From contig JAVRCV020000081.1 of NCBI GenBank assembly GCA_034530615.2, positions 1 to 49,178 on the forward strand: 49,178 bases of DNA, given 5' to 3'. This stretch comes from Aulosira sp. ZfuVER01 (GTDB taxonomy: Bacteria; Cyanobacteriota; Cyanobacteriia; Cyanobacteriales; Nostocaceae). Shown in pieces: positions 1 through 49,178 of the stretch (position 1 is the first letter of the stretch; each line of letters opens with the position of its first letter). The notes below the pieces were generated by a model. It ran no database searches. It was not told the DNA's origin and saw nothing but the letters and a program-made list of their open reading frames with translations. Both the position numbers and the translations under genes were made by a program.

Positions 1-53
1 AACTGGTTTACAAACTGTTGTTACTGTACCTCATAAACCTGCAATATGCTGTA
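1..53. mobile_element. Possible end of a Nostoc-type MITE cut by the window edge
   Basis: CTGTACCTCATAAACCTGCAATATGCTGTA resembles terminal repeats of common Nostocales MITEs (from memory). The partner end is not in the window. Confidence 0.3.
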
Positions 54-171
54 TCTGACCGTGTGCTTAATCAAGCATTAGCATTGGTAGGAGAATAGAT
101 CCGTTTTGCTTCTAACCCATGCTTGGTAAAAACCTTACAATTACCAGCAGATTTTATTACCAAGGCTATTA

Positions 172-1893
172 TTATTTATTCACCTGTACCCAAATTTCTA
201 AACTTACCAATAACCACAACTTAACACCATAACGCCCCCAAATATCGCCCTTGTATTCTAGCCAATTATGCAGTATTGATTGATTAATATAAGGAGCGAT
301 CGCACTTTTTTTACTCAACAATAATTTCCGCGCTTCTCGTTGCCAATATTTGCGAAATCCTAATTGTACAGGCACCATCATGCCACTTTTAGGGCGATGA
401 ATAATTGTCTCTGGTAAGATATCTGCAACTGCTTGTTTAAGTACGGCTTTTTCTTCTACGCCAGAAAGTTTATATTGTGGAGGAATTTGCATACTCAAAT
501 CAACAATACGTTGATCGAAAAGTGGCGATCGCCCATGTAAACCTACTGCTTGTGTTAAATTGTTTACCTTAGTCAGGATTTGATCGGCTCCTTTAAATTT
601 GATATTGAGTGCCATTAATCGATTCAAATAACTAGCATCAGAATTTAGATCTGTAGCAAATACTGATGGTGCTGTTTCTACTGCTTGCCAAACTTCTGGT
701 TGCAAAAGTTGTGGCAAATCTAATGCACATTTTTGGAAGGAAATTAGATATGCTTGCAATGAATCTTGATGAGTAACTGAGCCATATATGCTATTAATTA
801 ACATTGGCTGATTTTTCGGGCCGCCAAAACAGGGATCGCCACCTTCACCATTGAGTAAAACCTGCACGTTCTCTCGCGCCATTCTTCCCAGCAGCAGATT
901 TGGCACTGTTAAGGGATCGCCGATAGGATCGTCTAAATAAGCCATTGTCTCTGGTAGACGTTCCCACATATCGCGGAAGGTAATCTCTAGAATATGGTGC
1001 TGAGTTTGGCAATGTTTCGCAACCAAGCTAGAAAACTCTAACTCATGAGGCGATTCGCTTCCAAAATGAATTGAGTAGGTATGCACGGGTGCGTGACGAA
1101 ACTTTGCAGCTAAAGCTGTGATGCTGCTGGAATCTAAGCCACCGGAGAGAAAAACACCAACAGGTTGATTTTGTGGGAGATAATCCTGCACAACTCGATC
1201 GAGTAGAGAACGCAAGCGTTCGCCATGCCATACTAATGATCGATCCTCACCTGTAATCTGTTCTTGCAGTTCCCAATAAGCATGAACTTGTGTAGAAGCC
1301 AAATTAATCGCAGTTCCCGGACGAACTTCTCGCACCTGTTCCCAAAGCGTTCGTTCTCCTGGTACAAAGGCGCAACAGAGGTAATCTCGCAACGCCACCA
1401 AATCTAAATCTTTTGAATGATAAGGTGTAAGCGATCGCAATTTTGGAGCAATCCAGCGAACTGCACCTGTAGTAGTGTAATAGAGAGTACGGCTACCGAT
1501 GCGATCGCGTCCTAACCATAATACTTGTTCCTCCCGATCCCAAACCACGAACGCAAACATTCCTACCAACACATCCAAGCATTGCAAGCCCCATTTTTCC
1601 CAAAGTTGCGCAATCAGTTGAATATCACCACCGCAAAAGCTATTTGCATCAACCGCCAATTTTTGCAGCAACTCTACCCGATTACTTAACCAAACATCCC
1701 CAACTACCACAAATCGCTGTGTTGGACTCAGCGCAAATTCTGTATCAACTTTAGAAATAATGGCGAACTGTTCATCTCGCCACACTACATTCTCTGTGAG
1801 TGAATCTAATCTTCCCCATGCAACAAGCCATCCAGGTGTACTCTCGATAGGTGAGAGTGCAGGTTTATGACTTGGAAAAAGATTAAATCGCAT
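172..1893 (-). CDS. Asparagine synthetase B-like amide ligase lacking the N-terminal catalytic Cys
   Basis: GMFAFVVWD, RDRIG..LYY, FLSGGLDSS PP-loop, GEGGD, RSPLFD and EKAVLK..RPKSG motifs. Starts MRFNLF rather than MCG. Confidence 0.85.
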   Translation of the reverse strand: MRFNLFPSHKPALSPIESTPGWLVAWGRLDSLTENVVWRDEQFAIISKVDTEFALSPTQRFVVVGDVWLSNRVELLQKLAVDANSFCGGDIQLIAQLWEKWGLQCLDVLVGMFAFVVWDREEQVLWLGRDRIGSRTLYYTTTGAVRWIAPKLRSLTPYHSKDLDLVALRDYLCCAFVPGERTLWEQVREVRPGTAINLASTQVHAYWELQEQITGEDRSLVWHGERLRSLLDRVVQDYLPQNQPVGVFLSGGLDSSSITALAAKFRHAPVHTYSIHFGSESPHELEFSSLVAKHCQTQHHILEITFRDMWERLPETMAYLDDPIGDPLTVPNLLLGRMARENVQVLLNGEGGDPCFGGPKNQPMLINSIYGSVTHQDSLQAYLISFQKCALDLPQLLQPEVWQAVETAPSVFATDLNSDASYLNRLMALNIKFKGADQILTKVNNLTQAVGLHGRSPLFDQRIVDLSMQIPPQYKLSGVEEKAVLKQAVADILPETIIHRPKSGMMVPVQLGFRKYWQREARKLLLSKKSAIAPYINQSILHNWLEYKGDIWGRYGVKLWLLVSLEIWVQVNK

Positions 1894-2036
1894 GGCACTT
1901 TGATTCTAGTATTTTGAAAGCCACATTCAGTTGATAAATCGCTCTCAAGTTAGAGAAATATTCTCTGCTGTGGCAGAAGATTTTCTGATTCTATTCAAGT
2001 ATCTTAATGAGTTAACGAACAAATAGCTATAAGAAC

Positions 2037-2483
2037 ATGGATAACAAAGAAAATAATTTGGAGAAAAAATCAGCTGAAGCGAACATTGTTTCTCTAACAT
2101 CATCTAACGAACCGCGCTTCATTAAAATAGATGGTCAGAGACCAGTTGACCCAAGTGATTTAGAGATTCAGGATATTCTTGATATCGATGGTCAACGTCC
2201 AATTGCTAAAAGTGATTTTCAATCAGATCAAATAATTGACATTGATGGTCAACGTCCAATTGCCAAAAGTGATTTTCAGGATCGCGAAATGCTAGCTATA
2301 GACGGCCTGCGTCCAGTTGACCCCAGCGAGTTAGAAATTCAGGATACTCTCGAAATTGATGGTCAACGTCCGATTGCTAAGAGTAACTATGAGGTTAAAG
2401 ATACCCTTAATATTGATGGTCAGCGTCCCATCACTTCAAGTAACACAGAACAGGCTGAAATTACAACAGATTATGTAGATTAA
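2037..2483 (+). CDS. Acidic hypothetical protein with six 19-aa IDGQRP repeats
   Basis: 148-aa ORF with IDG(Q/L)RP(I/V)xxS(D/E/N) every 19 aa from nt 2127. Synonymous variation between repeats supports coding. Confidence 0.8.
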   Translation: MDNKENNLEKKSAEANIVSLTSSNEPRFIKIDGQRPVDPSDLEIQDILDIDGQRPIAKSDFQSDQIIDIDGQRPIAKSDFQDREMLAIDGLRPVDPSELEIQDTLEIDGQRPIAKSNYEVKDTLNIDGQRPITSSNTEQAEITTDYVD

Positions 2484-2488
2484 AATTT

Positions 2489-2932
2489 TTATTCTTTGGG
2501 ATGCCACCCTGCTGGAATAACTTTAAAATCCCAGACATCTTGAAAAACATATATGCGCTCTAACATTTCTGATGGAGAAAGAGAATTTTTGTTGCCTTCT
2601 TTCCAATCTTTTCTATCAACAGTTCCCATCACTAGATAATCATTGCCAATTATTTTAGGATTTGCTTGGAAAAATCCAGCAGCCATTAATGACTCAATTT
2701 CCTGCTTTTTCGTAATAATTAGGTCGCAGTTCTCACAATATCTACACTGCTTGTTGAGGATAAAAAGCTGTTGAGGCTGAATGTGAATTACTAAAGGAAA
2801 TTTGCGCAGCTTTGTCTTTGAATCACATTTCGGGCATTTAGTAAATGCACAATCAGAATAGTGATTGAGAAAAAACCTATGTCGTTCTTGACGCTTCTGC
2901 TCTGATAATTTTTGTGAAGTTTTTCTAGGCAT
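2489..2932 (-). CDS. Hypothetical protein with putative zinc ribbon
   Basis: 147-aa ORF with CPKC and CENC Cys pairs. Co-oriented, 33 bp downstream of the kinase. Confidence 0.7.
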   Translation of the reverse strand: MPRKTSQKLSEQKRQERHRFFLNHYSDCAFTKCPKCDSKTKLRKFPLVIHIQPQQLFILNKQCRYCENCDLIITKKQEIESLMAAGFFQANPKIIGNDYLVMGTVDRKDWKEGNKNSLSPSEMLERIYVFQDVWDFKVIPAGWHPKE

Positions 2933-2965
2933 AGCTGATTTTTATGTTGTTAAAAATCGAAAAAA

Positions 2966-5176
2966 TTACTCTGCTATAGATTTTAAATCTTCAAGGACAT
3001 CACAAGCAGATTGATAGCGATCGCTAAAATGATAACGCACCATTTTATCCAAAATCGCGGCAAATTGTTCGCTGACTTGTGCTTGAGAACGCCAGATAAT
3101 ATTGCCTGTTTCTAAATCGGGGTGAAGTTCCTGCGGTGGAATACCAGTGAGTGCTTGAATTCCAATCATCCCCAAAGCGTAAATATCACTGCACAAGCGC
3201 GGATGTCCGGCAAATTGCTCTGGTGGTGCATAACCCCGCGTTCCAATAGCTACTGTTGCTAATTCTGTTTGTTCGCTATTGGGTGGTTGCATCAATTTAA
3301 CTGCACCAAAGTCAATCAATACTAGTTGATTATCTTGAGCCGACCGAATAATATTAGCTGGTTTGATATCCCTATGAATTACCCGATGTTCATGTACAAA
3401 ATTCAGGACTTCTAAAACTCCTTTGAGTATATCAATAACTACATTTTCTGCTTGTACACTCCGTACAGGTGGTAATTCCTCAGTCAAAGTATGCCCAGGA
3501 ATATACTCTTCAACTAAATAAAATTCTTGATTATCTTCAAAATAAGCAAGCAGTTCGGGTATTTGATGATGTTTACCCAAAGCTTCTAAAATTTCGGCTT
3601 CCGTATTAAATAATCTTCTAGCAACTTCCAAAAATTTAGTATCTCGACGTGCTGGCATTAACTGTTTCACTACACAAGTAGGATTACCCGGTCGTTGAGT
3701 ATCATGTGCTAAATAAGTACAACCAAATCCACCAGAACCAAGAATTTTCGATATTTGGTAACGTCCACCTAAGAGGAAATCACCAGTTGTTTTTGCTGTC
3801 ACAATCTGGGGATTATTGTGATGATGCTGGTCTTTAATTGTTGTGTCTGTTGTAGTTTCTTTTAAGAGAATATCTAACTGTGCAATAACCTCTTTTTGTT
3901 TTTCAACTTGGAGAATAATCAACTGAGTTTGCTGCTGAGTCTGGTAGGTAGTGTAACCCATCACACTAATACCAGTAATTATCAAGGTGAGGGTAGGTGG
4001 TACTAGGGGAACCCATCCAGAAAGGAGAAACAAACCAAAGCAAATACTTATCAAACTAATGAGAGTCGTAACACCCACTACCACCAGTAGCACAGGATGC
4101 CGCAGTCGCCACGAAACAGTACCGCCCACCACAGCCCAAGCCCATATCCACAGAAATTCAGCCCAGTCAGGCCAATCCCAAATCAGGGGTCTACCATCTA
4201 AGACATTACTGATGATTTGACTTGCTATCTGTGCATGAATGTATACAGCGGGTGTTCTAGCTGGTTGTTGTGGTGAAGCGCTATAAGGTGTATATAAACC
4301 AGGATGAATACTAGGGGCAGTAGTTCCAATAATTACTAAACGGTCTTTGACTTGAGTAGGATTGACTTTATTTGTGAGGACATCTGTTAAAGTCACTTCC
4401 TGGGCGAAGTGAGCAGGGTGACGGTAATTTAATAGTAATTGGTAGCCTTGAGCATCCAAATGTTCATAGCTGCCGTAATTAGCTGTCAAAATTGGGAAGA
4501 CAGTTTTACCTATAGAAAAATGCTGTTTATCGGGAGGAAAATCTAATTCAAACCCTGCTTTCTCTAAGTAACTAATTGCTGCTAATGCTGCAAACGAAAA
4601 TTGTGTTGCACATTTTTTATCTGTAGGTTCAGCAAATACCAATCCACGCCGGATAATTTGATCGTCCTCGCTATCAGAAATCAAATCGTTATAGCCGATA
4701 TTATCTATAGGGAAGTTCGGCGGTGGCGGAATTTCTGGTCTACCGATGCTACTTAATAAGCAAGTAGCAATAATATTATTGCGATTTGGCATCCTAGCAG
4801 CCAAATTTTCTTGTCCTGGACGGTAAAGATTTAAGCCAATAACACGGGGTTGATATGACTCTAGTTTTTTTAGCAGCTGATTGATTGTATTGTCCGATAA
4901 CGGCCACTTGTGGCGTTCTAGATCTTGTTCAGTAATTGTCACCAACAAAATCCGACGATCTGGCCCTTCTACAGGACGCGATCGCAACATTTGATCGTAA
5001 ACTTTTAATTCCCAAGACTGTAACCATTTGAGTTCGCGCACTCCCCACACTAAAGCTGTCACCCCTACACTGGTGACTAGAACAATTTGCAGCCATTTCG
5101 TTGTAGGAGAACTATCCTGATAACCCCGATCTTTGGTAAATGCGCCTCGAAGTTTTTGTAATATTCCACTAATCAC
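2966..5176 (-). CDS. CHASE2-domain membrane Ser/Thr protein kinase
   Basis: N-terminal TM, CHASE2 (ILLVTITEQD..WP, LVIIG, IHAQIASQI), three TM helices, then kinase motifs LGSGGFG, VVK, HRDIKPAN, DFG and GTRGYAPPE. Confidence 0.92.
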   Translation of the reverse strand: MISGILQKLRGAFTKDRGYQDSSPTTKWLQIVLVTSVGVTALVWGVRELKWLQSWELKVYDQMLRSRPVEGPDRRILLVTITEQDLERHKWPLSDNTINQLLKKLESYQPRVIGLNLYRPGQENLAARMPNRNNIIATCLLSSIGRPEIPPPPNFPIDNIGYNDLISDSEDDQIIRRGLVFAEPTDKKCATQFSFAALAAISYLEKAGFELDFPPDKQHFSIGKTVFPILTANYGSYEHLDAQGYQLLLNYRHPAHFAQEVTLTDVLTNKVNPTQVKDRLVIIGTTAPSIHPGLYTPYSASPQQPARTPAVYIHAQIASQIISNVLDGRPLIWDWPDWAEFLWIWAWAVVGGTVSWRLRHPVLLVVVGVTTLISLISICFGLFLLSGWVPLVPPTLTLIITGISVMGYTTYQTQQQTQLIILQVEKQKEVIAQLDILLKETTTDTTIKDQHHHNNPQIVTAKTTGDFLLGGRYQISKILGSGGFGCTYLAHDTQRPGNPTCVVKQLMPARRDTKFLEVARRLFNTEAEILEALGKHHQIPELLAYFEDNQEFYLVEEYIPGHTLTEELPPVRSVQAENVVIDILKGVLEVLNFVHEHRVIHRDIKPANIIRSAQDNQLVLIDFGAVKLMQPPNSEQTELATVAIGTRGYAPPEQFAGHPRLCSDIYALGMIGIQALTGIPPQELHPDLETGNIIWRSQAQVSEQFAAILDKMVRYHFSDRYQSACDVLEDLKSIAE

Positions 5177-5287
5177 AGGATTGCGGCAATAGCCTAAATT
5201 TGGTAGATGTTAATAGCTTTGGGTTAAAAGCCGATAAACCCAAGCTTTATTTAATTTAGCAAATTACTAAAAGTTTGATACGCAGTT

Positions 5288-5657
5288 ATGAACCAGAATT
5301 TAGATGAAAAACAAGTACGCTTTCAAGGCGAAAAGATTTCAACTCGCTTAGGACATATAGCTTCTAATTTAGCGCGTATTAAATCATTCTTTAATATTGC
5401 TTATAAAGAAGCAGTACTCAGTGTAATTTTAGAAACCAAGTGGTTTATCGAATGGACAGCAGCAGAAATTGAACCGGAACAAACTGAAGAATTAGTTAAT
5501 ATTCAAGTTCAACTTGCATTGTGAGAATTAAGTTGGAATGATATTTGGTCGGATGAAAAATTGCGTGCTGAAGTTGCAGAACAAGCTGGGATTTGCTCTC
5601 AAAGAGTATTTAGATATGTCAGGCTTGCTGTCTGAATCAATAGCACCAGTTCAGTAA
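5288..5657 (+). pseudogene. Disrupted small hypothetical gene
   Basis: The ORF stops at TGA 5522-5524 (likely TGG). The frame continues ELSWNDIWSDEKLRAEVAEQ. An apparent extra T near 5610 shifts the tail LDMSGLLSES..., which ends TAA at 5657. Confidence 0.6.
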
Positions 5658-5663
5658 TAGTAT

Positions 5664-6533
5664 TTACAAGCACCAAGCAATTAAAAAGGAAGCAGCGATA
5701 TAGGCAAAAGCTTCTATTAAACCTGCACCCATATTTGGTATTTCCTGATTAACAATTTCATCAGAAATTTTCACGCCAGGTACTAAAATTAAATCGGCTA
5801 ACCAACGAATTACGATCAGCAAAACTAAGCAAAATAATAGTAACAATCCATACTGAGTGAAACTGACAACCCAGTTTTCAAATTCGGCTGCAAAGGCGAC
5901 TCGCACAATATTACCTGTAGAAATCAGTAAACCTGCTAAAGCTACACCAGCAGCCGGGTTATTGCGCCTTTCAATTTCTGCAAACACATTATATTTAGTA
6001 ATTTTGGGATAGACAAAACTCACTATTACGAGTAATCCTAAGCCAATTAACCAACATACCACAGCTACTAACCAGCCACCGCTTTCACCAGCTAAAGCAG
6101 CATTTAAAATCAATCCATTAGCGATGTGATTCCCTGCTTCTACACTAGCAGCACCAACGTTACGGTCTTGGATGATTTCTCGTTCACAATTAAAGTGACG
6201 CAAAATCAATCGATCGCCTACCCATGCACCTGCTAACATTAATAAAATTACTGTTGCACCGTAGCTAACCAAATTAAGTACTTTATCTTGCCAATTAACT
6301 GCACTTTGACCGAGAACACTACCTAAAGCAATTACTATACCAAAATAGTAACCGACTAAGGCAATGGCAACAGCGGGATTATCTTTAACAAACAGTTCTA
6401 AATTCAATTCCATTCGCCGCCGAAACAGCTTTTGATAAGCTAACTGTCCCAGCCAAAATAAGCCAAAACCAACTAATAACTCTAGTAAAATAACTCCTAA
6501 TTGCGTAAGTAATTGGATAATGTTTTCGTTCAT
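5664..6533 (-). CDS. DUF350 family membrane protein (duplicated domain)
   Basis: About 8 TM helices with repeated 'E(I)..N.A.(A/G)..L.G' motifs (KDNPAVAIALVG, DRNVGAA, RNNPAAGVALAG, PNMGAG). Overlaps the upstream gene by 4 bp. Confidence 0.8.
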   Translation of the reverse strand: MNENIIQLLTQLGVILLELLVGFGLFWLGQLAYQKLFRRRMELNLELFVKDNPAVAIALVGYYFGIVIALGSVLGQSAVNWQDKVLNLVSYGATVILLMLAGAWVGDRLILRHFNCEREIIQDRNVGAASVEAGNHIANGLILNAALAGESGGWLVAVVCWLIGLGLLVIVSFVYPKITKYNVFAEIERRNNPAAGVALAGLLISTGNIVRVAFAAEFENWVVSFTQYGLLLLFCLVLLIVIRWLADLILVPGVKISDEIVNQEIPNMGAGLIEAFAYIAASFLIAWCL

Positions 6534-7585
6534 TTGCTACCACCTACCAGGTTTTGGAATAAGCTAATTAGCGTATCAGCCAACTGGTCATAAAAGAAAT
6601 AATCGTGAGCGCCTATAGTAGTTATAGGTGTACCACCAAACTGACTTTTAAATTGCGAAAATTTAGCATAGCTATGATTTTTATCCTGGGTAAAACCATA
6701 GAAATCATAAAATTGACAACCGCGAATTTTTGCCCTTTGCATCGCCTCCCAGTGTAAGCCGTAATTTGCCATAACTTGTGGATGAGCTAAACTGCGTCCA
6801 CCATATAAATAAGTAGCAATATTACCGCAATATACAACTAAAACTGCTGCTAGAATCTCGCCTTGCCAATAAGCTAAACCAATTTCTGCCATATCAGCTG
6901 CAAATAAAGTTTGGCAAAGATTGATGAAAAAGCCGTAAGGTTCGCCAAAAAACTGCTGACGCTGTACAGTTTCCCAAAACAAGTCATAAAATAAGGGAAT
7001 TTTTTGAGAATCGCTGCTAAATTCTGTTGTCACACCATAGCGTTGGCTCAGTCGGATATTGTAGCGTCCCTTCGGCCTCATTGCTGCTAATATTTGGCTA
7101 GGATCTGGGCGTAAATCTATTAATAAAGTTTCACTTGGTAGTAAGTCAGCAGGTGCGCGGACAAAGTTTTGAATATACTCAGGTTTATTTTGCCATAAGG
7201 GTTCAATCCGCAGTGCGATCGCTCCTAATTTTTGCGCTAATTCTTTGGCTTTATTTAACAATAATTCTATGGCTGCTTCTGGAGATTTCTCTGGTAATAT
7301 TGGGCCGCCAGGAGCAATTAATAAATTGGCTTTGTTAGAATGGGGATATAAATAAAATATACATCCTCCGATTAATTTACTATTTTCAAATAATCCCAAG
7401 CGAAAGGTTTTATAACCCTCTATCTCTTTAAAATCTGCCCAAATCGAAGTTTGCATAAAGCAACTGTGAGGCAAATTTTTGATTAGCAAGTCCCAATTAT
7501 GATACTCTGCTGTATTTAATTCTTTAACGGTTAATTTTACATCCTGTTTTTCTAATGGATTTTTTATAGCATTACTTGTTTTCAT
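6530..7585 (-). CDS. FemAB/FemX-family (GNAT-fold) aminoacyltransferase-like protein
   Basis: FMQTSIWADFK, LRIEP, KGRYNIRLSQRYGV, YLYGG, YDFYG and FKSQFGG motifs typical of FemABX. Confidence 0.85.
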   Translation of the reverse strand: MKTSNAIKNPLEKQDVKLTVKELNTAEYHNWDLLIKNLPHSCFMQTSIWADFKEIEGYKTFRLGLFENSKLIGGCIFYLYPHSNKANLLIAPGGPILPEKSPEAAIELLLNKAKELAQKLGAIALRIEPLWQNKPEYIQNFVRAPADLLPSETLLIDLRPDPSQILAAMRPKGRYNIRLSQRYGVTTEFSSDSQKIPLFYDLFWETVQRQQFFGEPYGFFINLCQTLFAADMAEIGLAYWQGEILAAVLVVYCGNIATYLYGGRSLAHPQVMANYGLHWEAMQRAKIRGCQFYDFYGFTQDKNHSYAKFSQFKSQFGGTPITTIGAHDYFFYDQLADTLISLFQNLVGGSK

Positions 7586-7620
7586 GAATCATTTTATTGT
7601 TGCTACTTAACAGTGTATTT

Positions 7621-7653
7621 AGATCCCCGATTTCTTCAAGAAGTCGGGGATCT
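7621..7653. repeat. REP-like palindrome inside the operon
   Basis: AGATCCCCGATTTCTT-c-AAGAAGTCGGGGATCT, a near-perfect inverted repeat between two co-oriented genes. Confidence 0.75.
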
Positions 7654-7668
7654 GGAGTAATCTCATCT

Positions 7669-9120
7669 TTATTCATCTTTTGGGCGTGAGAATAAACTAC
7701 TTAACCAGATTCCGCCTATGCTAGTTAACACAAAACCTGTAATTTTATTACCAAAGCTTCCGTCATCACCGATATAACCACCACTACTGCTACTGCTACT
7801 ACCAGAATAGTAACCTTTAGCAAATACTGAATCTGGTGCTACTAAATTTGCCATTAATAGTGTTACCGAGAGTATGGCAATAAATTCAAGTGTTTGCGGA
7901 GGTAGCTTTGCTAGGGGCTGATTAGAGTTAATTTTATCAGCTAATCTTTTTAAATCGCTGGCAATTTGTGGTGGTAGTTCCTGCGCTCTGCCTAGTAGAC
8001 TATTCAATAACTCTTTAATATCAATTTCTGCCAATAATTCTTTGATATTTGCTAACCACTCTAATGTCATATTTTGGCTATGGTAGGAATGACGCACAGG
8101 TAAATATCGATTGATATCTGGTAAATTTTCCTGTGCTGTTGGGTTAGAGTAAATATTTTCTATCCAAAACTTTGCTACTGATTCTAAATCTAGTAAATCG
8201 CCTTCACCAGTTTGGGCTGTAACCTGTTCTTCAATATCTAAAAAATCAATGCTGGCATCAGATTGTAAGTCTAAATATTCTTGATTAGATGTAGAATTTA
8301 ATAGATAATAAAACAATTGCGGACTATCTAAAGTGTGAATTATTACATCATGCCGAGATTGTGCAATTACACTCTTAAATACAAAGGCGTTGAATAGCTG
8401 GCTATGAGTAATAAAATCTAAGTCATCTGGGAAATCTAGTGTTTCTATTTCATCTCGCGTAATTGCTTGCGATGAGGCTAAAAAGAAACCCCAATTACCA
8501 TAACCATGATCGGCAAATGAAGGGATAGTTAGGTGTAAAGGCTTGACTGTCAAATCTGCTGATAGCAACGTTTGATATAAACACCAAAAACCCTTTGTTC
8601 TCTTTTGGGGAGAAACGCCGTTAGTACAAATTACTCCCGAAGGTATCAAAACGCGATGGAGTTCTTGAAACCATTCTCGACTGTATATCCTGGTGTCTTC
8701 TGAGGAATGGGGATAAGTAAAATCACAAATAATAGCGTGATAGTAATTATCTGGTATTTGAGAAACAAATTCAAAGGCTTCTTGAGTATGGACAGTTAAC
8801 TTATCTGAATCTAAACTACCCAAATTATAAGGTTTAAATACAGTTGTTGCTAGTTCTAAAACTTCGGGATTGTAATCTACCAAAGCAATTTCTTGAATTT
8901 GCGTAAATCGTAATACATCCCTGGCTGCTAATCCATCTCCACCACCACAAATCAACACACGCAAAGATGTTTGGGGAAATCTTTTAATTGCTAAAGCTAT
9001 TGCCGGAATTACCAAATACTCATGATATATTGCCTCATCAGCAGTATCAAACTGCAAATCTCCATTTATATAAAAGGCAATACCATCATCATGCTGCTCA
9101 ATAAATAATGAATTAGGCAT
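7669..9120 (-). CDS. Spermidine synthase-like aminopropyltransferase with long C-terminal extension
   Basis: LQFDTADEAIYHE, VLICGGGDGLAARDVL, DFTYP, IYSREWF and IPSF..WGF motifs. About 200 extra C-terminal residues with hydrophobic and Gly/Ser-rich segments. Confidence 0.85.
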   Translation of the reverse strand: MPNSLFIEQHDDGIAFYINGDLQFDTADEAIYHEYLVIPAIALAIKRFPQTSLRVLICGGGDGLAARDVLRFTQIQEIALVDYNPEVLELATTVFKPYNLGSLDSDKLTVHTQEAFEFVSQIPDNYYHAIICDFTYPHSSEDTRIYSREWFQELHRVLIPSGVICTNGVSPQKRTKGFWCLYQTLLSADLTVKPLHLTIPSFADHGYGNWGFFLASSQAITRDEIETLDFPDDLDFITHSQLFNAFVFKSVIAQSRHDVIIHTLDSPQLFYYLLNSTSNQEYLDLQSDASIDFLDIEEQVTAQTGEGDLLDLESVAKFWIENIYSNPTAQENLPDINRYLPVRHSYHSQNMTLEWLANIKELLAEIDIKELLNSLLGRAQELPPQIASDLKRLADKINSNQPLAKLPPQTLEFIAILSVTLLMANLVAPDSVFAKGYYSGSSSSSSGGYIGDDGSFGNKITGFVLTSIGGIWLSSLFSRPKDE

Positions 9121-9128
9121 TTCCGAAT

Positions 9129-9770
9129 TTATCCAAATATCATCATTGAAATTCCTACAAGTAATAGCGCTACTGCTACTAATATCTGCAAAACATAACC
9201 TATATTACTCAGCCAGTCGCTATTATTTAGCGTTCCTGCTTTTTGAATCTGGTAAAATTCATCAGGACGCACTACCTTACTAGTGTAAATATCTAATTGA
9301 TGATGAGCAAAAGCTTCAATAGCTAAATTCATTTGATGCGCTTCATCCCAATAATCCCAAGTAATGCGATTTCTGTTTTCTCCTTCTGTCTGATATTCAC
9401 CTTCAGTTTGAGACTCGAAATAATAATGCTTATAAAAAAGAATTAATTCAGGATATGGCTCTGCTTGGGTTTGCATATTTTTCCATAGCCTGGGTACGAT
9501 ATTTTCTTGAGAATCTGGGAGAAGCAGACGAGGATTTTCTAATGAGTTAGCAAGATACCAAGTTATAGAGACTGGCTTTTGCTCTGGGTCAAATTCTCGC
9601 AGTAAGTAATATTCAGCTCCCCCTTTAGAACGCAGCAACCACTCATCAGTTAAATACCCGTGAGGATCTTGATATGTGCTGTAGTCTTCTATATGCCAAT
9701 CGACATCATGATATCTAACGCGATCGCCTGGACGCAACTCCTGAAGTTGGGTTTGAGTAACAATAGCCAT
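9129..9770 (-). CDS. DUF4178 domain protein with C-terminal TM helix
   Basis: LRPGDRV..WHIE..Y..EWLL, YWDY and LAIE pattern, plus a hydrophobic C-terminus. Context with spermidine synthase and DUF350. Confidence 0.75.
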   Translation of the reverse strand: MAIVTQTQLQELRPGDRVRYHDVDWHIEDYSTYQDPHGYLTDEWLLRSKGGAEYYLLREFDPEQKPVSITWYLANSLENPRLLLPDSQENIVPRLWKNMQTQAEPYPELILFYKHYYFESQTEGEYQTEGENRNRITWDYWDEAHQMNLAIEAFAHHQLDIYTSKVVRPDEFYQIQKAGTLNNSDWLSNIGYVLQILVAVALLLVGISMMIFG

Positions 9771-10036
9771 CTTGCCAATTTAAATATAAGTAAATTTACG
9801 CTATTGAAAGCAGAAAACAGAGTAAAAATCACTCTTGATTAAATCATGTTTACACTATGACATCACAGTATAGTTTTGAGGTCAAAGTATTTACATAGTT
9901 TTTCCTTTGTACATATTTCATTAAAAGTCGGTGGGAAACTCCATCCTTGGGGCATGGGGCATAGGGCAAACAAGGAGTGTGGGAAGTGTGGGAGGATGGG
10001 GAAGACGGGGGGCTTTCAAGGGTAGGGAATTAAAAA

Positions 10037-11340
10037 TCAGGCAGTAGAGAGGGTAATTTGAAACACATTTATTTGTGGAGTCAAGTTTGGCCAAGGTTCA
10101 GGGAAAAAACCACCGATTGGTAATGGTAGGCGATTGAGAACGGCAGCCTTAATCACTAAAAACCCACAACGAAAACACGAGAGACAACGATGAAGAAAAC
10201 TATTTTTAAAATTGCGTCGAGCAACATGGGTCGGTGGTAGCTTATCTACACTACTAATGGGTAAATTTGCATCAACTTCTCCCTTACGGGTTCGGTAGTT
10301 GCTTTCCGACGCAAGGCGACAGGAACGCACTACCTCACCGCCAACACTCACTTGCCACAAAGTAGCGATGTCACAGACAAGCCGCTTTGCGTCTACGCAA
10401 TAGCTAACCAATGCCTTTCGGCACGTTGAGGATCTGTAATTTTAGTCCGATGCCAAGCAAAGCCACCGCGTTTACCGTCTTTAAACAGACACTCAATCCA
10501 AGAACGCATCGAATACCAGCAAGCATCGGCAACATCTGGAGGCAAATCGGTGATAATTAACCAAGGATCGGCATAACCCTGATCATGATGAGCTAACAAG
10601 GTACACTCAATCGAGTTGGTTTTAAAACAAGTTACCAAAGCTTGGAATGACTGACCAACTTTTGGCACAAGACTATTTATTGGTCGCCAAGAGTTCTCAC
10701 CTTGAATTTGAAACAGTCCTTGAAGGTTAATCCGCATGAACAGATGCCAACCAATACTCTTGATTTGTTGGTACAACCAATCTGCATAAAGTCCTCTGTC
10801 TGTGGTGACGATGACAAACCAATCTGCTGGAACTGTTTGACTGATATGGCGAAATAATTCTTGCCAATGAGGCTTCCAACTTCCGGGTTTGGTTGCTTCG
10901 ACTATTTTCCAGGCAATCGGGATTCCACAACCTCGGTAGACAACACTAATCGCTAACACGGTGAATCTATCGCTCAATGTGGAAGCATCTGCTGCCAATG
11001 CTAGCCGTTTGTCTGATTCTGTCCATAGGCATAAAATCCACGACAACAACGGACTAAAATCAAGATGTTACTTCCAACCAAGCCCGCCCATCTTTTGTTT
11101 TTGTTTTATCTTCTGCTTCTCTTAACCATTCCCGTAACTGCTGACGTACTGTATTTTTCTTTTTTCCCAATAGCTCTGCTCAAAACACCGAAACTGTTGT
11201 TAGTCCGCTTGATTGGGTCATGACTATCCCAAAACTCCACAAGCAGCTAGTACTACTGCTTGTGACTTGGACAGATGCGGCATCTTTTCTATAACTGTCC
11301 TCGTCCATTGTCTTAATTCCTCATTCTTTCCTAGCTGCAT
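10037..11340 (-). pseudogene. IS4-like DDE transposase pseudogene
   Basis: Starts MQLGKNEELRQW at 11340 and carries several frameshifts and stops. Fragments retain LAADAS, TDRGL and YSMRSWIECLFKDGK (YREK-type) motifs. Confidence 0.85.
10370..10395. repeat. SDR5-like 26-nt insertion in a HIP1 site
   Basis: GCGAT|gtcacagacaagccgctttgcgtcta|CGC. Removing it restores GCGATCGC and fuses the two transposase ORFs in frame. Confidence 0.75.
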
Positions 11341-11646
11341 TTTCCCTCCCACACCCTGACATTCTTCGCCGCATCTGCCTTAGTTATCTTTGCGGTCTGG
11401 CTTCAGTTCTGTATTTTACTGGCTATATTGCCCCTTTCTTACATCCCTACCCTTGAAAGTCCTCCTCATCCCCCTCATCCCCCTTGCCCCCTCTGCCTCA
11501 ATTTTCAAATTTCAGGGGAAATTGCGCCTATGTTGTTCGGTTATACGACTGTCATCAGCACGCAAATGACTATAACCTCGTAAGTGAGTAGTGAAATGAC
11601 TCACTTAGTTGCTGTAAGTCGCTTTCCAACCAAGGGGTGAAAACCT

Positions 11647-13062
11647 GTGTACGAATGGATATTGCCAAGTCTGAGAGAAATTTTAGCTGAAAGTCAGTCA
11701 ACCGTGGCTGAATGTTCCCCAGCAAAAGCAGAGTGGCAGTGGCGCATCAGCCTAGCAGCGACAGAACATTTGCTAATCAGTACTTTAGCAAATGCTGCAT
11801 CTGATGCCAGCCAAGGATTAGTCCTAGCCGCACCAGCACCCCTGTTTAGTCAACCAACACTGACTCAAAGCTTACAAACAGTAACATTCACAGCCAAGCC
11901 CTTTAATCCTTTGGCACTGATGCCATTTGAAATGCCGATACCTTTAGAAATGGCAGAGGAAATTGCTCCTCATGAATCAGTGCTACCCTTATTACCTGCC
12001 GATCCCTTAGGAACAGAGCAATTTTGCTTGGTATTTACAGATAAATTTAGATTAGTACTGGTTTTGGCAGAACACAAGAACGGCCAAAAAACGTTTTTAT
12101 TTTCCTTTGAACCAGAGGTAGTCCAGCAAGCTTGGCGTGCTTTAGGCGCAAGGGTAATGCTGACTAGCCCAGATTTTTTTGCTGATTTGGATGCATCAGT
12201 GCAAAAATTTGCTCCAGTGCCCCCAGATTACCGCACTATTATGCAGTTTAGTCAGTTGTTACTGCAAGAATTAGCACCAGAACCAGATAAGGAGAATGTC
12301 CCCGCTTCACCTCCTGTTGCTGTTCCTACATCTCCTAGTTCCCGTCCGGATGTTGAATTACTCCAGGCCTTTGCCCATGAAGTCCGGACTCCGTTAACTA
12401 CGATTCGCACCATGACTCGCTTACTACTGAAGCGGCGAGACTTACCTGCTAATGTAATTAGTCGTTTAGAAGTTATCGACCACGAGTGTACTGAGCAAAT
12501 CGATCGGATGGAGTTGCTATTTAAAGCAGCAGAACTAGAAACATCTAATCCAGCGAAGTCTGCACACACTCAACTAACGGCAATGTCTCTCGATCAAGTA
12601 TTGCAGCAAAGTATTCCGCGTTGGCAACAAGCAGCAAATCGCCGCAACTTAACGTTGGATGTGGTTTTACCCCAACAACTACCAACAGTAGTGAGTAACC
12701 CGACAATGTTAGACCGGGTACTGACTAACTTGATTGAGAATTTTACCCGCAGCTTACCTGCTGGTAGCCATATTCAAGTACAGGTAATCCCGGCGGGAGA
12801 TCAGCTGAAGTTACAATTATCGCCTCAACCTCAATGCACAGATACTAGTAAAGCTACTCCAGCAACAACTCCACCGATTCGCAAAGCTTTGGGTCAATTG
12901 CTCATGTTCCAACCAGAAACAGGTACGATTAGTCTTAATATTGCGGCAACTAAGCATTTGTTTCAAGCTATTGGTGGTAAGCTCATTGTGCGTCAGCGTC
13001 CACAATATGGGGAAGTAATGACTATTTTCTTACCCTTGGAAGTCAGTACGAAGCAATGGTAA
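11647..13062 (+). CDS. Sensor histidine kinase with degenerate ATP-binding domain (possibly Hik34-like)
   Basis: H-box FAHEVRTPLT and N-box VLTNLIEN are present. No DxGxG or GxGLG boxes. GTG start. Confidence 0.8.
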   Translation: MYEWILPSLREILAESQSTVAECSPAKAEWQWRISLAATEHLLISTLANAASDASQGLVLAAPAPLFSQPTLTQSLQTVTFTAKPFNPLALMPFEMPIPLEMAEEIAPHESVLPLLPADPLGTEQFCLVFTDKFRLVLVLAEHKNGQKTFLFSFEPEVVQQAWRALGARVMLTSPDFFADLDASVQKFAPVPPDYRTIMQFSQLLLQELAPEPDKENVPASPPVAVPTSPSSRPDVELLQAFAHEVRTPLTTIRTMTRLLLKRRDLPANVISRLEVIDHECTEQIDRMELLFKAAELETSNPAKSAHTQLTAMSLDQVLQQSIPRWQQAANRRNLTLDVVLPQQLPTVVSNPTMLDRVLTNLIENFTRSLPAGSHIQVQVIPAGDQLKLQLSPQPQCTDTSKATPATTPPIRKALGQLLMFQPETGTISLNIAATKHLFQAIGGKLIVRQRPQYGEVMTIFLPLEVSTKQW

Positions 13063-13144
13063 TTGTGGCGTTGCTTTAGCTTCAGAAGAAGTTTATTTAC
13101 CCTTAGCATGAAATTACGCTAGTCAAAATTGCGATCGTAGGTAA

Positions 13145-13236
13145 TACCAATTTGAAAAATGATTGCGAGAGATGGAAATCTGAAACGCTTATCCAATAGA
13201 TGTTTCACAATCTAAAATCTAAAATCCAAAATGGTA
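13145..13236. mobile_element. MITE with IS630-like ends and TA flanks
   Basis: TA-CCAATTTG...CAAAATGG-TA. The left end TAATACCAATT is identical to the IS630 end near 48528-48538. Confidence 0.6.
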
Positions 13237-13248
13237 TAACAGGTAAAA

Positions 13249-13375
13249 CCCGCATTTCTCACAAGCTTTAAGCGAAGAAAGAGCAGAGGAGCATAGGGGA
13301 AAGAACTTGTACAAGAACTCTCCCCTGCTCCCCTGCACAAGCGCAGGCTTTGAGAGGTCTGGTGAGAAATCCGGG
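13249..13375. mobile_element. MITE (~127 bp)
   Basis: Terminal inverted repeats CCCGCATTTCTCAC / GTGAGAAATCCGGG (13/14 match) with an internal GCAGAGGAGC/CCCCTGCT hairpin. Confidence 0.65.
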
Positions 13376-13398
13376 AAAAACCCATGACCTATCACCGT

Positions 13399-16300
13399 TT
13401 ACCTATTTGCCAAATATTGATACATCTGCCAACGTGCATCTACTTCCGCTTGCGCTTGTTCTAGCAGTTGTTTCGCAACTTCTGGCTTACTCTTAGTGAG
13501 CATTTTGAAGCGATTTTCTTGATACATTGATTGCTCTACCGATTGCTTAGGCGCTTTCATATCCAATTGCAAGGGATTCTTACCATCTTTGTGTAACTCA
13601 GGGTTATATCGATACAGCAACCAACGACCTGATTCTACCAGTGCTTTTTGCTGATTCATGCCTGTGGTCATGTTAATCCCGTGGGCGATGCAATGGCTGT
13701 AAGCAATAATCAACGATGGGCCGTTGAATGCTTCGGCTTCCAAAAATGCTCTCAGGGTATGTTCATCTCTTGCACCCAAAGCTACACTTGCTACGTAGAC
13801 ATTACCGTAGGTCATGGCGATTAAACCTAAGTCTTTTTTGGGCGCAGGCTTACCATTGGCGGCAAATTTTGCTACGGCTGCTTTTGGGGTAGCTTTTGAT
13901 GATTGTCCGCCTGTGTTGGAATATACCTCTGTATCCATAACCAAGATATTCACATTGCGACCACTGGCTAAAACATGGTCGATACCGCCAAAGTCAATAT
14001 CATAAGCCCAGCCGTCACCGCCAACAATCCAAACGCTTTTTTTGACGAGGTAATCTGCGATCGCTTTGAGTGTTTGGATTTGGGATTTAAGATTGAGGTC
14101 TGTTGCAGAATTGATGATTTCATCTAGTCGTTTTTTCAACAACTCTACTCGTTCCCGCTGTTCCCAAATGTCAGCTTCGGTGTTTTGCGTGGCGTTGAGG
14201 ATAGAGTTAATTAGGTTATCGTCGATTTTACTGCTCAATTTTTGCAGTAGTTCCGCCGCAAATTCCGCTTGTTTATCTAAAGAAAGGCGGAAGCCATAAC
14301 CAAATTCGGCGTTATCTTCAAATAAACTATTAGACCATGCTGGGCCTCTTCCTTCGGCGTTGGTTGTCCAGGGGGTTGTGGGTAAATTTCCGCCGTAGAT
14401 GGAAGAACAACCGGTAGCATTGGCAATGACTGAGCGATCGCCAAACAGTTGGGTTAATAATTTTAAATAGGGTGTCTCGCCACAACCAGCACAAGCACCA
14501 GAAAATTCAAATAATGGTTCTTGTAGTTGTTGTTGGCGAATTTGGGTGAGTTTCAGTTGTCTGCGGTCGGGATTAGGCAAACTTAAGAAGAAATCCCAGT
14601 TTTTGCGCTCTTGTTCCCGCAAAGGTAACTGCTGTGCCATATTAATGGCTTTTTTCAACGGCTCAGATTTATTTTTGGCTGGGCACACATTCACACAAAT
14701 GACGCAGCCTGTACAATCTTCTGGGGCTACTTGAATGGTAAATTTTTGATTGGCAAAGTCTCTATCTTTCGCATCAACAGACTTAAAGCTTGTCGGTGCA
14801 TTAACTAATTCACTAGATTGATACGCCTTAGCACGGATGGCACTGTGGGGACAAACCATCACACATTTACCACATTGTACGCAGACATCTCCATCCCATA
14901 CAGGAATTTCTTCGGCTACGTTGCGTTTTTCCCATTTGGTTGTACCTGTGGGAAATGTGCCGTCAGGTGGTAGCGTACTTACAGGTAAATCATCACCTTC
15001 CCATACCATGATTTTACTGAGGACTTCGCGGACAAATTCCGGGGCGCTGTCCAGCAATTGTGGATTTTCGCTTTGGGATTTGGGATGGTGAATTGTCTGG
15101 GGGATGTCTACTTTATATAAGTTAGCCAGGGTGTTGTCTACGGCTTGCAGATTCATGCGGACAACTTCCGCGCCTTTTTTACCGTAGGTTTTCTCAATCG
15201 CTTGTTTGATTTTAGCGATCGCTTCTTCTTGTGGTAAGACATTAGCTAAGGCAAAGAAGCACACCTGCATAATTGTGTTAATCCTACCGCCCATACCACT
15301 ACTACGGGCAACCTGGTTAGCATTAATCACGTATAACTTCAGGTGCTTGTCGATAATTTGCTGCTGTACCTTCACAGGTAACTGTTTCCAAACAGTATCC
15401 GCATCATAGGGACTGTTAACTAAAATAGTCGCCCCAGGAATCGCCGCTTTGAGAATGTCAATGTTTTCTAAAAATCCCCAATGATGACAACCAATAAAAT
15501 TGGCTTTGTCAATTAGGTAGGTTGACCGAATTGGCTGGAGTCCGAAGCGCAGGTGAGAAACTGTCATCGAACCAGATTTCTTGGAGTCGTAGACAAAGTA
15601 ACCTTGGGCGTAGTTGTCTGTTTCTTCACCAATAATCTTAATGGAGTTTTTGTTAGCGCCTACTGTACCATCAGAACCTAACCCGTAGAACATCGCCCGG
15701 ACAACGTTATCAGGTTCGGTTGAGAAGTTAGGATCAAAATTCAAGGATGTATGGCTAACATCGTCATTAATACCGATAGTAAAATGATTTTTCGGTGCAG
15801 GTAAAGCGAGATTGTCGAAAATCCCCTTCACCATCGCCGGGGTAAATTCTTTCGAGGAAAGACCGTAGCGACCACAGATGATTTTGGGAGATGAAGGAGA
15901 TGAGGCTTTCCCTGCTCCCCATCCCTCATGAATTGCAGCTACCACATCCAAATAAAGTGGCTCCCCGGCGCTACCTGGTTCTTTGGTGCGGTCGAGGACG
16001 GCGATCGCTTTTACACTATTAGGTAAGACTGCGACAAATCTTTCTACATCAAAGGGGCGATAAAGTCGCACTTTCACAACACCGACTTTTTCCCGCTGGT
16101 TGTTGAGGTAATCTACTGTTTCATGGACAGTTTCACAGCCGGAACCCATAATGACAATCACGCGCTCGGCATCTGGTGCGCCATGATATTCATAGATTTG
16201 ATAATACCTGCCCGTGCGATCGCCAAATTGATCCATGATACGCTGGACAATTTCGGGAGTAGCGCTGTAGTAAGGGTTAGCGCCTTCACGAGATTGGAAG

Positions 16301-16977
16301 TAAATATCGGGGTTTTGGGCTGTACCCCTGAGTACTGGGCGGTCTGGGGTGAGGGCGCGGGCGCGGTGGGCTAATATGAGATTGTCGTTGATGAGCGATC
16401 GCAAATCATCATCAGAAAGTAGTTTCACTTTCTGCACTTCATGAGAGGTGCGGAAGCCGTCAAAGAAGTGCATAAATGGCACTCGCGCCTCTAAAGTTGC
16501 AGCATAGGCAATAAGGGCAAAATCAAGATTCTCCTGTACTGAAGCTGAACACAGCAGCGCAAAGCCTGTAGCGCGGGCTGCCATCACATCGCTATGATCG
16601 CCGAAAATTGATAAGGCATGGGTAGCTAAAGAACGTGCAGCGACGTGAATTGTGGCGCTTGTTAATTCCCCAGCAATTTTGTAGAGATTGGGTATCATCA
16701 ACAATAATCCCTGAGATGCAGTGAAGGTAGTACTCAGGGAACCCGTTTGCAACGCCCCATGCACCGCACCAGCCGCGCCACCTTCACTTTGCATCTGCAC
16801 GACACTGGGAACAGTACCCCAAAGATTCGCACGGCCTTCAGCTGACCAAGCATCCGCCCATTCACCCATTGTTGAAGAGGGGGTAATCGGGTAAATAGCA
16901 ATTACTTCATTTAATTTGTAAGCAATACGGGAGACAGCTTCATTCCCGTCAATAGTAGCAAAAATTTTGTTCATCAT
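13399..16977 (-). CDS. nifJ: Pyruvate:ferredoxin (flavodoxin) oxidoreductase
   Basis: DGNEA, YPITPS, GLGSDGTVGANKN, two 4Fe-4S motifs (CVQCGKC..CP, CTGCVICVNVCP), FSGACAGCGET and GGDGWAYDI. Confidence 0.97.
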   Translation of the reverse strand: MMNKIFATIDGNEAVSRIAYKLNEVIAIYPITPSSTMGEWADAWSAEGRANLWGTVPSVVQMQSEGGAAGAVHGALQTGSLSTTFTASQGLLLMIPNLYKIAGELTSATIHVAARSLATHALSIFGDHSDVMAARATGFALLCSASVQENLDFALIAYAATLEARVPFMHFFDGFRTSHEVQKVKLLSDDDLRSLINDNLILAHRARALTPDRPVLRGTAQNPDIYFQSREGANPYYSATPEIVQRIMDQFGDRTGRYYQIYEYHGAPDAERVIVIMGSGCETVHETVDYLNNQREKVGVVKVRLYRPFDVERFVAVLPNSVKAIAVLDRTKEPGSAGEPLYLDVVAAIHEGWGAGKASSPSSPKIICGRYGLSSKEFTPAMVKGIFDNLALPAPKNHFTIGINDDVSHTSLNFDPNFSTEPDNVVRAMFYGLGSDGTVGANKNSIKIIGEETDNYAQGYFVYDSKKSGSMTVSHLRFGLQPIRSTYLIDKANFIGCHHWGFLENIDILKAAIPGATILVNSPYDADTVWKQLPVKVQQQIIDKHLKLYVINANQVARSSGMGGRINTIMQVCFFALANVLPQEEAIAKIKQAIEKTYGKKGAEVVRMNLQAVDNTLANLYKVDIPQTIHHPKSQSENPQLLDSAPEFVREVLSKIMVWEGDDLPVSTLPPDGTFPTGTTKWEKRNVAEEIPVWDGDVCVQCGKCVMVCPHSAIRAKAYQSSELVNAPTSFKSVDAKDRDFANQKFTIQVAPEDCTGCVICVNVCPAKNKSEPLKKAINMAQQLPLREQERKNWDFFLSLPNPDRRQLKLTQIRQQQLQEPLFEFSGACAGCGETPYLKLLTQLFGDRSVIANATGCSSIYGGNLPTTPWTTNAEGRGPAWSNSLFEDNAEFGYGFRLSLDKQAEFAAELLQKLSSKIDDNLINSILNATQNTEADIWEQRERVELLKKRLDEIINSATDLNLKSQIQTLKAIADYLVKKSVWIVGGDGWAYDIDFGGIDHVLASGRNVNILVMDTEVYSNTGGQSSKATPKAAVAKFAANGKPAPKKDLGLIAMTYGNVYVASVALGARDEHTLRAFLEAEAFNGPSLIIAYSHCIAHGINMTTGMNQQKALVESGRWLLYRYNPELHKDGKNPLQLDMKAPKQSVEQSMYQENRFKMLTKSKPEVAKQLLEQAQAEVDARWQMYQYLANR

Positions 16978-17086
16978 TTACTCCTGCCTTGTCAGCCAGA
17001 TGCGAAAATATCCACATTGCTCAGTAGAGGGGCATAAATAAACGTCAAGAGTCCATAATGTGGACTCTTTTCTTCCAGCCATTTAA

Positions 17087-17248
17087 GAGGTTGTTTTAAA
17101 AGTGGTTAGCTGTGATTTTAGATACTAATTGATCCCCCCTACCCCTTTTAAAAAGGGGGAAAACTGAATCAAAGTCCCCCTTTTTAAGGGGGATTTAGGG
17201 GGATCTAAAAGTATTTGATACATCATTAGGGACTTTTCAAACATCCTC
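17087..17248. mobile_element. MITE with IS5/IS1031-type ends upstream of nifJ
   Basis: Inverted repeats AGAGGTTGTTTTAAAAGT / ACTTTTCAAACATCCTCT (16/18), TAA on both sides (17084-86, 17249-51), and internal CCCCC..GGGGG hairpins. Confidence 0.75.
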
Positions 17249-17755
17249 TAAAACTAGGTTTTATCTATAATTGCCTGCTACTCAAAATTATGGGAATGCA
17301 TGGATAGAAGAATTAGAGTTAACAAATCCCAGGCAATAGAATTTCTGAATATTCTCTTTTAAAGAACTGTCTTCTGCCAAAAGTTAAATTACAATATTTT
17401 TGACAGATTTTAGTTCTAGATTTATCTCTAATCCCTATATAATTATCTCACAAGAGATTTTACGTTATTTTAAATATATTAATACTGTACTCAAGTGGAC
17501 TCAAACCCCTTGGGCTATGCATTTCTAGCAAATTATTGATGATTTTGGGGTATAGGTACGAGAATTAATTATCTGGGATTTCTCGACATTTAACCAACGG
17601 CACGAGAAATTTTTTATCTATTCTATAGCAATCCTAGCTTATTTGTGAACAACAAAATAGGATAACTTGTCCATTGCTTTATAAAGTTATATGGTAAATT
17701 CCAGGTCAATATCTAGCTTCAGGAATGAGTTTTACTAAAATTGTGCCAGCTTCTC

Positions 17756-20251
17756 TTACTGCTGCTGACTTTTTTCTTGAAGGAGCGATCGCCAATCAGC
17801 AATTGCTTTTTCTGTCCACAACCAATTATTACTTAATTTATTTACCTGGAAGTTTAGCGGATCATCCTTCATCACCATTTGGCGAAGTTTGATCGCTTCA
17901 TTCATATATTGAGATTGTTTATCAGTCGATTGTTTAGATGCAGATTTATACAAACCCAGAGCCAAACCTGCATAGGAAGTTAAAGCATCCTTAGGTATGG
18001 TTGCTGATTTTATAGATGCTGATGTAGAACTAGTAAGGTTCTGTTGTTTCAAAGCTAAATTTAAAGCCTTAAACCAAGAGTCATTAGCTTTATTTAAATT
18101 TTCTTCAGCGTAGTAAGCAAACCCCAAGGCATTGTTATACAAAAACGAATCTGGGTCAGCTTGTACAGCACTTTCCCAGTAACGGCGAGCATCATCAACG
18201 CTATATTTTTTATCTTTAATTTGGACGAATTGCCAAGCTAATCTTCCTTTAAAAAAGTTGACAGCGGGATTATTGGCTTGCTTTTGCGGCACAAGATTTA
18301 AAGCTGCTTGCGCAGGCGGAAGTGCGCCACGGTTAAGTAGTTCTTCTACAGCCTCTAGTCCACCTTGCAAATCACCTTGGCTCAATTTTTCTGTAGCAGT
18401 AGCACTAACAATTCCAGTTGCAGCCGTCTTTAAATCGATAGGAGGTTGATTTTCGGCTGTGATTGACTGGGTAGGAATTGCTGGGATGTCTGGTAATCTT
18501 GCAAATGGGCGATTTTGCCACCAATTCAGACCAACAATCACTGCGATCGCACTTGCTCCCACCATCCCAACAATAGGCCAAATCTGGCGTCGGTGGCGTC
18601 GTTTTGCGGAGAATTGTTGTGAGCGTCCAGAAGCGGAATCATGCCAATCGTTGGCAAAAGTTGTTGAGGTTTCAGTTGATGCGATCGGATTTTCTTCCCA
18701 AAAGCTGGCTTCCTGATCCGGAACAGCCATCTCCTGAGAAACTTGTCTTGACCGTAGACCACTGTCATTTATTTGCTGCACAAGTTCCGCAGTCATAGGA
18801 GATTGCTCAGATGTTCCATTTTGATGATCTAGCTGGCGAAACAAATCGGAAACCAGAGCTGAATCTTCTGCATAGCTTGGGTCATCATACTCAATTTCAT
18901 CAACGAGATCGCCCCAGGTTTCCTCTCCTAGCCAATCCAAACCCGAAGATTCCCTTGCTGCTAAACCAGAGGGGATCATATCATCCATTGCTAAAGGCAT
19001 CTCAGACTCATCTGCTACAGCAGAGTACATCGCAGTTTGATTTGCTCTTAAAGCTGGATTGTAATCATTCAACATCTCTCCACTTTCAGGAAGTTCTGGG
19101 CTGAGAAAACCGTCAAATTCCGGTTGCAGATAGAGAATTGGTAACGCCCAGTACATCTGGTGAGAACCGTAGGCAGAAATTAATCCCTGGCGTACCCGAC
19201 TTACGCATAAATCCACAGGATAGCCCTGATTCAGGTTGCGATAAAACAGTTGTGTGAGTGTCAGCGCTACTTCATCAGGGATTCGCTCTGACATCGCTAA
19301 CACACTTCTGATACCGCGTTTGACCAAACTTTCTGTGAGGTTACGTTCTCCTGTTTCTTCAGTAGTATCAGAGTTAGCTCTGTATGCGCCCAAACAGGAG
19401 TTAAACACTGCCATTTGGATATTATTGTTGACGAGCAAGCCTGCCAAATCGTCTCCACTTAAGGTTTCCGTTAAACCAGTTCTGCTACTAACCAGATAAA
19501 TTTCACCGCCATTGGCACCTAAGTTACTATGACCAGAGTAGTGCAGAACATGGTATCGCCCTTGTTCCAGCGCCTGCGTTAATTCTTCCCGCCCTGGTTG
19601 GTCTAGCAATGTAAGTTCTATATCTGGAACATAATTGCCACTTTCAGCAACTCGCGGTACATAGCGGTTAAGTTCTGCTTGGAGTTTGATGGCCTCATGT
19701 TTGAGCAAATCGAGACGGGCTTGATCCGTAGGAGACGCAATCACCATCAATACTTTGACGCCGCCTTCTTCTAGCGGTTGGGGTATATTTTTCGATGGCA
19801 AACGAGAAGGTGGCAGAATCCCATTTTGGTAGCGAGAAAAAGCGACATAAGGCCCAGTGGCTAGAGGACGATCCCCTGCGTGCATTACTTCCCAAGGCAA
19901 ACGAGCTAATCTAGTGTCTTTTAGCCCTAAACGTAAGCGCAGTACCTGTTGGTGGTTCTGGGCAATACCTTGTGCTGTAATCCAACTATCTCTGAGAGTG
20001 CCTTGAAACAGTGCATTATAAAGTTGCTGACCCAACGCCACTAGGTTTACAGAGTTTCTTGCGAACGCATCCCCTTGCAATACTGACTTCAACGGGTCAT
20101 TCATCAGATGCCCAGCCGCAGCTAACCAATCAGCTACAGGCCAAGTCACCAGTTCTTCTGCCAATGGCACCCCAGGCGCGACTTGTTCCGTCCGCACCAA
20201 GTAGTCATTTTGCCCTACTGGGGTTACGGAAATGTGAAATTCCTGGGTCAC
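17756..20251 (-). CDS. hetF: Heterocyst differentiation / cell-division protease HetF (CHAT domain)
   Basis: MTQEFHISVTPVG N-terminus, CHAT motifs LPWE, HYSGHS and VFNSCLG (His/Cys dyad), acidic linker, TM helix and TPR-like C-terminus. Lies next to the NsiR1-type array. Confidence 0.93.
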   Translation of the reverse strand: MTQEFHISVTPVGQNDYLVRTEQVAPGVPLAEELVTWPVADWLAAAGHLMNDPLKSVLQGDAFARNSVNLVALGQQLYNALFQGTLRDSWITAQGIAQNHQQVLRLRLGLKDTRLARLPWEVMHAGDRPLATGPYVAFSRYQNGILPPSRLPSKNIPQPLEEGGVKVLMVIASPTDQARLDLLKHEAIKLQAELNRYVPRVAESGNYVPDIELTLLDQPGREELTQALEQGRYHVLHYSGHSNLGANGGEIYLVSSRTGLTETLSGDDLAGLLVNNNIQMAVFNSCLGAYRANSDTTEETGERNLTESLVKRGIRSVLAMSERIPDEVALTLTQLFYRNLNQGYPVDLCVSRVRQGLISAYGSHQMYWALPILYLQPEFDGFLSPELPESGEMLNDYNPALRANQTAMYSAVADESEMPLAMDDMIPSGLAARESSGLDWLGEETWGDLVDEIEYDDPSYAEDSALVSDLFRQLDHQNGTSEQSPMTAELVQQINDSGLRSRQVSQEMAVPDQEASFWEENPIASTETSTTFANDWHDSASGRSQQFSAKRRHRRQIWPIVGMVGASAIAVIVGLNWWQNRPFARLPDIPAIPTQSITAENQPPIDLKTAATGIVSATATEKLSQGDLQGGLEAVEELLNRGALPPAQAALNLVPQKQANNPAVNFFKGRLAWQFVQIKDKKYSVDDARRYWESAVQADPDSFLYNNALGFAYYAEENLNKANDSWFKALNLALKQQNLTSSTSASIKSATIPKDALTSYAGLALGLYKSASKQSTDKQSQYMNEAIKLRQMVMKDDPLNFQVNKLSNNWLWTEKAIADWRSLLQEKSQQQ

Positions 20252-20431
20252 AACTTTTCCTACTCGCCTCCTGAATCTGGTTTGAAACGCGAAAGTTTCA
20301 AGTCGATTTTTCGCTTCTTCTGATACCTTAGATGCATCTTGCCACCGAATGTTTCTGATTTCTCGTTATTTTACTTTTTTGGCTTTGACAACTTTATCCG
20401 GATTCTTTGGCATCGAAGTAGAACACTTTAT

Positions 20432-20493
20432 TGGTAGATGCACCTTGATCTTCGACTCCCCTGGTTGGCGAATGCCTACTTGGGGATTTTTTT
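20432..20493 (+). ncRNA. nsiR1: NsiR1 copy 1 (nearest hetF, antisense to its upstream leader)
   Basis: TCCGGA at 20397. TGGTAGATGCACCTTGATC core, then hairpin and T-run. Confidence 0.85.
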
Positions 20494-20544
20494 GTTGGCA
20501 AATAGCAACACTAATCCGGGCATTCTCAAGTGAGGTACAGGGTT

Positions 20545-20596
20545 TAACACCCCTCCTGCATTTCCTTACCATCTGGAATCCACTAAGGTTTTTTTT
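20545..20596 (+). ncRNA. Highly degenerate NsiR1-like unit 2
   Basis: TCCGGG at 20515. The core is lost but a CCTTA..TAAGG-T8 hairpin sits at the expected position. Confidence 0.35.
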
Positions 20597-20666
20597 AGCA
20601 CAGAACTAAAATACACATTTTAGTAAATTTATCCGGAGGATGGCAGTTCCCCAAAGAACAGTTAAA

Positions 20667-20727
20667 TGGTAGATGCACCCTGATAACTAACTCCCCTGGT
20701 TGGCTAACGCTGACTAGGGGCTTTTTT
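20667..20727 (+). ncRNA. nsiR1: NsiR1 copy 3
   Basis: TCCGGA at 20632, consensus core, terminator. Confidence 0.85.
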
Positions 20728-20797
20728 ATGCTTGGTAAACTACAACAAACTCATGAAATCTCTCCGGATGATGATAGTTATCTGGAGAACAATTAAA

Positions 20798-20860
20798 TGG
20801 TAGATGCACCCTGATAACTAACTCCCCTAGTAGGCTCAAACCCACTGGGGGATTTTTTTT
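20798..20860 (+). ncRNA. nsiR1: NsiR1 copy 4
   Basis: TCCGGA at 20763, consensus core, terminator. Confidence 0.85.
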
Positions 20861-20935
20861 CTGGTTGACACAACTGATAATCATGATTGTGACAATTTCA
20901 TCCGGAGCTTACTTATTTCTTCGAGAACAATTAAA

Positions 20936-20997
20936 TGGTAGATGCACCCTGATAATTAACTCCCCTAGCTGGTTGGTACCCACTAGGGGATTTTTTT
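20936..20997 (+). ncRNA. nsiR1: NsiR1 copy 5
   Basis: TCCGGA at 20901, consensus core, terminator. Confidence 0.85.
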
Positions 20998-21070
20998 GGT
21001 TGGCACAACTGATAATCATGATTGTGACAATTTCATCCGGAGCTTACTTATTTTTTCGAGAACAATTAAA

Positions 21071-21132
21071 TGGTAGATGCACCCTGATAACTAACTCCCC
21101 TAGCTGGTTGATACCCATTAGGGGATTTTTTT
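21071..21132 (+). ncRNA. nsiR1: NsiR1 copy 6
   Basis: TCCGGA at 21036, consensus core, terminator. Confidence 0.85.
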
Positions 21133-21203
21133 ATTGTTACCACTAACACATCTCTTATGAGAATTTTATCCGGATTATAGTAGTTGCACTGAGAATAGTT
21201 AAG

Positions 21204-21263
21204 TGGTAGATGCACCCTAATAACTAACTCCCCTAATTGGCTGCCACCAATAAGGGGTTTTTT
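21204..21263 (+). ncRNA. nsiR1: NsiR1 copy 7
   Basis: TCCGGA at 21169, core TGGTAGATGCACCCTAATAA, terminator. Confidence 0.85.
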
Positions 21264-21336
21264 ATGGGTAATCGCTAGCCACTCTCTGCGTCATCATTTT
21301 ATCCAGATTATAGTAGTTGCCCTGAGAATAGTTAAG

Positions 21337-21394
21337 TAATAAGTGTACCCTGATAATCTACTCCCCTAGTTGTCTTAAGCAACTAGGGGTTTTT
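21337..21394 (+). ncRNA. nsiR1: NsiR1 copy 8 (divergent 5' end)
   Basis: TCCAGA at 21302, core TAATAAGTGTACCCTGATAA, strong terminator. Confidence 0.7.
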
Positions 21395-21465
21395 CATGAA
21401 CCACTAGCTACCTATATGTGATATTTTTATCCGGATTATGGTATCGACGTTGAGAATATAGAAAT

Positions 21466-21522
21466 TAATAGATGCACCCTGATAATCCACTCTCCTGGTA
21501 GGCTGCCACCACTCGGGTTTTT
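21466..21522 (+). ncRNA. nsiR1: NsiR1 copy 9 (variant)
   Basis: TCCGGA at 21430, core TAATAGATGCACCCTGATAA, weakened hairpin. Confidence 0.75.
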
Positions 21523-21595
21523 GTGTTTAGCCAATAGTCACCCCGTTTGTAACAATTTTATCCGGATCGGATAGATTGTTTCGAGAACAATGAAT

Positions 21596-21654
21596 TGGTA
21601 GATGCACCCTGATAACTAACTCCCCTGGTAGGCTAGTACCTACTAGGGGTTTTT
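21596..21654 (+). ncRNA. nsiR1: NsiR1 copy 10
   Basis: TCCGGA at 21561, consensus core, terminator. Confidence 0.85.
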
Positions 21655-21729
21655 CCTACTTAAGACAATAACAATATTCCTTTAAATAAATTTATCCGGA
21701 AGATTGTACTTAACCCAAGAACAATGAAT

Positions 21730-21789
21730 TGGTAGATGCACCCTGATAACTAACTCCCCTGGTAGGCTAGTACCTACTAGGGGTTTTTT
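21730..21789 (+). ncRNA. nsiR1: NsiR1 copy 11
   Basis: TCCGGA at 21695, consensus core, terminator. Confidence 0.85.
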
Positions 21790-21865
21790 CATTATGGAAA
21801 AAATCACAATATTCCTTATAAATAAATTTATCCGGAAGATTGTACTTAACCCGAGAACAATGAAT

Positions 21866-21924
21866 TGGTAGATGCACCCTGATAAATAACTCCCCTGGTA
21901 GGCTAGTACCTACTGGGGTTTTTT
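21866..21924 (+). ncRNA. nsiR1: NsiR1 copy 12
   Basis: TCCGGA at 21831, consensus core, terminator. Confidence 0.85.
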
Positions 21925-22000
21925 CATACTTAAAAAAAATAACAATATCCCTTTAGATAAACTTATCCGGAAGATTGTACTTAACCCGAGAACAATGAAT

Positions 22001-22062
22001 TGGTAGATGCACCCTGATAACTAACTCCCCTAGTAGGCTAGTACTTGACTGGGGATTTTTTT
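22001..22062 (+). ncRNA. nsiR1: NsiR1 copy 13
   Basis: TCCGGA at 21966, consensus core, terminator. Confidence 0.85.
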
Positions 22063-22674
22063 GAGGAGATAGTTTGCGTCTAGCTGACTACTGATTAGGC
22101 ACTGAGGGCAATATTCTAACACAACAAACGTGCTATTACCATTTTTGCCACTGCCCAACGAAATTAATTCTAGATTTTGCGGTTTAGTGATCGCCTAGCT
22201 AGTAGTTATTTTTAATTAAGTATATCTTATCATTATTTTGTTAGCTCTAGATGTCCAGTTCCTGACTAACTTTTACACTTTCATAGGCTAGAAGGCTTAT
22301 ACAATAGTTATTTCAGGGGATAATTGCCAAAACTGTTAATTATTTCTCTATAATTTCTCTTTGTGAATTGCCCCGACATATGCCATCTCAAGCTGGAAGG
22401 CGCTTTAAGTCTCATAAGACGTTGCTTTGTTAGCCATGTTCTTTCTTCAACATCTGCAGATAAATGTCTTCCTAGTTTTACACAACTTCTTTGGTCTGGC
22501 AACTTTTGTGTTGCTACTTTAATTTATAAGCAATCCAATTTGATTAACAAACTACTCATGGAGGCAGTAGGCAATAGATTTGTTTGCAACTCCTACATAG
22601 ATTGCTATATATGCAGATCTTGAATGTTTTATACTAGATGTAGTTTGCTTATATCCCAAGAGTGGCAAAGTCAG

Positions 22675-22998
22675 ATGAATTTAGCGGTAATTAAGTTCTC
22701 CTCAGAAGAATGTGGCATTTGTCACAAAATGTCTTTTTATGACAAAAAGGTAGCTGAAGAACTGGGTTTAGAATTTATTGATGTCAAAATGCAGGATACA
22801 GCTACTTACCGCAAGTATCGCAAGATTTTGTTAACTCAGTATCCCGATAAATCAGAAATGGGATGGCCTACTTATATTCTCTGTGATTCTCCTGAAGGAG
22901 AGTTTCAGATTATCGGTGAGGTCAAAGGGGGTCATCCCAAAGGCGAGTTTAGAAGCCGTCTACAAGAAGTTTTAAATTCCACAGCTAGTCAGAATTGA
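22675..22998 (+). CDS. Thioredoxin-family protein
   Basis: VIKFSSEECGIC (CxxC) and cis-Pro GWPT motif. The likely start is ATG 22675 rather than 22624. Confidence 0.8.
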   Translation: MNLAVIKFSSEECGICHKMSFYDKKVAEELGLEFIDVKMQDTATYRKYRKILLTQYPDKSEMGWPTYILCDSPEGEFQIIGEVKGGHPKGEFRSRLQEVLNSTASQN

Positions 22999-23218
22999 TC
23001 ACCTCAAAGGATTTTACTTCCAGGACGGGGCCAATCATGGCAGTAGTCATGACATCTTCACGCACCTTACCTGTGACTTTGGCTTTTTGCCCTTCTTTGA
23101 GGAGTTTTTTGTCTACACTTCTAGGTATTTCATAAGTAACACCATCATCGGTAACTAGTGCCCATGCACCAGTGCCAATATCACGGTGTTGGATAGTGCC
23201 AGTAACTGTAGTACTCAT
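22985..23218 (-). CDS. Small hypothetical beta-rich (OB-fold-like) protein
   Basis: 77 aa with VTGTI..G.WALVTDDGVTYE..KVTGKV..MIGPVLEV. Confidence 0.7.
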   Translation of the reverse strand: MSTTVTGTIQHRDIGTGAWALVTDDGVTYEIPRSVDKKLLKEGQKAKVTGKVREDVMTTAMIGPVLEVKSFEVINSD

Positions 23219-23303
23219 AATTATTGCTGATTGTTGAGGGGATAAAGGGCATGAGCGAGAGTAATCTTTTTTTCTATTACTCTCCTTACTTCCTCCTCTT
23301 AAC

Positions 23304-25157
23304 TTAAGCTACTTGCCTTTCATTTTTCAACGCTAAACGAGCTAATCCATAACAGAGTAGGGCATTAGCAATGAGGAAGATACGAGCTAAGTAACTACTG
23401 CCTAATCCCCAAACTGTAGGATCGTAAACTGCACTCACCGTTAAACATGCAGCCACACCAAGGGTAGAACCGATGGCAAACCATTTACCACTAGGATGTC
23501 CCAGCAGCAATGCAACCAGAACGATGGGAATCAGTACACTGGCAAATAAAGGATTTAAAGCATTGGTTCCCTGGAGAGTGTTGCCTAATTCGGGAATGGA
23601 ACTACCTAACAGCCGGAAAGGCCACTGGGGAAGGTCAAAGATATAAAATCCCTTGAGGAAGAATAGTCCAGAACTGCCAGCAATTAAACCACTGGATAAA
23701 GACCAACTCCAAGCAAAAGGAAAGTAAACCCGTAAAAACCAAGCTAGTAGATAGGAACCTACTACCATCAAAATCTTGGGTAATAGTGCTACAGCACCGC
23801 CATCAATCCAAAATCCAGGGTTAAGATAGCCATTATCCCTTAACCAACGGAAGAAGTCAGAGAAACTAATTTGACCTTCAGTGGCAAGTTTAACTGCTGC
23901 TTCAGCATTTAGCTGCCCAGCACCGTAGTAATTCAAACCATCGTCTTGGATAACTCGGGAAGATTGTTTGAGGACTTGCAAAACTTCATCGGGATCTGTA
24001 ACGCCTTTGGCTTTGATGAGCGCAGCGACACCAGCAACATGAGGGGATGCCATACTTGTACCTTGGAAGCCAAGAAAAACCCCTTCACCCTTTTCGTTGA
24101 TTGTCTCTTGCAGAATCTTGCCAGCCTCGCTACCACCAGGGGCAGAGATATCTACCCCAGCACCAAAGTTAGAGTAAGGGGCTTTTTCTCCATCCGGGCC
24201 GAATGCGGAGACACCGATGACATGAGGATAACGGGCTGGATAGCTGGCCCCATTAGCATTTTCGTTGCCAGCCGCCGCCACAATGACAACGCCTTTGTTG
24301 TGGGCATAGTCAATGGCTTGCTTCATTAACTGACTTTCACCGCCACCACCCAAGCTCATATTAATTACATCTGCGCCTTTATCAGCAGCAAATTTAATGG
24401 CTTCGGCAATATCGGCAACCGTCCCACCACCATAATCATTCAAAACCTTTAATGGCATGAGATTGGCTTCGTAGGCAATGCCAGCTACGCCATATTTGTT
24501 ATTGGTGGCTTGAGCGATCGTACCTGCAACATGGGTACCATGTCCGTTATCGTCTGTGGCTTCTTCTCGGTCGTTAACGAAATCGTAGCCTTTGACAAAT
24601 TTTGTTTCATATAAGTCGCGCACGCGAGTTATACCAGTATCAATGACAGCAACCGTAATGCCACTGCCTTTGGTTTGGCTCCACGCGCCTTCAATACCGA
24701 TGTTGTGGAAGTTCCACTGCTTGCTGTAATACTGGTCGTTGGGGCCAGTTAATGAAGGGGTAATTTCCTCTTCATCTGCATTGGGTTTTAAAAATTCTCC
24801 CAAAAAAGCAACTTCACCCGGTTGGGGAATTTTTTTGTAAATATAATTTGGCTCGATAAATTCTGTAGCTGACTTGAATTGAGATTTTTGCAGTTCTTTC
24901 AGCCGTTGGCGATCGCCTTTGATAATATACACATTATCTTTGGCTGAAAATTTATTATCCAATTGGGGTGTAACCTGGTATTGTTGAGCGATCGCTTGCA
25001 AATCTTTTTCTACTACCTCTTTGGGTATATCTTCCCGAAAATCAAGCAGAATCGTCTCAAACTCACCTTTGGCTGCTAGTCCTTGAAAATTGAGAAACCC
25101 AAATACAGCAGCCCCCAGCCCAATGACAAACAAGCAAAATAATATAAGCCTTCTCAT
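23304..25157 (-). CDS. Membrane-anchored S8 (subtilisin) serine peptidase
   Basis: Catalytic triad motifs VAVIDTG, HGTHVAG and GTSMASPHVAG. N-terminal signal/TM, prodomain and multi-TM C-terminus. Confidence 0.93.
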   Translation of the reverse strand: MRRLILFCLFVIGLGAAVFGFLNFQGLAAKGEFETILLDFREDIPKEVVEKDLQAIAQQYQVTPQLDNKFSAKDNVYIIKGDRQRLKELQKSQFKSATEFIEPNYIYKKIPQPGEVAFLGEFLKPNADEEEITPSLTGPNDQYYSKQWNFHNIGIEGAWSQTKGSGITVAVIDTGITRVRDLYETKFVKGYDFVNDREEATDDNGHGTHVAGTIAQATNNKYGVAGIAYEANLMPLKVLNDYGGGTVADIAEAIKFAADKGADVINMSLGGGGESQLMKQAIDYAHNKGVVIVAAAGNENANGASYPARYPHVIGVSAFGPDGEKAPYSNFGAGVDISAPGGSEAGKILQETINEKGEGVFLGFQGTSMASPHVAGVAALIKAKGVTDPDEVLQVLKQSSRVIQDDGLNYYGAGQLNAEAAVKLATEGQISFSDFFRWLRDNGYLNPGFWIDGGAVALLPKILMVVGSYLLAWFLRVYFPFAWSWSLSSGLIAGSSGLFFLKGFYIFDLPQWPFRLLGSSIPELGNTLQGTNALNPLFASVLIPIVLVALLLGHPSGKWFAIGSTLGVAACLTVSAVYDPTVWGLGSSYLARIFLIANALLCYGLARLALKNERQVA

Positions 25158-25267
25158 ATAAACTCATCACCGCTTTTTGCCAGTTGCTCACTACCATAAC
25201 TTATCTGTGCCTCTTATTGGTGTAATTTGCACTTTAGTTAAAACTTTCACTCAGGACTGTTGAAACT

Positions 25268-25726
25268 ATGGAACGTGGTCTTTTGTGGTTGCCGCTGTTA
25301 GTTATGTTTTTCTGGTTGGCTTGGCAAGGCTCAAAGGAGTATCAAAAAGTTGAAGCTTACCGCGCTTGGGCAGAGCAATTTGAAAGGGCTAAGTATGATA
25401 TTTATGCAGTATTGGGTCAAAAAGGTAACAATATAACCTGGGGAAAACCCACACCAAAAGGGCCGATTAAACTGGAAACTTTTTCTTTACTTGATGTTCA
25501 AAAAATTAATCTTTTAGTAGATGACAAATTAGTAGAATTAAGCAAAGCACCAGATAAAGGTCGGAAGATTGAATTAGAATTTATCTTCAGCGAACCTGCC
25601 AACTCAGTCCGTGTTCCCTTTACAGAGATTCCTTTAGCAGATGAATGGGGCAAGTATTTACAGGGAGCATTACACAGTTTGGCTTCTCAGGCAGAGGATG
25701 AGGGAGATGAAGGGGAGACAAACTAA
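25268..25726 (+). CDS. Hypothetical protein with N-terminal TM helix
   Basis: 152-aa ORF beginning MERGLLWLPLL, divergent from the peptidase. Confidence 0.75.
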   Translation: MERGLLWLPLLVMFFWLAWQGSKEYQKVEAYRAWAEQFERAKYDIYAVLGQKGNNITWGKPTPKGPIKLETFSLLDVQKINLLVDDKLVELSKAPDKGRKIELEFIFSEPANSVRVPFTEIPLADEWGKYLQGALHSLASQAEDEGDEGETN

Positions 25727-25770
25727 TGACAAATGACAGATCTCCATTTTCTATTGCCTATTGCCTTTTG

Positions 25771-25813
25771 AACCTTGACTCTTGACTCTGGACTATTGAC
25801 CCTTGACTCTTGA
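25771..25813. repeat. STRR heptamer repeats (TTGACTC-type)
   Basis: CCTTGACTCTTGACTCTGGACTATTGACCCTTGACTCTTGA. Confidence 0.7.
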
Positions 25814-25884
25814 ACCAAGATCTCAGGATGGCTATCGATTGTGGTAATTGTTAACAATCAGCCCAGCCATAAGACTAATTCATT

Positions 25885-26718
25885 ATGAATGCTGTTACAA
25901 AATCAAGGACACCTGTTGCCTTAACCATTGCTGGCTCAGATAGCGGTGGTGGTGCGGGGATTCAAACTGATTTACGTACCTTTGCCTTTCACTGTGTTCA
26001 CGGAACTAGTGCTATTACCTGCATCACGGCGCAAAATACTTTGGGAGTTACGCGAGTAGATGTGATGCCAACAGAAGCTGTGGTGGCGCAAATTCAGGCG
26101 GTAGTTGACGATATCGGGGTACAAGCTGCGAAAACAGGAATGTTGCTCAACCGAGAAATTATCTTGGCTGTCGCGCAACAAATTGAGGCTGGGAAAATCG
26201 ATAACTTAGTAGTCGATCCAGTAATGGTGTCACGCACAGGGGCACAATTGATTGATGATGACGCAGTACAGACTTTGTGCCATGCTTTAGTCCCATTGGC
26301 AACGATTGTGACGCCAAACCGCTATGAAGCTCAAATTATAAGTGGATTATCGATTAATTCCCTTGATGATATGCAAGCAGCAGCTCAAATTATTCATCAA
26401 AAATTAGGGGCTAAAGCTGTTTTAGTTAAAGGTGGAGGTATGCAGGGAAGTTTGCGTGGTGTTGATATTTGGTTTGATGGGCAAAATTTGACAACGTTGA
26501 CAACAAAGCTAGTAGATACAAAAAATACCCACGGTACTGGTTGTACTTTATCAGCTGCGATCGCTGCTAATCTAGCTCAGAAAAAAGACCTATCAATAGC
26601 AGTGCAGCAAGCAAAGGACTATGTTACAACTGCACTTACTTACGCCCTCGATATTGGTAAAGGGCAAGGCCCTGTGGGACACTTCTTCCCTTTGCTGGAG
26701 AATAAACCTAGTCTTTGA
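25885..26718 (+). CDS. thiD: Hydroxymethylpyrimidine/phosphomethylpyrimidine kinase
   Basis: ALTIAGSDSGGGAGIQ, KTGML, VDPVM, TPNRYE, THGTGCTLS and GPVGH motifs. Confidence 0.95.
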   Translation: MNAVTKSRTPVALTIAGSDSGGGAGIQTDLRTFAFHCVHGTSAITCITAQNTLGVTRVDVMPTEAVVAQIQAVVDDIGVQAAKTGMLLNREIILAVAQQIEAGKIDNLVVDPVMVSRTGAQLIDDDAVQTLCHALVPLATIVTPNRYEAQIISGLSINSLDDMQAAAQIIHQKLGAKAVLVKGGGMQGSLRGVDIWFDGQNLTTLTTKLVDTKNTHGTGCTLSAAIAANLAQKKDLSIAVQQAKDYVTTALTYALDIGKGQGPVGHFFPLLENKPSL

Positions 26719-26927
26719 GTGAGTATCCGTTATCAAATAGCTGACTGCTAAACTCCAATCACAATGCAGTTTTAGGTTAGCTATATGTACTTATTTCATC
26801 ATGTAAATAAAAAATCTTTGCCCTGTCAGCATTTTTCTATTATTCTTGGGCATAGTTTCAACTTTGACTATCTCTGTTACTATCTCTAAAACAATAAATT
26901 ACTTTAATTTTCCATACCAAGCCAGCT

Positions 26928-27542
26928 ATGCAAGCAAGCACAAATCCCATTTACAACCATCCGCCTACACCAAAGGCTCCAGCCTATCCCCCATCTGTTC
27001 CACTGTCTGTGTATCGGGAATTAGCAACTGAGTTACAAACAGCACAGGCAAAATTAGATGCGCTCACTGCTAAAAATCAGCAACTAACGCAAGAAAATCA
27101 ACTGCTACGCCAAGAAATGACTAAACTCATTCAGTCTTGTTTACGGTTGCAAAAGTTGGTGGATTTTCCAGCCACGCCATCTAATACACCTAGCGGCCCA
27201 GCACCCCGTACTGCTCCCGATGCCAAAAGCGCATCTCAGCCTGCCACAGAAGCACGTCCACGCCAGCAAGTTTCTCGTCCGCGTCCACCTGCTGTCTCTG
27301 AAGTTCCAAGTAATAAAAGCCGCCGTTCTCCAGCCTCTATGCCTGTAACAGAAATAATGTCCCCGATACCACAACCAGTATTCATAGAAGAACAGGAGGT
27401 GAGATCTTATGGTGCTACTGAGTCAGAGCCAAAGGAAGTTAGTGGCTGGTGGTTAGTTATTACCATTTTGTTAATTATGTTGGCTGCTTTTAGTGCTGGG
27501 TATTTGGTTGTGCGACCCCTGTTTGAACATCAGAGTCGCTAG
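26928..27542 (+). CDS. Coiled-coil, Pro-rich, C-terminal TM protein upstream of glnB (possible All2320/ThyD ortholog)
   Basis: PSVPLSVYRELA, a heptad coiled coil, a Pro/Ser linker and one TM helix. Orthology is inferred from remembered synteny only. Confidence 0.7.
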   Translation: MQASTNPIYNHPPTPKAPAYPPSVPLSVYRELATELQTAQAKLDALTAKNQQLTQENQLLRQEMTKLIQSCLRLQKLVDFPATPSNTPSGPAPRTAPDAKSASQPATEARPRQQVSRPRPPAVSEVPSNKSRRSPASMPVTEIMSPIPQPVFIEEQEVRSYGATESEPKEVSGWWLVITILLIMLAAFSAGYLVVRPLFEHQSR

Positions 27543-27852
27543 TTAAAACTCTCTAGGTTTCGGCTGTAGCTTGCAGATTCTCGTACAATTTTGCCCTCAA
27601 AGTCTCCACAAAAGCAGAGAATTTACCTATTTTTTGTCATAAAAAATACATATTCTCATGTAAAATTGAGGACGGTTTTTTAATGTCGTAACCTCAAAGA
27701 TTATTGAATTTTAAAGACTTGCCGCTGTCAACTTCACAACTGTTACGACAGGTCATTGAAAATCGTAAATTATTACATATGTTTTTAAAATAGTTCTACT
27801 AGTTAAGGTGTCCGACAAGGGATCTGGTTAGATATATAAACGAAGCTAGTAG

Positions 27853-28209
<357 letters not shown>

Positions 28210-28233
28210 AACCTAAAGGCTGAGTTGTGAGGA

Positions 28234-28273
28234 GCCAGCACTAAAGACGGGTTTCCCGTTACAGGTGACTGGC
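28234..28273. repeat. SDR-type short dispersed repeat
   Basis: GCCAG..CGGGTTTCCCG..CTGGC nested hairpin typical of Nostoc SDRs. Confidence 0.55.
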
Positions 28274-28447
28274 ATCATGCTTCCCCATCGTTAGTAGCAA
28301 TTGGCTTTGCTGAGTGGTAAGAGAAAAGAGTTGATGAGTAAAGTTTTGGGTGTAGATTTTAGATGCTCAATGCCTCAATATAGAGTTTTGAAAAAATGGT
28401 GACATTACAATCTCTATACCAGGGCTAACTCAAAACTGACTCATGAC

Positions 28448-29032
28448 TCAAAACTCAGAACTCAGCACTCCCAGTTGTGGGATTAAAGCTGTAAAAGCCT
28501 TACCTCGATGGCTAAGGGATCGCTTCAACTGTGGGGTCATCTCAGCAAAGGTCAATTGTTTCTCAGGAATGTAAAAAATCGGGTCGTAGCCAAAACCACC
28601 ATGACCACGAGGTGCATGAAGAATTGTGCCCCGACAAATACCTTCGGATTGGAGGACAATCGTACCATCAGGACTAGCGATCGCTACGACACACACAAAT
28701 TGTGCTTGTCGGTTTACTTCCGGGCCTAGTTCATTCAATACCCTAGCGATGCGTTCTGAATCAGTTTTCCCGTAACGTGCAGAATACACCCCTGGCGCGC
28801 CATTTAAAGCATCTACTTGTAAGCCAGAATCATCCGCTATTGCCCAGTTTCCCGTAGCTTGAGCGATTTGAGAGGCTTTCAGACAAGCGTTGGCGGCAAA
28901 TGTGTCGCCTGTCTCTTCAATTTCTAATTCTTCCGGTTTCAGGGTTAATTCCCAACCAGAATTAGCCAGATAAGCTTGCATTTCTCGTAACTTACCTGGG
29001 TTTCCTGTGGCTACTACAAGTAGTTTAGTCAT
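28448..29032 (-). CDS. rdgB: RdgB/HAM1 non-canonical purine NTP pyrophosphatase
   Basis: ATGNPGKLRE, ADDSGL, APGVYSAR, GFGYDPIF and SHRGKA motifs. Confidence 0.96.
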   Translation of the reverse strand: MTKLLVVATGNPGKLREMQAYLANSGWELTLKPEELEIEETGDTFAANACLKASQIAQATGNWAIADDSGLQVDALNGAPGVYSARYGKTDSERIARVLNELGPEVNRQAQFVCVVAIASPDGTIVLQSEGICRGTILHAPRGHGGFGYDPIFYIPEKQLTFAEMTPQLKRSLSHRGKAFTALIPQLGVLSSEF

Positions 29033-29101
29033 TGGTCATGTGTCATTGGGCATTGGTCATTAGTCATTTGTTTTTTGACTATTGACTCTGGACTCTTGAC
29101 T
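29033..29101. repeat. STRR heptamer repeats
   Basis: GGTCATT-like and TTGACTC-like heptamer runs between the phosphomutase gene and rdgB. Confidence 0.65.
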
Positions 29102-29105
29102 AATT

Positions 29106-30542
29106 TTACTCTGCCCACTGTTTCGCCCACGCAAGAGTTTGATGTACGCGATCAAGTGTGGCAGCTTCGCAGTAAAGGCGTAAAACGGGTTCAGTACCGC
29201 TAAAACGTATCATTAACCAGCTTTTGTCAGCTAGGCGGAATTTATAGCCGTCAATAGTTTGGCAATCAATTACAGCTTGTCCAGCAATTTCTGTTAAAGG
29301 TTGGGTTTGCAGTTGTTGTAAAAGACGCGATCGCACTTCCATACTCGCTAAAGGCAAATCGATGCGATCGTATGCTGAATTGAACCCTGTTTGCTGCTGT
29401 AAGTGCTGGTAATATTCACCTAAATCTAAGCCAGACTCAACAATTGCTTCTAGTACGTACAATGCCGATAGCAGTGCGTCCCGTTCGGGAATATGGCTAC
29501 CGTAGCCGATTCCGCCTGACTCTTCACCACCCAGCAATACTTCTGCTGCTAGCATTCTGTCAGCAATGTATTTGTAACCAACAGCTGTCTCAAACACTGG
29601 CAGGTGATGTAATGCTGCTACAAGAGGAATTAAGTCAGATCCACTGACTGTTTTGACTATTTCACCAGTAAAACCACGCCGTAAGGTTAAATGGTCAATT
29701 AATATCGGGATTAAAACTTGCGAACTCAAGAAATTAGCTTGTCCATCAACTGCGGCAATGCGATCGCAGTCTCCATCAAAGACTAACCCGACCGTTAAAT
29801 CGGTCGTATGGGTTTCTCTATGATTTTTTATGACTGTAAATAGCTGCGACAGGTATTTAGGTAAGGGTTCTGGCGCACCACCACCAAATAAGGGGTCGCG
29901 ATCGCTGTTGATTTCGTTGACGCGATCGCCTAATAGTCTTGCCAATCCGCCAGCCGCCGCCCCATGCATCACATCAGCAAAGATAGTCAGTTTGCCAGCA
30001 GCTATGGCATCGCGAATTTTAGCAATATCAACTTTACCTTCTAAGCCTGCTGTATAACTGGGCCAGGGGTCAAATTTCTCTAACTTGCCAGGTGTAGCTG
30101 CCGTTGGTACGCCTTCAGACAACAACGCTTCTATTTCTTTGGTAACTTCTGGCGATACAGAACCCCCAAAATATCCCTTAACTTTTAATCCTAAATATGC
30201 ACCTGGATTATGGCTAGCAGTAATTACCAGTGCGCCCAAAGCATTGAGTTGTTTCGCTGCCCAGCTAAAAGCCGGGGTTGGTGCATAGCTTTCACTGAGT
30301 AGCACATCAAATCCCACAGCAGTGACAGCATCAGCGACAACACGGGCAAAGTCTTCCGCCATAAAACGGCGATCGTAACCGACAACAATTTTCCGACTAC
30401 CTACAATAGAAAAATAAGTATCATATAATACTTTTGCGGCGACTGGGGCAACCAAGGCTAGGCGTTCAAAGGTGAATTCATCACCAATCACACCTCGCCA
30501 GCCGTCTGTACCAAATTTGATGGAGTTCGCTACAACAGGCAT
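29106..30542 (-). CDS. Phosphoglucomutase/phosphomannomutase family protein
   Basis: FGTDGWRG, ITASHNP, FDGDCDR, GGEESGG and RFSGTEP motifs. Confidence 0.95.
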   Translation of the reverse strand: MPVVANSIKFGTDGWRGVIGDEFTFERLALVAPVAAKVLYDTYFSIVGSRKIVVGYDRRFMAEDFARVVADAVTAVGFDVLLSESYAPTPAFSWAAKQLNALGALVITASHNPGAYLGLKVKGYFGGSVSPEVTKEIEALLSEGVPTAATPGKLEKFDPWPSYTAGLEGKVDIAKIRDAIAAGKLTIFADVMHGAAAGGLARLLGDRVNEINSDRDPLFGGGAPEPLPKYLSQLFTVIKNHRETHTTDLTVGLVFDGDCDRIAAVDGQANFLSSQVLIPILIDHLTLRRGFTGEIVKTVSGSDLIPLVAALHHLPVFETAVGYKYIADRMLAAEVLLGGEESGGIGYGSHIPERDALLSALYVLEAIVESGLDLGEYYQHLQQQTGFNSAYDRIDLPLASMEVRSRLLQQLQTQPLTEIAGQAVIDCQTIDGYKFRLADKSWLMIRFSGTEPVLRLYCEAATLDRVHQTLAWAKQWAE

Positions 30543-30782
30543 GGAGATATCCTAAATTTTTACCTGAGGATTCTACCATTTATACAGTAGGCTGTGTAAA
30601 AAAAGAATATAGTGTTATTGGGTATAATTGCTACTCAGCAATTGTGAAATATAGTAGTTTTTAACTGGATGAATTACAGATTCATCGTGCCTCTGCGGTT
30701 CCATGATGCTTGAATGTCTTTATTAAATCCATTTCCAAGCTGCCATCAAATCCAACGTAACCTGTGACATATACAAATATTA

Positions 30783-30818
30783 ATAATCCTTAATAGCAAT
30801 CACTATTAAGGATTTTAT
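30783..30818. terminator. Hairpin downstream of the parR-like gene
   Basis: AATCCTTAATAG-caatca-CTATTAAGGATT inverted repeat. Confidence 0.55.
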
Positions 30819-30854
30819 ATAGGAGCAAAATATGCTCAACACCCTGATGGTTCC

Positions 30855-31349
30855 TTAAAAATCATCGAGAAACTGACTAAGTCGGCTAATCACAGGATCA
30901 ACCTCTTGAGGAGGAGGAGGTGCAGAATAAGTCGTATTATGCACTACTTCTGCTACTGATGTCGCTGGAGTTGAAGACTGAATCACTACTGGTCGTTCAG
31001 CGACCATGATAGCCAAATGAGCAACCTGTTGAGTCAGTTGTAGAATCTGGTGTTCCATTGACTCCAAACGATGAGATTCCTTGGCAAAAAAGCGTTCCTC
31101 AAGGTCAGCCAGTTGATTTTGCAGTTTACCGATTTGTTGTTCAACCGCTTCTGTTGATGCTGTTTGCGGACCAGGTTTCACTGATTCTGGTACACATAAA
31201 GATTGCCATAGAGCTTCTTTGCAGAGGTCACTGAAAGTTTTATCGACTTGTTTCTCTAAATAGCTTTCTACAAGAGCCAACAAGCTTTCATCAGCAACCC
31301 CTGGATTGAACGTGACCGATTTCACTACTTTTTTTGACCATTGGAACAT
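30855..31349 (-). CDS. ParR-like partner of the chromosomal ParM (CorR-like)
   Basis: 5 bp downstream of the ParM gene. RHH-like N-terminal half (KSVTFN..FSDLCKEAL), coiled coil and an amphipathic-looking N-terminus MFQWSKKVV. Confidence 0.75.
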   Translation of the reverse strand: MFQWSKKVVKSVTFNPGVADESLLALVESYLEKQVDKTFSDLCKEALWQSLCVPESVKPGPQTASTEAVEQQIGKLQNQLADLEERFFAKESHRLESMEHQILQLTQQVAHLAIMVAERPVVIQSSTPATSVAEVVHNTTYSAPPPPQEVDPVISRLSQFLDDF

Positions 31350-31354
31350 CAGTT

Positions 31355-32503
31355 TTAAGCCCTAGAAGAGCGAACGGCTGATAATTGCGCCTCTCCATAA
31401 ATATACTGCCCCAAGGCATTAGCTTGTCTGGAAGGTGCAGCTAAATAAGCGTTAATTTTAGCCTCCTTTAGCAGCCGTTGTACATCTTCCCAGAAGAATT
31501 GACCACCCCCTCCGGTGATAATCACATCAGTAACACGTTCTGGCAACCATGCTAGTACGCGACTACAAATTTCTCGAGAAAACATCTCTGTGAGGTTGGG
31601 GAGAAAATCATCTAGATTAGTAGGCTTGCTTGCGCCTTTAGGACGGTAGAATCTGTCGCCCTTGGGTTTATTGACAGCGGAAATCAATGCCAGAGATTGG
31701 CTATCAGCTCCCTCGATTTCAGCGGCTACCAGTTCATAAAACTTATTCATCCCGAAATCTTCACTCTTAGAAGCGCCTCGGGCAAAGCGGAAGTTATCTA
31801 CCATCAAAAGATCGATGGTTTGATGTCCAATATCAACGATCGCAACTGAGATTTTCGTAAAATCAGGCACAGTTGCACCCTTTTGAGGTTGAGCTTCCGA
31901 CCACAGCAAGCTACCGTAGCCTTCTGGCATTACCCAAACCTTACTAACATTTAGAGTTACAGATTCGCCGCGGAAGTTTAAAACATGGGGACCAGTTACC
32001 AAGCTGATCAACTGCGCTTTTTCTTTTTCAAACTGCTCTAAAGACAGGAAAGGCAGACCCAGTACGACAGAGATCTCGTCTTTGAGTTTAAAATAGCCGG
32101 CACAAGCTAATACCTTTACTAGTGCATCCTCTACCTTAGATTGCCCCACTCCCAGATTAGCCCCAAAGTCTGCGGCTAACTGACCGACGGCGTAACCACT
32201 ACCTTGATATTCCAACCACAAATCCATTAAAGGATCGGTAGCCCTAGCTTCAAAAACGCCCCCACGTACCTGTTCTATTGACATTTGCTTGACGTTTGCA
32301 GGTACAAACACCACATTATTTGGTTCGCGGCTGACACAAGTCTTAGTAGAAGTTCTGCCTAAATCAACGCTGAGAATAGCCTTACCAGTAAAGGTACTGG
32401 GCTTAGGAGTAGTAGTAGCATTGATCGGGGTAGACGCTGATACCCTATTCATGGGTATAGCAGCGGCATTTATCGGGGTGGCGGCGGAAGGTTGGTCTGT
32501 CAT
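31355..32503 (-). CDS. ParM/StbA family actin-like ATPase (chromosomal, CorM-like)
   Basis: SVDLGRTSTK (phosphate 1), VMPEGYG, IVDIGHQTID (phosphate 2), IITGGGG and QANALG. Confidence 0.9.
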   Translation of the reverse strand: MTDQPSAATPINAAAIPMNRVSASTPINATTTPKPSTFTGKAILSVDLGRTSTKTCVSREPNNVVFVPANVKQMSIEQVRGGVFEARATDPLMDLWLEYQGSGYAVGQLAADFGANLGVGQSKVEDALVKVLACAGYFKLKDEISVVLGLPFLSLEQFEKEKAQLISLVTGPHVLNFRGESVTLNVSKVWVMPEGYGSLLWSEAQPQKGATVPDFTKISVAIVDIGHQTIDLLMVDNFRFARGASKSEDFGMNKFYELVAAEIEGADSQSLALISAVNKPKGDRFYRPKGASKPTNLDDFLPNLTEMFSREICSRVLAWLPERVTDVIITGGGGQFFWEDVQRLLKEAKINAYLAAPSRQANALGQYIYGEAQLSAVRSSRA

Positions 32504-32714
32504 AAAAGCTCCTAGTCCTAACTTAACTGTAAAAAGTTATCCTGCTCAATCTTACAAAAATGGGAATTACCAGAAATTTCAGGCTGCGTCAAGTGTAGCT
32601 AGAAATACGTAAAAAATTAAGTCAGGCGATCGCGAATCTAGCATTATTGGGGATAGTGTAGGCCAATATGAGGTATATTTAACACCTATTTTGCCGCCAA
32701 AAGCCTTGTGTATA

Positions 32715-33329
32715 TCATTTTCTAGTGCTTTTACGCTTGCGCTTGAACACCCAAACAGCAAATGCCAGAACCAGGCTCCCAAGAACGATTTTTGATACAG
32801 GAGCAAGGTACTTGTCCACAAGTTCATACTGACTACCCAACAAATATCCTGAGTATGTTAGCAAACATACCCAAGCAGCGCTACCCAGCGTAGTGTAAAA
32901 TAGGAAAGGAAGCAAGGGCATATTGCTAATTCCTGCCGGAACGGAAATTAAAGTGCGGATTCCCGGCACTAGGCGGCCAAAAAGTACAGCCTTATTACCT
33001 TTTTTGTTAAACCAGTGCCTTGCTTTGATAATATCTTTACTCGATATAGCAATCCATTTACCATATTTGTCAGCCCAGGCTTGCAACCGTTTTTCGCCCA
33101 AAAACTTTCCTGGGTAGTACCAGATGAGAGCACCCAGTACAGAACCAAAAAGTCCTGCGAAAAACACGCCAAAGATATTTAGTTCTTCTGGGGTTGCCCT
33201 CGCCGTAAATCCTGCCAATGGCATAATTAACTCTGAGGGAATCGGGGGAAAGAGATTCTCTAAAAACATCAACAGAGCAATACCCCAATACCCTAGGGAG
33301 TTGATGGTGTGAACTATCCATTCAAGCAT
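32715..33329 (-). CDS. DedA family membrane protein
   Basis: LENLFPPIPSELIMPLAG and GRLVPGIRTLISVPAG motifs. Confidence 0.93.
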   Translation of the reverse strand: MLEWIVHTINSLGYWGIALLMFLENLFPPIPSELIMPLAGFTARATPEELNIFGVFFAGLFGSVLGALIWYYPGKFLGEKRLQAWADKYGKWIAISSKDIIKARHWFNKKGNKAVLFGRLVPGIRTLISVPAGISNMPLLPFLFYTTLGSAAWVCLLTYSGYLLGSQYELVDKYLAPVSKIVLGSLVLAFAVWVFKRKRKSTRK

Positions 33330-33492
33330 CAGTCAATTCCTTGTAACTGCTATATCAATTTGGTTGCTAAATTTAGCGTTAGCTTTTTTAAAATTTAATT
33401 TTCTGCGCTGACTGGAGCCAAAATAACTTGGTTTGACTAACAGTGCCAATTACACTTAACAAATTAAGTGCAACAGATCTAGGAAGCAGTAG

Positions 33493-33533
33493 AAAAGGCA
33501 AAAATCAAAAATTCTTTTGACTTTTGCCTTTTG
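33493..33533 (-). terminator. Hairpin downstream of the oxidoreductase
   Basis: AAAAGGCAAAAATCAAAA..TTTTGACTTTTGCCTTTT inverted repeat. Confidence 0.55.
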
Positions 33534-33555
33534 ATTTCTATCCTCCCCTACTTAT

Positions 33556-34638
33556 CTAGACCGTTGGGGTTAATGATTGTACTCTTGATTCCGATTGCCA
33601 GTCTAATGGATTCCAAACCCGGTCTTCTAGAGCCATCTGCTCAATTAAACTTGCTAATCTTAGTGCTTTGAGAGCTTGTTCACCACCAACTGAAGGTTGA
33701 TTGCCGCCGTGGACACAGTTGACAAAATGTTCTAACTCTGCGCTTAAAGGTTGAATATTAGTGGTATAGACTTTCTCAATCAATCCGTCCTGTCGATAAA
33801 GTATTTGCCGATGATCGTTTAGAGAATTGGCATTCATTTGTCGATGAATCAAAATCTCATTTTTGAGAAAATCTGCCTCAGTGAATGAATTTTTACAATG
33901 GGCAACAATACGGCGGATTTTTCTATGGGTGACTTTGCTGGCAGTCAAAGTAGCTACAATCCCATTAGCAAATCCTAAGGTGGCAGTTACGTAATCTAAA
34001 TAACCAGAGTCTAGTGCCCGACTGCCGCTAGCAGTCAACTTTACTACCGGGGAGGCAGCTAATTCCAGAAGTAAGTCAATATCGTGGATCATTAAATCCA
34101 GTACGACAGAAACATCATTTGCCCGGTCTGAATAAGGACTCATCCGATGAGCTTCTATCGCTAGCAATTCCTCGGTTTTCAGCACTTTGCTGAGTTCTCG
34201 AAATGCGGGATTGAAGCGCTCAATGTGACCTACTTGGAGAATACACTGAGATTCGGCTGCGGCATTAACTAGGGATTCTGCCTCAGAAATACTGGCGGCA
34301 ATTGGTTTTTCAATTAAAACGTGAATTCCTGCTAATAGACAGTTGATGCCCACGGCATAATGCAGGCGAGTCGGAACAGCAATGCAAACTGCTTCTACAT
34401 GGGGCAGTAAGTCACAATAGTCTTCAAAAAATTTGACCTTGTATTTGCTAGCGGTTTCTAATCCTCGCTCGACGTTAATATCTGAAACACCGACCAGTTC
34501 AACATCTTTCATTGAACTCAAGACTCGGGTATGATGTTGCCCCATGTTACCCACTCCAATTACGCCTATGCGAATTGGTCGTGGTTGGTTGCGCTGTGTA
34601 TATAGATTTGGTTCTGCCACTGACATGCTATCTTGCAC
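33556..34638 (-). CDS. Gfo/Idh/MocA family oxidoreductase
   Basis: GVIGVGNMG, HVLIEKP, VGHIERFNP and DLMIHDID motifs. Likely GTG start at 34638 after GAGGAG. Confidence 0.92.
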   Translation of the reverse strand: MQDSMSVAEPNLYTQRNQPRPIRIGVIGVGNMGQHHTRVLSSMKDVELVGVSDINVERGLETASKYKVKFFEDYCDLLPHVEAVCIAVPTRLHYAVGINCLLAGIHVLIEKPIAASISEAESLVNAAAESQCILQVGHIERFNPAFRELSKVLKTEELLAIEAHRMSPYSDRANDVSVVLDLMIHDIDLLLELAASPVVKLTASGSRALDSGYLDYVTATLGFANGIVATLTASKVTHRKIRRIVAHCKNSFTEADFLKNEILIHRQMNANSLNDHRQILYRQDGLIEKVYTTNIQPLSAELEHFVNCVHGGNQPSVGGEQALKALRLASLIEQMALEDRVWNPLDWQSESRVQSLTPTV

Positions 34639-35242
34639 TATTGTTCTCTCCTCAACCACCAAATTTAGAGACGCCACGGTCGTTGGCCTTTATACTTAAC
34701 TGCCAGTTACGATCCGTCTAAAACCATCCAGATGGTAACATAGAGGTTCTATTTATGAAGAATTTCAAAGTTTGTTATGGGTTCCCGTAATCTGAGTATC
34801 TTTTGTATATTCACTTCGCCCTTGATTAATTTTTTACACTTTACACAAAATCTAATATGTCTTTTTATTAACTTGAAAATCTAAGTAATACCTAAGAGTA
34901 AATTAGCGAGATGCAATTTTAGGTAATTTCTAATTGATAGAATTAGAGGTTTAAAATTTTTTTGTTAGTAAAAATACAAAAAAGTAAAAATGTCATACTG
35001 AGATTTTGTCTGAATCAAGATTTATAAGAATTTACGAATAATGGCCACCACTGATACACTTTAATAATTTTTACATAATTATCCACAATACTTGCAGATT
35101 GTGCCGTGCAATTTTTAGGGCACACTAGTGTGGATATTGACCTTAAACTGTGTAGGGTGTCATAAAAACTGCGATCGCCAACAGGTGTACAAGGCTCTAG
35201 CAATCAGATTTAGCGATTAGAAATCCCAAATTTACAACCACA

Positions 35243-35920
35243 ATGAAAGCTGTAATTCTCTTATCTGGGGGATTAGACTCTTCCACAATTCTGTACCAAG
35301 CCAAAGCTGATGGCTATGAGTGTCACGCCCTTTCCTTTGATTATCGGCAGCGACATCAACGAGAGTTACAGTCTGCCCTGTTGGTGGCGCAAAAAGCTGG
35401 GGTAGTCAAACATCAGGTAGTGAATTTTGACTTACGACAATGGGGTGGTTCAGCACTAACAGACGATCGCATTGATTTACCAGAGGAGCGTTCTTTTGAT
35501 GAAATGTCTCAAAACATTCCTGTAACCTATGTACCAGCCCGAAATACGATCTTTTTGAGTTTTGCCCTTGCCTACTCAGAAGCGATCGCTGCACAACGTG
35601 TCTACATTGGCGTTAATGCCTTGGATTACTCTGGTTATCCTGATTGTCGCCCAGATTATATCCAGGCGATGCAGGAAGTTTTTCGCTTAGGAACCAAACA
35701 AGGACGGGAGGGAGAACCCATTACCATTGCAGCACCCTTGATTAACCTGAAAAAAACCGAAATTATCCAGCTAGGTAATCAACTGGGTGTTCCTTGGGAA
35801 CTCACATGGTCTTGTTATGCCGGTGCTGATATTGCCTGTGGTGTTTGTGATTCTTGCCGTCTCAGGCTAGCAGCTTTTGCAGAATTAGGATTAAATGACC
35901 CCGTTCCCTATGCTCAGTAG
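35243..35920 (+). CDS. queC: 7-cyano-7-deazaguanine synthase
   Basis: LSGGLDS, YVPARNTIFL, DYSGYPDCR and TWSCY..CGVCDSC motifs. Confidence 0.96.
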   Translation: MKAVILLSGGLDSSTILYQAKADGYECHALSFDYRQRHQRELQSALLVAQKAGVVKHQVVNFDLRQWGGSALTDDRIDLPEERSFDEMSQNIPVTYVPARNTIFLSFALAYSEAIAAQRVYIGVNALDYSGYPDCRPDYIQAMQEVFRLGTKQGREGEPITIAAPLINLKKTEIIQLGNQLGVPWELTWSCYAGADIACGVCDSCRLRLAAFAELGLNDPVPYAQ

Positions 35921-35964
35921 AGTAGAGAGATGGAGAGATGAAGGGGGCAAGGGAGACAAGAAAT

Positions 35965-36115
35965 TTTAGATTTTGCGAAAAGTTGCGTGCGGGGGTTCCC
36001 CCCGTTGAGCAAACTTTTCAAGACAGATTTTGGATTTTAGATTGAAATCCAATCCAAAATCGCAAATCCAAAATCCAAAATTGTTTCCAATGCCCTATGC
36101 CCCATGCCCAATACC
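35965..36115. repeat. Cluster of STRR and SDR repeats between convergent genes
   Basis: ATTTTAG/CCAAAAT heptamers, a GGGGGTTCCCCC SDR-like hairpin and CCCATGC heptamers. Confidence 0.6.
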
Positions 36116-36119
36116 TCAA

Positions 36120-37481
36120 TCACTCCGTTCCTATGTCCGCTTGCAGGCGTCGTAGTTGGACTTGGTGCAAACGGGGTCCGATAACTGAAACTACGGTAAA
36201 TTCGAGATTTTCAAACAAGAAAGTTTCACCTTTGGCGGGAAGTTTCTGGAGATGATACAGTAGAAAGCCCCCTAATGTCTGATATTCCTTGGTCAGGGGC
36301 AAATTCAGGTTTAGAACTTCGTTGAGGTCTTCTAAGTTGATTTGCGCTTGTACTAGAAATGTCTGCTCGTCTAACATCTGGATAAGTAAATCTTCAGCGC
36401 TGTCAAGTACACCTGCATCGCCAATGATTTCAGCAATTACATCGTGCAGCGTCACCAAGCCCACAATACCGCCAAATTCATTTACCACCATCACCATTGC
36501 TGGTTTTTCTTGCTGCATCATTGGCAATAGTTCACTCAAGGGGGTATGTTCAGGGACAAAGCGCGCTGGACGCATCCAAGCTTGAATGGGTGATTCTAAA
36601 GTCAGCTTCCCTACAGCCAAAGGTTGCGCCAAATCTTTAAAGTAAACTATGCCGCGAATGTCGTCTAAAGATTCTCCAACGATCGGATAGCGGGAATGAC
36701 CACTAGCAGCCATTTCTTTTAAGAATCTCTGAAAGGTAGCATCTTTGGGCAAAGCGACAATGCTGGTGCGAGGAATCATCACTTCTTGTACCATCACATC
36801 TCCGAATTCAAAGACGTTATTCAACAGTTCTCGCTCTGAAAGCTGTAACCCAGTTGATTCTCGTTCTGTAGAAATAATTAGCTGCAATTCTTCTGGAGTT
36901 ACAGGTGGCCTCCAACCTTGACCTGTGTATTCAATACCGAATAGTCTCAAAAGCCAGCGATTTGATTGGTTAAGAATCCAAATGAAAGGGCTAAAAAAAC
37001 GCACGATCGCTTTTACTGAAGGCCCCAAAAATCTGGCCAGCTGTTCTGAGTACAGCATAGCTACTGATTTGGGACAAAGTTCTCCTAAAACAATTTGCAG
37101 ATAGGCAATCAAAAAAAACGTGATCGGGATCGATAGAGAATGAGCAATAAATAGGCTCATTTGCGGGAGTAAAGGCCAGGATTTTAGCCATGCATCCACT
37201 AAGATGACAATCGAGCTTTCGCCAATCCATCCCAGTGCCAAACTAGAAAGCGTAATGCCTAACTGGGTGGTAGATAGCAGTCGGTCAATACTACGTTGTA
37301 ACATTTCTACAGCGATCGCGGGAATGTCACCAGCTTGGACTAACTGATGGATACGCGATCGCCGCACTGTCACCATTGAAAACTCAGCTGTGACAAAAAA
37401 CGCATTGATAGCAATCAGTAGCAGCACTGATAACAATCGCAGCCCCACATCTGTCCAAATTAAGCTAGGAAAACCAATCAC
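36120..37481 (-). CDS. Hemolysin/CNNM family CBS-domain membrane protein (TlyC-like)
   Basis: NAFFVTAEFS, QLGIT, GELCPK, VMIPRT, HSRYP, VNEFGG and YQTLGGF. Likely GTG start at 37481; the longer ORF extends into repeat DNA. Confidence 0.9.
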   Translation of the reverse strand: MIGFPSLIWTDVGLRLLSVLLLIAINAFFVTAEFSMVTVRRSRIHQLVQAGDIPAIAVEMLQRSIDRLLSTTQLGITLSSLALGWIGESSIVILVDAWLKSWPLLPQMSLFIAHSLSIPITFFLIAYLQIVLGELCPKSVAMLYSEQLARFLGPSVKAIVRFFSPFIWILNQSNRWLLRLFGIEYTGQGWRPPVTPEELQLIISTERESTGLQLSERELLNNVFEFGDVMVQEVMIPRTSIVALPKDATFQRFLKEMAASGHSRYPIVGESLDDIRGIVYFKDLAQPLAVGKLTLESPIQAWMRPARFVPEHTPLSELLPMMQQEKPAMVMVVNEFGGIVGLVTLHDVIAEIIGDAGVLDSAEDLLIQMLDEQTFLVQAQINLEDLNEVLNLNLPLTKEYQTLGGFLLYHLQKLPAKGETFLFENLEFTVVSVIGPRLHQVQLRRLQADIGTE

Positions 37482-37782
37482 CGCTAAAGCTCGTGTACGA
37501 CTTATGCACCCACTCTTGGATTGGCAATTTTGGATTTGGGAATTAGGGATAGTGGTTGCAATTTTTCCCCAGTCCCAGTATTCAACCACGGTAGGCAGTT
37601 GCGTAGCCGTGTTTCTTAACGAGAGCAAACTTTCTGCGGGAGCCTTCGCAGTGCCAACATCTCACGAAAATTTGCACTTCGCAGCGAGTTCTGCTTCACG
37701 GAGGAAGCTGCTCAAACTACTGGCTTTTCTAGATCCAGTTGTAATCTAAAATCTCAAATCCCACATTTCACAATTGCCTCAC

Positions 37783-38484
37783 TTATTTTTCTACAGGAAT
37801 GTTCGACACTTCCAACTTTAATTGTTGAGCAGGATAATCTGTCAGCGCCAGAGAAACCTTTTTGACATCATCAAGTAGAGCTGTGGGAATACTCACTGTA
37901 CCAGAAAAAGTTGGGCCATTAGCTGGTAATTCTGCTGGTAAACCCTCTGTACTAGCACTGAGAGTTCGTCCTTTGTCATCGGTGACATCCAAAAAACTAT
38001 AAAGGAAGCGCACAGAATCAGCGCCTTTATTCTGCATTTTCACTTTCAGCAGTAAATCTCCACCCGAATAGCGAGCAGATTGCACAGAAAAAGTCACCCC
38101 TTTATTCTCAGCGGTAACGGGAAATCCTTTTTGGAGTTTTTCCTCAGTCACTTCTGTGGGCTTTTCCTCAGGCTTCTGCTTGCTACTGTTGGTATCCTCA
38201 TCATCTTCATCTAGCTTTTCGGATTTAGCGGCTTTGGTCTTACCCTCAATTCGTGCCTTGACAATTTTGAGGATTTCTTCTTCTCTTAATAGCGCTAAGT
38301 TTCCTGGTTGTGAGTTAGAGGACTTACTGCTGGTAAATTTGCTTGTGGGACGGCCATCTGGTGTTGTTACACCTTTAAGTGCTGAACTCCCTAAAGTGAA
38401 CCCCCAAAATGCGCTGACAGATCCTGCTCCCAACATTAGGGTTAACAAAATTAACGTAAGAAGTACAGTGGAATTTAATTTCAT
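37783..38484 (-). CDS. Hypothetical membrane-anchored protein with beta-sandwich C-terminal domain
   Basis: N-terminal hydrophobic helix, charged linker and alternating beta pattern (VRFLYSFLDVTDD). Confidence 0.75.
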   Translation of the reverse strand: MKLNSTVLLTLILLTLMLGAGSVSAFWGFTLGSSALKGVTTPDGRPTSKFTSSKSSNSQPGNLALLREEEILKIVKARIEGKTKAAKSEKLDEDDEDTNSSKQKPEEKPTEVTEEKLQKGFPVTAENKGVTFSVQSARYSGGDLLLKVKMQNKGADSVRFLYSFLDVTDDKGRTLSASTEGLPAELPANGPTFSGTVSIPTALLDDVKKVSLALTDYPAQQLKLEVSNIPVEK

Positions 38485-38842
38485 CGCTCTTCAGCTATTG
38501 CAAAATAAGGCTAGTTTATTTAAACGTATTCAGGCTATTGAATGTGCCAATTTTAAATTTTAGATTGCCGATTTGAGATTTTTTGGTTTATGCCTCACCC
38601 AACTGTAGGTGAAACAAATCCCAAATCAGCGCATCTGCGCATTTTCAACTTTCCATCCATTTATCGGTGGAGTCAAGACAAAATCCACAATCCAAAATCT
38701 AAAATTTGTTCACCTCAATGCTTATAAGAACTTAATCAATATTAGTCTGCACTATCTCATAATCAAATTATGTAGTAAAAAATCTGGTAAACTATCTTCG
38801 AGGGTACACGAGCTAGTAAAATCAAGCTACAATAAAATTCGA

Positions 38843-38915
38843 CCAGGGTTGGCCGAGCGGTTGAGGCAGCGAACTCATAATTCGCCCAAGGCAGGTTCAA
38901 CTCCTGCACCCTGGA
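38843..38915 (+). tRNA. tRNA with CAT anticodon, probably tRNA-Ile2 (lysidine type)
   Basis: Acceptor CCAGGGT/ACCCTGG, D-arm GCCG..AGGC, anticodon arm GCGAA-CTCATAA-TTCGC and T-arm GCAGG-TTCAACT-CCTGC. No encoded CCA. Confidence 0.93.
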
Positions 38916-39155
38916 TTAAACAAGTATTGAGTTTTGAGCAGCTAGTTACATAGTGTGAGCATAGAAGCACCGAGGGCGACTTCTTCTAAAGTACTGGTCT
39001 TGCTGAGTCATGATTTACTAAAAATTCTGCTCTGAGTTGGTCTAAACAATCCTAGAAAAATTTTTAGTGACTGTGTATCAGAAACCGCTACGCTCTCATG
39101 TCTAGGTTTTATCTTAATCTCATCGAAAAAGTACTAAGTCCTAAGTGAAAACGTC

Positions 39156-39180
39156 ACTCAGTACTCAGTACTCAGTACTC
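39156..39180. repeat. STRR (ACTCAGT)n
   Basis: CACTCAGTACTCAGTACTCAGTACTC. Confidence 0.7.
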
Positions 39181-39195
39181 TTACCGGGGTGAATT

Positions 39196-39615
39196 TTAAA
39201 AGCGGAACTCAGTACCCACTTTCATCTGTTCAGCATTAACGCGGGGAGACATCAATAGTGATGTGCCGTATGGATTAGGTAAATCTGGGGTGCGAAGATA
39301 CGGATCGTTGGTAGCTTGCTGAGTCAGCATATCCCGATAAACACCATTTACCAACTCACCATCCCGGGCAATTTCATTTTCAGGAAAAGAATTTGAAAAC
39401 GAGCCAGCTCCGAGAAAAGAGTCTAGCTGACGTTTCATACTGCGATTTTCATAGAAATTTGGATCGTGTCGAAAAAAAGCACGCTCCATAGAATCATTGG
39501 GCGATTCATAATTAGGTGTTGCTGTTTCGGCGTTGCTTACAGAGGGAAAAGCAATACTAGTAGCTAGCAATACCCCAAAAACACTTAGGGTTTTAAGGTT
39601 TATACCCATATTCAT
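39196..39615 (-). CDS. Secreted hypothetical protein
   Basis: Signal peptide ending SVSNA, with FPENEI.RD and DPYLRTPDLPNPY motifs. The start may be 39609. Confidence 0.75.
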   Translation of the reverse strand: MNMGINLKTLSVFGVLLATSIAFPSVSNAETATPNYESPNDSMERAFFRHDPNFYENRSMKRQLDSFLGAGSFSNSFPENEIARDGELVNGVYRDMLTQQATNDPYLRTPDLPNPYGTSLLMSPRVNAEQMKVGTEFRF

Positions 39616-39710
39616 TACTCCTCAACTTTTGGGCGAATCTTAATTTATGCTTAAATTCAGAACCCCGATCGGTTCAACCTTTGGTGTAGCACAATTTTTA
39701 ACGTCTTGTA

Positions 39711-40325
39711 ATGACTTATTCTACTGAAACTCACAATCAATCAGATATTTGGGCAGCTACTGCTGATTTGTCCACCCTACGCTACAAGTTACTAGATTTA
39801 TTTTGTCAACTCGCTTATCAAGAGGGTGATTTTGTCCTTTCTTCTGGGTTACGTAGCTCTTATTACGTTAACAAGACACAGGTAACACTACATCCCCAAG
39901 GCGCTTTAGCTGTAGGACGTTTACTCTTTCCCCTGTTACCTACTGATACCCAAGCGGTAGCTGGTTTAACTCTAGGTGCTGACCCAATTGTGACCGCAGT
40001 CAGCGTAGTTTCTGTGTATGAAAATCAACCGATTCCAGCGCTAATTATTCGCAAAGAAGCCAAAGGTTATGGAACCAGGGCTTATATTGAAGGGCCTAGT
40101 TTGCCCGAAGGTGCAAAAGTCGTAGTTTTGGAAGATGTCGTCACTACTGGTCAATCTGCTCTCAAAGCAGTTAACCGTCTACAAGAAGCAGGTTATACCG
40201 TAGATCGAGTAATTGCACTAGTAGACCGTTTGCAAGGAGGCGCAGAGTTATATCAGTCGGCAGGATTAAAGTTTGAAGCTTTATTTTCGATTGAGGAAAT
40301 TCAAAAGCGGTATCGAGAATTATGA
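39711..40325 (+). CDS. pyrE: Orotate phosphoribosyltransferase
   Basis: GDFVLSSG..SYY, IRKEAKGYG and PRPP-binding VVVLEDVVTTGQS. Confidence 0.96.
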   Translation: MTYSTETHNQSDIWAATADLSTLRYKLLDLFCQLAYQEGDFVLSSGLRSSYYVNKTQVTLHPQGALAVGRLLFPLLPTDTQAVAGLTLGADPIVTAVSVVSVYENQPIPALIIRKEAKGYGTRAYIEGPSLPEGAKVVVLEDVVTTGQSALKAVNRLQEAGYTVDRVIALVDRLQGGAELYQSAGLKFEALFSIEEIQKRYREL

Positions 40326-40347
40326 AAATAGTTGGGTAATGAAGGAT

Positions 40348-40424
40348 GCGTACACCGAAGGGGTTGCCGTACTCCTACGGAGAAGCAAGCTACGCGCAGC
40401 GTCTCTGATAGGAGAAGGCATCGC
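40348..40424. repeat. Nested SDR5-like insertion in a split HIP1
   Basis: GCG|69 nt of GC-rich SDR-like sequence (CTCCTACGGAGAAG, GCTACGC, GCGTCTC..GGAGA)|ATCGC. Confidence 0.55.
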
Positions 40425-40658
40425 AAAATGGCTTTGTTGACGACTTCCCAATCAAGTTTGCGATCGCGTTTTTACATATCCCAAATACTACTAGTAGTAA
40501 TATGAACAGCTAAAACAACTTGAGACGGTTTTAGCGTTTTTTGCTACGTTTGTATTAGAAAGCGCCCTAGTTGAAGAAATCATCAGCCCCTTAACTGTAT
40601 ATGCTGAAAACATAGGCAACCCTTTGTCAGCGGATGTCTTCACTCATTTATTGGTGAT

Positions 40659-41804
40659 ATGCAAATATATCTAGATTACAGTGCTACTACTCCCACCCGC
40701 CAAGAAGCGATCGCAGCTATGCAAAAAGTTCTCGCTCAACAGTGGGGTAATCCTTCCAGCTTACATGAGTGGGGACAACGGGCAGCAACGATTTTAGAAG
40801 TAGCCAGAATCCAAGTAGCAGGATTAATTAACGCCTCCAATCCAGAGTCGATAATTTTTACTTCGGGTGGAACTGAGGCTGATAATTTAGCGTTAATGGG
40901 TGTGGCTCGGTTGTATAATGTGCCACAACACATCATTATTTCTAGTGTTGAGCATTCAGCAATTACAGAAACTGCGCGTTTGCTGGAAATGTGGGGTTGG
41001 GAAGTCACTCGTCTAGCGGTAGATGGTAAAGGTAGAGTCAATCCTTCAGATTTACAAGCGGCTTTACGAGATAATACAGTTTTGGTGTCTGTGATTTACG
41101 GTCAAAGTGAAGTCGGAACTGTACAAGCGATCGCAGAACTGGGAAATATTGCCCGCGAGCATGGGGTATTATTTCACACAGATGCAGTACAAGCTGTCGG
41201 ACGCTTACCCATTAACGTAGAATTACTGCCTGTAGATTTACTGAGCCTTTCTAGTCATAAAATATATGGTCCGCAAGGTGCAGGGGCATTGTATGTGCGT
41301 CCGGGTGTAGAGTTAGTACCTTTATTTGGTGGTGGTGGACAAGAAACGGGTCTACGTTCTGGTACTCAAGCGACCCCTGTAATTGCTGGTTTTGGTGTAG
41401 CCGCTGAACTCGCCGCTGCAGAAATGGCTACAGAAACACCACGTCTAATTCAATTACGCGATCGCTTATTTGCTCAGTTGGCGAATATTCCTGGTTTAAT
41501 TCCCACAGGCGATCCTGAGCATCGCTTGCCTCATCATATTAGTTTTTGCTTGGAATACGCCGATGGCCAAAAACTTAGCGGTAAAACTTTAGTAAGGCAA
41601 TTAAATTTGGCAGGGATTGGGATTAGTGCTGGCGCAGCTTGTCATAGTGGTAAACTTAGCCCTAGTCCGATATTGCTAGCAATGGGCTATTCGGAACAAG
41701 CCGCCTTGGGTGGCATTCGCATGACATTAGGGCGGGAAACAACTGAAGCTGATTTAGATTGGACAGCGATTGTCTTCAAACAGGTTTTGCAGAGGATAAC
41801 ATGA
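40659..41804 (+). CDS. Cysteine desulfurase (IscS/NifS class I)
   Basis: YLDYSATT, FTSGGTEADN, HTDAVQ, SSHKIYGPQG, RSGT and SAGAACHS motifs. Confidence 0.93.
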   Translation: MQIYLDYSATTPTRQEAIAAMQKVLAQQWGNPSSLHEWGQRAATILEVARIQVAGLINASNPESIIFTSGGTEADNLALMGVARLYNVPQHIIISSVEHSAITETARLLEMWGWEVTRLAVDGKGRVNPSDLQAALRDNTVLVSVIYGQSEVGTVQAIAELGNIAREHGVLFHTDAVQAVGRLPINVELLPVDLLSLSSHKIYGPQGAGALYVRPGVELVPLFGGGGQETGLRSGTQATPVIAGFGVAAELAAAEMATETPRLIQLRDRLFAQLANIPGLIPTGDPEHRLPHHISFCLEYADGQKLSGKTLVRQLNLAGIGISAGAACHSGKLSPSPILLAMGYSEQAALGGIRMTLGRETTEADLDWTAIVFKQVLQRIT

Positions 41805-41817
41805 GATAGCGATCGCA

Positions 41818-42105
41818 CTATGGCTGCTGAATGCGATCGCCGACCTTTTCTTCACTCTCTATCAAGGACACACCATTTTTCCACAGATCATACTCGCTAA
41901 GATCAATATCCTCATTCCACACAATCCCATAGCCTCCAGGCTCGACCTGAAAGTTCTTAAAAAAAGCAGGTTGTCGAAGTGGAGAAAACATTGGTGTATC
42001 TAAGAGATGACGGACATCGTATTTTTTCACATCTTTATTGGTAAATTCAATCACTAGAGTAGTATCATCGATTGCTTCGGCTTGATGAATTCGGGGATAC
42101 TTCAT
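41818..42105 (-). CDS. DUF2442 domain protein (putative antitoxin)
   Basis: LVIEF.N..K.YDV..F..L..FF.NFQVEPGGYGIVWNEDIDLS pattern, downstream of DUF4160. Confidence 0.8.
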   Translation of the reverse strand: MKYPRIHQAEAIDDTTLVIEFTNKDVKKYDVRHLLDTPMFSPLRQPAFFKNFQVEPGGYGIVWNEDIDLSEYDLWKNGVSLIESEEKVGDRIQQP

Positions 42106-42122
42106 ACTGCTCCTACGTAAAT

Positions 42123-42371
42123 TTACTTTAAAGGAGGTAGCTTACAGAACTCCTGGTTATTCCACATTTGCAACAGATCTTGCTGGTATAAAGTTGCCTA
42201 CTCTAGGACTAGCTTTTGTGCCCGATTTGGCAAATCTCCTTCAATTATTTCAAGTGATTCAATACTGACTAAGGCATTGTACTCGCCATAAATTGCATGA
42301 AAATGAGGTGGAGGGTGATCGCCAAAGAACACTTTAATCACAATTCCATAGAACCGTGCAACCTCTGGCAT
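42123..42371 (-). pseudogene. DUF4160 domain protein (putative toxin) with premature stop
   Basis: MPEVARFYGIVI..DHPPPHFHA..G.LP..LVLE*(TAG 42198-42200, a Trp position in the family)ATLYQQDLLQMWNNQEFCKLPPLK*. Confidence 0.8.
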
Positions 42372-42516
42372 AAAGATATTGAACAAATACTTAACGCCCT
42401 TATTCTATCAAAATGCGATCATTTCAGTTGAGATGCGATCGCATACCAAATTTACTTTGTGTCTCTGTGGTTAAGATTTTTTACCACAGAGAAACTAAGA
42501 CACAAAGAGAAGAAAT

Positions 42517-43878
42517 TTACACAGCAATTTCTTGTAAAGCGTGCAAGACTCGCTCAATTTCCTCGACTGTATTGTAGTGTGTCAGTCCAATTCGCACTAA
42601 ACCACCAGTAGCTTCTACACCTAACTTTTCAGTCAAACCGATCGCATAAAAATGACCATGCCATGAAAATATATCGCGATCGCCTAATGCTTTGGCAATA
42701 CTTTCTGGGCTTTGTCCTGCTAGCCTAAATGCAACTGTTGGTGTTCGCGAAGTAAAGCGTTGGGAGTTAGAGATGCCATACAAACTTAAACCAGGAATCG
42801 CCAACAATCCAGGAATAAGTTTGTGGCTTAATTCTCTTTCGTATTGTTGAATTGCTGACATTGCTGCTACAAGCGCTGCACGGCGGCTGTGATAAGCAGA
42901 TGCGATTGAAGGTGTTGGTTGTTCTGGTGAGGTAAGAAAACTGGGACAGTGGAATTTCTCTAAGCCTTCCTTGTCGGCTTCGATTAAAGCAGAAATTAAC
43001 TCGTTATCAACCGAAGGTGATACATGACAACCAAGTTTTGTCAAGTAGTTAATCGCTGCCACCAATCCAGCTAAACCTTCAAAATTTAAAGTTCCTGTTT
43101 CCCAACGCGCTGGGACATCATCAGGAGCAGGTCTAACTTTATATGGAGTTAACCGAGCTAGATGTTCTCGCTTGCCATACAAAATCCCAACGTGGGGGCC
43201 AAAGAATTTGTAAGCGGAACAGGCCAGAAAATCACAACCTAGCGTGTGGACGTTAATGGGAGCGTGGGGTACGTAATGGACTGCATCAACAAACACCAAA
43301 GCACCAACAGCATGAGCGAGGCGTACTACAGTTGCTACATCGTTGATTGTCCCTACAGCGTTAGAAGCATAGCCAATTGCTACTAACTTTGTGCGTGGAT
43401 TAATTTGCTGTTCCAGTTCACCCATATCTAAGGTGCAGTCTTCGGTGTTGAAATCCACAACTCTGACAATTACACCCTTTTCCTCTAATGCATACCAAGG
43501 GGAAACATTGGCGTAATGGTCGAGCCGTGTCACAACAATTTCATCACCTGCTTGCAGTTCCCGACCAATAGCGCGACTCAAGCTGAAGGTAAGGGTGGTC
43601 ATGTTAGCCCCGAATACCACTTCATCACTGTGGCATCCGAGCAAATCGGCGCTGGCAGCACGAGCAGCTGTAATCAGTGCATCTGTACGGGCACTTGTCG
43701 CAAAAGCTCCGTGAGAATTGGCATTTGACCTCACCAAATAGTCGCTGATGGCATCGAGTACGGCTCCTGGTATCTGAGTACCACCAGGGCCATCACAAAA
43801 AATTACAGGTTCACCGTTGATTTTTTGTGTGAGTGCGGGAAACTGGGCACGTATCCATTTCAAGTCAAGGTGCTGCAT
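42517..43878 (-). CDS. Cysteine desulfurase-like class V aminotransferase (VC1184-type)
   Basis: IRAQFPAL, DGPGGTQ, DHYANV, DAVHYVPH, CSAYKFFGPH and WETGT. Likely ATG at 43878 after GGAG. Confidence 0.88.
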   Translation of the reverse strand: MQHLDLKWIRAQFPALTQKINGEPVIFCDGPGGTQIPGAVLDAISDYLVRSNANSHGAFATSARTDALITAARAASADLLGCHSDEVVFGANMTTLTFSLSRAIGRELQAGDEIVVTRLDHYANVSPWYALEEKGVIVRVVDFNTEDCTLDMGELEQQINPRTKLVAIGYASNAVGTINDVATVVRLAHAVGALVFVDAVHYVPHAPINVHTLGCDFLACSAYKFFGPHVGILYGKREHLARLTPYKVRPAPDDVPARWETGTLNFEGLAGLVAAINYLTKLGCHVSPSVDNELISALIEADKEGLEKFHCPSFLTSPEQPTPSIASAYHSRRAALVAAMSAIQQYERELSHKLIPGLLAIPGLSLYGISNSQRFTSRTPTVAFRLAGQSPESIAKALGDRDIFSWHGHFYAIGLTEKLGVEATGGLVRIGLTHYNTVEEIERVLHALQEIAV

Positions 43879-44150
43879 AATCATCTCCTGGGTTGATAGT
43901 CGAATGGCGCTCAGATGATCCGACACAGGGAGGCTACCTAAACTTTTAATTCGTAGCATTTTTAAACGTAGAGGAACACGGAGCTAAGCGCAAAGGAGCG
44001 CAGAGTTGTTCTTAATTTAATTGGTTACGAATTTGTGAAGTTTTGTACTTAGTGCCATTCGTTGATAGTGTCTTACTTAACTGTGAAAACAATGCCATTT
44101 CATAGGTAAGTTATGCTGCACAAGGTAACACAAAAATTTTGTGATTACAC

Positions 44151-45077
44151 TTACGGTTGCCTTGGTACAGCTACACTTTTCAGGATGTTCATTGGCCCTT
44201 GGTCTTTGAGGATTTGCATTTGTTGCTGATTTCGTACTAGTAAAGCACCTGCAAAGCCTAATGAGTTCACAGAAATTCCCTGGAATTCTTCTTGCGATCG
44301 CGGTACGATTAACATCCATTCGCGGGTAGCTAAAAGATTGTAAGCACCAGATTGTCTATTACCGTCAATTGCGGTGATACCTACAGCATTTAGTAAGGTG
44401 TTGTAGAGTTCTAGGGTAGTTTTTGCTGCTGTGAGTGGCGATTCTGCTAAATTGGGATCTAAGGATGCGAAAGCGTGTGTAAAAGGTAACTCTGGAATAG
44501 TTGCCACCGCAGGCATCGCACCTGGAAATTTTGCTGTTGCCAACAAAGGCTCAATGGGTATTGCTGGATCTGAGGTTGTCAGGGGTAATGGTACAACCTG
44601 CAAATGCTTGTGTCGCTGACTCGCACCTGCAACTTGACCACCGTTGTAAAATGCTAAACCGTTAGATTCTGCCAAACAAGCCCACATGGCAGCAAAATCT
44701 TCTAAGGTAAGTAAGCTTTCCTGTTCCTCAAAGGCACGAGTGATAATCAACAGGTGATAGTCAACAACGTTGAATTTATTTAAGAGACAGACATGAGTCT
44801 CAGAAATATCTGCTACAAATAAATCCTCTTCATAGGGTAAAAAAGGATTAAAATCCTTGCCAGATACAGCAGTTTGTTGAGTTTGTTTTTGCTTGGCTGC
44901 ATCCTTGCGCACAAGATTAGACAAAATCCTCACCAAAAACTTCACACCATCTTGCTCAACAAACTCAAACTCCGTCGGTATCGTCAGCAACGCTCCGCAT
45001 TTCCAAGCGGATTCAGTACGTTCTATGACACTTTTCCATAACGTCCCAGGTTGCAACAATATTTTTCCTTGTGTCAT
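44151..45077 (-). CDS. ATP adenylyltransferase / Ap4A phosphorylase II family
   Basis: FNPFLPYE, LLNKFNV..HLLIIT and FYNGG..AGASQRHKHLQ (HxHxQ), plus SVNSLGFAG. Confidence 0.9.
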   Translation of the reverse strand: MTQGKILLQPGTLWKSVIERTESAWKCGALLTIPTEFEFVEQDGVKFLVRILSNLVRKDAAKQKQTQQTAVSGKDFNPFLPYEEDLFVADISETHVCLLNKFNVVDYHLLIITRAFEEQESLLTLEDFAAMWACLAESNGLAFYNGGQVAGASQRHKHLQVVPLPLTTSDPAIPIEPLLATAKFPGAMPAVATIPELPFTHAFASLDPNLAESPLTAAKTTLELYNTLLNAVGITAIDGNRQSGAYNLLATREWMLIVPRSQEEFQGISVNSLGFAGALLVRNQQQMQILKDQGPMNILKSVAVPRQP

Positions 45078-45602
45078 TTCTTTTCCTTCAGGCTCGGTGA
45101 AATATTTTAGCAGGAAGCGTAATTTTCCTCAGCCATACGCACTTTCCTACCAATGACAGATTTACTGAGCCTGAAGATTGCCTGGAATGTTTCTTGAAAA
45201 ACTTTTTGTGTATAAATCTACCGAATGTCGTATTTCATGTTAACCAAATAATGGTAGCGTTCAATATCTGGAAACTATAAATCAATGCTTGGCAAGTGCT
45301 GGAGTATCACTGCCAAGATGATAAATAAATTAGACAAACTTTTTGTGACGAACGTTTTGTCCTTACGAAGGAGCTACGCTAACGTCAATGATGTTGAGAT
45401 GGAATTATATGTAACGCCGCCAGCAGACAGTGTAGGCTTGGGGTTTGATCTACAGAAGCCTTGGCACATTTTTTTGTTTCAACTTGTAGCTTAGGAAGTT
45501 AATCAACAATCCCAAGTTAGTCCTTCACGCCAGGTTTTGGCGCAACCAAGCATGGCAATGAATTTCCCATGCCCCATGCCCCATGCCCTATTTTCTAGTT
45601 AG

Positions 45603-45770
45603 TTAGGTCTGCTTGAGAAGATGCTTGATCATATTGTCTTTGACCATTAACTGTCGCAGCACCTCTAAGAGCAATTTTTGAGATTCTTCTGGGTTTAATC
45701 CCTTAATTTGCTCTTCATAAAGTTTGAGGTTGAATTTCTGCTCTAAGTTAAGCTCCATCGGGATATCCAT
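45603..45770 (-). CDS. nblA: Phycobilisome degradation protein NblA (55 aa, absent from the ORF track)
   Basis: Translated by hand: MDIPMELNLEQKFNLKLYEEQIKGLNPEESQKLLLEVLRQLMVKDNMIKHLLKQT. It carries the L.LEQ.F and QLM.KDN NblA signatures. GGAG upstream. Confidence 0.9.
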   Translation of the reverse strand: MDIPMELNLEQKFNLKLYEEQIKGLNPEESQKLLLEVLRQLMVKDNMIKHLLKQT

Positions 45771-46055
45771 AGTTTTTACTCTCCAGTGTTTCGGAAGATT
45801 AAGGTTTATCCTATAGAATTAAGGTTAACAAAAGTTACACCTGCTTGACAAGTGGACAGTTTTAGACGATAGCGAATAAACGTAGATGATGCTAAACTGT
45901 GATGCACTGAAACTTAGTCATTGGTCAATTGTGTTGATATAGATGGGCTAGCAGTGACCCAGCATGGAAATATTGAAGTTAGGATTGCGCTTGCAGTTTT
46001 ATAATTGATCGGGATTGGGTTTCTCAACTTGTTGTTTGGAGTTAGCTTTTAGTTT

Positions 46056-46688
46056 ATGGATGCAATGGAGTTTTTTGAACTATCTACTGGTAGATGGCGA
46101 TCGCAACGAACGACACATCATCTGGCCTTCAAACGATCTGAAGCCGGGGAATCGGATATTCAAGTTCAAGCTCTTGCTGCCGATAATCCTCAAGTGATTG
46201 AGATCTGCCAACTCCATGAGGTAGACCCCAAGTTAGCTATCGGTGGTGCTTTTGTCTCTTGGCAAGGAGCTATGGGATGGGATAGAGAAGAGGAAAACCA
46301 TGAAGGTTCCACGGTTTTTTCCCTGATTCCCGATGCCGATAACCCCCGCCAAGGATCGTTGCTGCGAGAACGGGGCTATGCCGAAATTGTACCGGTGGCA
46401 GGACGCTATCACATGGATGATGAGAATGCGTTAGTTCTGACGACCGAGTATGAAACAATGAGTTCGATTGAGAGATTTTGGTTTGTCAGTCCTAGCATCC
46501 GGATGCGAACTAGTACAGTCAAAAGATTTGGTGGTTTTAGCACTGCTACCTTTTGTACCGAATTTCGGATTGCAGACGCTTCAGAGGTTGCTTCTAACCT
46601 AGATGAGGCTAACCTCTCAAAGCTGACTCCTGACCAGATTCAAAATGCGGCTAAATCCACAAAATACTTCTCTTTCTTTGGTTGGTAA
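46056..46688 (+). CDS. CpcS/CpeS-family phycobiliprotein lyase
   Basis: FFELSTGRWRSQRTTHHL, LLRERGYAE, ERFWF..RMR and FCTEFR motifs. Confidence 0.9.
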   Translation: MDAMEFFELSTGRWRSQRTTHHLAFKRSEAGESDIQVQALAADNPQVIEICQLHEVDPKLAIGGAFVSWQGAMGWDREEENHEGSTVFSLIPDADNPRQGSLLRERGYAEIVPVAGRYHMDDENALVLTTEYETMSSIERFWFVSPSIRMRTSTVKRFGGFSTATFCTEFRIADASEVASNLDEANLSKLTPDQIQNAAKSTKYFSFFGW

Positions 46689-47229
46689 ATTAATCGTCAC
46701 CACCAGTACCGATCCATTGACGCGAGGGTTAGACTACCTCTATGGAGTGCGCAGTCTAGCCCTCGACCCAGAGATGATTGATGTGGTTTATGACCTAGAT
46801 AACCGCAAATCTCTCTGTGTATGGATCAGTGAGCATATTGATCGAGTGAATAGACAACTCGAAAACTATCTTCAGGCTTGCCACGATTGTTTTCACCCTT
46901 GGGAACAACCTGCGATTCAAATTTGTGCAGCTCCCATAGCTCAGTCTTTTGGGATTGATGCTCTGTGCAATCTTCAAACAAATCCAATTACTATCCTGAT
47001 TGATGTGGGACGAGTCGTGCCAACAGACTGGCTGCTATTAGTAGTCCACGAATATGCTCATGCTCATGCAGGTGTTCCAGGACACCACGAACAATTTGCG
47101 CGATCGCTTTCTCACCTTTGCTTGGGATTGGGAATTGCACCCCCGGAATCTGTTATAGAATCTCACCTGCGATATTATCCTGATTGCCTTCCCACTCAGA
47201 ACCCATTAGCGTTTTGGCGAGGGGAATAA
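46645..47229 (+). CDS. Hypothetical SprT-like HEXXH metalloprotein (start uncertain)
   Basis: VVHEYAHAH..GHHEQF motif. The ORF start overlaps the lyase, so the true start may be later. Confidence 0.6.
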   Translation: MRLNPQNTSLSLVGKLIVTTSTDPLTRGLDYLYGVRSLALDPEMIDVVYDLDNRKSLCVWISEHIDRVNRQLENYLQACHDCFHPWEQPAIQICAAPIAQSFGIDALCNLQTNPITILIDVGRVVPTDWLLLVVHEYAHAHAGVPGHHEQFARSLSHLCLGLGIAPPESVIESHLRYYPDCLPTQNPLAFWRGE

Positions 47230-47332
47230 GCCGGACTGGCAATAAAATGTTAGAAATTACTAGTTTTTTTAGAAAATCAATAAGTGAATTACCTACACAG
47301 GCTAATTCTAAATTTTGAGATTCTAGATCATT

Positions 47333-47998
47333 TTAGAGAGAGATTTTCTTACTCATCTCTTTGATGAAACTTTGATAAAAATGATGATGTGACCCTTCGT
47401 AGTTATCTGCACCAATCCATGTTAGATATCCTTTTTTGCCTGTATGTGGATTAGGCACATAGCTATCAATTGATACTTTTCTGCTGGCTGGATTTTCAGA
47501 CCAACTGATGTTAAAAGCAGCGTATCTGGGAAAAAACGTCATACTACTGTAAGCATCTATACGATCGTGAATCCACCAAGCTAAAGCCGTCCAGTCCTCA
47601 GTGCGCTGATAATAATCGATAAATGAGTTCACAATAATACAAGCCGTAGCTCCCATGTAACCATCAGCGTTCCGCACATCCCATATATGACCTGCATAGT
47701 TAGACTCGTTTTTTGCACAGTTGTATTGGTTTTTGTTTTCTGCGCCTTTAGCATTGACAGCACAAGAACGAAATGCTGAACGAATACTGATTCTGCCCAA
47801 AGCATTTTGAATCGGCTCAAGTACTTCTTCACAAAGACCATGACCTGCTTCAATAGCTAAATTTGGGTCATCAGGTATATTGGGGATACCTTCAATTTGA
47901 GAAATCTCAGAATACAAGAAATCTCGCATGAAGAAGTTTTGAGAGAGCCTGACACGTCCTAATTCTTCTAATGCCTTTACAGTCTTTGGTTTTCTCAT
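47333..47998 (-). CDS. Peptidase M15-like protein
   Basis: RLSQNFFMRDFL.S, N.P, LEPIQ..G.I.IRSAFRS..VN pattern of M15A. Likely ATG at 47998. Confidence 0.65.
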   Translation of the reverse strand: MRKPKTVKALEELGRVRLSQNFFMRDFLYSEISQIEGIPNIPDDPNLAIEAGHGLCEEVLEPIQNALGRISIRSAFRSCAVNAKGAENKNQYNCAKNESNYAGHIWDVRNADGYMGATACIIVNSFIDYYQRTEDWTALAWWIHDRIDAYSSMTFFPRYAAFNISWSENPASRKVSIDSYVPNPHTGKKGYLTWIGADNYEGSHHHFYQSFIKEMSKKISL

Positions 47999-48420
47999 TT
48001 GACTTTTGCTGTAAGTTAGTAATTCTAAATTATTAAAAGTATTCCCTGAATCTAAACAGGTATAACAAATAAATTTACTTTGATAGCATATAAAAATCGG
48101 CAATTGCATCGAAATAGTTAAGCTAGAGTTGTACTAGATTTTCGGTCTACTGAATTTGTCTTTGTTCCTATGACTTTTGTTATAGGAATATTTTCTTATG
48201 ATTACAACGCAAGTCAGAGAAAATGTATATATTTTGTTGATGATTTATTCAAGACCTTTTTTAGATGTTGATTACTGATGGGAATCCTAAGATAAATATA
48301 TTTCTAAGTAACGAAGCTTAAGTAATTTTTTTTTCGTAGAGTTTGATTAAAAATAGCGCTTTCATCGAATTAAATAGAGCAGCAAAAGCACAATTACACC
48401 ATCACACTTAGGAGAGAATT

Positions 48421-48530
48421 ATGGCATCAGGAATGATGGTCGCAGGTCAATGGATAACCGATCAGAATGAGCAAAATCAAAACGGTGAGTTCCATGCAAT
48501 ACCAACAACATTTCGCGATCGCTTCGGTAA
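48421..48530 (+). pseudogene. 5' fragment of a glutathionyl-hydroquinone reductase (YqjG-like GST) gene
   Basis: AGGAG RBS, then MASGMMVAGQWITDQNEQNQNGEFHAIPTTFRDR (G.M..G.W..G.F...TTFR). The frame breaks at HIP1 / the IS end. Confidence 0.55.
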
Positions 48531-49178
48531 TACCAATTCTTTATGAAGCTGCGCTAAATAATGCTTCAAGGATAAAGTCATAAGAAGTAAGAGAAGCAAT
48601 TATCTCAGGTGTAATTGCTTTGAGGGCATCAGTTAACTTCTGCCGTAGCTGTGCGAGGGTTTTACAATTTTCCCATTGGAGTTTAGATTTGAGAAATTCC
48701 CAAAACCGCTCAATAGGGTTAAGTTCAGGAGAGTGAGGAGGTTGAAAAGTAGGGATAATGTTATCTGGACAATCGAGAGCTTTCGCTTTGTGAAAAGCCC
48801 CTTGGTCGAACTGGATAACCGCGATATCCTTGCCAAGGTCAGCAGAGAGTAACTCCAAAAAGTGTTGGAAACAATCAGCATTAAGGTAGGGGAACTCATA
48901 GAAAAAGCTGTATCCACTTAGGGGTTCTACAACTCCGTATAAATAAAAATTTTCACGTTGCCATTGACTTAAACCCACGGGTTTTACCCCAGGAGCTGTA
49001 ATTAAACGTCCTGTAATTGTCTTTAATCCTAAACGTGTTTCATCTTGACACAAGTACCTCAATCGTTTCCCCTCCCCAAACTCTTCCTGTAAGAATTTGA
49101 ATGCTAAAGGAAGTTTTTTTTAAAGTGAGATAGACTTTCTGGGTGTTGTTTGCTGCTTTGAGGGCGAGGCACTTTTAA
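48531..49178 (-). mobile_element. IS630-family insertion sequence (partial, extends beyond the window)
   Basis: Terminus TA-CCAATTC, DDE transposase and an A8 frameshift site. Confidence 0.88.
48541..49178 (-). CDS. IS630 family transposase (frameshifted, partial)
   Basis: QDETR, FDQGAFH and PPHSPELNPIERFW motifs. Upstream frame LKVPRP..FKK joins via TTTAAAAAAAAC near 49113-49124. Confidence 0.88.

Follow-up and report, generated by a model that had tools for sequence, protein, structure and literature searches.

Twelve NsiR1-type small-RNA units upstream of hetF in Aulosira sp. ZfuVER01 and a candidate pairing site at the hetZ-patU junction

In a 49-kb stretch of DNA from Aulosira sp. ZfuVER01 (49,178 nucleotides, hereafter the window), we analyzed an NsiR1-type tandem array that extends from 20397 to 22063 on the plus strand. 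On the basis of family membership, promoter motif, layout, and copy number, we read this array as an NsiR1 locus of 12 head-to-tail copies, each with its own sigma-HetZ promoter and each likely giving an RNA of ~60 nt that is predicted to repress by seed pairing; we assign this reading a probability of about 0.93. The array consists of 12 intact units and one decayed slot, not of 13 units. It is an already described system, and the locus itself adds nothing new: NsiR1 arrays beside hetF are known and are present in most relatives. What is possibly new is a candidate site for NsiR1 at patU. The features of the array and its neighbor hetF are as follows.

17756..20251, minus strand: hetF, 831 aa, CHAT/caspase-HetF protease (NCBIfam NF045509, Pfam CHAT, open reading frame)
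20397..20493, plus strand: unit 1 (nsiR1.1 type), promoter TCCGGA at 20397, body 20432-20493, Rfam 57.7 bits
20515..20600, strand unassigned: decayed slot 2, TCCGGG without a -10 and without a seed; not an sRNA gene
20632..20728, plus strand: unit 3, promoter at 20632, body 20667-20728, Rfam 71.1 bits
20763..20859, plus strand: unit 4, promoter at 20763, body 20798-20859, Rfam 73.6 bits
20901..20997, plus strand: unit 5, promoter at 20901, body 20936-20997, Rfam 69.4 bits
21036..21132, plus strand: unit 6, promoter at 21036, body 21071-21132, Rfam 67.3 bits
21169..21265, plus strand: unit 7, promoter at 21169, body 21204-21265, one seed change, Rfam 61.2 bits
21302..21397, plus strand: unit 8, TCCAGA promoter, body about 21337-21397, Rfam 39.5 bits (E-value scan)
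21430..21526, plus strand: unit 9, promoter at 21430, body 21466-21526, Rfam 31.1 bits, E 0.0013, below the gathering score
21561..21657, plus strand: unit 10, promoter at 21561, body 21596-21657, Rfam 70.1 bits
21695..21791, plus strand: unit 11, promoter at 21695, body 21730-21791, Rfam 71.9 bits
21831..21927, plus strand: unit 12, promoter at 21831, body 21866-21927, Rfam 64.8 bits
21966..22063, plus strand: unit 13 (last), promoter at 21966, body 22001-22063, Rfam 59.1 bits

An E-value scan with Rfam RF02399 (NsiR1) returned 12 matches between 20432 and 22063. Eleven units scored at least 39 bits, at or above the gathering score of the family, and unit 9 (31.1 bits) fell below it; a scan of the window at the gathering score matched 10 units. 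An earlier note, made from the letters alone, had named the array as NsiR1 and proposed an Infernal-type check, and the 12 matches bear out that identification. Its placement of the array upstream of hetF was likewise confirmed by the gene at 17756-20251 on the minus strand, which was called hetF by the equivalog NF045509 (1526 bits against a cut-off of 1200). The array lies upstream of this gene on the opposite strand, with unit 1 181 nt from the hetF start codon, a layout like that of PCC 7120.

In the available text of PMC9045159, PCC 7120 is described as carrying 12 tandem nsiR1 copies upstream of hetF, all with DIF1 promoters of their own; NsiR1.1 runs antisense to the hetF 5' UTR, and NsiR1.4 represses alr3234. 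The hetF-linked layout is also given in bioRxiv 2020.09.09.290692 (in part), and NsiR1 expression has been described as early and in single differentiating cells (PMC4030482, in part). The Aulosira array resembles that of PCC 7120 in its tandem ~60-nt sRNA genes with DIF1 promoters, upstream of and opposite to hetF, in the variant first copy adjoining hetF (here with the seed CCTTGATC), and in unit 6, whose 5' half reads identical by eye to the NsiR1 sequence in the portion of the PMC4734099 supplement that we compared. It differs in three respects. The 12 copies of PCC 7120 include nsiR1.2, whereas in Aulosira slot 2 has decayed and there are 12 units besides it; seven central copies are identical there, whereas here we found 11 distinct bodies among 12 units (units 10 and 11 being identical over 58 nt); and the Aulosira genome yielded no alr3234-type HetP paralogue.

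The motif TCCGGA-N17-AGAA occurred 11 times in the 49-kb window, always on the plus strand and always within 20397-21992, compared with a mean of 0.05 and a maximum of 1 in 100 shuffles of the window. The twelfth unit has TCCAGA at 21302 in place of TCCGGA. In all 12 units, the body begins 35 to 36 nt past the first T of the promoter motif, the offset that the earlier note had reported. Intact units are spaced 128 to 138 nt apart, with a single exception, a 235-nt gap; of the spacings of 117 to 138 nt given earlier, those of 117 to 118 nt arise from the TCCGGG at 20515. Mean pairwise identity was 89% over the 5' 21 nt, 79% over the 58-nt body, 53% in the linkers, and 46% in the N18 spacer, which agrees with the previous description of a conserved body between variable linkers. 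Folding gave a canonical GC-rich 3' hairpin followed by a U-run in 10 of 12 bodies, and in 11 of 12 when unit 6 is counted, in which that hairpin is embedded in a longer structure. The minimum-energy fold of unit 9 is without the canonical hairpin, and the hairpin is weak. The GC hairpin and U-tract once attributed to every unit hold for most of them, and a strict terminator scan called 5 of 12. Unit 8 has a diverged 5' seed with an intact terminator; units 8 and 9, both diverged, may be weak or dead.

Could such a regular repeat be something other than a set of sRNA genes? The ~133-nt period might suggest a CRISPR-like or selfish repeat, and two chance open reading frames of 86 and 93 aa overlap the array and might suggest small proteins. 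We give these explanations practically no credence. The units all hit a curated sRNA family, and each comes with a promoter and ends in a hairpin followed by U residues; neither reading frame has a Pfam match, and the position beside hetF is conserved in relatives. A CRISPR array was rejected, since the Rfam scan of the window contained no CRISPR repeat family, the repeats carry a promoter and a terminator, and the linkers are 53% alike and related to one another, rather than being unique spacers (as had also been noted from the letters).

Each unit carries a promoter-like motif, as proposed previously, which we consider better read as a sigma-HetZ promoter, TCCGGA-N17-AGAA, than as TCCGGA-N18-GAA(C/T)A. 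According to the available text of PMC13342950, HetZ is the sigma factor of DIF1 promoters, with the consensus TCCGGA-N16-17-TGNA, in which A is tolerated at -13 and -11 (T-13 and T-11 being replaceable); the nine promoters from which this consensus was obtained included one of nsiR1. All 12 units fit N17-AGAA, unit 8 with one change at -35 (TCCAGA), and slot 2 does not fit. Like the published DIF1 promoters (PMC13342950 and PMC7377430, both in part), the units have TCCGGA-N17-(A)GAA with the predicted RNA start 8 to 9 nt further on, and the consensus fits; unlike them, the -10 of every unit is AGAA rather than TGNA. In the part of the PMC13342950 dataset available, a HetZ ChIP peak lies over nsiR1(1-12) and drops in the hetZ mutant. 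By RNA-seq in the same source, the hetZ4-201 mutant, which is called leaky, has nsiR1(1-12) marked as up. This listing does not fit a simple dependence on HetZ. Two sigma70-like minus-strand sites (10 of 12 positions), at 21335-21307 and 21202-21174, coincide in part with the unit 8 and unit 7 promoters and face hetF. They would make antisense transcription of the array possible, but such sites number only 8 in the array region, with 5.1 expected.

The earlier note had counted 13 sRNA genes, and if its second unit were a diverged yet active copy, this count would stand. The TCCGGG at 20515 lies one period from its neighbors, a T-run follows ~70 nt later, and in PCC 7120 nsiR1.2 is counted at the slot 2 position (bioRxiv 2020.09.09.290692, in part). 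However, we rejected this thirteenth unit: it has no AGAA or other -10 and no seed, is 31 to 47% identical to the bodies, folds weakly (-6.5 kcal/mol), and has no Rfam match at E ≤ 10. The same region is also without a unit in relatives. We fetched 14 same-genus loci, of which 13 include hetF, and compared the sequences of 7 (the window's own included). In 13 of the 13 loci reaching hetF, the first gap measured 200 to 250 nt and contained neither a seed-bearing unit nor TCCGG(A/G). We therefore regard an active thirteenth gene as very improbable.

What might occupy the decayed slot? In PCC 7120, the hetF transcription start site (TSS) is placed at -256, inside nsiR1.2 (bioRxiv 2020.09.09.290692, in part). 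A start placed likewise in Aulosira would fall near 20507, in the decayed slot, and by this analogy slot 2 likely holds the hetF promoter on the minus strand, and unit 1 is likely antisense to the hetF 5' UTR, on which it would act as a cis-antisense RNA. By duplex energies, copies other than unit 1 pair less well with the hetF leader. In PCC 7120, removal of the nsiR1.1 -10 box is described as changing hetF-gfp little (bioRxiv 2020.09.09.290692, in part), which argues against a strong cis effect.

We next consider the array as a source of trans-acting RNA. By analogy with PCC 7120, each unit would be transcribed from its own sigma-HetZ (DIF1) promoter into an RNA of ~60 nt in differentiating cells, and the cell specificity of this expression would follow that described there. 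The conserved 5' seed of these RNAs is predicted to pair with mRNAs and so repress them. Since the seed is far better conserved than the hairpin, the spacer, or the linker, the multiple copies likely add to the dose of one seed rather than diversify it. This arrangement resembles that of sibling multicopy trans-acting sRNAs, such as NsiR1.4 acting on alr3234, which have an unpaired 5' seed followed by a terminator hairpin.

NsiR1 scored over the cut-off in 33 of 41 genomes searched, including 24 of 24 members of the window's family with a match, and hetF lay inside 21 of the 29 best NsiR1 loci of relatives. The seed was unchanged in 159 of 185 units of relatives, and 15 more carried the unit 1 variant. 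Across 141 genomes sampled over the phylum, among which kin are not independent, NsiR1 over the cut-off and a true hetZ were found in the same 37. Eighteen of these 37 genomes fall outside the window's family. The available part of the PMC4734099 supplement gives NsiR1 homologues in 38 genomes, 27 of them heterocystous.

The genome of Aulosira contains one HetP-family gene. We scored duplexes, without preselection, over 12,526 candidate start regions that belong to 7,207 open reading frames called mechanically; the two candidate start regions of the HetP-family gene ranked 8,654 and 11,270 (copy 4). An alr3234-type target was accordingly rejected: with a single HetP-family gene and a poor match, the published trans target is not evident here. 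The seed is nearly invariant across filamentous cyanobacteria, yet this target is missing from the Aulosira genome. What, then, fixes the seed?

The best candidate for a trans target is the translation start of patU, an inhibitor of cell differentiation, at the hetZ-patU junction.

Locus L037:3300-3370, contig C5, minus strand: hetZ-patU site, with hetZ at 4517-3327 and patU at 3334-2354

We tentatively propose that NsiR1 represses patU, at odds somewhat short of even. With copy 1 the junction came first among the 12,526 regions (-31.4 kcal/mol), and with copy 4 it came 11th. No region had a longer perfect seed complement: for copy 1 it measured 12 nt and was alone at that length, and for copy 4 it measured 11 nt and was tied with three other regions; the other top matches of the energy scan were mostly long, bulged duplexes without a clean seed. 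Ten of 12 copies pair with the site at -21 kcal/mol or better, unit 9 pairs at -20.5, and unit 8 is the weakest at -13.1. Between the end of the site and the ATG of a 326-aa gene there are 2 nt, and this gene overlaps the hetZ end. The hetZ call was made with NF037963 (653 bits against a cut-off of 550). The 326-aa gene had no NCBIfam match at E ≤ 1e-10, and we call it patU because a member of its 90%-identity cluster carries the annotation PatU and because it follows hetZ. As with sibling sRNAs that block translation initiation, the predicted site takes in the bases immediately before the start codon; unlike theirs, the target patU is a prediction of this analysis. In the portions of the literature searched (including PMC11797042 and PMC9045159), patU was not found as an NsiR1 target, and neither patU nor hetZ occurs in the available text of PMC9045159; Ionescu 2010, Brenes-Alvarez 2020, or supplements may predict it.

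Conservation of the junction bears on this proposal. We kept 25 hetZ genes for comparison and left out 5 of 30 loci whose extracted reading frames were short, continued too far, or stopped at another place. Of 135 four-fold columns, only 4 were invariant, and all 4 lie at the hetZ-patU site. Two of them form TCCGGA, the -35 of a HetZ-dependent patU promoter, and the published HetZ promoter accounts for these two invariant synonymous sites; the other two are inside the seed match. A perfect sigma-HetZ promoter lies within the last hetZ codons, as does the 12-nt stretch that is fully complementary to the unit 1 seed. A DIF1-type site was located in 83 of 90 hetZ ends (4 of them anchored on a neighboring motif), and in 52 of these 83 loci no other part of the hetZ end matched NsiR1 better. 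Real codons paired better than synonymous recodings at 32 of 36 distinct in-frame sites, by a mean of -4.7 kcal/mol; this count excluded duplicates, TCCTGA variants, 8 sites that follow a stop codon, and 2 sites out of frame. Among 150 shuffled probes, the best reached -2.2 against recodings, in a comparison for which the site itself had been picked with the NsiR1 probe. Three registers of pairing occur, all with the same seed.

An explanation to which we give slightly better than even odds is that the patU-junction match is not an NsiR1 target and is kept by the DNA of the sigma-HetZ promoter, by an SD-like AGGTG, and by the C-terminal residues of HetZ, with complementarity to NsiR1 as a by-product. 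A perfect TCCGGA-N17-TGAA promoter has the site as its spacer, so that the site overlaps this promoter, and it also overlaps a ribosome-binding position. Some of the real-codon preference is also seen with an anti-SD probe, which gains 1.55 kcal/mol and favors real codons at 27 of 36 sites; this probe used a generic motif, because the assembly yielded no 16S 3' end. Against this, nt 3 to 15 of NsiR1 gain 4.17 kcal/mol over synonymous recodings at 35 of 36 sites, far above the anti-SD probe. A stop codon that comes earlier leaves the site noncoding in 16 loci, and 10 of these 16 still pair at -17.9 or better. The recurrence of the match in shifted registers also speaks for pairing.

In favor of the promoter explanation, HetZ activation of patU5-patU3 is published (PMC13342950, in part), and lineages in which the rest of the pairing is gone still have the core ATC. 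However, ATC at spacer positions 9 to 11 was found in 1 of 78 DIF1-type sites of the Aulosira genome and in 0 of 131 NsiR1 promoters, so conservation of the spacer is not general. Also weighing against targeting, the match is lost in 31 of 83 loci, where another part of the hetZ end matches NsiR1 better, and some of these loci belong to genomes that carry NsiR1 (G034, G097, G071, G045, and G186); 5 genomes with a central mismatch at the site have the usual seeds, with no compensating change in NsiR1; and patU5 is described as dispensable in PCC 7120 (PMC7377430, in part).

A true patU site would make an sRNA part of the HetZ-PatU core circuit of heterocyst patterning, which was defined recently. 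Through the patU translation start, sigma-HetZ would induce an RNA that lowers its own inhibitor. Only transcripts that start upstream in hetZ would carry the site; the internal patU transcript driven by sigma-HetZ would start just downstream of it and escape pairing. In a wider proposal, which we consider possible and somewhat less probable than not, pairing with the patU start and lowering of PatU would be the ancestral, family-wide job of NsiR1, and a second array, between gatB and argJ, would present the same seed under different control. Sigma-HetZ would then activate NsiR1, NsiR1 would repress PatU (as anti-sigma factor), and PatU would inhibit sigma-HetZ, a positive loop that may extend to all HetZ-bearing filamentous cyanobacteria.

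The search for further NsiR1-like copies yielded the following features.

Locus L034:4921-4971, contig C65, plus strand: solo NsiR1, 51.4 bits, TCCGGA promoter, between cobM and lgt
Locus L035:5012-5069, contig C4, minus strand: weak NsiR1-like unit, 33.5 bits, TCCCGA at -35
Locus L036:4590-5110, contig C24: seed-sharing sRNA-like array between gatB and argJ, outside the window

The weak unit lies just past a 210-aa gene that had no NCBIfam match and that we take to be ExoD-like. The gatB-argJ array comprises 3 units and a degenerate fourth, in which the NsiR1 5' seed precedes a U-run and a hairpin unlike that of NsiR1, the hairpin coming first. It was present in 28 of 41 genomes, including 24 of 24 of the same family, and had no Rfam match at E ≤ 1. 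Sigma70-like promoter hexamers were found in 23 of 25 units of this type, and DIF1 in 0 of 25. GGG-N5-CCC, given in the available text of PMC4192349 as the core of HetR sites, lies over the -35 region in 17 of 25. Sigma70-type promoters overlapped by a palindrome like a HetR site would deliver the seed under another control. The 5' end of this array also pairs with the patU site (-22.1 kcal/mol). By its seed string, the array is not among the 327 predicted sRNAs in the available PMC4734099 supplement; in the supplements of that source the string occurs once, as NsiR1 itself, and it is absent from the main texts of the literature searched. The gatB-argJ array is apparently an uncatalogued sibling of NsiR1.

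Other features of the window lie on both sides of the array. Just past it, a 124-aa open reading frame with a CxxC motif (22624-22998, plus strand) had no Pfam or NCBIfam match and is presumably thioredoxin-like. Beyond hetF lies a pyruvate:flavodoxin oxidoreductase at 13399-16977 (NCBIfam search). On the other side are an S8 peptidase with DUF5942 at 23304-25157 (Pfam), an open reading frame at 27871-28209 that we take to be PII/glnB-like, and one tRNA at 38843-38915 (Rfam).
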